A stretch of DNA of 64,000 nt. Origin: Styela clava. Lineage: Eukaryota. Below, piece by piece: positions 1 to 64,000 of this stretch. Each line of letters opens with the position of its first letter. Position 1 is the stretch's first letter. The position numbers and the translations under genes are program-made. The stretch covers positions 11,408,001-11,472,000 of the forward strand of contig NC_135254.1 in assembly GCF_964204865.1 (NCBI RefSeq), written 5' to 3'. The notes under the pieces were generated by a model. It did not search any database. It saw nothing but the letters and a program-made list of their open reading frames with translations, and was not told the origin of the DNA.

Positions 1-3000
1 CATTCCACTAAACAGCTGACATGGTTGCATGCATCGATGAAATCCGAAACATTTCCTTATTTAGTAAACCCGCGCCAATATCGCGTTGGACATTTTCTGG
101 AAAGTACCCGATTGAAGGATAAGATATAATCTGGATATTGCGCAATAAGAATTATGTATAATATTCTGTTATTCAGCGATTGATACATTCGGACTAGTGT
201 GCTTGTTATTGACTGCAATTTACCAAGCAAAATTAATATACTGGTACTCTATAAATTTCTGAAATGACAATGATTACGCAACTATAGTTTCATTGGTAGC
301 CCTTTTCGCTAGTTTATTTGGCTCGATATTTCAAGAAAAAACATAGATTTTTGAATCCGTTCGACTACACTCACTACAGGAATAATTGTTAAAATATGTC
401 CTCAATGTGATAGTTTCAATCACTAAATCATATTACCACCGAAATTAAATACAAACTGATATAATTGCAAATATATATTTTTCTTCTAATAAAGATATAA
501 CTGAATCGTATGGTTATTATAACATAAAGTGTTGAACTAAGCATTCAACTTTTCGTTATGCATTAGTACCCTTGAAGTATCTGTGAACGCCAAAATGCGC
601 TGGCCAGTATAATTAAAGTTTTCTTTTAGAATTAGCGTGGGAAAGTTCTGTTGGCTAGACAACGCCAAGGTTGTGTCATCTGATTGATTAATTCCATACA
701 TGAATGACTCATAAAAACTGCCTTTACTTTTAACGTTAGGTCTTGCAAAACTAGTTCTGGTTGTCATAAGTATATACCAGTTCCATAGGATGATAACATA
801 CTTAAATTTAAACCATCGGTTATAATTTTAAGTTGTTAAAATGTGCCTTTATGACAAGATTCGCCTGTCCCTTTTATTTGAATTAGTCAATGCATAGGTA
901 TGGTCCATTCTTTGATTAGGTATTTTTGAAAGGTATTGGTCACTGATTGGATTTCCTCTATTGTGCTTTTGTTCTTTGCTAACGAGCCGTCATCTAACAA
1001 TTAACCACAAAGGTTTTCCGGGGTCAGCGGTTATCTCCTGTATTGCGAAATGGACTTCGAACGAATGTTCCGATTCTCTCGTTTTCCATTCTCTCTTTTC
1101 TGCTTTCAAATTCTATCTTTTATCGCAATAAATGACGTAGTTGTCTCTCATTTTCCTTGTTCTCTCTTTCATTATCTCGGCTGGAATACTAAATTCAAAA
1201 TTGGGCTGGGATGGCGAAACAACACTTTTTGTACTATTGGTGCAGACCGCCGTCGGGATACGACTTTCTCGGGATTAGGCAATTTTTGTTCAAAAATTAT
1301 ATTGTTGAGCTAATCAACAGGATATAGTCGCAAATCATATGTGAGTCAGATTTTAGATTGAGTCAGGATTTTGGAAAATACCTATGAACTATATTTTTCC
1401 CGACAACCGCTCGACGGGATTTGGTAGTCATGGACGCCGCCTTAGATTTTGACTTATTACTTACCGAAAGGAGTCTGGGTTAAAAACTATTGAGTCGCTA
1501 TAATTCTTTTTGCAACATAGATTAGCGTTTGGGTTACTTCGGATTGTCTGCATTCGGATATACAAAAATACGGACTAGTTTGAAGAGGCAATATCATCTT
1601 TTGTCGAGTATCATCAATGACTTTTGTTCAACTGATATTGATCGCATCGCAGGTCTAGCAGACCAATGAAGTCATTGTGGATGTGAACTATCTCATTCCA
1701 GTAATTTTCGCGCCTCGTTTGGTCGTTGACTTTATGATGACGTGTCGCTCTTGAAATGGGGTGATATGGTGTGATATCTGACTTTGTTTGTATTTCTCAA
1801 GTACTTCAGTGTTTCGAAATTTGACTAATAGACGAAATAACTCATGCATATGATTAGAGATTTCCGAACTTTTCGAATTAATAATGTAAAAATCTTTATG
1901 TGTTTAACATGAAGTATTGACTGTATTAACTTTATTTATGAAGAATATTGATTATCGGGGGATTTATTTACATATTTTTGTGATGCTAAATATGGCATAT
2001 TCGATTTTGCTGCACGATAGATCTGAAATTTTCAATGCTTTTTGGCCCACTACTTAATACATAATTCCAAACTGTTTCGATTTTTGCAAATCGGTGCAAC
2101 TACCTCCAAATCATTCTATTGACTAAAGTTTGTAAAATCACAAAATTATAAAGAAATTTATATTCTGCATATAAAATGTTAAAGTGCGATTTTCTCTTTT
2201 ACAAAGTTTTAGATTCAGAGAAAATATAATTCTTTTCCAGTTAGGTGACATATGATTGAATACAGGCTAAGACTTGGCACGGGTACCGTAGGGCCAGTTT
2301 CAATCCCTCGAGACCAATACACAAAGCTGTATTGTACGCGACGAGACGGACCGCCATTGACTATTTCGCAACATCGGCGGCAGACGGGATAGTTCGTCGC
2401 CACCATCCATCTACGCTCTCGGCCAGTTCTTGGCCGTCGTCAACAGCCAGCGAGCCAGACAAGAGGCATTAATATCGTACGTGACTAGCCTGACATAACA
2501 GACGAAAAACCAAATTTAAATATTCAAGAATATGGCCGCTTTACGCACACAGCGGGAACTTGGTCAACGACGGCGCCGCCGTCGTCGATACCGTGGTATT
2601 CTCTTATTCCGCCCATGACGAAAACCGGTTAGATTTAGCGAGGTGGTTTAGTTTCATGGTGGTTTCGAATTGGGTTATTGTGTATTAGTTTATAACATAA
2701 AAATAGGTACATTGATACTGTAAAATAAATGACTTCATTTCAAAATATTGTACTGCTTATAAATAAAATATATAATTGTGCTCAACCGTTCCAAATTGTG
2801 TTGCATGTTTCAAATATTTTATCTTTTCTGCTTTTGGGCGTGGTACTATACATTCGGTGCTTTAGTTCAACACAAATTGGAAATATACTTTTTCTCGAAG
2901 TTTCTTTATAATAGAAGCATTGAAATATATTTTTGCAATTGAATTGGTTTGCATATAAACTTTATGTGCATTACATTTACGTCTTTTTCGGTTATCCGAG

Positions 3001-6000
3001 AACAGTCTTATTTTTTTGATTATAAGTTCGTGATCTTCAGTCGCGTTGTTTTGATTGTGTCGGTACTCGGTATGCCTTCCCTTTCTTCGTGGTAATTTCT
3101 GTATTGCCATTTGTTGTTATTTGTTATGGATGTGCGTGCTTCGCGGTCTGGCAACGGCCAAAACCGAAAAGTTTGATTCGAGAGTGGAAATCACCTACGC
3201 ATAATAACCCGGATGTCAGCGTGGCCATACTTAGATAACATGATTTTTGTGATGAACTGATATCGCTGTGAAACTGCCGCGGAATAGACTGCTTGAAATT
3301 ATGATTAATTTATATGATATTTTTTGGAAATAATTCTCATGCTCTCAAACATTCATGGAGATGATACTTGAGAACATAAGCAAAAATTTATTTCAAGCGG
3401 GCCAATATTGAAGTTCGAATCATCCCACCAACTAATCATTTCATTGAACGCTGAGGCACAATCGAAAATCCGTCTATGGAAATTTCTGTGGGTCCCCTTT
3501 CCCTTGGTGCCCTAGACACATACTTATTTTGCTTAGGGATTAATCCAGCTCAGTCTAATAGTTACAATGAATTTTATATGCAGGACAGAAATTTTTATTT
3601 GTTTTTTTCTTCAGTATTTTCTTCATATTGCGTAATTCAAATTTTCTCAATCTTTTGTGACCGTGTCATCTTATCTTGGCATTGACTATAGACTGCTGTT
3701 AAAGATTCATGTGAACAAGGCGTGTCCCACGATTTTTAACACTAATGTATTGCCGGCAAGGAGAAAGTAAATACACGAGTTTCTCTTTACGGCGATCCTA
3801 CGTGACTAGAATTCTTTCATTATGGTTGATTTTCGAGAAAACGCGACTCTAACGACTGTGTAAATATCATTTAAATCGTGGTATGTTCAGCGAACGACGG
3901 GGCAGTCGATGTTGAGTGACCAACGAAAGTCGCTTCAAGTGAGATTATCGTAAAAAGAATCATTGTGAAATTGACGTCATCATCCGGGTCGGATGTTCTG
4001 TGAATCACGCAAGACCAAAGAGTAGTGTTATATATTGCTGCGTGTTATAAAATATAGATTATGATTTTAAAATTGTTTATAGAGTATACATTTAAACTAT
4101 TTTGGAAACTGTTTTGCGGATTTCATATTTTATCGTACCGTCATATTCTTTAATGCGTCATATTTCAGTATCTTACTGTGCCTGTACTTCCTAAATTTGT
4201 TCACAAATCAATAATATGTCCGGTTTTACATATGAATAATTCTTATAACATAATAAATGTTATTGGGTAATAAGTTGCTTACTTCAATAATACTGTCATC
4301 GTCTTTGACGTGTTGGTTTTGCCAAGTAAGTGTTGTCATCTTCCCGCGAGCGGTTTCCACTCTTGTCGGTATGGAGACGTTTCAACGATATGGATGTCGC
4401 CCCCTAAGATGCCAGACAGCTACGCCGTCATTTGTTTTTATTACTCAATACAGGGTCGCGGCCATAGGTTGTCTGGTCGTCTATCGGGTATATTAGTCTA
4501 TAGTAGCTCAGATATTAAAATCAATTTTAAAATCAATGATTTTATTTTTCTTTCGAATTTTGCTTTGATCAGTTCGCCGAATGCATGACATTATAGAATT
4601 TCTTTTGTAGGGAGATAAGTGATGTCATTATTTATCCGCGTATCATTTCTATTAGATGTCAGTTTTTTTGATGAAATACTGCTTGAATATTCATCATTAA
4701 AACCTGTTTACTTATATATAGTCATGCTATTTAGCAAATAGGTCATTTCGAATAGCATACACAGTGCACAATTATTTGTTCTCAAATACCAAGTCATGCC
4801 AACATTTTGAGAAATAATCTTTCAATTTCATCATTTGTATTTGAATAGTATTGGCCGAAAGCCGTGTCATGGTTCACAAGTTAATTCGTTTATTCGAATC
4901 ACGTCCATATGATACGTTTTTCAATATCAAAATTTACTTTCAATGACGTCATCGTGATTTGTGGTGAAAGGAACTGCGCATCTCACACGCTAGAAAAAAG
5001 TCGCCCAGCTTAAAGAATTTTTCAATATTGTGAAGACGATGAATCATCAAGCCTGCTTATATAAATCGCGCGTGACCATGTCGTACTTACTATATTTAAA
5101 CGACAGAGGATGGCGGACCTGTGGTGTCGGTCATTTCCAACTTCGACCGTTCAGTAACCACATCACGTTTGAAATAGTTATGATACTCAGATGGAATACC
5201 AGTGAGAGTTTTTGAGAGGACAGGCTCTTTCTAGAAAAGTAGACAATATAGCGCATGATACTTTATTACTACTTAGTACTAGACAGTAAGTGTCACTTTC
5301 GTACACAGCGCTTGCACTCTTTATATTACATTTCAGTTGCGCTTGTATCTATACTGAAGGCTTGTCGATTCAGTGTAAGTTGAATTTGGATTCTCTCCTT
5401 TTTGCCTGCTATTTGTTAGAAGACAATTATAGCTGTTTTCGTTGAATATTTTATGGATTTATTTTGTCGTGTCTGACTTGAACTATATAATCAAGAATTA
5501 TGTATCGACGCCCATCTTTCGAGGTCGATATTTTGTTGTGCTTTAAAAGAATATATCACTCCCTTACCATCTCGCAAACAGTATTTACTGTACTATCGTG
5601 TTAATGTCTCACTACTAATCCTATGTTTCTGCTTATATCAGGACAAGCTAAAAGATGAGACCAAAACCTAACCCAACATGAACATAGTAAAAGAAAATAG
5701 ATTCGAAAATGGGTGATGGGGCAATCACCAAGAAACTATAACAGGATCGTGCCGTATTTACTACCGTGGATTTATGATCTTTCGATGGCCAAACAAAAAG
5801 AATAATTACTAAAATTTATCGAAAGTAGGCGCGGAAATCAATAGCACCTGTAAATTCCTATGTTCTAAAATTAGTATTCAGAATTAATTGAGGTTCTAAT
5901 TAACTAAATTTTCTAAATTCTAAATTTTTTTTTCGATGACTAAAAGGGAATTTAAAAAATGGTTCCATTCCAGGTTTCCCACCATGTTTTGTTTTGATTT

Positions 6001-9000
6001 GAAGTTACTTTGAGAGAGAGAGATATTTCTAAGTGATATATCTAGTCCGAAAACGTCGCGTCAGTCTGCTCGAAGCGCACGTGATGCTTTTATATAGTTA
6101 CACGTTACATAACCTTCTCTTGGTTTGTCTCGAGTTTGAATGAAGCTCCATAGGCGTGCCTCTTCAAGATGACACAGCAACTTTTTGTTTGTTTTTCTGC
6201 TTGTAATAGTCACAATTTCTGAGCATTGGTGGAATATTTCTATCGGAATTAATCCAATTTCGAAAAATTTGTTTTGATATCAGTATTGGCTATGCTGACT
6301 TTATATGACAGCTGACTTTACTGATATTCTCATTACCTTTATACAATATGAAATGTCAAAATAAGTGATGCTTCGTATTAGGAAAGACATTTGACAAACA
6401 ATGGATGACGTCATCTTTCATGTGGTAGTCACGTGGACACAATATGGCGTACTCGACTAGTTCAATATGTTGAAGGTCGATGGCTGACGCTGATTACAAA
6501 AGAGATTTATTTAGTTTCCATTTACCACCGTCCACCACGTCTGAAATAACGTAGTACACGATATACCTGTCTGTTGGGTAATATAATATGACTTTTCATG
6601 ATACATGTGTTCTAGTTAATGCCAAAATACTGTGCATACTTGAATATAGCTTTGTCTCATATTTATACCACAGTCCTGGTTGGACATGTTCAGCTTACTG
6701 TCTTTCTCGACATATTTTAAGAAAAAAAATTCTTTCCCTGGAATTGACGTGTTTGTGGAAGTAGTGACGCTTTCCGTTGAGTAATCACTCGCCATTCGAA
6801 CCCGTTTTTATTTTTACCGCATAAAATTTGCGAAATTTTCTCTGAAGCAAACTCGTTATCGGTGTTTGTTTCCATCCTTCCCTGTTACCACCGACTGTGG
6901 GAGTAAGAATTATAAAGGATGTTGCTCTTCCGTTCATCGTTTAAACCAAATATAAAAAATGGCGTTCAAGCATTCGACCAGTATAATAATCAGAGTCTCG
7001 GCACGGTACCTTTACATGCTATTTTGATGGAGTTTGTGCGGTGCGGTGTTGATTTGAATATTTCCGTGTGGGATATAATTTAATTATCTGCCAAATGGCA
7101 CACCGATGTTTGATATATTAATTATCAATATATTCATTTGCAGTTATATTATTGTAATTAAACGTTAGAGTGCCTCATAGTTTCACTAGCTTTTGGTACC
7201 TTGGATTAGGGGATGAAAAACAGTAAGAATGAGTAATATCGATTATTACAGCCAAAGTATACACCGATCAGAATGAAATAATTGACGTCTATGGATCCGA
7301 TGTTGAAGGAGACTGCAGTGGATATGAAGTAAGATTGTTTTGATATGGTTCTGATGATTGTTTCAGACTGTGATATATTATTTGTTGTCGAGCACTGAAA
7401 GTTTACGAACGGCAAAGTTTATATGCTTAGAGATATTGTTGGCAGGTAATAACCTACCACGTCTATCGTCAATCACCAATTCGTTTTTCTAGGATACCAG
7501 ATGCCAGTTTTTTGTCTGTCGACTCCCACAATAAATAATGTTTCAATATTTGACGGAGGTCGTGAAATTCGTTATTCATTTCTATATCAAAAAGACCACA
7601 AACTTGGTAATCTTGAAAATGAAAATACCCCTGTCTAGTCTAGACTGATTAATGTTCACGAAACGTGATGTATTGTATTTTTCTGAAATGTTTCAAGTCA
7701 TTTCAAATGTCATTCTCGCTTTACTAAAGTATTTTTCGATGATCACCTGTATCAGTGTTGATAACTAATTACGTAATAAAATTTGACACTGATGAATTTG
7801 ATTCTGACGTAAAATATGGGTTCAAATCTTCTAACCCAAAGGGTCATGAACTGTGTAGGCACTGTCGAATCGAAAAGATTGTGGTTCGTTAAAAAAACTA
7901 TCTTTTTACCTAATAGCATTTGCTGTTCGGAGTGAAGAAAGCTATGAAAATCATATCCTTTCGACATCGCTGTTTTCGAGTCATATTGACAACAATCAAC
8001 CTTTGAATCTTGTCTTATGACGTAATGTTATCATCACTCGAACTTTGGAATTTTCAGACAAGAATTCCTCTCTCGATCTCAAGGGTCATCAACCCTATCT
8101 CGTGATCACAGCGTCATCATGGCGCAATCATTTCAGCGAACGCAATCAGATGTTAGATCATGTATGGTGTAATTATAAATCATACCACTTTTCCTAATTT
8201 TACAATGACCCATGTTAAAAAGGCCGCTGACTGAACTAAAAAATTAATCTGACCTTATTTTTAGGTGACGGTAGAAAAATTCATTCTGGTTCCAACTGGT
8301 GATCTCTGGACACGCCGAGATCTGAGCGGTGAATACAGATGACGCATCGTTCTATTATATATTTATGACAGGTAGAATGATATTCTCATTCATTTCTGAC
8401 AGAGCTTAATTTGATCGTTCATTTAATCTGTAAAAACCCGTATAACAGTAACGTTACACTAGAGCATTTCTATAGTGCCATTTGCTTCGGCACCTTGGTC
8501 ACCAATTCTGCTTTTAGCAGCTTAGTCCTGTTCTTCAGATCTCGCAGTGTTGGTGACGGGTGAACAAAGAGAATGGGCAATAACATCGTAAAACTTTTTC
8601 CTGGTATAGTCTTACTGACGTAAATGTGGGCACTCATAATTGAACGTTACACTAGGGAATATATATCACTATATAAACTCATGTGTGGGCTTTTGTGTCA
8701 CGTTACATAAAGTCCAAATATTTTTTTTTGTAACGTTGAAATGTGCCCTATGCCACCGCAAACTATCATCCTTTTGGGGACTGATTACATATTGTATTTA
8801 TTCGTCTATCCATTGACATTCCGCGATTGCGCTTTTACGTCAAGCCTTTATGATTTGGCGCTATCATTGTATAAATAGGTACAATTTCGTTCGTTATTAA
8901 AAGATTGTAGTTGCGTAAGATTTAATGACGTTCTTTCAATGCGTTACCTAACTGAAATAAAGCGCCGTCATTCGTCTCTTTTAAGCATTGACATTGGCAA

Positions 9001-12000
9001 TGGCTGATGAAATAACAGGTGTCTCTCGATGAATGTACTAGCGGAAGTCAACACTAAGTATTACAGCGTCGGAGTATGTTCGGTATTTGGATTTTTGACA
9101 ATGGAGAAAAGTGATAATTAGACTGTGTAGTTTAATTAATAAATTTCGTGACCACATGAATAGATTATAAAAAGAAGCTTTGTCAGTGAGATTTTAAGAC
9201 TATGCTATGTTTCCATTTTTTAATCAAGTAAAACGACTTTGCGGCCTGCCTAGAACACCTTAATCACCAATGTGATTGCTTGACATTATGATTCGACCGC
9301 ATTGGATTAAGGTGACAAGACGGGTTTGCACTATATCATCGTAATAAGGTACAGTATTCCATTTCTTCACGGAACAAGGAACCACTGATAACAAAGTTTG
9401 TTGGATAGGATAGAAGTGTCTATATGCTAGCATTTCAGTATTTTAAAGCTCGCTACTTCAGTACCTTATTTGAAGTGCGGGTGTGAAAATACTGCATACA
9501 GAAGTATTTTACCAGATAATTCCGATTTCGTATACTAGAATCAAACAGAAAAATATATAGAAATCGATTTCCTGATCACAAAACAGTTTTATGTCAATAC
9601 TTCCAATTATTTTTGTCCAATCAAATTTTTGTATATTTTCAGTCCCAAAAAACTAAAAGTTTGATTCCGCTCGAGTAAAGTTATCATATGAAGAGTCAAA
9701 TTTAAAATTCGCATTTTTATTATTCTGCGTTTTGTCAAATCTTCTTATCGCACAACACGGATTATTAGCGGATATATCAGGCTTCGTGGTGCCTATTATA
9801 ATATCAAGCTTCTTAGAATTACATATTTCGAAACTGATAAAAATGCAGATGGTTTCGATACTTCACACTTTATTATTTGTTACGACGAAACACAGGAAGT
9901 ATGTTGGCAGTATTTGAAAAACTGGAGGCAGCTGCGTTTCTTTATTTTGACTCGAGAAAACTAATAAATTTAAAACATGATGGCTGCCTGTCAATTTTTT
10001 TTCTGGCCTCAATTTCAGTGGTTGTGAACTTGTGGTAATTTCTCGTATTTTAATCGCGACACAATTACAACATATATACACTCTTTAGAATTGTGTGGAG
10101 CAGATTCGTTAAGCTATAACATACACGGCCATTTTAAATTGTTAATGGAGTATCATATCACAAGCGTGGGCCACACGTGAAACACAGTGAAGGATTGTTT
10201 TTATGTATGTCGAATTTTACCATACGCTAATCGTTTTCTGAGAAATCCCACAAACCGCACGTTGCATGAGTCTCTAACCATGCGTTCCCATGCATTTTAT
10301 GAATGAAAAATAATCCGCCTGAATTTACTATGATTGATTCCGGAAGGAATTTGTGAATGAAAAATAAACGGTAAATACCACGCTATGATTAATATAACGT
10401 GTATGTAATACACAAGGGGAAGGATATTCTTGCTTGTTAATGCACGCATAACCGTCAGGTCGGACTTCCCATACGCTTATACAACGTCGAATTATGACAA
10501 ATATTATTTTTTATGACGGGGCATTTCCATTCGTAAGAAAACCTAATTAAGGATGTTTTGTAGGATGTAATTTTTACAATTTCGTTTTATTCTGGAAGGA
10601 TATAACCATTATGGTGGAAATGATATCAAATCGTGGAATTCTCTAATGTCAAATTTAGTCTTGTAGATTTCATATCCTGTACCCTGTACCGATTGTGTAT
10701 TCTTGAAATACCCGAGGGTGCAATAAAGAATAAAGAGTTGGCTACGGCATTACTGGAATTGAAACTGGAACTATGATTTAAATACGAAGCCTAAAACTTG
10801 TTTCATTTTTCATAGAACGTTTCGATGAAGGAATTTTCAATTTCCATGATGCTGACGAAGTTTTGGACATCGAATTAGGAGATTAACATTTCAGCAGATG
10901 TAAAAAACAAAGGTGAAATAAAATGAACGCATAATGTTGCCTACAATCCTTATTGCCTCAAAATATCACGTGGTTGACGTCGAATCACGTGATCATGAAA
11001 GAAAAAGGAGGTTTCTGGAATCTATAAACATAGATGAAAGTTTATAAAAGTTGAAAGATAATCTGAACTTGAATTCAAATAGAACTGTCATTTGATGTAA
11101 CATATTTTGTTATGAATTGATTAGTTCTGTAACGACCTTTCAGTAAATTTGCCACTCGCGTGTACGCACATTACTTCAGCTAAAATGCAAATTATTATTG
11201 AATGGACTGGCGGTCGACAATTTTTCATACAATTGATGAATGGTAGTCGTTGGGTTGAGAGTAGTGCAACGTGACACCACAAAACACGGTATTAGGCATC
11301 TTACTCATGCCACGTTTAAAGTGGAAAGTACTATACGAGGTCGAATTAAAACACGTTATGAATATGGAAATTTTTCACAAAAGAAGACAAAGAAGATTAT
11401 GAACACTCGTTATTGAATTTAAAAAAGGTGTATTGCGCTATTATATTACTAATAGCTCCTCGCGAAAACCTGAATATTGTCTTGGGGTCGGACATAAAAG
11501 CATCTACTTTTGACGACTTTATTGCCGTTCGTAATTTGGACGACCTTCAATGATATTTGACTTGAACTGAGTGAAATGTCACGGCACACGTATTCCAACT
11601 TGCCCTAACGTCACGTATTGAAACTGACGTCACGTCACGAGGTATTTTGGTTCGAACAATCCGTGATCTTAATATGAATGCGGTTTCAAGTAATATTACA
11701 TTCAAGTGACGAAACAAGGCAAAATGTCAGTTTCAGCATGTAGTCAGAAATGTGAAAATAAAGATTTTTTTGGAATTGACACATGTTTATTTTAATAAAC
11801 AATTAAACTATGCATCTGAAAATGTTATGCTGGGTGATTTATCTAATGAGCAAAGTTCGAATTTACTTTCTCTACAATTTTTTAGTGTGATATTCAAAAT
11901 TTAAGTTTGATTTGTTCTAAACTTGCCATTTTGGAAATGACATCATCATTTATGCAACTTTCGGCAGTATCATAATTTCAATATAAAATTGGTCATGTTT

Positions 12001-14388
12001 GTTTGGTCTTTCGGCAGATTTCCAGAAATGCAACTATCCGGATATTAGCCTAATTTTTTCTCAAAATAAATTGATAATTTCGATTCATAATGATTGAACT
12101 ATTTTGGATTTCCGTGTGTGTCTGAGAGCTGGAACCTCGAAATAGAGCAAAGCTTTCAAGACAGGTTGTCGCCCATAACTTTCCTCAGAGGTGGGTCTCC
12201 CTCACTTTTGTTAGGTGAGTGTACATGGCTTTCACTTTGCTTAACTCGGCAAATATTATCGAATTTGTACTTGCGACTACCTCGGAAAAAAGTACCTCTA
12301 AATTTGTATTTGTTCGGCGCTATTTAACTGATACAATTCAATCAACGTTTCAATAATCTTATCCTAAATTTACTCTAAAACGAATTTTTTTGCCCGACTC
12401 ACAGATTCAATTTTGATTTGAGAAGTTTACCAAAAAAAGATCAAAAATGTTTGTAATCATTCATTAAATGATGATAAAAACTTTCGAAACATACTTGCCA
12501 AAATGCACGTTTATTGCACGACAAATTCAATTATTAGATTGTAAGGGAGGGCACAGTCAGAATACAGTCTGATACCTCTGATAAGCACTGAAATATTTTT
12601 GAAAGATCATAAGATAACAATGTGTTTCTATTATATTTTTAAACGTCTTCGTCTGGTCTATTTTTTGTATAATATTATCTATACGTCAATCATGGACCAT
12701 CGATAAACCACGTGTTTTAAGCGCCTAGCATTAATACCTCATCCACGATTGTGTATTGCTTTTGTGTCTTTTCTTTTTGTACACTCATGTATGTCCGAAT
12801 AACGTACTTGTCTTTGAATATAATTGTACACACAAACACTGTAATTTTCCACCTGTACCTACCTCAAGTTTATTTTCCTGTGTCATTTTTATATTTCTTT
12901 TCTCCTTTCTCTGATAATAACAATGGTAAGATTACCTATCCCACTGTTTATTGGAAATTTTATTAAAAAAAATTACACGTGAAATTGTGGTGTTTATTTC
13001 GCAATATTTTTAAAAAGTGGGTTCAACTTAGCAATGGGAATGATGGAATAGTCGAATTTCATTAAATACTCAATTAAAAATGATGTATTTTCAAAATTGT
13101 ATTCGCTAAAAATGTATTGTGGCACGGAGTACTTACCCCATCCCAAAATATGATAGCTCTCGACTATGGGATATATTGCGTTGGGCGTAACTATATAACA
13201 AGAAACGTATATCGGGCTTTAGAAACATCTCAATCATAATGTACTTGAATTTCACTTGATCTGTTATGTCCGGAAATATGGGTGTTTATGTATGGTTTTC
13301 TACTGTTGTTGAAAGATGTAATGAAAATTATAAAAAGCATCTGTTTGGAGTGATCTCGTTTTAAAGTTTATTTGATACTCAAGAAAATGGTTCATTAGTT
13401 CAACCAGTCTCCAGTTACATATTAGTTTGAGAGATAAAGTTTTACTCCTTTTTTATCTTTAATCTATCTCAATCCCGCATCAAGAATATTGTCTCATCGA
13501 GTCACGGTTAATCATGAAATAATGTACCGGTAATCAAAATGACTGTTTGTTGTGTATTTGTCCTGTAGTGTGGAGCAAGTTATTTCTTTTTGGTAAATTG
13601 GCGAAAACTTTTTCTCGGGCCTTTAGTTGGTGATGTCTTAAAGACGATTGCAATTTAGATACACTCATTTGATCTATGCCCAAGAAGTCGTTATCGCCGC
13701 GATTTTGATCTAATAAACATATGGGCAATAATTTCGTAAAGGTGGTCTTATCAAAACTTGTTATTTGTAAAAAAAAAGAGTCAAAATGGACACTTTGTTG
13801 ACGGCCAGCGGTTATCTTCGAGTAGGCTATTGCCCGCCTTTTACCCTACCTGGCCGAATGGAAGATAACCAGAATAAAAAAAAGTAAATCAGAAAAGTAG
13901 TGAACATTATTAACATAATCGAAAAGTACCTACTTTTTTTCTTAAAATCATCCGTACCAAAAGTATCAAAACTTTGGATTTGATTTTTTCACTATTTCAA
14001 TCGGGGTGAACGAAATTGATATTTGAAAATTGTTTTTTGAGAATACAAATAAATAATGGAATTATAGTTATTGTCAAAATCCTAATCCGTGATGCAAAAT
14101 CGTGATTTTGAATATTCAACTTTGAAATTTTTTGAATAAAAGAACTGACTGACTATTTTGTCTGACTATTCGAAATATGAACATCCTAACAATACATATT
14201 ACATTTATTCATTGTTGAGCTAAACTAGTAACTTTTTACAGATATTGAACTATATTCTTCATTATCATCGAATGTGAAGTGCATCAGTGGTCCCAGAAGA
14301 GTTTATTCTCCTTATGCAATTGCTAAAGTTTGCAGCCAGATCGGAGAAATGCTGTTTGGGTAAGTCAGGATATACCATACTCTCTCAA

Positions 14389-14584
14389 GGTTCCATTACA
14401 TTTGAACCCACAATTGCACCTGCATACTATTGCACCTATGAAAATTTTATTTTTACGGATATTTGAACCCGTACTAACCCTAACCCATGGATTTTAGCAC
14501 CCTCATATAGATTGAACCCGCGGATATACACATGGGTTCAAATGTATGATTTCAAATGTACCTGGGTTCAAATGTACGGTCACC
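14389..14584. mobile_element. MITE with GG..CC ends, 8-bp TSD and internal CTAACCCTAACCC
   Basis: TIR core TACATTTGAACCCA / TGGGTTCAAATGTA; flanks TCTCTCAA / TCTCTCGA. Confidence 0.75.
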
Positions 14585-15018
14585 TCTCTCGACTACGTTG
14601 AATCAGAAGTTCCAGCAAGCTATAAAACATATAGACAAAACACACAAACGGACATATTTAAACATAAAATGTAATCTTTATTGCCCGTTCCTTCGGATTC
14701 TGGGAGAAGAAAATGGCAGCTAAATAGTTACGCAGATTTTCCCGTTTCCCAAGAAACCAATCGTCACGATCATCACGCTGCAATAAACTGGAAACCAGTT
14801 TAAAGAAAACATTGGGAAAATTTTATCACAATCGACACAGATTCCTTTTCACAAAGTCATGCTCTAAATAAACCCAATCATCAGAAACGATTTTTTCTAA
14901 AAATAGTTTATTTATATCATTTTGCCACTTTTTAGGAAAGTGTATGATTTGACGAAGGATTTACAATTTTCTCATCTTCATGTTTTAACTATATATACTG
15001 AACTATTGGTAATCATGT

Positions 15019-15210
15019 AGTATGTGAACCAAGATGGCGGACACCTGAACGTAATATGTGTACCAGGTTCAGTTACACTACGGGAGTCACTTTGCTTTTC
15101 CCCGAACTAGTAATAGAACTAAAATATGGAAAATTGGAATACAATTATGGCCTAATCCTAACCTGGTAGGCATACTACGTTCCGGTGGTCACCATCTTGC
15201 TTCACATACT
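15019..15210 (+). mobile_element. Related MITE (GAACTAAAATA..GGAA..CCTAATCCTAACCTGGTA core)
   Basis: Inverted ends AGTATGTGAACCAAGATGG / CCATCTTGCTTCACATACT; the core matches the 42709 element. Confidence 0.7.
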
Positions 15211-17039
15211 TCGGGATTCGGGAGTATCGAATTTTATATAAAAAATTTTTGCTTTACATTACGTGATTACCGCGGAAGTGCTTAAAAATCGCTTTTTCAT
15301 GGACACGCCCTAGATTCAATTTTACAGCTATTGCACTGCCGTAATTACATTAACTCGAGAGTCGTTTTCTCTACATTATAGGAAATGTTTACCGACCTTG
15401 GTCTTGTACATATTATCTTTATTGCACGATTCTATGGAATTGTTTACTGTCATATATTATAAAACGACCCGCCTTTCCGTATTTGAATAAGCGCGGTTAT
15501 TTCGAAAAATTTGAATTTCGCAATTATTTTACGTCACTTGGCCTTGATGCCGTCAGTCTATAATTGTACGTTATGCCTGGTTTAAACATGGTCAGAAATA
15601 TTTCTTAGTTCATAGATAATCAAGTATAAAGCGTATACAATGAGTAACTAAGCCATGCTTGGCATCGCGCTTTCGAAAACGTAACTTGACGATGTGGTAT
15701 TTAAAATTATAGGGCATGTTAGTGAGATGCGATAAAGCGCACTGGCTTGAAATGTGAGAATTTCTATATTTTTCCGAGATTTTTTTTTGAAAAATATTGC
15801 ACATTTCTTGTGCGGGATTCTTGAAGAATTGAAATACAACCGCATGTTTGGGTTAGCTACCGGTAGATGGGTTGTAAAAAAAAGCTTTAATTTGGCGTCA
15901 CAACTTTGTCCTAACTAAAAATACGATGCAAGTGGAGCCTAGACATTCACCCAGATGTCGAAGTGTTCTAATTTATTGAAAACGTTTTTCAATTTTGACA
16001 TCGCGTGTAGAATTTGGAAGGCTCTTTCAATTCTTTTATACCGTACAAGACTCGGTCCGGTAACCATTGATATGTATGTAAGAGCTGTTTGCTAATAATT
16101 GTTATTTCAATCTCCGATACCGATCCGATCAACATATCGGGCCAGAATCTCTTATTGATTATGTTGAATTTCTAGTATTTTATACGCCTACAATAACAAA
16201 AAGCGCGAAGAAGAGATGATATAAATGCCGGCTTATCTGTGTGAAACTTCACATTGTAATTTTCTCCGAACAGTATACAATTACCCCGTCTTACGCAATT
16301 TCACGCAAAGGCATTTTTCGATCTTTTATATCTCCCTTGTCCAGTTATACCATACACCGATACATGATATCCTGGCTTATTGTCCAGTTTACGATATAAT
16401 TAATGGGCATCGTAATTAGTATCCTTCCATCAGCTTCTGTCGTACACTGTTTGGACCGTTGCCGTGACAACGTATGTACCGACGTGACCACTGCTATAAA
16501 ATCTATTATGATGTCATTTGTTTTGCTCGACGACATAAAGCACCATAATGGCACCACTAGCATAATCGTACACCAAATTCAACAATCACAGCAAAGAGGA
16601 TTTTATTTGTTGATATTTAGATATGTCATCTATGATTTATATGAGGACCATTTACTTTTCTTGTTCGATCAAGTACGGGAACAAGATAGTCCATTTATAA
16701 AAGCTAAATTTGGTTTGGTCCAAACATGTATGTCGGAAGCAGAAATCTTAAAATTTGCACAATGCAGTTTCTCTTCCAGTTATAGTCTATTAGTTGAACA
16801 ATTGATTATAAGACCACCAACAAAGCTTGTTTTGCTCGCTTTTGTTGTTTTATTATTTCGTCACAATTTAAAAAAATAATTTTCAAAACAACAACATTGG
16901 TTAGCTTGGTTCCTCAAGCTATACTGCAATCATATTTGACTATTGCCTCAAAAAAATGCTATTGCTGTGAAAGCCAACTGGGTTTTTAATGGTAGTCGTT
17001 TCGTTCAGTTCAGACGACGTTTTTGGACAGGTGAGTGGA

Positions 17040-17320
17040 CCTATGGATCGATTTAATACTATGTTGTTGTTCTTGTTATTCGTCATCATTATCATTAAAT
17101 AGCTTTTCTCTTTCAATACTGGACCAATTGCTTTAAAATTTTCAGTGGTTATAGATTGTTTTTTTTGCCAGACTATTACTTTTATTTATTCCTAAATTTT
17201 TTATGAATCTCATGAGATCTAATATTTTATTTAAAATAGCGTTGTATTTCTTTTTAATTAAGGAACACGGTTTTTAATCCGCCAAGCGTGACGGCGGATT
17301 CTGAAAATCCATGCTATTGG
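17040..17320 (+). mobile_element. Possible second HINE-like element
   Basis: Short GTT/TCA microsatellite followed by a 3' GC hairpin ATCCGCC-AAGCGTGAC-GGCGGAT. Boundaries approximate. Confidence 0.4.
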
Positions 17321-20300
17321 AAACTCGGAAGTTTTTTGAGAGTACCGGTAACGTCAAGGGTAAGGACTGCTTCGCTCTGTCCCACGTGTCCTATATTTGA
17401 GCATTGCTCTCATGTTTTAAATTGATTCCTCAGCTTTATCAAATTTTACATGACTCGAATTATCTGGTTTAAATTGATAGCATTATTTACTCGACCAGAG
17501 TCGGACTCGATTCATCGTGTATCAAAGACTCTAAGTGACCCGAGTCATTCTAAATGAAATCACCCAGCCACGTCATCAACTAACCGCCAATGAGACTCAG
17601 CTTAGTGATCGATCGACTTGACTTCGGACATGACTTGTGAATCGGATCACCTGTGACTCGACCTTTCTCACGAATCGGGGTTTATGAACATTAAATCAAA
17701 TTTAATTAAATTAAATTAAATCAGTAACTGATAGATACTAAATAGTTTTAAAATACCTTTTTGCAGTGAATTTTAATTTTGAAATATTAAAAATTTCAAC
17801 AACTTTCAAGTTCACTTCACTATTTGAAGAGGAAGGCTGAGGTTTCATCCCAATTAATTCCAATTCATAGCTTGTTCGCATTTATTCGGAAATTGCTCAT
17901 GTCTTATTTTATTCAACATTGTTATTTCAGCATCCTACTGATCCAGTGGTAGGAGTGTACGTTATGTATAGCTTCACCTTCATGAGCGAATTACTCCAAG
18001 TAATAAAAAGAAACTAAAGCAACAGGTCAGTTTTATAAAAAAAAATTATGAAACGTTATGTATACGGTATAAGTGTATAATATATCAATACAGATGGTCA
18101 GTCCAACACCAAACGCTTTTTTTTAAGTTTTATCGCTAATAGCAAAATATCTACCACCCCCAAAATTTGGAACCTCCTTTCTCAAAATGAAAAGCTGGGG
18201 ATATTCAGCTACTAAATGAAGTACAGTCGTGTTATTTCAGTTTTAAAAAGAATATGGGCTCATTCCAACATCAAAAGATATGGCTGTAAATTAGGGGACT
18301 GTTTTAAACTTTAGGTAGTCTCGATCAGCTACCGTTCTTACCACGTCAATTGGGACGTGGTAGATAAGTCATCCCCCATTTCCGCAGCTCCTTCTTTTTC
18401 AGAACTTTTTTCGTGCGCAGCTAAGATGCGACTCATTCTACATAATAAGAGTGAGCACTAAACAGGTCTGAAACGTATTATAAATTCTCTTCAAAGGTTG
18501 CTCACTAAATTGACCGGGACTTGAATCCTAGGTATGTAAACTTCAAAGCCAGTATAAGTTTCATATGGTAATCGCACGATACTCAACAAAATCGACTATA
18601 ATTTATGCGGTATGATCTTCAGTTATGGAAAAATACCAAGGATTTAACAAATCCACAAATGCCTTCGGCAAACCGCTTTCGTTTTATATATATCAGCTAA
18701 TATTCGCGGTTAGGTTCATATAGGTTCACTCAAGTAATCTACTCTTGACATAAAAAATAAATTTGAATATACGACGATTAAATTACATCTTCATGCACGA
18801 TATTGGCTAAATACCGAAACAGCCCATTATTCTGATGAAAGAGTATGCCTGATTATGATTTTTGAAACCTGGATCAGGATTGTCATTAAAATTGATTTGA
18901 ATAAATCAAAAACATATGTGAATACTCAAGAAATCTAACATTAAGTGTATCAGAAAAATCAGTAATACCGATATCAGTATACACTTTGTTCGAAATATCT
19001 TGTTTTTAGCTTTGATTAGACCGTCAGCATCAGCTTCATTCATCGATGTAGATTGTTGACTCCATATTGCCATTTAATTCATCTTTATAAGTAATAAAAA
19101 TGTAAAGCTCAATTGCATTGTAGGCAAGTAAAAAAATGCCGTAAGAAAAACAAATGGTGATATTCCGTACCGAACTTCTAAATGTGTAAAAACAACTTCG
19201 GATTGTACTGTCAAAAATTCAATGTGAGGACTTCCTTTTCTATGGCATTTGTGTGTAATCCATACATGTATAGTTATTATAATGCAGTATGACCATTGGT
19301 GAAAAAAAACATTGTATTTGTCGCAAAAATGTGGGTAAGGTTTTGAGTTTTTATTATAGCTGATAACGTTGTTTACGCCAACACTAATGCCGTAATTGCT
19401 AGTGTTGTTATCAATTATATCAAAATTTTGAAATATTTTCTATATGACGACACAACGCACATATTCTAGCGTCATGCCACAGCCTGAAACATGGGGTGTA
19501 CAAGATCTTTCAGTCTGTTCTTCACTCATAAAACCATTACATAGTGTATACCATTCAAAATTTGTTCATTCTTTCGCATTGGATAACTATGACTTCCCCC
19601 ACTATAACATTCATAAATGTAAGAAAGGCTCCATTATCACTTGAAATTCAGTAATTTTAATACGAAACATACAAAGACAGGATAATTTATGTCGAACTTA
19701 TGAGCATTGGGATGCGTCATACACGCAGGAATAGTGGAAATACAAAGAATATAGTGAACATGAACACATATCTAGATATTCAGTGTAGAAAATTGCACAA
19801 CTTTTCCCACAAAACCGTATAACATAAGTTTAGTTCTGATCTTAGTCAAAAACGGGCCGACGTACGGAAACACAGACTTGCCGATCATAAACCGGGATTC
19901 TTGTCGCCAGAAAATAAATACGCGGTCGTGATTCCGTTAACTTTTGAGTTTATCGTTGCGTAATGCCGGTACCCGCCGGTGAACTGGTATGCGCGACATA
20001 TTTTTGCAATTACGTCTTGTTTATTGTTTAAATATTTATTAGTGTTAAACTTAGAACTAAACGTCGTACTGCTCGTCTCGTGAAATATTTAATGTGACAT
20101 AAAATATGCCAAATTTCCGTTATTGAATATACGGTAGTTTAAAAACAATATATGCTAGTATATTACGATGTATAATGTGCAAATATATGAACGCAAATGT
20201 AAGAGGTCATGGAAAAATGTTCCCCCATAGCCATATGTAATATAATAGTTTTCTCATGAATTAAAATCAAACATTCAAAATTTGGGGTGATAAGTTGGGT

Positions 20301-22750
20301 CATTAGAAAGATTCGTAAACACCAAACAATTTAGGAATACCCGCCTAGCAACTACTTCAATCTTCAGATATGGATATTGTGCATCGATTCGTCTAGTACA
20401 GGGGTGTGCAACTTTTTTTGCTCCAGACGTAGTTCAGTCTAGTTGGGCCACGCGAAAAAAAAGGTTTTTCATGTACACGACGAATTAAAAAATTCTCACA
20501 CGGAAAAAACAATCGCTTAACCTTGCAGTAGGAAAGGCACTGGGCAAAACGCCAAAAGATTTAACGCATTGACAAAAGTAAAACAAATTACAGATTTTTA
20601 ACCATGTCTGCATTTTTAAACATAAACTGTCGGATCAGGATTTATTGGGTGTTGTCGAAGGGCCACAATGGTTCAGTAATTGCGGCGAAAATCGACTTTT
20701 TCACAACCCCAACAACAACAATAATTCTACAAGGCTATCCATGTGTATACTTCTTGTTGGATTTCTTATAAATTAACGGATAGTTACCATACGTGCCTCA
20801 CTTTTCAACAAAAATTTGTATGCCAAAGTTATTTTTTCACGATTTTATTTCAACAAAACATATGTGCAAATTACATGAATCCGAGGCTATAAAATATACT
20901 TTCCATTTCTAACAATTTAAAAAATTAGTAGTAGAATAGTATTTAAGTTTCTTGTTTCTTAGTTTGAAAACGCTTCGACATACTAACCATTTGTCTTATC
21001 TCTGAATTTTGCAAAACATAAAATTTCCTTTAAATTTGGAAGAAAGTCAAAGTAGTCGAAACATACTATTGCGAAATTTCTTGTTTTACACGATTCTATG
21101 AAACGTAACAGTCACGTACGATTCTAAAGCGAGCCATAATACACTTTTGTCGGTTTCCGTTCGTTTTCTGTTGTCGATTTTTTCTCCTTTCTTGTGAAAA
21201 ATAAATTACCTTTGATGGTAGGACCTTGCTGTTTAAAATTCTCTGCAAAACAACCTTGTCGTCATTTTTAGGATCTTTGTGTCTGCTGCATTGTGGCTAA
21301 TGTGTATCTATGTCGTTTTAGAATATTGGATAATTTATCTTCCTTCCTTCCTTACGATATTATTTTTTTAAAAACATAATCAGAGTAAAGTTTTGTAAGG
21401 CGCGTTAAATTCAACTGAGATCGAATCGCAGGTTTTGTTGAAATTTTGGGGTCAAATCCCATGCCCACCAGCCAACCCATGGTGTAATGAAGTGAATTCG
21501 GGTGAAGATTTCGTTGATATATTTATCACACTTCTTCCTATTATTGATAATTTTACTAAAAATCTTCATGTTTCTTAATAACCGTCATTTTGTTGGCCTG
21601 AGGAAAAATGTCTACATCTAATCGTTATTTCTTCCGGCAAAAAGTGCGAAACTAGACGCTGACAGGCGATTATATTTTAGTCAAGTTCATTTACCTACAA
21701 AACCAAATAATGTATCCATATAGCAATTAAGCAAGCCTTCGATCGTATTACCCAGAGTTATTACCCACTTTCGACCACAGGAGAAATTCATCTTGTGTAT
21801 TTCCACTAATTTTTTTGACATTTATCGACGTAATACCTTGAGGAATTTTGTAATAACAGGTTCGTCTAGATTTTCAATTAGCGGCATTTTATTAAGCGGA
21901 TGCATAATTGTCTCGCGAGTCCAATTCATTTTGAAGTACCATGTGGCTCTGTGGTAATGTTGCAGGCAAATTTGGTTTTTAATACCTATTTAAAATTTAT
22001 ATCCAACGCAACAATGAGTTGAAAGTATTGAATTATATGAAGAGATGTATTGTTTAATATCAAGACAAAAAAATTCAGTAACAGCCATAACAACGTGAAT
22101 TCGGTCTAGAATTACTGATATTTCAAGATGACTAATATCGGCGAATTTTCCATTATACTCTATTTTATCTTAACGTGCTAAACAGCCCGATTTCATTTAA
22201 TCAGAAATTGAGTTTTAAACTCTCGATTTTGATGAAAAAAATAATCTTTTTGTTTGTAGATAATCCGAGATCATGAAGTCTCCCACTCCACTTATATACA
22301 TAAATACCGATATTTGGTTGATTTGAGTGCGAATAAACTTATACGTTTCTCTTTTTCGAGAATTAACACCAAAGTGCCAAAGACGCCATACTGATGCGTA
22401 AATGACCTAAACAAAATCGCGGTGACGTCTATTCCATAATTCACACACATACGTGATAGCTCCACAATGAATGTATCAAAATTGTTAGTGACGCCATAGA
22501 GCTGTTTGTAAGGTTAGCTACCCTCTCTCTCATCGTAGCTATGTCTGATACCGGGCTCAAATCCGCGTTAGGTATTCTATCACCAATTAGACACGGTACT
22601 TCGAGTTACGGTGGCCCATTTTGTATACAACTTGAATGGTGCTCATAAGGGGAAGAGGAGGTTTTAAAAATCGAAAGTTTCGAGAATCAAACTATACGTT
22701 CTAAAATTGTTTTCGTGCAACAGTGATTGAAAATAAGCAAATGTGAGGGG

Positions 22751-23056
22751 TTATTACTTATCGATTTTAATCGGTAAGTATGTTGATAGGTATTTGTCTG
22801 TCTGTCTGTTAGATGCACACGATATCTCACGAAAGCGAGATTGAATCTGCTCCAGATTTTGCATATGCATTCATCATATGTCGTACCAGAAGCCTATTGA
22901 TTTCGGATGAATTATGTAGTATAATTAGCAAGTTATTAATTAATAAATGATGGGACACAAGGTGTCACTATGGAGTGAGAGCGCTGTTTTGGGGGTTTTA
23001 GGGTTCCCCTAACTTTCGATCGATAAGTCTTCGGTCTCTGACCGATATTCTCGTTT
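22751..23056 (+). mobile_element. Helentron-associated non-autonomous element (HINE/DINE-1-like)
   Basis: Subterminal inverted repeats ACTTATCGAT (22756) / ATCGATAAGT (23019), a (GTCT)n microsatellite, 3' hairpin TCGGTC-TCT-GACCGA and TT ends. Confidence 0.7.
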
Positions 23057-26000
23057 CATAATCGTGTATATTATATGTGTGTAGTTCGGATTATATCGAA
23101 TACTATGGTGGAGTATATGGACCTAGTCCTAGATAATATATATATTTCTTCTCTCGGGGATCCACATACACAAAATTTCTTTTGTATGTTTATTTTTAAC
23201 GGATGACTTAAAATTATTGTTGGCATTCATTGTTATTATTTGGATATTTCCCCTATTTTCAAACAGTATTCAACCGTTTATCATACCACTAACTCTACAT
23301 AATATCGTCTTTCGAAGAGTTGTTTGTACGGACATGGTATACAGAAGTATATTAGTTAGCACGTGTTCTTTGTCTGGAAAACAGGATGCCAATCAATAGT
23401 GACTAACTAGTAACTATAATGTGTCACTTGTTTTTATACATCAGGGTATAATTTGCGCAATAATTGTTTTCGATTATGCTTGGCCCGTGGCGCTTAATCG
23501 CGTTACGACTCAAGTACGGCCGAAGGAAACGCGACGAAATGGGCGAATCCAGTGACTATACTTCAATAAACAGATCGAAAGACGTTTTTAATAGTGTGAA
23601 TCACCCACTCAGACAACGAGCAAGTTTTGTTAGACCCGAAGGACCCATGAATCATAGCTTTTCATTAATTTCCCCATGTTTTTCAAGTCTCACTTTTAAA
23701 GCGACGCAACTGGCCATCATGGCAGCTATCACGTTTCCATGACAACTACAAAAGTCAATCCCAAAATGAAGTCGTGAATCACCACCTCAGAATCAAAATA
23801 ATAGTCTATATTTGGGAAGTTTAAGAGTGTACTATTTATAAATGTTTGCAGTAGTTTTGTTTTAGGTGGCTCTATAAACAAGCTGTCTTGGAGCTACAAC
23901 ATAAAAATAAGATGCCATCTATTTGAATCCTTGGTTGACATGCGACTCTCGGCCATTCCAGATTCGTGTGCGCCCCAATAAACAATGAATATATATAGGG
24001 TCTGACATCTTCACACCCTCTATACACGATTCTTGGCCTAATGACATGCTCTACTATCATCCTCTTGTTTTCATTTGACACATTACTGAAAAATGATCAT
24101 CGAGTTTGAGTACTTCTATACTCAACAAATTGCCATGTATAAATAATTGGATGAATTGAACGACCTCCCACTGCGAATTATTGTCTTTCTTTGTTCCCTT
24201 TAACTGAAGCGGCGAATCTAAACCACAAAAGCGTCATCGGTTTATTTGTTTGTTTGATTTCAAATTTACCTTAATTTTATGCTAACCGTGAAATTGGTTC
24301 TCATAAACACATTGGAAAGTACCGTTCGTCGATTCTTACGAAATTGTAAAGAGGACTTAATAACGGAAAAATAGGCTAGACGGTTCTATTATGTTAGAGT
24401 CGCGTTGAGGCCTAAACAGACTTATTTTATGACTACCTTTTCACCGTAAATAAGCACAATATGACAATATTGCTTGTTGATCAACAGATTCACAGTCTGA
24501 AACGAAGAAATCGTCTACTGTACAAGCAAATCATGTCTGTAAATTTAAATAATAAATGTCAAAATTTATAATTTGCATCGAGATTATTCAATTTTAATGG
24601 TTTGGTATACGGGGACTGCCTGATTTCAGCAAACAAAATAGGCGCCAATGAACAACTCATATATAATCCACATTTATTTGTTCTAAACGAAAAAAATAAG
24701 GACAAGTGATTTTGTCATTGACATATTATAACCACAAGTCCGTAGTTATTATTCAGTCGTGTTCATTAATCAAGTATGTCTGGTGATCGAAGTTCACCGG
24801 AGAAATAGTCTGCCACCCCGCACTTGGATCCACAATTTTTTCTCGCTATCTTATCTTTTCAAAAAGTTCTCCCATGAGGTCCAGACTGTAAGCACTTGAC
24901 TACACAGGTGGAGGCAACTCGAGTGTTCTTGAACGATGATCGAAAATAAGCAAACAATGAGGGTTTTCCCAAACACATCATTGTGTGAGTTTGTAGTCCG
25001 GATTTGATTGAATATACTTGTAATAATATATAGAGATGAATCACACTTTTAATATATACCATCTCATTAAGTTTGTAACTCTTGGTATGTGCATGTATTT
25101 TACTCTGCCTATTCTCGATCAGTAATTCTTGAACGTATGAAGTGTTATAACATTGCTATCTGCATTTTTATCGCCCGCCTTTTTATGTATATGTAGGATG
25201 TTTCGTGCATAAACCTTTGAAATCTAAAATTTTTTTACAGCCTCAAATAAAACGAGAAGCCGTCAGATAAATAGAAAATGAACAATTTTTTTCACCTGAA
25301 GCAGAGCATACAGAATTTCAGGAAGAGACAAGTCGGCACCTTCTAATCAAATCCACCTGTTTTAAATAATTTTGGCGGTTGTCATCATTTTCCTTTGCAC
25401 AATTTGAGATATTATGCATTCTCTACTATTTTAGCTACTATTTATTGTTTTCTTGCAAATGATGTGAACAGTCTCCGTATTGTTTGTTGAAGTTTCCAGC
25501 CTGGCTTAAGTTCGGAGGTAAAATACACCGAAACTGTTCTTCCTTACCACTACTGTTAGCTTGGAGTAGGGATATATTGCCAAAATCGTCATCTGAATGG
25601 TGTCTCACATATATATGTACAGAGTGACTAAAAAAGTACGAAGTATGGCCAGAATCACTTGCGATGTTGTTATCCCGCAGAATGAAGTAACTAACTCTTG
25701 AAGTAACTTACGTTTGAAAAAATAAGAATACAGTATTGTTTGTATCTCTTCTGTAGGAACGGCTCATGAGGAAAGTTATTCTATGACAACTGAGACTGAA
25801 TAGTCCTTAATACTTATATATAATACTTAAATTGGATCTATATAAGTAAATGGTAAATCAGGAATTAGCGAACAGTATTAATGCACACTTTAGTACCAAC
25901 AGAAAAGTGTAATTTTGTTATTAATGAGAAGCCGATTGAGCATTTTAAATTGATATAGAAATTTAAAAACGGGGTCTGCTTCCAAATCATATATTACGTT

Positions 26001-26483
26001 GTGAAAAAATCTTTGCAATTACGGACAAAAAACATAGTAACTATATTAATAATACTAGAAAATTGTTTTTACGATAATAAAAATACTTTTACAGTGGCAG
26101 TTAATTAAAAGATAAAACACTACTCGTGCGCTTGAGTGAAATATTAAAAAAAAAGGATATAGAGTAACAGTCAGGAATAAGGATATATATATGGTTTCAA
26201 TCGCAACTCGGCATGTCATTCACAAATCCGACTCTAGGCAACATCAATTTAAACTCTATGCTCGAAAAGATCTCTGTCCACTAAAACAAAATTTGATCAT
26301 GAACTTGAATTTTGGCAGCAGCAAATCATATCCTATGTTAGGTGAAGGTTGGAACAACCGCCATAAATACAAGTTTGAAATTTAGAATCTGAGTTTGAAA
26401 CCGTGGTACAGGTTGCTTGGTTTTAAACTACCAGGGTCAGCTAATTTTCAGAATACACATTAAGTAAAACTTCTGTCATATTT

Positions 26484-29400
26484 TCAATGAGAGTCTAAAT
26501 TTCTTCTTCTGCTTTGAGGGCTGAGTCTGGAGTTTGATCGTTGGGATAAATTCGAAGCTTCTCGTGAAACCGGCCGAAGACTACTTCTTGATGAAGGTCG
26601 CGATAGCTTGAGATCATACGTATCTTTATCTTTGTATCCTTGTACATATCCGTGTTCGGTTGGATCATAGGACTGCAAGTCTTCAACTCCTAACCCTCGA
26701 CCCTCCTCATCGAATCTATCCAATTATAAATCGATTTTCAATGAGTAACGGGATATGACTTATATTCAAGCTATATTGCATGTTGCTCGACGCAAGGTCC
26801 TGAGCTCTCAAATAAACGAAGAAATTAAAAAAAAAATTATGATGGAAAGCAAAGAGCAACCAATGACTACAGCAGTATACAAATCAAGTTCACATTAGAA
26901 AAGAATTAGGGTTTATAGCTAGCTATATTGCATGTTACTATAAGCAAGATCCTATAGGTTCTCAAATTAATGGAAAAACTGAAAGAAAAATCGGGATAGG
27001 AAGCAAAAAGCAACCAACGACTGCAGGAGTGTAAATTTGTTTTTGCTCTAGAGCAGTTGCGAAGTTAACACTGGCATGGATTCATTCAATTGAAGGTTTT
27101 ATGAGGCGTTTTCACATCTTCACTTCGAAGTGTATGTAGGCTAAAACAGCTACTAATACGTAAGATTATATTATTTTAGGGGGAGATAGAATTTTTCAAG
27201 ATCAAATCCCACCTCATTTTATGTCCAGCTGGGTAAAGTGAGTGATCTGTCATTCGTCCCACGTTTCCGGTTTTTGAAATACCCTTAAAAACGTTTTGTG
27301 TTGAAAAGAAAAGTCAAACTATAGCATAATATTGGATTAAGTTATCCAATCGATATCCAATAGTTTCGATGACGAAATCTTGACCAAATTCACATTACGA
27401 TTTATATTATAAATACATGATGGATATTGTATGATTTGAAACCGACTGCATTAATAGATTGCAACATTTACCGACATTCACAGATAACAGTCTGGCCTGC
27501 CCTGCTTGAGTAAAATTACGAGGCATAAAAGGTAAGGGAGTCAGCAGGTGTCTATTGTGAAAGAAAATCGAGACAAGAATGAAGCTTGAATAAGTGACAA
27601 CCGTTAAAATTGGTAAAAGTTCTCAACTAATGGAAAGACTGGTAAATAAAGGTAAAATCCGTGAATTTATATTGAAATCTATCTCACTGTTATTCCAACA
27701 TATTCTGGGGCTTTTCCAATTACGTTTTCAAACACTTTCCTTCTGCGATTTTTGTCATCTGTTATCGCTTTATATTTTCGATCTGCAATTTCTTCCAAGC
27801 ATTTTACAAACATATCGAAGTCAATCAGTCTTTGGCCTTTGGGTCTGTATGAATTGAGGAAGATATTATATAGAAATAGAATCGATTGTTACTGAGACCA
27901 GGACGTCGACTCGAGAAAGTCAAATTTTGATGATAAACACTTATGCATATGCAATCCCTCTTTACAAAACGTTAAGGGCGCTTAGAAGGCATAATACTTC
28001 TTGAGTTTATGTAGAAAATTTTACTTTTTATTATCATTAAAGGTCCAAACTCCCAAAGCTGAGAAATTCTGAATTTTGACACAGACTCCAATGAAAACCA
28101 CCAACTCCACAGCCCTGTCTACGCAAAGCTTTTCACCATTTCGCCATTCACTTCAGTAGACATTTCTAGTTCAGAACAGTCAGTAAGGCAAAGCTTACAA
28201 TATCAATATGTGGAGAATGACCCAAACAACAGAACCCATAAAGTTCTGACTTACTTCTATGAAAGCAAAGAAGGACCTATACAACTTCGTCATAACTTTG
28301 TGTTTTCATATATACGAACTAATCATATCAATAGCAGAATGGGAATGTTGGATTTAAAAAAAACGGTAGATCAACTTACTTGTGTCTCGAAAATATGACA
28401 TCTACGTCTCCAGTCAATATAGTTCGGTTATCAACAAAATCACAATCTCGACATAATTTTGCCCAATTTTTGTTGTTCATCTCACGTCCTTCACTGTTTA
28501 CTTCACCGTAACTTAAAACATTGGACTTGAGTTAGCACAATTAGAACGCGGAAAGAACACGCAAAATCATCACAGCACGGAGTATTTTATTTTTTATAAG
28601 AAAGCATAATGCAATGACGGGAGACAGGCCAAGCCGCGCTTATTCTGCTAAGTTCCAATTATTGCTAAACTTTCAAAACCTTTCATAAAACACACTGTTT
28701 TCATACTATTTATGTTATGGTTCCCACATTCGCGAGGTTCCATCCAGGCACCCATTGTTGTTTAAGGAATTGGTAGACAGGGTCACAGCTAATTGGTAGA
28801 CAGGGTCACAGCTATGGAATTGATCAATAATGTCTGTAAACTTACATTTGGGGAAAATGTACATTGAAATAGTCAGTATATTGTCGGTCCAATTCATCGC
28901 GAAAGCAAACAATGTTTTCCAAAAATACTAAATATTTACACACCGGGCAAATCTGAAGAATGCATCTTCTAACGTTTCCATTATAGGATCAGGTTCCGAA
29001 CGAGGCCTCGGACTTCCACTCCGTGATGGTGTAGGTGATTTTCTTTTACTCTTAGGCGAACCACTGGTTTCGATTCTGAAAATCATGAACAATCTTCCAT
29101 AAAAGAGGTTTCTAAACTTTTCAAACACACGTTCAAGAGAAAATTTTATCTTTGTAGCATTCAATTTCAACAGGAACAAGTTTTATCACATTTGCATAAT
29201 CAATGTGATAGTGAATTTTTTTGTACATAAGAAAATGCAGATTCGCTCATTTTATGTCAAGTTCTGAATGCGCGTATGCAGATATGAAGTAATGTTTAAG
29301 ATAATTAATTGATTGACATTTCGCGACGTACGTTTTAGAAAGCATTGCTAGACTGAGTATTGGTAGTGGCCATTTCATCGTTCGCTAGTTAAGAGCAACC

Positions 29401-29542
29401 CTAATCCTCCGGGTGTTTTGCAGAATGTGTAAATAGGATAGATGAACTTTTCAAAGTTAGTGCGCACCTTTAGTCGTCACCAATGAACAAGCATTAATGC
29501 TGTCAAATCTTACCTTGGTGTAGTCATTGATAAAGTTGCCAT
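26484..29542 (-). CDS. TPPP: Tubulin polymerization-promoting protein (p25-alpha domain), core ORF ~250 aa from MATLSMTTPR
   Basis: Exons 29514-29553 (ATG at 29542), 28944-29075, 28380-28511, 27688-27844, 27213-27283, 26484-26715 join in frame. They give LEDAFFRFARYGEVNSEGREMNNKNWAKLCRDCDFVDNRTILTGDVDVIFSRHK..IDFDMFVKCLEEIADRKY..GKAPEYVGIT..GRMTDHSLYPAGHKMRFDEEGRGLG..GYVQGYKDKDTYD, colinear with the TPPP p25-alpha domain. Confidence 0.92.
26770..27035. repeat. Diverged tandem duplication in the last TPPP intron
   Basis: GCTATATTGCATGTT..AAGCAAA(G/A)AGCAACCAA(T/C)GACT occurs twice. Confidence 0.7.
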
Positions 29543-30538
29543 CTTCACAGTGTCTGTAAACAAACAAAAAACGAACTGAGTTTCAGTTCTGTTTCCATTA
29601 AATATGACCTAATACATTTTGGTCCCGCCATCACTGCTTTTTCGAAAATATTGTCTCTGAAGTAAAAAAGATCTTATCCGTTGGAAAATAACGACTTTAT
29701 TCAACTACGTTAGCGTTTTTATATTCTTACATATATATATTCTATTTTGAAGCTTGATAACATCTGCATTTTAAGTTTAAGAGTATCCACTCGACAACTC
29801 ACAAGAGAAAACCAATTTAACGTTGAGATGCAAGTAATCAATGGGAGTGGGAGCCATTTCAAGAAAATTTAAATACCGTAGTTATACGGAATAACAACGA
29901 TGGTGGTAATTAGAAAATATTTGGTCGCAATGTACATGATACATTCACGCCCCATGAGTTTGGCTTCTTTTAGCAAGTGCAGTTTCAAGTATTTTGTGGC
30001 GTCTAGAGCTGCCGCATAATCATTAACCATAGCGGGATTTCCAAACCATGGCCGCTATGACCAAACTCACGGTGACTGACTTTATAGCTGCCACAAACCA
30101 ATAGCGAGCTGCCGTCGTTACGGCAGCAAATCGAATGCTGTTCAATCAATTTTGCTGCCGTAACCACGGTATGTCGGCTGTAATAGCATGGCTGCCCCTG
30201 ATGGTGATAAATATTGGGTAAGTTGGAATGCTTTTCTTATGAATACAGTTTTGATGTATTTGGGGTCAGGTTTAGGTTAGAGTAGATATAATTTTGTATG
30301 ATAAACTGAAAAATATTGTATGACTTTGTAAATATACCGGTAATAGCGCGATAAAACCATGGCAAGAGACGCCGCGGTACGTTCGTGGCAGGAGCTGCCA
30401 TGAAGTGGTTAGAACTGCGCCTCTCCTTCATGGTTCAGATGGGTATTGTTATGAATTGAAGGACGTGGAAATGGCTGGGAGAATGCTTATCATTAAATTT
30501 TAGATACAAATTATACGTATCAATGGATCATAACTTAC

Positions 30539-33500
30539 ATTCAACGACATCCACGGGATCTTTGTTTTCTGTGCTTTGACTATTTATTATTAATTGTTCA
30601 GATTGAGTTTCGCCATTTGTTCTTACATTTTGTTGATTTGGTCTCGAGTCCAGAATTTCAGATGTTCCGGCAGTCCTTACATTAGCTGGGTGTACAATTT
30701 TCGAAAAACAAAATTGGTCAAAAGTAATTGCAGCAAATAAAACTGTCATGTTCGCATCCGAATGTTAACCCTGTACACATTTTGATTAAAATTCTGCTCG
30801 CTGAAGATTCAATAGTTTCATATCGTTCTCTGAATGTGGGCAAATATCGACTGTTACTGAACTTGAATTTCCATTTAAAAACGTCCGGCGCACAATAATC
30901 TTCGGCGCTTATTCGATATCAGGTGAAATTCGGGTATGTGCAATTTTTAGAATCGAATTCAAGCTAAAAGACTATCGTTCATTTCTTGCCGTTAGGAGTT
31001 TAGAGAATTTTAACGAATTTTCCCTATCTGGCGCCTCGATCGGTTTCACCATTCGATTTTAGAAATAAAAAATGACAACATATGGTAGCACAATTTGCCT
31101 TTGAGGCAAATCAGATGACGATCGTAACCACTATCCTACTACTGACTTTAAACGGAATAAGTCTTACAAATAAATTTTTAAAAAATACATTCCCAGTGTA
31201 TGACATAAATATATTTAACAGAGAAACTACTGCATATGGTAAACTACAAGCGGTATCCTACTGCAATATTACGAAAGCATATAGGCTATCAAACCAACTA
31301 TGTTTAGCTACACAACTCAACTACGACATGTATAAAGTTAATGTCAAGAAAAAGGATTTAGATGATGGCTTCTACCCAGGCAAGCACAGATCAGTAAATG
31401 TTTTTATGATTTGCACGGGAAACGCAAAATATTTTAATGTATCTATTTACAAGACGATCTACGCGCTACGACTAGATCTACGGAACTACTGGCAACTTCG
31501 GTTCAATAGATTCTTGCAAGTCATCTTTTCGTCTTCAACCTGAATCATAAAGTGTTTTCATAACAACTTAGCAAATAAATATACATGTGAAATTCGTCAC
31601 CCCATAGTTGTTTCTCTTACCAATCGATTCTAAACTGATTTCAAGTTTCCGGTCAATTGACATTTCCTAGCGTGTAATGCACCAGTATATTTCTATAAGG
31701 TATCAGCAGCTCTAGATATTTCAGTCGAAGCCCGTAAGTTTGCTCGGAGATGAGTTTTCTTTACCTCTGAATGAGTGCGCTCGACATTTCTTTGAGCAAA
31801 TTCTCTTAACACTTAATGTTGCGAGAAGCCATCTTCTCTGAACAAGGATACGCGAGGGATAAAACATAGGCAAAATAGTTAACTAGTTCCTAGCCTAGCT
31901 TAACTAGTTCAAACTTGAATATCGTACCTGGATTTGGCACGTTGCCACTTTCTTCCTCAAGTAAAGAAGATAAACTAACGTTTGATGGACTCCGTACTTC
32001 ACCTTGGTGCGATACTTTTACATCTTTTTCAATGTCAGAATCGAAATCGTTTTCAGAATCCGTATTTGCTACGGGTGCATCGAAACCCGTAAATCGATTC
32101 GCATCTGTGTTTGCTGTATTGTATTGTTTCCTGTTACTTAGACTCGACAAATAGGGTGATGCCCTCAAGTGGTCAGTATTGTTATACGGCGTTGATAATG
32201 TGATATCGTCTGATTTATTTGGTGATAATAATTCATTTGTATGTTGTTGACGTGAATCAGTGTTTTTATATCCACCTGACGTTGGGAATATCGCTGAGGA
32301 TGTTTTGGTATCTGAACTGCCAGACCTGAAAGAAAGTAACAGAGAATTGGTCAAATATTAGATGCGTTAACAGTGAAGTGAAAACAAAAGAAGCAGTATA
32401 CCTTCCATGCGTGGGTGCCGCAATTGGAGCGTTAACTCCCTGTGTGTATTTCGGAGTTATTGTAAAACTTGGATTTTGCTTGATATTGCCGCTGTCTGCA
32501 ACATAAAAGAAGTACAAGAAACAATAAGTATCATGATTATTTTATAATATTTTAACACGATAATTGCAAGTCGGGTTAAAGTGATGAGATATCAATGCCC
32601 TAATAATTTGTTTTATAACACACGATATTGGAAAGGTTTTGAATTGGTATTACTATTGCTAACAATAGTCCACTTCCGGAGGCTTGGGGTAATTCAAGGT
32701 GGTCAGGTCATTACCTTCCAGCCACTGAAGTACGTCAGTTAAATACAACAATCTCCATTTTCACGGTATAAATATAAAGAAGGTGTGGACATGAAGATAT
32801 AGACATCAATCCCAAACACACAATTGCGATATTGTGTTTTTTGATGTGATGGGTTAATTATTTTTATTTTAAAAGATCGTCATTTTATTTAATCAAACTT
32901 TGAAACAAAGCATAATATTTAGGGGTATTGGAACTTAGTAGTACTTGACCCAAATTATTTCTCGAGGTAATGACGTACTTTTCAAACAGGAACGTTTAAA
33001 GATACATAAATGTAACAGTCTATGTTTAGTACTATGAATGCCCAAGTTTGTAGTTCAAAAATTTTACTTTTTTTTTCGAAATTAATTGGAATAAAGACTA
33101 CATTTTAATCCCATGTACCTCTCGTGAAATTATAGCACTCTCAAGCAGTGATGAGCTAGAAAAATCGTAACAACCGGAACGCACCAAATTCGTGAAAATG
33201 TAAAATATATTTACAACGTGACGCTACCGGTAATTTTGTCTGTCGTGAGATAGAGCCGAAGAACTACAATGAAATATGAAAAAAATATCCGAAATATGAC
33301 TGTTTGAAATTGGAAGAATATTCATACTAATTCAATACAAATGTTATTATTAGATAGATATTGAATGAATTTTCACGGGGGTCAAAGGTCGGCAAAACAT
33401 CCATTACACGTTACTGCTGTGCGCTAATTATTTGCCAGCTGTAATGGAAAATAATTTTGATGCATCAAAACATCAATCAATAACTAAGTTTCCCGCAGAA

Positions 33501-33816
33501 ACTAGACTTTTCGAACCATAATTTTACAGAAACGCAAACGCAATATAATGTCCAACAACCGGAACAGCGTTCCGTTCGTGACTGCTACAGCTCATCACTG
33601 CTCTCAAGTCAAGATAGATTATTGAAGCAATCAGTTTATACCATTACTAATCGAGCGTTTATACAATAATCACTACTCACCCTTGTTTTGTTTTAAAGGG
33701 TCTGTGGTCCCGTTTGATATCCCTGTATTTTCTGTAATGTTGTTCCGATCTTTTGCCTTATGATTGGGATCAACACCCACGGTTGCAGCACGATTAGACG
33801 AGCAACAGCTTCCCAT
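30539..33816 (-). CDS. Upstream coding exons encoding an MGSCCS-initiated, low-complexity/disordered segment; either an N-terminal extension of TPPP or a separate short ORF
   Basis: CCACCATGG start context at 33816. Exons 33681-33816, 32402-32495, 31928-32325, 30539-30685 have GT-AG ends and compatible phases, and can join the TPPP exon 29514-29553 to give 512 aa. Confidence 0.65.
33146..33600. mobile_element. hAT-like MITE in the first intron of the MGSCCS/TPPP locus
   Basis: TIR CAGTGATGAGCT / AGCTCATCACTG with a perfect 8-bp TSD CTCTCAAG. Confidence 0.88.
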
Positions 33817-33919
33817 GGTGGTAAATTTAGGTTTATATATTACAAGCAGTAATTAATCTATATCATCATTTTAACGAAACCTACTCGATCAAACAACATA
33901 AAGACGCATTGCCTCAATC

Positions 33920-34190
33920 ACAATGTAGTCTGTACGTTCCCTTGAAAGTTAGGCTAAAACTGAGTTTCGCAATAGCTGTAAAAATTTAGGCCTTGACCTT
34001 ATCATTCTGAATTTGAGATCTCCCGCAAAGAGTTATAAGTCCCCATTACAATGTAGTCTGCACTTCCTTGGTCTAGCCTGAAAGTTAATCGATAAAATTA
34101 GGCATACACCTGGGTTTCGCGATAGCTGTAAAAGTTTAAGTTTATTGACATTATTATTCTGAATTTGAGATCTCTCACAAAGAGTTATTA
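33920..34190. repeat. Diverged tandem duplication (~130 bp x2) just upstream of the MGSCCS start exon
   Basis: ACAATGTAGTCTG..TTTCGC(A/G)ATAGCTGTAAAA..ATTCTGAATTTGAGATCTC..CAAAGAGTTAT occurs twice. Confidence 0.8.
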
Positions 34191-34579
34191 AAGGCGCTAC
34201 CCATACAGAAAATCGACAAAATCAACACGATAAATATTCTCACAAATCCTTTCGCTCAATAATTTCTCAATAACACGCAATAATGTTTTTGCCGTTGTTA
34301 CGTCGTTGCCAACAATTGAGGAGATCGGAATCAATGCGGTAGTAAAACCAAGGATTTCGCTCGCTCGCTTTTGTTGACACAACTAATTCTCGGTCGTTGA
34401 TAAGAGTCATACGACAAATACTGTACCTTGCTCGGTACACAGAGGCTCGAGTTAAATGTACTTTGTGCGTGTAATTTGCGGTACGTCATGTTGTTAAACT
34501 CCTATTATCGCACAAAACCAATTCAAATTTGTCTGGTTGTTGGGGGCGCAGCGTATGTATTTCTAGATTGAAATATACG

Positions 34580-34945
34580 AGTTAGGAACTTATATTTATC
34601 ATGGGGAGATGAAACCGACCTAAACAAATGGCGAACCACGGCCTTTCTCGGGCATCATATTTCGAATAACTGGAAAGCCAATTGCCCGAACTACTCTATT
34701 CCATACCAAATAAGTACATGTAGAGTGTAGACTGCAACAATTGCGCACAATGAAGAAACCCCACACCAAGATATCCTCAAAATCGGTATGAAATTTAATA
34801 TAAACGGAAGTATAACAAAAAATATGTTGCAAATAACTTTTAGCATAGGCACCAGCATCACACAAGAAAAAATAAATTTCAATTTCTGGCACCAGGGCCA
34901 GTCGGCTTGGCTCCTCGGTTCCATCCCTCACACTGCCAGATTCTG
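34580..34945 (-). mobile_element. SINE/LINE-tail-related element sharing its 3' end with the SINE at 59835
   Basis: Minus strand reads GAGAAAGGCCGTGGTTCGCCAT..GTCGGTTTCATCTCCCCATGATAAATATAAGTTCCTAAC, versus GAGAGGCCGTGGTTCGCCAT..ATCGGCTTTCCTCTCCCCCGGGATAAATATGTAAATCCTATC in the SINE. The upstream part differs and the 5' boundary is approximate. Confidence 0.65.
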
Positions 34946-35514
34946 GTAAGGTAGAAAAAAATAAAGAAATGTTGCAGCTGGAAGAAATATATAAATTTAA
35001 ACGAAATCATGGCAGTTTCACGCACATATGCATTCAAAAGAAGTAATTTAAATAACAATCAACATTAGAATAATACGACCAACGGTCGTTATTTTCTATT
35101 AAACAATAAGATGTTTATAAATTATTTTCTGGCACAGTATGGTACATCTTCAAATTGCGTGAACTGTTACGTAAATTCTGCCATAAATGCAATTAATACC
35201 ATTGAATAAAATAAGTTCACAAATTACCCAAAAACTCCAAAATATATTTATTCAAACTATACCTTTTTTTTTATGAAATATCATTTTTGCACTGCATTCC
35301 ATTAGTCTGAATAACCGAAACTGTTCTAATAGATCAAATCTTTACCATTTAAAAATTCGAATTAACTCAAATCCAAAAATCATTGAAAACATGTAGACAT
35401 ATCAGTATTCTGAACATTTTAATGCAAAATATTATTTTAATCAGTTTCGGTTCTAATCAAATTTACAGCACACTTATATTTTATGTCAATTCAGTATCGA
35501 ATTGCAACATTTTT

Positions 35515-38500
35515 TTAAACAATAAAGGCGCCTGGATTACTGGAAATTGCAGCAATACATTCATGCAACAGATTTTTAACTGTTTCTAACTGTTGAAATC
35601 CAGTTTTTAATCTTTCCATCATTTCACCGGATGAAACAATACTTTTGCTAAGTTCTTTATAAGAGTTAGTAAGAGGTCGGATGTTGCAATCAATAGAAAA
35701 AGCTTGTATAGTTGTCCACAGTGTGTGTAGTAAATCAGCAAAAATAATATCACATTCTGTATCAGTCTTTGGCAATGTCAGGATACTAGAAATAATAAAT
35801 AACATTTATTATTTAAATCCGATTAATTTACAATTGACCTTGAAAATATTTGGAACTGGGAAAACATCAGTAAAGAGTCAACAAGATGTCAGCTACCCTT
35901 CAACTCGAAAAGTCTACAAAATTGAGGAAATATTGATGTGACATCCAAGTATTCCAATAAAAATTATATATACATATACACATTTCAAAACCTTACATAA
36001 TATTACAAAATTATTGTACCCAATAGTTCTTTAAGTGTTTTGAGTTATAAATTATTGTATTATAATATTACATCAGTTAAGCATGAAACTGTAAATATGA
36101 CTGTCATATAGATATTGCACATTCCATATTCTATAATGTAGTGATTTTCAGTATATTATATATTTCACATCATTTTATACAAATCTCATTTAAAATCATC
36201 TTTCGAATACAAAAAAATTTTTCATACTAACAAGTTTAAAATCAATACCCAGTTTCATTGAACAAGAAAATCTAAAAATGATGGTGATATATGTAAAACA
36301 ACTTTTACCTTTGCAGAGAGAATTGCAAACTCTGTACAAGATCAGCAACGAGAGGCAGAGCTCGAGCAGCAACAGTTTTTTCAGGTATTGTGTCAAAGGT
36401 TGCAGACAAAGCTTGACATATTTCAGGAGCATCATTCATATGTGATGGTAAAAAACTAAGACTTTGAAAGATCATTCCACAATGAGAAATAATTGCAGTC
36501 CATATCTGTAGGAAAAAGATCAGAGAATGCAAACAGACACTTTGGGATATATTTTGCGTCACGAACAATCATATCACTGCACGTGTATGAAGTTTTAGTA
36601 TAACTACATGATGTACAAATAATCGAAAAGTATTATCAAATTGTTCTGAAAAGTATAATGTGTTGAAATTTGGACAAAATCCTCAACCTGCACATTCTTT
36701 AATTTTATGTTGGTAATGCTTAGCCAACTTTTTGAATTTCTATCAAAAATATAACTTAGTTTAGAATTTGAAGTTTGAAATTTAACTTCAGTTCGGACTC
36801 TGCTTCCAACTCCAATATCAATAAGAATATGTCGAACTGGTTCTAAGGTTCCAATATTTCATGTATACAATCACACAAAGTGGTAACGAATTCCGGCCTT
36901 TTGATTCACTACATGAACCAGCTATCAGTCACCTCTATCGATGATAATATTTCTCCATACAAATAAGAATTTACCATATTCAAGGCAGACCAAAAATCAA
37001 TAGAATTAGTTTCAACAGTTTCCATTTCAACATTGTGGTCTTCCTTGTGATGTTTTACATCTTCAGAATAATTTATTTTTCTCTTCTTGAGGGATTTGTG
37101 AAGATTCTTGACAATAGAATAATTGAAAAAATTACACATTAATTGGATTGAAATTACATGTTTAAATACCATCGCAACAGATATTTACATAAACTGTTGA
37201 TGATGGCAATCAGGAGCTGTGTTATTCATGGTATCTATCACACACCAACTAGTCAGTAACCGTGCCCCTTTATGCTTGAGCAGACTAACTTTCAAATTAA
37301 CAATTTGTTCATCTTTTCAATATGAATAAATCATTCAGTAACTTTTACCTGTAACTGTAGCAAGTCGTTTTTCACAGGCTCATCGTATTTTCCTCTTAAA
37401 TTAATGCCTGAAACAAGACTGAGGGCACTTCCTGACCAATCAGAGACAAAATTGATATCTTCTGATTTGTTATCAGAATAAGAACGCTGCATATCAAGAA
37501 GTTTTTCTACATGCACTTGTAGAATATGATCAACACCCATCACTTTAAAAACAGCTAGCCAATGCTTTCGTACACAGTGTAGAACATCTGATAATGAAAA
37601 CAAAAGAGATGGATAGGAGTAGAACTTTAACCGAACCAAATACCGAATTGAGCAAAATTAGTAGATGTGATGGTTCAGTGCAGGGGTGTGCAACCTGTGG
37701 CCCGCGGGCCAAATGCGGCCCATAAGAAAAACTTGTGCGGGTGGCGGAGAAGTGCCTATTTTCATTGGTGTGCGGCCCGTAAAACGTGTTTTTAATTTAG
37801 TTTAATCTGGTATGTGTGAGTAATTTCAATCACTTTGGGTTGAAAGGTCAAAATGTTTGTGCCGGCAACTACTAGAAAGCACCCAGGTATTTGTATCTGG
37901 CCATCATGTATTCAAGGTTGCACACCCCTGGTCTTGTGGCCTTCCAAAAGTAGTGTCTCTTCACATATCAGCAGATACCTATGAATACCTGTGTAAGTTC
38001 TTGCTCAGATTGAAATGCATGAAAAGTAGGCCACACATAAATCAGTTGACAGCAATGTTCCCTCTAATTTTTCGTAGTATGTGTGCGCAGAAATTTTGGT
38101 GTGTGCGCACTTTTTTGGAAATGACTAATATTTGTGCAAAAACCAATGGAGAAATTTTGGCGTTCTAACCGGGTAATGGGTGGGCCAACAACAAACTTTC
38201 TCAACCTGCCAATCGAGAACATTGTTACATTACCATCGAAATACGTCTGTGCGCAGTAAATCTATGCGTGTGCGCAGCCCCTGAAAGCTGTGTGCGCGCG
38301 CACACGCGCACACCTTAGAGGGAACACTGGTTGACAGCATAAAAAGTATAACAGCTTTATCTAACATTATACTGTTTCGTACTAACTACTAGTTGAGCTA
38401 TATTCACCAGTGACCATGAGTGAGAAAACACCAAAGTTACTTGCGAAGGCTCATTAGCAACCATGATAGGCATATTCAGAGCATTTCGTCTCACTCAAAT

Positions 38501-41500
38501 TTGTTTCAAAATTTCATTTTTCAGCCTATTGTCTTGAGATGATTAGTATTTTGAATTACAATTAACAAATCTTCGCAAATCAGTGTAAAAACAATTAAAA
38601 CAAAAATAAAAAAATTACCAGTCAATGTCCAAGGTGGTTTCCTTAATATAATATCCAACCACAAATCATCGAAAGCTTCTTTCATTTCCTTCTCCAAAAT
38701 AAATGTCAAGGCAGACAAAGCACGTGCACAAATTTTTTTATAAATATCTTTGCATTCAAGAGGAGATAATATTGACAATGATTCCGGTGAAACACTTTCA
38801 TCCTGCCTATTCTTCATCATTATTATTTTCTTCATTTCAGGTTCGGTAGATGATTTTAGCGATGCTGAATAAGAGTATCAGTATTTATATATCAGATTTG
38901 TACATATGGATAGGAAGAAAACGGAAAGGAGCACAAAACAGCATATTACTTACCGGAACTATTTTTCATTTTGGCAATGCTTTTATGAAGGTCTTTGACA
39001 TCGTTTATGCATCTAAAATTTATATAAAAAAACGTTAAAACTATATAAAATTACTTTGCTCGAAGTAGAAAAGGTCAAAAGCGCTTGACTAGAAGATAGA
39101 TAATGAGAAACATGCCAAGATTACTTCATCTACACGGGAGTGATGATAACTGAATATATATAAATGGGTACTCCCATAGTGTGTGTGTACCAGGTTAGGC
39201 CATAATTTTATTCTGATTTTCCTTATTTTAGTTCTATTTATAGTTCGGGGACTGTCTGAACAAAATTAGTTTTCCCCATATTGGTAGACACACTTCTGGA
39301 GCGCCTATAAGTGTATATTTGCAAGAAAAATACAAAGGAAAAAACTGGAAACATCACAAAAATACATACTGGTACAAATAAGCAAATTCGAATTACTATG
39401 CAAATTGATTGACTTATCATACCAAGTATGTCTATGGACTTGTCCATGTAATACTTATTATAAGACGAAATAAAATACTAGTATTCAGAAATAGTTTCTC
39501 ACATAATATGATTTGCCAATGCTTTGTTCATCAGGTTTTTATCGTGGGTAACCAACACTGTATTGTCATCATTGGATGACTGCTTCATTGAAAAGCAACA
39601 TTGAAGAATTCTATCATCATTGTTTTCAATATTAAATCCGTCTGAAATTTTTTTTTAGATACCGGTAATAGGTGCGGAATGTAGAAATTGAAAAAAAGTA
39701 CACTGCACTGTTAAATTTACATTAGATGCTGTGAAATATCAGGAGCTAAAAACTAAAATAGAGGTAAATGAAAACTATTTCTTGGTAATGAAGCATTCTA
39801 CATCCCCAGAATATATTAGGAATTTAGGAGTATCCATACTTCATATATAAATATTTATCTCAACGCTGTTAGAAATCTAATCTCCAAAGTGCCTAATTAT
39901 GGATGAATAAGCTAAAATATTTATCTGAAATCAATTTTAACGACTATGAGTGAAAAATCCCATTCCACTAAAACAGATTTTTGTTCATATATCTTGAATG
40001 AAAACTTCATTCTTACATATTTATCTGTATCCTTCAACCAAATTTCTGTATAATGGTTGCAAGACATGAATGGGGCAAAATGGCATGTTAAAATCAATAT
40101 TGCAATGAACCCACAATCAATCTAAACACAAAAGTAACCCACCAAATTGCATACCCAAAATTTGAATGTGAATTTGTCCTTCATAGTAGCTGATTTTTGA
40201 ATGAGACAATGAAGCAAGAATTGGCTGAAGTTTAATAATGTCAAGGGTTGTCGTCAGAGTACCTGAACCTAACTATGTTCGGGTCACATGTCGAATTTTT
40301 TGGATTCTAAAATTTTTTACCACAAGCATGTAATGAATTGGGTAGGTTATGCAGGACTGGAGAGATATCAGCGTCCAAAGATTGTAGCTCTCTGTATATC
40401 ACAGCCTAAAGCCTCGTTCAGACAAAGGTGCGAAACATACACAAACATACCTATTACAGTTGCAGCTTCAAATATAGTTTGTCCACGTACAATAGACTTA
40501 TTCGTTTGAAATTGTCTGAAATAAAACAAAACTAATTCATGAAATGTTATATTTATCTATGAATAGGAAGTCTTAGCAACTTACCTGTTTAAAAACGATA
40601 TTGCATTACGAGCAGCATTTTTATTTTTCTTGTGATGATCCAGCTCCTAAAAACAAATGAAATGTAGTTTTATATTTGTTTGAAAATAGGATCTTCCTAG
40701 TTGTCTACCTAGTAACTATATAAAATTGAGACCGAAAGTGGAAATGATACACCTGTACGCTGTGTGTACATTAATTATTTGAACATATCGAATGCATCGA
40801 TTCGGTTACCTTATTATATTAAATAGTAAACGAAGTTTACAGGTACTTGTTTGAGGTATAGTGAAATTAATTGGAACGGTAGGTAAGCCTACTCGCTTGC
40901 AGACTTATTTTTAACTGGAACTGAAAACCAGGCCACGACTAGTGCTGGGCCTTTTGAATTGAATATTCTAATCAAATAGTATATTATTCAAATCGCTCAG
41001 ACAAAAATATTGAATCACTCAATTTTCAATGTGAGGTCAAATTATTGAAATGCCTTTTTTTCTAGTGAGTTATTGAAGCAACATGTTTTTTATTGAGTGT
41101 GAACACGACGTGAACTGACTAAGTGATATATTCCATGTTTTCAGTTTTTTACATGGCAGAAGGATTCATTACAATAAAAAAATCACATACAATCACGTCA
41201 TTGCATCAATTAAAATATTTTCCTAGTAATTGAGATTCGGTACAAAATAAATATTCGATTTGATTCTGACATCAGATATTCGAAAATGCCCAGTCGTAAA
41301 CAAAACCCAGTGATTGTTGTTTATAAACTACCGGTATATTCCAACAGTTGTAGAATAGATACCTGTAGGACAACCCATGGAATAATTAATTTTGTTTTGT
41401 CAAGCTTTTGTGAACTTTCTCCAAACATTCTTCGCTCCACAAACATTTTTAGGAAATTTAAAGAAACGCCGCAAAGAAGAACGTTGGTATCAAGGATGAC

Positions 41501-43221
41501 AAACGATTGAACGGTCAAAAATTTCTGATTATCTGTTGTGAGAAAGTCAAAATTTTAATATATAGAAGGATATTGGAAGTTGTTAAATTCATTGCAGTCA
41601 TGAAGCTATATATTTATTGCTCAACAAAAGTATAACCTTTCCTAAGAAATCAACAATTCCCAGCTTCCCAATTATTGCATGTAGTGTATGAAATTTAATT
41701 TTGCTTCAGTGAAGATATCATTGAAAACTAAACAAATAAAATAATTTTTGAAGTCTATAACACCGAGCATTTTATACCGACTGAAATTATAGGAGGCAAT
41801 TAATCCAGTTTATAGAAAGCAGAAAGTTTGAATTCATTATTAAATAGTATTCATCACTTTTATTTCTACAGAGGAAAAAATAAACTACCTGTTTGAATAC
41901 AATGGTCATCAGAATTACTTGTTATTGAATTTGGAAGCTGAGGTGGTGATATGTTGAGGTCTAACATTTCAACATCTCGAATGCTGGTTTCAGTTGATTC
42001 ACAGTGTGAGGGGTTCTTGGTAATACCAGATGAATCCTCAATTGATTTTCTTTTGTCAACAAGCTCAAATTTTTCTGCATTTTTGGAATCCGACGTTTGA
42101 CATGCAGTACTTGATGAATCAAGACTCTTATTGAAATTTTTTTCTTGTTTTTTCTTTTTCGTGTATTTTTCCGACACCAAACTGATTGCACGTCTGTTAA
42201 TTGATGATTTAACTTCCGTTTTCAAATAGGGATGAAATTTTGTTGTTGAACTGGACACAGCATTAACTTGTTTATAAGATTTTGTCTCTTTTTTCTTCGA
42301 TGCATCTTGCATAGAAGATTGAACATCATTGTGCACCACTTTTTCATTCCTTTTTTTCTTTTTACCAGAACGTTTTCGACTCTTCGGCTGACTTTTTACT
42401 GAAAATATAGAGCATCTCAATTTGCTATAACCACTGTGAAATAAATATTGCCAAGAAAGAGCCTCCATAAAGAAATACCTCAATTTATGCACTGAAGTTT
42501 TCTAATAAAATGTTAAGAATTCGCTGCTGATTATTTGATACCAAAATTTGTAAGAGAGATAAACTTGAAAACCAAAATATATGTTACACCATAGAGAAAA
42601 ACTCAAATTAATGAGAGTGAATACATAAACAATTACAAAATTTTATCCTGAATATCCAATTGACACAATTGATAATGTAATGTCATTCACTGTATTAGCT
42701 TATAAATCGGCGCTCCAGAAGTACGTGTACCGATATGGAGGTAACTACCGTAATTTTGTTCGCCTATTTTACATCAAGTTGTGTAATGGAACTGAAACCT
42801 ATGGGCAGGCAGGGGGATATTCACTTGGCAAACATGGACAGTCCCCGAACTCGTAATAGAACTAAAATAAGGAAAATCGGAATAAATTATGTCCTAACCC
42901 TAACCTGGTACAAATACTACGGGAGTACCCATAAATCTTAATAAAATCACCACCTCAACTGGCAACACAGAGCATAAAGACACTTTGAAACACAACAGTA
43001 AATAAGGGAAAGCAAACATGGATTTCAATTTAAACAAAACCTTCAGCATATCCTGGATGCTCCCAAGTGCAACTTCCATCTGCAGTATTAAAAAAGTAAA
43101 CTCTGTTCTTATGTTTCTTTGAGAATTGTGCAATCCATTTATCAGGCAAGTCTTTCTGTACTTTAGTCAGAATTGAATCTTTTTCAGACTGGGTTAATTC
43201 TTTCTTCTTTTCATTACTCAT
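35515..43221 (-). CDS. SWT1: SWT1-like PIN-domain RNA endoribonuclease with N-terminal WW domain, ~770 aa, 12 predicted coding exons
   Basis: Phase-consistent GT-AG exons: 43041-43221, 41889-42398, 41363-41532, 40585-40646, 40451-40515, 39503-39641, 38954-39012, 38619-38864, 37349-37587, 36933-37106, 36309-36505, 35515-35785 (2313 nt). WW motif LPDKW..SKKHKNRVYFFNTADGSCTWEHP; PIN motifs VILDTNVLL, IIPWVVLQELD, VRGQ, NNDDRILQCC, LVTHDKNLMNKA; SWT1 C-terminal motif EKEMKEAFDDLWLDIILRKPPWTL..VLHCVRKHWLAVF. Confidence 0.9.
37681..37930. mobile_element. hAT (Charlie-like) MITE in a SWT1 intron
   Basis: 16-bp TIR CAGGGGTGTGCAACCT / AGGTTGCACACCCCTG with GCGGCCC subterminal motifs. The TSD is degenerate. 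A related left end occurs at ~20399. Confidence 0.85.
38053..38329. mobile_element. hAT-family MITE in a SWT1 intron
   Basis: TIRs CAATGTTCCCTCTAA / TTAGAGGGAACACTG with a perfect 8-bp TSD GTTGACAG on both sides. Confidence 0.9.
39167..39305 (-). mobile_element. Shorter inverted copy of the 42709 family
   Basis: GGTACTCCCATAGT..CACTTCTGGAGCGCC; flanks TATAAATG / TATAAGTG. Confidence 0.75.
42709..42929 (+). mobile_element. Non-autonomous DNA element with GG..CC ends, 8-bp TSD and internal CCTAACCCTAACC
   Basis: Imperfect TIRs GGCGCTCCAGAAGTA / TACTACGGGAGTACC; flanks TATAAATC / CATAAATC; shares its body with 39167-39305 and 15019-15210. Confidence 0.75.
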
Positions 43222-44461
43222 GATTTGTATGGCTCACAAACATTTACATGATTATTGATCTTCAATAGACATTGGATTTGCATTATTATATATATTCATA
43301 GCTGGTTATTGTATATACTTGTCTATAGTTTGCACTTCGATGAGTTACCAGTGCATAGATAGCACTATAATCTGGTATTTACATTGTTGTTTATTTTAAC
43401 ACAGGAACTACCATATATTAACATTTTTTAAACTTCACAGTTAGTATAATGGAGAAATATAAATAAGGGTAGCATTTTTATAATTGTAAATGCGCTCCGC
43501 TCCGTAAAAAGCGACCCAATTCGGACCAGATTCAAAGGACAACCCCAGACAGAAGTATTGATGTATGCAAAAATGTTTAGTACATAGGTCACACCCCTGA
43601 TATAAGCACAGTTTTCTAGTTCAATAAAGTGCGGATTTTGAAATTTGCAATCATATTTTATTTTGATTACAAGTTATCAGAATATAAGAATGATGCTGTA
43701 CAATCAACGGTTAAAATTAGGAAGATATTTATAGAAACTTTTCCTAGTTTATAAGCAAGTAGGAAAATGGAGAAAAAAATGCATATCGGTACACAAACAA
43801 AGCACAGGTTTATGAATTGTATAAAAGAATATTATACCACAAAACGTAACTCAAGAAATGATAAATTAGAAAATGAAGCTTATTACTAGCATAATCACAT
43901 ATAGGCTACTCTCCTTATAAATATGAAACGTTTTAATAAATTTATTTATTAAATGTTAAATTTTTGTTCATATGGCAAATGGGTTTATAAAAAATTTTAG
44001 TTATTCAAGCTATAACAAATCTCAAAGGTGTCAAGTCAAATCAGTGCATTTTTCATTGCAATGGTAATCAATTTCCTGCTGAGTTCGGAATAAAACAAAT
44101 GAATAGAACTGAATAAGTAGTTAAAAGTCAAGTGACAAGAACGGCAAAACAATGGAAGTTAAATGATAATTTTTTGAAAACAATTATTCTGCAATAACTG
44201 CCGTAGTATGGTAATTTAGAACTTTATACCTTATTAAAATATATCAACGTTCATGTTTATTATCAAACACAATAAAATAAGAAATGATTATGATAGATAG
44301 AAATACATGGCCGATTCAATTGACTGAAAAAAGTAAGGAAATTGAAGTTTAATCAACGGAAATGAAGTAATTACAAAGAGTAAAATTAAAAAAACAAGCG
44401 ATGAAAATGATAATAAAGTACGTTGCTCCATGATATAGATAAGCATGCAAAGAGCATCTTG

Positions 44462-45376
44462 TTAACCACCACCGCGGCCCTTTTTCGAAGCGAAGCTTCT
44501 AATTTTCTGCCTGACATACTGTAAGTTTATCTCCGAGCCCTGTCTCCACTGTACCTTTTGCAGCTCATTTGGAAAATTTTCAGCTAAACCATTCGCATCA
44601 AGTGCTTGTTCAAAATATCTTTCCGCAGCATCCAGATCATCCTCTGCCATTCTGGCAAGACCAAGATTATGAAGCAAAGCAGAACAAATGAAAAAACGGT
44701 AAGCCCGCTGACCGAATTTATCTAACATTATTTTCAAAGCTCTATCATAAAAAGTTTCAGATTCTGCTTTCTGATCGTCAGATGAAAGAATCATTGCTAT
44801 GTTATTCATACAAATAACCTCAGTTTCTGTTCTTACTTCAGAATCAGCATCACATATTGTTCTCAAATTATCCAATCTTGAATGCATCATGCGCATGGCT
44901 ATTGATACTACTGTTGCAGGAAAATTAGGGCTATCAATAGTTCTAATTGCACTTTCACGAATCTTTCGAAAACATTCCATTATTCCAATTACTGCATCAT
45001 TAGGAGGAGAATCTAATTGGTGTAGTTTACATGCACAATTAAACAACAAGATTACTTGCAAATGAGAATTGTTTTGAAGATGTATATTAGCGAGCTCAAT
45101 CATATCATTGACGCCAACACGAGGTGCAGTTGTAATCAAATCAAGAGTTTTTGTAATCTCAAAATCATCATCATTTTTTAATATAGGAGAATGTATCCTT
45201 ATTAGACATTCACATATTCTTAATTGAGTTTTCAGTCTTACCCAAAAATTCGGTTTTAAAGTGAGTAGTTCTCGCAATATAGGCAAACTAGCCATAGGCC
45301 TTTGACCATTAAAAGCATAATCACATTTTTCTTGCAGGAATAATATTGTCTTTTCAGTACTATCAAGCGACGTCAT
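44462..45376 (-). CDS. Uncharacterised helical-repeat (TPR-like) protein, single coding exon, 304 aa
   Basis: Long ORF in AT-rich DNA. C-terminal TPR-like helices CMNNIAMILSSDDQKAESETFYDRALKI and LLHNLGLARMAEDDLDAAERYFEQALD. Splice acceptor tttaaatcag just upstream of the ATG. Confidence 0.8.
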   Translation of the reverse strand: MTSLDSTEKTILFLQEKCDYAFNGQRPMASLPILRELLTLKPNFWVRLKTQLRICECLIRIHSPILKNDDDFEITKTLDLITTAPRVGVNDMIELANIHLQNNSHLQVILLFNCACKLHQLDSPPNDAVIGIMECFRKIRESAIRTIDSPNFPATVVSIAMRMMHSRLDNLRTICDADSEVRTETEVICMNNIAMILSSDDQKAESETFYDRALKIMLDKFGQRAYRFFICSALLHNLGLARMAEDDLDAAERYFEQALDANGLAENFPNELQKVQWRQGSEINLQYVRQKIRSFASKKGRGGG

Positions 45377-46475
45377 GATACTGAACGCTGATTTAAAAAC
45401 ATGAATTCCTATACATTATAATAACCTATATTAAATATAACCTAGAGAAAAGAGAAAAAAGTAAAAAAGCATAATTCAGACAACATTTCAAATCCATTTG
45501 AAACGGCACATGATAATAAATGGCAAGAAAATAAAAGAAATAGCGAATAGGCAACCAGAACTAACATCCAGTCACCGAGAATAGTAGGGAACTGAAAAAA
45601 TAGCAAATTGTAAAAATAATGCAAACATTCTTTGAAATTATTTGAACAACTTCAAATTTAAATTGCAATTCAATATAAAACACAAATATTATAAATTATT
45701 CAAATATTTAGATTGAGCATCCAAAATATGGATGTATAAAGAAATGAGAGTACAATAATTTCATATCACAAAAAAAGAGCAATTTATCTGCAATTCAAAC
45801 TTATTCTTTCATTTTGCAAGCATTATGGAATGCAAAAGATGATACTTAACTTGTTGAAAAGCGAAAATACAATAGATGACCCAGCGCATCTTATTTAATG
45901 AAAGAAACAGGAATGGTGTCACAACATATTATTGAGTTTCATCGTCTTGAACCCACGTATTTATTTTTGAATGGAAACTAGATTGGAAGTGACCACTTGT
46001 CTGGAGTCTTCTTTTGAGCAAAAGTGTGGTACTTAAACAATAACATGTTCAAAATTTTTTCAGAGGATAATAAACTGTGAATGAATAGTCTAAATTCTTC
46101 ACAAAAAACATGTTTATAAGTTTTGAAACAAAAGTATCAAATCCAGCAATAATGGACTTGGCTACTGATTGTCATGTGTAAGCACTCATATAGTCATCTT
46201 ATTATTTATTCGCCATACATGGAAAGAGTAAAGAATTATAATTAATAAAATATTACACTTTACTGTCAATCACCAACTATTTTTTCAGCAGAGGAACAAA
46301 AACATAGGAGGAAATTTCAGCTTAAAAAATAATGCAGCTGTTAGATTAGGTGTAGCTAAGATTCTAACAATGCAAAACTAAAAGTCCAATTTCCAAAAAT
46401 GTAGTGTATCGTTTTCATGGAAAACCCTTGGCCTAATTACATTTTCAAAGAGAATTTGCTGAAACAGTGTCACAA

Positions 46476-46868
46476 AAAGAGACTCACATCTAGAGGAAAG
46501 AGACTCGCATCTAGAGGAAAGAGACTCGCATCTAGAGGAAAGAGACTCGCATCTAGAGGAAAGAGACTCGCATCTAGAGGAAAGAGACTCGCATCTAGAG
46601 GAAAGAGACTCACATCTAGAGGAAAGAGACTCACATCTAGAGGAAAGAGACTCACATCTAGAGGAAAGAGACTCACATCTAGAGGAAAGAGACTCACATC
46701 TAGAGGAAAGAGACTCACATCTAGAGGAAAGAGACTCACATCTAGAGGAAAGAGACTCACATCTAGAGGAAAGAGACTCACATCTAGAGGAAAGAGACTC
46801 ACATCTAGAGGAAAGAGACTCACATCTAGAGGAAAGAGACTCACATCTAGAGGAAAGAGACTCGCATC
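46476..46868. repeat. 21-bp minisatellite AAAGAGACTC(A/G)CATCTAGAGG, ~18.7 copies
   Basis: Direct reading; only the A/G position varies (1 A, 5 G, 12 A, then a partial G copy). Confidence 0.98.
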
Positions 46869-47701
46869 CAAAGGAACAGCTACTGAAACCAGATAGATTT
46901 GTATTAATGCATAATACAGCTAGATGTGTATTTAGAAATGGCATCATATTTAATAAACAAGCGCAAAACTGTATGTCGAATTCCCATGTTACATAAGCAA
47001 GCATTTGTTAAGCAAAGAAAAAACAATATGAAATATACTCAACAGGATGAAAATAAAATTAATAGCCCATGAAACCTAGTGATCTGATAGACATAACAAA
47101 GATAAAAAGGGCCATACAACCACTCAACAAAATTTGAATTACGTAGTTTCCTCTGCAATTGATGATATGAAGAGCACTTAATAATGGATTTGTTGTTACA
47201 TGATGATCTATCGAAAATAACTACCGTAATTTCAATTCGATAGGAAATGTGCGTATCGTATATGAATACATAAAATTTCAATAAATCTAAAGGCCTTCAT
47301 AATATGTACATTTAGAAATTAATCAAAATCAAATAATAGTACAATCCATATCCTTTGAATTAAATGCAGACATACAGAATTAGTATGAGTTTTGAGCAGA
47401 ATACAAAAAGATGAAAACAAAAAGGGATTTTCATAAATCTCAAGTTCATATGCGATCTACAATAGGCTACTGGAATTGAGCTATCAAGATGCAAATTTGT
47501 ACAGATAGGATGATGAGAATGCACCGACCCAAAGACACATACATAAACCTTTGATTAACAAATCCTACCTTTGTTATGAATTTTTGATTACGGTATATAT
47601 ATATTATAGAAATTCACTTTCAGATTATTGCTACTTTCAGCAATAAAAATAGAAAATAACAAACACAGACACCTGTGGATCGATTGCAAGTGACATTATT
47701 T

Positions 47702-47704
<3 letters not shown>

Positions 47705-47732
<28 letters not shown>
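47705..47732. repeat. (TA)n microsatellite
   Basis: Direct reading. Confidence 0.9.
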
Positions 47733-47735
<3 letters not shown>

Positions 47736-48637
47736 TCAAACAAATCAAGAAAATTAAAAAAAATTACACAATGGAAAAAGGATGCGCCAGGAAGGACAAA
47801 AATATACAATTGCGAATTACAAACTGTGGACATGCTATCTCATCAACATTTTTAGACAAATTCCGAAATAGCCTAAATATTTTGAAAACAATATGATATA
47901 TAACTCCAATAACACACAACAGATCCAGAAATTTATACTTTCATTCAACACTACTCAACTTAGGTTCAAACAGGAACCCATCTGACTCATAAAAAAGTCA
48001 TTCACCTGACTAAATGTTTTTTTAATAATTTCGAATTCATTTTGTATATGAGCTATAATGGAAGAACCACAAGAGTGTACAAAGGTAAGTCTAACATTGA
48101 CACAATAGAGTGGACATCACTCATTGCATCGCATATCGGCACCTCAAGTTAACAGATAACAATGCCAATAAAACAAACTGATGAAACCACAGTAGATGTA
48201 CTGGAACATTTAATTATGACATTGCATGAGTTAATAATATTAATCATCATCAATAAACCATCATAAGTACAAAAGTACAGCCATAATAACAGGTAGTATT
48301 TCCCTACAGAGGTGTCCAATGTCCAAATTTAATAAGACTACAACAGCGGAAATATAAAGCCATCAATATAAGCTGTGGTCATTAGATGTTAGATTAACGT
48401 GTGATCTTATTCACTGGTTTTCTAGTTTTATTTCATTTGTCTGTCATATACAGATGTTGATTTGATACAAATATAATTTTCTTGAATGCATGAATACAAA
48501 ATGTATAACATATTGTAATATGAACAGCTTGGGTTTGCGACTTAGTTATAGAACTTATAACGGTTTCGAAATTGGCAAAATGCACAAAATTAGCAATAAA
48601 AGATAAAAATAAAAAACAAACGTGTACTGTAAATATA

Positions 48638-52444
<3,807 letters not shown>

Positions 52445-54239
52445 TCAATAAACACAATACAAGTTGTTTCCAGTTCATTGTCAATTGCCTTGGTGCCAAT
52501 TAGATTACCTTAATTTAGCTTCAAATCATATCATTCATAAATCATACATTTTCTGTTAACAAAATTGTAGTGTTACTTGACAAGATGATTCATAGAATTA
52601 AAAAATGATATCGTATTCAGTAAATGACTATTTGAAATGTCCACTTCTAGTAATGTGTTTTGCATGGAACTGTGGGATTGGTCATTCCCAAATAGAACAT
52701 ATCCGTACTTAATGTTTTTAAATTTACAACTAGACTGCATTGCGCTAACAGACTTGTTAGCAATACGTACATTAATGAATGTTCTGAAATTCCCGGTGAT
52801 GAATACCAATGGCAACCAGTGCATAAATTATACAACCTGATATTGAAATGCAGTAATATTTCTCACACATAATGTAACAATATGCTGAAATTACATTGTG
52901 TTGGCGCCAGTAATAATACACCAAAAGGAAGTTACAACATAGCAAGAGGAATACATTCTAGTATTTCAATGGTAGGGAGTTAAGCATTAATAAAGCAGAC
53001 TGTTAATAAGATTCATGGAGCTTCATGGGAACAATTGATTAATATGTGAGAATAAATAAGAGAAGTGTATAAAACGTTGAGCAATCTATTTAGTCGCACA
53101 CTAAAAATCTTACATATCAAATCTTATAGACCCAAACTATAAGCCTTCACATCATGGCTGCCTTGTATGAAATATACCTTGAAAAATAAGAGCACTATAA
53201 AATAACATGAAAATTGCACATGTCCTCGAATATAAAAAGAAGCCTAATCTTAAGTATTACATCTTACACAGAACCCACGAAATATTACCAATATGATACA
53301 AATACAACACATACCGCCTACCGGTACTTTCTATTATTTTACCACTATTTTTTTGTAAAATCTACCATTTCCAAATGGAATCATGACGGGCCAAATACCA
53401 ATGACTAATAATTGGGATTTATCACGATGCCACTGTTTGTCTTCTTGCAAAATCTCTATCTTGTGAATGGAAGCATGAAGGGTGAAATACCAATGGTTAA
53501 AAATTGGCATCGCGATGTTGCCGCAAAATAACAGATTCAGTCTTCAGATTTCAATTTTAAACTAAATATTCAAGACCCATCATGCCAATCTGTATATTAA
53601 TGTCTCTTTTTCGGATTATATACCGCCAGGAACCATAGGTGTACAAAATGATTGCTAAACTTCTACAGTCAAGAGTCCAGGGTCTGAAAGTAGTCCACAA
53701 ACGCTAAGCATTATGTCCACTGTACTCAGATAATATTGGGTCTGTTTGTTGCTGATGTACTGGCAGAATCTGAGATTACAGGATTAGGTTAGCTAAATCT
53801 GTATAGGCTGGTCTAATTTTATTTTTTTTACCAAATTGAATTTAAAAAGAAATATGGAATTACCGGTATTTAATTACATTTTTTTATGCCAATTAACTTG
53901 TCAATTTTTGTTTTATAGCCTACATTTTTTTTTGTAAACCAATTGCATGTATTGAGTTCCAATTAATTGTAGAAAAATAAAACAGTTGAATAAACAATTA
54001 ATTATACATATGAAATCCAATGTTGATAAAGCCATATCAGAATATATCCATTTGTATTGAAAACATTGTCTACATTCCATCAAATGCATAGCATTATAAT
54101 GTAGATGAATATTAATTTATTTTATATTAGCAAGGAAAAAGAGAAGATTTCAAAATATTAGACAGAAAATTCGAAATACGTTATACAAACATTTATGTAA
54201 ATAATCCTCCTAAATTAAGACAATCTAAATTTCTTTATT

Positions 54240-54700
54240 TTCAACTCATTATCGATTTTTGTAGTAAATCATCCACAATTTCACCAAGTATTACTCTTTC
54301 TCTTTCAAAATTAATCATTAATCTGATTACACCTAGGAGTTTACATTTAAAAATAGCCTGCAAGTTACATTGCAATTGGAATACATCATCATATTTGACA
54401 CCCTTTCTGAATTCCCATGGCTGAATGGCTGATTTTCCACATTGAATGATCAATGATTAAGGTTTCTTCATTTTCATTACAAAATACACATTTTCCATTT
54501 TCATCAACAAACCAATATTTTAATTTGTCATCTGTAGGTAGGTCATCACAGCATTATGTGAAATTTTCCAATTTAGAATTTTGTACTTATTACAGTATTA
54601 GGAAGTTCATATTGCCAACTATTTGACCAGGCAATTGGAATATTAAAATTGAATTTTTGTGTAATGTAGATAGACTACTGACATATCATAAAGTGTAGCA
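54240..54700 (-). pseudogene. Degraded L1/Tx1-type LINE ORF2 C-terminal zinc-binding (zf-RVT-like) fragment
   Basis: Across frameshifts it reads AWSNSWQYELPN-NKYKILNWKISHNAVMT-DDKLKYWFVDENGKCVFCNENEETL-(H)-IIQCGKSAIQPWE. This matches the W..K...W+I.H..+.T.D+L..W......C.FC...EET..H....C......W pattern of non-LTR retrotransposon C-termini. Confidence 0.75.
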
Positions 54701-55700
54701 ATTTCTGTAATTTTCCTCATTTTCAATAAACTACCACCAGTACCGGTACCGTACAGGTACTTATAATAGCTATAATCTATAGAATCCAAGTCTATTTTTT
54801 ATTAAATTATGAATTCTCGCTAGAATTTCCTTCTAGCTTATAGATAGATTGACCCAAACCTGCTGGATTCCATTTGAGCATCTATTTAAATACTTTATTC
54901 TGGATAAGTACCGTACCGGTAACCTCTGAATCTGTCGTGTATTTGGGATAAATATATTTTTTTATAATGAAAAATAACATAAATAAAATATTATCAAACA
55001 TCTTGATTCACTTTTTTATTATATTACATAAAATATTTACCACTGTATTAGACAAACTACAATTTATTCGCTGAGAAGATTATGTAAAAGGTTGCAATAA
55101 ACAGTGACAGCGTGAATCTTCTGCCAGACTGCCGTCTGGGTCGGACGTGTTTTTGTTGCTCTGTTAGATGAAAGATCAATCAATGCTGTTGGACTGAGAA
55201 TGCTACGCGCTGTGTGTTTCGGTATTTACTATTAGATTTGTATCTCGTGATATCAACATGATCAAGGCCCATCCACCGGAATTAAAGAAGTTTATGGATA
55301 AAAGATTGGATTTAAAGTTTGTGTTTGGCAGTCGTCGGCTGCGGTCGCATTTTTGAACGGCGCAGAAAGATTAGATTGACAACAATGAACCAGCACTTAA
55401 GGAATATCAACAAGTAAAGGCCGAAATATGAAATTACATGGAAGCATAAAGGCAACATACGAACATCATAACAGAATCGAAAGATGAATACAACAGGGAT
55501 TGATTCAGATATTTTATTTTGTGACAAAGAGTATGATATACTGCTATTTCTAGAAATTCCGCTTGAACACTGAGTATTCAACTATATATGTGTAAATAGT
55601 TTGCAGTGTACCTTACAGTGTAACATTTTTAAACATTCATTTAGTGGCATATTTTTGATTTGTTCTCTCTGTGTGTATACCGGTACTGTTTTAACAATGT

Positions 55701-55711
55701 TGGCCACGTCA
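55701..55711 (-). promoter_or_regulatory. UPRE-like XBP1/ATF6 motif TGACGTGGCCA upstream of IRE1
   Basis: Matches the UPRE consensus TGACGTGG. An E-box CACGTG lies ~30 bp away and a CCGCCATGG YY1-like motif is at ~55800. The TSS is unknown. Confidence 0.35.
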
Positions 55712-57212
55712 ATGTATCAATTAGGCTACAGACCTGCTCACGTGTGATTAGTGTTTTTCCTAATAATTGCTTTTACGAGTGTCCGCACACCGAATTTGCC
55801 GCCATGGTTTTGCGTTTGTTTGTATATTAAACCACTTATCACCTTTTCCGCAATGCCCAATCTAGCAATCAGTGTAGTTTTTCATGGCTTGGTTTTTCTT
55901 AAAGCTTTCATGGCTTCATGAGTATGACTATCGTCGCAAATTTATTACATTCCACTCCCCACATTATCTTTGCATGAGGTTGTAGGTATTGGTCATTATC
56001 AACGTAATTGTTGAAAGAGAGTACAACAGCCCGAAAGTTTATTACTATCGTGTATTTTGTTTTTTAAGTTTGGCCCAAGCCTCATTTAATTGGGCTTGTG
56101 TTTTTGTGTGCGTGCTGGTGGGCAGGCACATGAGATACTTCATGTTTTAAACTTTTTTGTAGGTTTTGCTTGCCCTCCAGAATTCTCCATTTTAAATTTA
56201 GGTTTGTTATGGAGTTTTCGAAATAAACTATCTATCTATCTATCTATCTAATCTAGCCGACAACCTGTTGTCATTTTTTTTTTTTTTTTGCCAAATAAAT
56301 TCCAATGCCAAACGGAATTTTCGTATATTAATTTTATTGTCGAATTAGTATAATTTGCACCCAATTGAAACAATTTCATAATTTCAAAACACATTGCCCA
56401 CAAGTTCAATAATATATGTAACAATTAAAATATAAAACCATACCATTACCGGAGTTTTGTATCATATATAGTCCAATTGTTGTCATTGTGTATCAAACCA
56501 TGACCGGAGTGAATCATCGACGTTCCGTCATCCGCTTGACTTACAAAATTTCGTCGAAAGTAATCACGCAAAACGCCTGCTGTCTAACATAAATTCTTCT
56601 TTTTTGAAAAGTGGTGGACATACGATGATCGTGTATGAACGTAGAAGAGTGATTTCGCGAGTTGGCGCATTTAATTGGTTTCTATGTTTCAAACCATCAA
56701 TTCAATTTAAAACATTTAAAAACGTGTCATTTAAAAGTACCGTACCGGTAGAATAGTTTAGTCTACTCTATCACCGACATTCATAGACAAACTTTTGATT
56801 ACTGGCTTACTGCAATTAAACTAAAACTCCTAAAGAGACGATCATGGCTCCATTCGAAAAACTAGCACGCGTTTAAAACCATGCTTGAAAATCTGTCTGG
56901 GTGACAAAAGTGCCTGAGCGGCTGCTAAATCATCTTTTATTGCGTCACGTTGTGCATCTTTTTCATTAGTCAGTGTTACGGAAGTAAACAAGGAAGTCTC
57001 AATGAAAAAAAAAAGTTAACAAGAAAGTCGATTCTCCGAAAACAACTATTAGTTTACGACTCTTTTTTTCATTTCTTGCAAGGCTTGCAAGGCCATTTTC
57101 TTGCAAGGCTTCTTATTTTATATTTATTTTCCATTACGTCGCAAAATTTGAAATTATGTTGGTATAAGTTGTATCTCTTTCCCATAGAATGTAATAAGCC
57201 ATTTCATGTATG

Positions 57213-57259
57213 GTCATGACCAATGACATTAAACATTGTTTAATGTCATTGGTCATGAC
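57213..57259. repeat. Perfect 23-bp inverted repeat with 1-nt spacer
   Basis: GTCATGACCAATGACATTAAACA-T-TGTTTAATGTCATTGGTCATGAC. Confidence 0.95.
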
Positions 57260-58277
57260 TGAACAATATTATCGGTAACAACATTTAAAGTGTGCCTTTT
57301 AAAGTTTACACCAGAAGAAAACGGCAGAAAATGCTAGTTCTATAAATAGAATCGAGTTGTATATCTGTCAGTAGAATGTAATAAGCCATTTCATGTATAG
57401 TATATTCACAGTTTTCTTTTCAACATTTATTTTCTTATTATTGCACGTTTACCAATTATGGTGTTAACATAGTGACTACCTCACATATGACTTTCACTTG
57501 TATTATATACATGTGTATGTTTGCAACCTCGTAATTATACTGCTTTGAATTGTGCCTTAAAATTAGTAGATCAAGCACTCCCGTTGTGTACATTCAAATA
57601 TTTGTTTTATTATGCTTATAAACTATACTAACCGGGTTATTTTAATGTATACCGCAAAATCTTTTCATTTTACAATTGATCTTTGTAATTGCTTCGTTCT
57701 AATAATTCTAAGTAACCATATGCTATCGTCGCTTTTTATTTAATATGAATCATACTGTTGGAGTATAATATTAACATGTACATTTGTTATATATATTCTT
57801 TGGTTGATTCCTAGGAAAATGATATACAAAATATGTGAAAGGTGCTAATCTTATTGTAGTCTTAAATATAGTACATATTTAGCTACAATGTGATATATCA
57901 TATCACCCATTTCATACATCCAATTGTGGTTCATACTACAATGGCTTGAAACTAGACTGCCCTGGGTCATAATTTTAGTTTATATTATAATGTAGTTGTG
58001 TACATTATGTTCTTCTGATTGTGACATACAATAGTTTGACTATCCCTTCCCTTAGTTTGCCATATATGTATAACTAGTAACCCAAAATTGCTCATCTTAC
58101 TTGCAATTTAGATACAAAGGATAGGAGGGCCTTGATCTAATATATATATTTATGTAGTATTATACTGTGTAATGAATTTAATGGGATCAATATTCTTTTA
58201 ATTAATGTGCAATAGTGATATAGACAAATTTGCTAATTGTTCAGAATCTCTAATAGTTTAAACCTCGTGTATGCAAT

Positions 58278-58866
58278 AAATTACTACAAGACAAAATATA
58301 TTTTGGGCTATCGTGATTTATTTTGACCCAGCCTTGTCAAAATTTATTTAATATCACATATCTATTTCAACTCGTAGTCATATTTGTCTATTTCTAAATT
58401 ATTTGTGAAGGGTTGCAATGCCAATCTGATTGTTTCCCATCTTAATACCTGTTCTGCGTAGTAATGTGTAAAAAATTACTACAAGACGAATTATATTTTG
58501 GGCTATCGTGATTTAATTTGACCCAGCCTTGTCAAAATTTATTTAATATCACATATATATTTATTTCAACTCATAGTCATATTTGTCTATTTCTAAATTA
58601 TTTGTGAAGGGTTGCAATGCCAATCTGATTGTTTCCCATCTTAATACCTGTTCTGCGTAGTAATGTCTAAAAAATTACTACAAGACAAAATATATTTTGG
58701 GCTATCGTGATTTATTTTGACCCAGCCTTGTCAAAATTTATTTAATATCACATATCTATTTCAACTCGTAGTCATATTTGTCTATTTCTAAATTATTTGT
58801 GAAGGGTTGCAATGCCAATCTGATTGTTTCCCATCTTAATAGCTGTTCTGCGTAGTAATGTGTAAA
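58278..58866. repeat. Tandem repeat, ~195-199 bp unit, 3 near-identical copies
   Basis: TTACTACAAGAC..GGGCTATCGTG..CTGCGTAGTAATG recurs at 58281, 58476 and 58675. Confidence 0.95.
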
Positions 58867-59834
58867 TCTTGCAGAAGTTCCATATGCATCCTGCTTTTTT
58901 TCTTCACCCTAATGAATTGAAAATGTAAAATTGTATTACTGTTATGCCTATAATTCATATCTCAATCTATGGTTTTCTTCACACAACACATTATTGTCAC
59001 TCATAGAACCTTCAATTTCCCTGTGATCTTATCCCTCATATTTTATCATGTGTAAGCGCAAAAGAAGATTCAGAACAGATTGAAAGTGTAAATTAATATA
59101 ATAAATAATAATAAATTTGGTATGGAATTCTTATTTTTTGCTCTTCTCTATTTGAAATTTATTTAAATAACTTCCTAATCCCGATTAGAAACTTTTCTCA
59201 TCTCTAATTAGATATCATTTTTTTACATAGTGTATATAGTTTTTTTTCCATATGTATATCCTGAGAGTGTAATATTACAGAACCTGTGTTATTAATTTAT
59301 TTATTCATGTGCTTGCTTTGGGTGGTAACCGACTCAGATGACTGTTAATGGTCGTATCGTTACCACCCTGTCATCTACCGAAACCTAATTTTTCTCATTT
59401 TGCTATCATATATATATTGTATGTGTTTTCTGGTTTGACGAAACAATAAAAAATTCTCTCGCTCTCTCTTTGCCGCCTAATATCATCGGAAATAGTTACA
59501 TACTTTGTTTCTGTTGTGCAACAAAAATTAGGTTCTCTGTGAATACTGTCGCAGACTTCATCCCACCCGTTTCGTACATGCCAGACAAAAATGATAGGGA
59601 CAAATATATAGAATAGCGAATGTAGACAATGCGTATCTAGTAGTATATATTTACAATCTAACTACCAATAAGGAATGTTAGAATTGTGGAATACACTTGC
59701 CATCTTACCATGATGACCCTGCGTTGATTCCACGTTTCGAATCATTATGTATTAAAGAAAACTCCTAAAAGTCGCGGGGTAGTTCACTATCACCCGTTTG
59801 TTTCCGCTATTCAAGTCCTTGCATTTGGAACAAT

Positions 59835-60172
59835 TGGCGCGGCGGTGTGGCTCAACGGGCTAAGCGTTAGGAATACGCTCGCCACCGCACCTCTAATTAC
59901 TCTGCGTGAGTTCGCAGGTTCGAATCCCATGCAGATATGGTTATGTGCGAGAGGATTGCTGGACTCCTCGCCGTCGTTGGGTGGTTCACGTAACCGCTGG
60001 TCGGTTACGGCTTCCTCCACCACCAAGTCCATGCTTCCGAAAAAACAAACAATATAACTAATCCCATACCCGACTTGGAATGGTAACCGGACGAGAGGCC
60101 GTGGTTCGCCATAGGGATAAGCCGTCTTATCGGCTTTCCTCTCCCCCGGGATAAATATGTAAATCCTATCCT
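59835..60172 (+). mobile_element. tRNA-derived SINE
   Basis: Pol III A-box TGGCTCAACGGG and B-box GGTTCGAATCC, GC-rich body, ATCCT-repeat tail, flanked by AACAAT direct repeats (59829-59834 and 60173-60178). Confidence 0.85.
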
Positions 60173-60425
60173 AACAATAAGCTAGTAGCTAATTCCATAT
60201 GTGACCGAACGAAATACTGTGATTCCGGATGTGATAAAGACGTTACATTTCCATTGTGGGAATACAATTCTATTCTTATACAAGTACAAAATTGTAATCA
60301 GTAGTGACATGCTGTAGGAGCAGTGTACCGTATATTGCTCAGATACCAAATAATTTGTGTAACACCTTTTCTATGTATCCTGGCCAATACAGGTGTCGCA
60401 TAAGGGGGTGACTGAAATATCTGGC

Positions 60426-61279
60426 TGTTCTTTGGTTCTTGAAAAACTATTCGAAAACGCGCAACTCTCAGTGTGTCCTCCAATGCCACAAATATCAAAT
60501 GTTGTACAATGAAATTTGATATATTGAATTAAATCCAGTAAAACAGTTCACAATGTTGAATGAGGTTAAAGAGGTGTAGCGTACTAATAACAGAATGATG
60601 CAATGTGTATGGTGATGTGTAGCGTAGCGGTTTTCTGAATTTAAATGAAAATATTCAAATACAGACCACAGAAAATAACAATAATGCATTAAAGCACTTG
60701 CAAACTTAATCATTAAACAATGTGACATTGTCTAGCTCTACTGACAGTATTTAATTAACATGAAATACTATATACTATTTAAATACCAATTAATTATTAT
60801 TATTTGGAATATTATTTGAACTAATAACAAGAATTCTTATCATAAACAACAAATACTAAAACTTACCGAAACGTTTTAAGCCAGGCGATAACAAATATTC
60901 AGAAATAACTTCAATTTCAGTTCAGGATTCAGAGAATCAATCAATCAAATTACAGTCTATTTATAACTTATATAATATTCTACAATAAAAGTTACAGCAG
61001 TTATATGTTCCAATAACATAAGCCTTGGGTATGGGCAATTATTATCCCTACAACCGGACGTTAAACGTAACTAATTTAACACATAAAAAGCAATCTATGC
61101 GAATATTAAGCAACGACTGCCGTCAAACACGGCAGCGAGTCACGTGAGAGCGAGGCAAGATTAGACTTGTCCAGCGAGAGTCGATTGCAACATATGTGGA
61201 CAGCTGGAATTTTCCATTTGTCGTTTCACTTTAGGGAAATCCCCATTGATAGAAGATAATGCCAATTTTCGAACTTACA
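60426..61279 (-). mobile_element. Probable 3' LTR of the BEL/Pao element
   Basis: Polypurine tract GGGGGGAG (minus strand, ~61283-61291) followed by TGTAAG. The candidate end ..CAAAGAACA is at 60426. The other LTR is outside the window, so the distal end is unconfirmed. Confidence 0.55.
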
Positions 61280-61485
61280 TAAACTCCCCCCAAATGTATG
61301 CATTGGGACAATAAATACATTTCCCTTAAAAACAAAAAGTTCAAAAATTGCAGAAAACGAAATTATGGTCAAATAATAAAAATTGACGAAATCTCAACTT
61401 GTATGTACATGTGCAATATTTTCAAGATTTCTCATCTTGAATAAACAGTCCATAAAAAGCTGTTTTAAACAGTTCAGTTCTTTCA

Positions 61486-64000
61486 TTACTTTTCTTCCAC
61501 ATTTGCTTCTTGAATGAGACATAACTTGTTGATTGGTCTTCTCAGTACTCCCCATTGAGTTTTGACATCTACATTACGAACTATGTCAAATCGATCCGGA
61601 TATGTGTTGACAATTCGTCCCATTTCCCATTTGCCCCTTGGTACACTGTTGTTTACCACAAGTACTATGTCCCCAACAGTGAAGTTTCTTGTCTTGTCCG
61701 GCCATTTTTGACGAATGGCTATGGTTGGCAAATATTCTTTGCAGAATCTCCTCCAGAACTCGTCAGCAAGAAGTTGAACTCGACGCCACTGTAGACGACT
61801 ATAGGAATCTTGATTATTGAATAATCCAGGTGAAATACATGGTGTTGGTTTTTGCAGAAGTAGATGATTTGGAGATAATGGTGCATTATCTCTTGGATCA
61901 AAAGAAACTGGACACAAAGGTCTTGAATTGATTATGTATTCTGCCTCCAGGAGTGCAGTATGCAGAACATCTTGAGATACAACAGGAGATTTGTAAAATA
62001 TCTTGTTCAAAATTCTTCTTATTGATCGAATTAAAATTTCCCAGGAACCTCCTTGGTTGCTGGCTGTTGGAGTATTGAAATACCAGCGGATTTCTTGTTT
62101 TTTGAAGAATCCATCTAATTTGGTATGATCGAGCTTATGCATTTCTTCTCGTAATATTCGTTCTGCTCCAACAAAATTAGTTCCATTGTCACTGTGCAAT
62201 TCAAAAGGTTTTGATCTTCTTGCCATAAACCTCCTAAGAGCATTTATGAAAGCATCAGTGGATAAATCTTCTGCCAGTTCAATATGTACAGCTCTTGTTG
62301 TGAGGCATGTAAATATGCAGCCATATCTTTTGATTTCACTTCTCCCACGTTTGATCAAATATGGGCCGAAGAAGTCGATTCCTGTTGAATAGAATGGTGG
62401 TTGACCAACCTTTAGACGAGCAGATGGCAGTTCAGCCATTAACTGTTCTCCTTGTCGTGTGTTAGCTTTTCTGCAGGTCACACATTTATTTAATTCATGC
62501 CGAATTGTTGCTCTCGGTCTTGTGATCCAGTATTTTTCACGAATAACATTCCAAGTATGAGAAACACTTGAATGTCCAACTTTCTTGTGATAGAAGTCAA
62601 TGATTAATCTGGTTAAGTGGTGATCATTTGGTAAAATGATGGGATGTCGCATTTCGAATGAAATAGGAGCTTTATCCAACCTCCCCCCAATCCGTAGAAT
62701 TCCATCAGTTATAATTGGATCTAGTTTTGCAATTGACTTTGTATGCTCAGCTTTCTTCATCTCGTGACGAGCCTTCCTGTCACCAATTTCACTTTTGTCT
62801 GATAAATTATCAATGACAGATTTGTAATTCTGCTGCTGAACATATTTCACAAGTGCTTGCTCTGCGTATTGCATTTCTTCCACAGTTATATTTCTTGTGG
62901 TAACAGAATTGTGGTTACGAAGGAAACTTTTATAGCGTAACACCCATGCAGTGGCAATCTTGAGCCTTTGTAAATCAGAAAAGCTTTTAATGAAGTTGTC
63001 AATTGTGTCAATATCCGAAGCAATAATTGTTGCCACTTTCTTTCTTTCAATTGGCTGAAATTCATCAGGCAGGTCCGTTTTATCTTCAGAATTTCTTGGC
63101 CAACTATCTTCGGTCTTCCATAAAAATTCAGGTGCAAGCAGCCAACGACTTTTATTGATGAGAGTTTTCAATGATAAGCCTCGTGATGCGTCATCAGCCG
63201 GATTGATTTTTGAAGGCACTTGTCGCCATTGAGACGGCTTTGACTGTCGATGAATCTTGGCCAATCTATTTGCAACGAAGGTACGAAAACGTTTTCTTGG
63301 ATTACATATGCTTTGACGCACTGCACTCGAATCAGTCCAAAATACGGACTCACAATCGGAATAATTCAACTTTAATCGTAGCCACTTATCTGCCTTTACA
63401 GCTAGCACAGCAGCAACAAGTTCTAGTCTAGGAATGCTTTCAGCCCTCGGAGGAGCCACCTTTGCTTTACCACATAAAAATGAGCAGTGTATTTGATTAT
63501 TTTCATCGACCAGCCTCAAATACGAAACTACACCATAACCGAAGCTAGAAGCATCTGAAAAATGGTGTATCTCACAATGTTTGATATTTCCAAATTCTTG
63601 TGGCTTGAAACATCTTGGAATCGAAATATATTCAAGATCAGTGAGCTGTTTGAACCAAGTGTCCCAGTCTTTAATATTGTCTTCTGTAATTACTTCATCC
63701 CAGCCGAAACCTTTTTCGATGATTTCTTGTTGCAACATTTTTGCTACCAGAATCACGGGAGCGAGCATTCCCAGGGGATCAAATAGTGAATTAACTGCAG
63801 ATAAAATTGTCCTTCTTGTATATGTCTTCAACTTAGGTACAGTTGAACGAAATTGAAAAGCATCGGCATCTACATTCCAGAAAACTCCAAGAACACGCTC
63901 TTTTCGAGGTTCATGCAAATCCAACTCTTTCACAGATTTGGTATGTTCAGATTCTGGGATATTGGCCATCACAGTGGAACTATTTGAAATCCACTTCGTT
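61486..64000 (-). mobile_element. BEL/Pao LTR retrotransposon pol (end of RT, RNase H, integrase, C-terminal DUF5641-like region); truncated by the window edge
   Basis: KWISNS, LFDPLG, EIHHFSDASSFGYG, SIPRLELVAA, FWTDS, NPADDASRG, zinc finger H..GH..C..C, integrase GIDFFGP / SDNGTNF / GGSWE, and PRGKWEMGRI. The ORF is uninterrupted. Confidence 0.96.

Follow-up and report, generated by a model that had tools for sequence, protein, structure and literature searches.

The window, meaning the whole stretch of DNA analysed here, comprises 64,000 nt of Styela clava (NC_135254.1, 11,408,001 to 11,472,000, forward strand), and all coordinates are positions within it. A gene of ten exons was found on its minus strand, running from 33816 to 26484, with GT-AG boundaries at all nine introns. 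Translation of the joined minus-strand exons (CDS of 1539 nt) gave a product of 512 aa plus stop, letter-identical to RefSeq XP_039269969.2, an "uncharacterized protein LOC120344723" of Styela clava (P0001). The ten in-frame exons of the preliminary description were thereby confirmed, and the 512-aa sequence is already in RefSeq without a functional name. Searches with exon 1 and exon 8 indicated that the gene is single copy in the Styela genome. The features are listed below with the evidence for each (X1 to X8 are sequencing runs).

33817..34320, minus strand: unspliced 5' UTR, some 500 nt long, carrying 9 short upstream ATG frames (X1 contig continuous over 33681-34320)
33855-33853, minus strand: in-frame stop in the 5' UTR (sequence)
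33681..33816, minus strand: exon 1 CDS, aa 1-46, leader with predicted N-myristoylation (G2, S6) and S-palmitoylation (C4, C5) (exon 1-2 junction in contigs)
32402..32495, minus strand: exon 2, aa 46-77, spacer (spliced contigs)
31928..32325, minus strand: exon 3, aa 77-210, spacer in which IFP..GY at 89, RASP at 131 and FDSD at 171 form short conserved blocks (comparison)
30539..31539, minus strand: alternative long exon 4 of 1001 nt, acceptor 31539, stop at codon 211 giving 210 aa (junction 31928>31539 in X1, X2, X3)
30539..30685, minus strand: short form of exon 4, aa 210-259, acidic spacer, required for the 512-aa form (junction 31928>30685 in X1, X3, X5, X6, X8)
29514..29553, minus strand: exon 5, aa 259-272, including M263, a possible internal start of a 250-aa TPPP (sequence)
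28944..29075, minus strand: exon 6, aa 272-316, a basic segment rich in Ser-Pro (272-299, net +6) and the first p25-alpha helix (sequence, model, contigs)
28380..28511, minus strand: exon 7, aa 316-360, p25-alpha core (contigs, sequence)
27688..27844, minus strand: exon 8, aa 360-412, p25-alpha core (contigs, sequence)
27213..27283, minus strand: exon 9, aa 413-436, C-terminal part of p25-alpha (contigs, sequence)
26484..26715, minus strand: exon 10 CDS, aa 436-512, degenerate GxGxG, end of p25-alpha, basic Arg/Ser tail 473-512 (net +7) and stop (sequence, alignment)
25500..26483, minus strand: 3' UTR of at least about 1 kb, 25500 being the edge of the region examined (X3 contig continuous over 25500-26715)

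Transcripts and the alternative acceptor

Thirteen sequencing runs were found, nine of them guessed to be RNA by the tool; six of these nine and one of the other four were examined. None of the runs is recorded as RNA, and splicing across GT-AG introns was used as the criterion. The contigs are assembled unitigs (graph paths) rather than single molecules, and their depth was not used for ranking isoforms. All nine junctions of the gene were present in spliced contigs of each of four runs from three studies (X1, X3, X5 and X6); X5 and X6 give the exon 1-2 joint with a shift of two bases, and the exon 6-7 joint is read across a 2-letter allele difference beside the donor. An apparent non-canonical joint at 28512/28947 was rejected, being the GT-AG intron 28943-28512 read over an allele difference. 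The joins 31928->30685 and 30539->29553, for which junction reads had been proposed as a check in the preliminary description, were both recovered in these four runs, and the former, from spacer to domain, was found in five of the six spliced runs.

That one transcript unites the leader, the spacer and the p25-alpha exons, as had been proposed, was borne out by the junction contigs. Among them, record 21 of X8 (1872 nt) opens 6 nt ahead of the ATG and spans exons 1-4, its loose end being exon 5, while record 15 of X6 (1674 nt) contains exon 3 and exons 6-8 and 10 as one contiguous sequence. None of the gene's joints was present in X10, a run that is unspliced and continuous through the introns.

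Exon 3 was also found spliced to an acceptor at 31539 in three of the six runs (X1, X2 and X3), all from one study. Translation of this form reaches a stop at codon 211, ahead of the p25-alpha domain, giving a 210-aa product of leader and spacer. The contig of the long exon terminates near 31099 in X1 and in X2 is continuous over 31537-30539 and then into exon 5; the 31539 form may thus also coincide in part with a putative downstream transcript beginning at M263. Among the junctions listed for X2, 31928>31539 is the sole exit from exon 3 and the 30685 junction is not present. In X5 the long exon is covered with no 31539 junction among those listed, and for X6 and X8, which belong to another study, the listed junctions give the 512-aa form only.

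The p25-alpha domain and its relatives

The complete p25-alpha domain reported earlier was recovered at residues 308-464 as a match to Pfam PF05517, covering model positions 1-152 of 153 (E 2e-43, 148.6 bits), and no other Pfam family was matched by the 512-aa protein at E values up to 1. In an AlphaFold model built from a 29-row alignment, pLDDT exceeded 90 at residues 301-400, and the best Foldseek matches were TPPP3 (2jrf, E 5.6e-11) and mouse CGI-38 (1wlm). A model of P0010, a relative described below, was poor (4-row alignment, mean pLDDT 36). With one full-length p25-alpha, no other recognised domain, a helical fold and basic disordered flanks, the protein resembles the long-type TPPPs (TPPP1/p25 and TPPP3/p20; PF05517). 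However, it has 512 aa where these have approximately 170-220, carries an N-terminal extension of about 300 residues with a predicted dual-acylation signal, falls in a separate clade, has an incomplete GxGxGxxGR motif and can lose the domain by alternative splicing.

The C-terminal GxGxGxxGR motif is described as a feature of long-type TPPPs (PMC3498115). In P0001, in the Ciona protein P0003 and in the genomic locus L009, GxGxG is retained and the final GR lost; in P0010, P0162 and P0163 the motif is wholly absent. Sixteen columns conserved in canonical TPPPs are altered in all three ascidian proteins, and residues 411-472 carry a net charge of -3 where canonical TPPPs have +3. Basic segments lie on either side of the domain, at 272-299 (net +6) and 473-512 (net +7); P0003 and P0010 likewise have basic segments on both sides, and the C-terminal tail is 72% identical in the fragment P0059. 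Human TPPP is reported to bind microtubules via its basic disordered ends and not its core (PMC4542545).

A canonical TPPP of 180 aa is encoded in the same genome (G000:C17:327700-340281), and by sequence comparison the window gene is placed as a second, divergent TPPP paralogue rather than the canonical orthologue. Its relatives include Ciona intestinalis XP_078494081.1 (P0003, 631 aa, 70% identical over the domain; domain identity between Styela and Ciona was 66-70% overall) and an ascidian-like genomic locus (L009/L010) with the same four domain intron positions and at least 240 spacer residues up to the contig end. There are also three JGI proteins of 385-397 aa (P0010, P0162 and P0163) and the fragments P0036, P0059 and P0112. 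Two domain intron positions are common to the window gene and the canonical Styela gene, and two others are common to the window gene and L009 and are not found in the canonical gene. The second paralogue, like the degenerate GxGxGxxGR and the acceptor giving a form without p25-alpha, had been missed in the preliminary description.

A quick tree was built from 105 of 164 profile matches (those covering most of the domain, with 5 near-copies dropped) and a careful tree from 32 chosen rows. P0001, P0003, L009, P0010, P0162 and P0163 form one clade with support of 100/100, and constraining the JGI trio with the canonical gene was rejected (AU p 0.0003). The trio shares 12 of 33 ascidian-diagnostic residues, compared with 0-4 in each of 26 other TPPPs. 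The stem branch is long, at 0.74 changes per column, and some long-branch pull is possible, since both stems are long and the JGI trio sits on a long branch. No vertebrate sequence fell within the clade among the rows tested. A metagenome scan (3 loci from 366 pattern matches) yielded no DNA for the JGI trio, and one of its loci, L011, was rejected as an unrelated EF-hand/p25-alpha protein.

The predicted acylation leader and the spacer

The protein begins MGSCCSSN, and its ATG is preceded by ...TTTACCACC. As an in-frame stop lies 13 codons upstream, M1 is the first in-frame ATG; it is covered by spliced contigs, which places MGxxxS/T at the true N-terminus. The early cysteines C4 and C5 follow without a signal or transmembrane segment (best 19-residue hydropathy 0.56), and the N-terminus is predicted to be both myristoylated and palmitoylated. 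In a chance check, 7 of 1630 other open ATGs in the window fitted the myristoylation pattern with Cys. By itself the motif is thus no rarity and was not counted as evidence; its weight derives from its place at the true start and from its conservation. The myristoylation pattern applied in the ATG and match counts is that of general background knowledge.

Among the best 150 of 863 matches, 141 begin with Met, six fit the myristoylation pattern and three combine it with an early Cys (P0001, P0010 and P0044). The acylation signal appears conserved, because the JGI proteins P0010, P0162 and P0163 start MGNGCSS and P0044 (Logan, 254 aa) starts MGSCCSS, although the Ciona model P0003 is without it. 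P0044, which matches residues 1-199 at 48% identity, lacks a p25-alpha domain and might represent either a truncated frame or the short form in a different species. The start of P0003 is not MG, its first 40 residues possibly being a mis-called 5' end, and the L009 contig ends before the first exon, so that the link between leader and domain is seen in two lineages only. As to whether MGxCCS stays linked to TPPP, a check suggested in the preliminary description, an MG..C-S start is found on the same p25-alpha subtype in the three JGI proteins, which are distant orthologues, but not in the Ciona model.

The same kind of leader is known from other proteins. In the plant CDPKs OsCPK2 and ZmCPK9 the hexapeptide MGSCCS undergoes S-acylation and is required for binding to the plasma membrane (PMC7152618), and MGxxxS/T with Cys forms the SH4 anchor of yeast Vac8 (PMC3308974). 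The likeness consists of an identical MGSCCS in the former and of MGxxxS/T with Cys in the latter. These proteins are, however, unrelated to the Styela protein, the short motif is convergent, and acylation of the Styela protein is a prediction.

The earlier description of a stretch of about 300 aa rich in S, T, N, D and P agrees with the composition of residues 9-300 (S 14%, T 11%, N 10%, P 8% and D 7%) and with low block-mean pLDDT values of 39-51 across residues 1-280 of the AlphaFold model (29-row alignment); the N-terminal extension is accordingly predicted to be disordered. Residues 140-262 are acidic (net -10). A long spacer with short conserved blocks is present in all six clade members, and in orthologues it measures between about 195 and about 425 residues. 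Three short Styela blocks recur in order in Ciona (at 89, 131 and 171 versus 84, 142 and 179) with weak similarity. The Styela-Ciona spacer similarity was likewise weak in shuffling tests run with composition correction off (0/500 with a two-sequence profile, 24/300 and 5/300 pairwise); the values were 7/500 for residues 9-190 of P0010 and 0/500 for P0163, also with the correction off.

A candidate membrane-to-microtubule linker

The preferred reading, to which a probability of roughly 0.5 is given, is that of a dual-acylated membrane-to-microtubule linker with a splice off-switch. The protein would tie microtubules to a membrane because its transcripts join a predicted anchor, a predicted spacer and a domain of the TPPP family. 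Met1 would be removed, Gly2 myristoylated and Cys4/Cys5 then S-acylated, anchoring the N-terminus in a membrane, for which the plasma membrane, the Golgi and the ciliary membrane are candidates. About 260 neutral-to-acidic residues could then act as a flexible tether with a contour length of approximately 94 nm and a coil radius of approximately 5 nm by a scaling law. Tubulin binding would fall to two basic parts, segment 272-299 and tail 473-512, as it does to the basic disordered termini of human TPPP/p25. Basic domain flanks together with the acidic stretch 140-262 fit an arrangement of anchor, non-binding spacer and microtubule-binding head. The incomplete GxGxGxxGR, the net negative charge of residues 411-472, a leader-domain link seen in two lineages and the lack of the 30685 junction among those listed for X2 speak against this reading. 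Use of the 31539 acceptor would switch the link off, yielding either a 210-aa anchor-only protein or nonsense-mediated decay. Cilia or flagella had been offered earlier as an example of a site. Nothing in the evidence gathered pointed specifically to cilia for the Styela protein; the link of the TPPP family to cilia is phylogenetic (PMC12731214, PMC3499766) and applies equally to the canonical TPPP gene.

The closest working analogues are MAP6/STOP and MAP6d1/SL21, microtubule-binding proteins directed to the Golgi and plasma membrane by N-terminal palmitoylated cysteines (PMC4272302). They are not homologous to it, as no MAP6-type Pfam family was matched; the Styela signal adds a Gly2 myristoylation site, and its microtubule module is p25-alpha. 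Apicomplexan apicortin resembles the Styela protein in joining a p25-alpha-related region to a long disordered N-terminus. It has a partial p25-alpha with a DCX domain (PMC10304595), whereas the Styela protein has a whole p25-alpha and no DCX match, and acylation of apicortin is unmentioned in the accessible part of that survey. In oligodendrocytes, TPPP nucleates microtubules at Golgi outposts (review PMC12047068), which is a likeness in that TPPP acts at a membrane organelle. Mammalian TPPP is not described as lipid-anchored in the available portion of this review, whereas the Styela anchor would be built in.

Other readings of the locus were considered. That the upstream exons belong to another gene, with the fusion an artefact of prediction, is extremely improbable: contigs cross the junctions in five runs from three studies, and an independent RefSeq model and contiguous orthologues agree, leaving as the only caveat that unitigs are graph paths. 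It is very unlikely that the locus mainly yields two proteins, one acylated and disordered (210 aa) and one TPPP1-like (about 250 aa, starting at M263), with the 512-aa join as a minor form. For such a division speak the 31539 acceptor in X1, X2 and X3 (the sole listed exon-3 exit in X2, where the contig reaches exon 5), the context of M263 (purine at -3, G at +4), its position upstream of a basic Ser-Pro tail resembling that of TPPP1, and the end of P0044 without a p25-alpha domain. However, the joined form occurs in five of six spliced runs and is the sole listed form in X6 and X8, the rows listed show neither a distinct 5' end nor a loose end from trans-splicing at exon 4 or 5, the long exon has 14 ATGs upstream of 30685, and each JGI orthologue reads from MG through to the domain in one uninterrupted frame.

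The remaining alternatives accept the 512-aa protein and differ on its function. Loss of tubulin binding by the p25-alpha domain, leaving a protein that serves other partners at the membrane as a scaffold or phospho-substrate, would suit the stem branch of 0.74 changes per column, the 16 canonical-conserved columns changed in all three ascidian proteins, the degenerate or lost GxGxGxxGR and the presence of a canonical paralogue for the old job. It is nevertheless considered unlikely, as Styela and Ciona share 66-70% identity over a full-length domain, and the basic flanks, which rather than the core bind microtubules in human TPPP, are retained. Instead of a load-bearing tether, the lipid anchor might be a tag for trafficking or sequestration, serving carriage on vesicles or to a compartment, or membrane parking with release to microtubules on depalmitoylation. 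Away from microtubules, palmitoylated MAP6d1 is located at the Golgi and plasma membrane (PMC4272302). Spacers of orthologues vary from about 195 to about 425 residues, which argues against a strut of fixed distance. Myristoylation of Gly2 is irreversible, however, and some membrane affinity would persist, while a long spacer with conserved blocks in all six clade members exceeds the needs of a simple tag; a mere tag is thus a doubtful but not negligible reading.

Such a protein was not found among the literature matches listed. The family survey PMC12731214 classifies TPPPs by domain length and trims N-termini before analysis. In the accessible parts of the sources, "myristoyl" is absent from the surveys PMC3498115, PMC12731214 and PMC10304595, "palmitoyl" is absent from the review PMC12047068, and Ciona and tunicates are absent from PMC3498115 and PMC12731214; the Ciona matches in PMC10304595 were set aside, being a parasite's name. 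Supplements of the Orosz surveys may list the accessions concerned, and the matches take in few subscription papers.

A wider proposal can be put forward tentatively, namely that ascidians and at least one distant marine lineage possess an undescribed TPPP subfamily of lipid-anchored linkers, in which a splice switch would produce the complete tether from one acceptor and, from the other, an anchor-only decoy that unhooks microtubules from the membrane in particular tissues. Descriptions of TPPPs present them as small bundlers of microtubules; a conserved, acylated paralogue with a long spacer would carry its own membrane anchor. Such a protein would make it simple to test how TPPP activity comes to be localised at membranes and would supply a candidate membrane-microtubule linker for study in Ciona, an animal in which tests of this kind are routine, with the splice switch as a natural on/off control. 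The paralogue is still a variation on two known modules, confined to particular lineages and with MAP6 as its analogue.

Neighbouring genes and repeats

The TPPP paralogue gene, which encodes a p25-alpha protein with a predicted acylated leader and a long spacer, lies on the minus strand among the following window features:

29973-30424, repeat element in intron 4 of the TPPP paralogue gene, from run contigs
~34774-42501, minus strand, multi-exon gene upstream of the TPPP paralogue gene, from run contigs
44462-45415, minus strand, TPR-repeat protein of 317 aa in one frame
~46470-46900, 21-bp unit repeated in tandem, with several frames left open
48638-52444, minus strand, IRE1-like gene, single open frame of 1268 aa

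Contigs of the upstream gene, which is encoded on the same strand, extend to 34774, about 450 nt from the 5' end of the TPPP paralogue gene. One of its exons carries a PIN-like 'VILDTNV' stretch and the gene may be SWT1-like; its single exons gave no match when searched against Pfam. Each of the four spliced runs (X1, X3, X5, and X6) has numerous contigs that carry the intron-4 repeat next to unrelated flanking sequence, and the unspliced run X10 shows more repeats in introns 1 and 3.

Related p25-alpha genes and spacers

A third, divergent p25-alpha-like gene of the Styela genome lies on the plus strand of contig C17 (~347100-349700, within locus L008), in tandem arrangement ~7 kb behind the canonical TPPP. 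It was not picked up by the Pfam search of the genome.

VGTD/IGTD/TQT-type motifs recur in the spacers of two relatives, Ciona intestinalis P0003 (residues 236-370) and the genomic locus L009 (294-2288), which also have a DACVGTD block and a basic stretch in common. The motifs are similar to dynein light chain LC8 sites. These repeats, the DACVGTD block and the basic stretch are absent from the Styela spacer.

IRE1-like genes

The IRE1-like gene combines a PQQ-like lumenal part, a kinase and a Ribonuc_2-5A domain, and is the top match to its family in the genome search. It is apparently intronless, as its frame is uninterrupted. The Ribonuc_2-5A (KEN) family has 42 matches in the genome, spread over C1, C3, C6, C8, and other contigs, many of them clustered and many within open frames of 370-515 aa. 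Predicted IRE1/RNase L-like nuclease domains are expanded in Styela clava.
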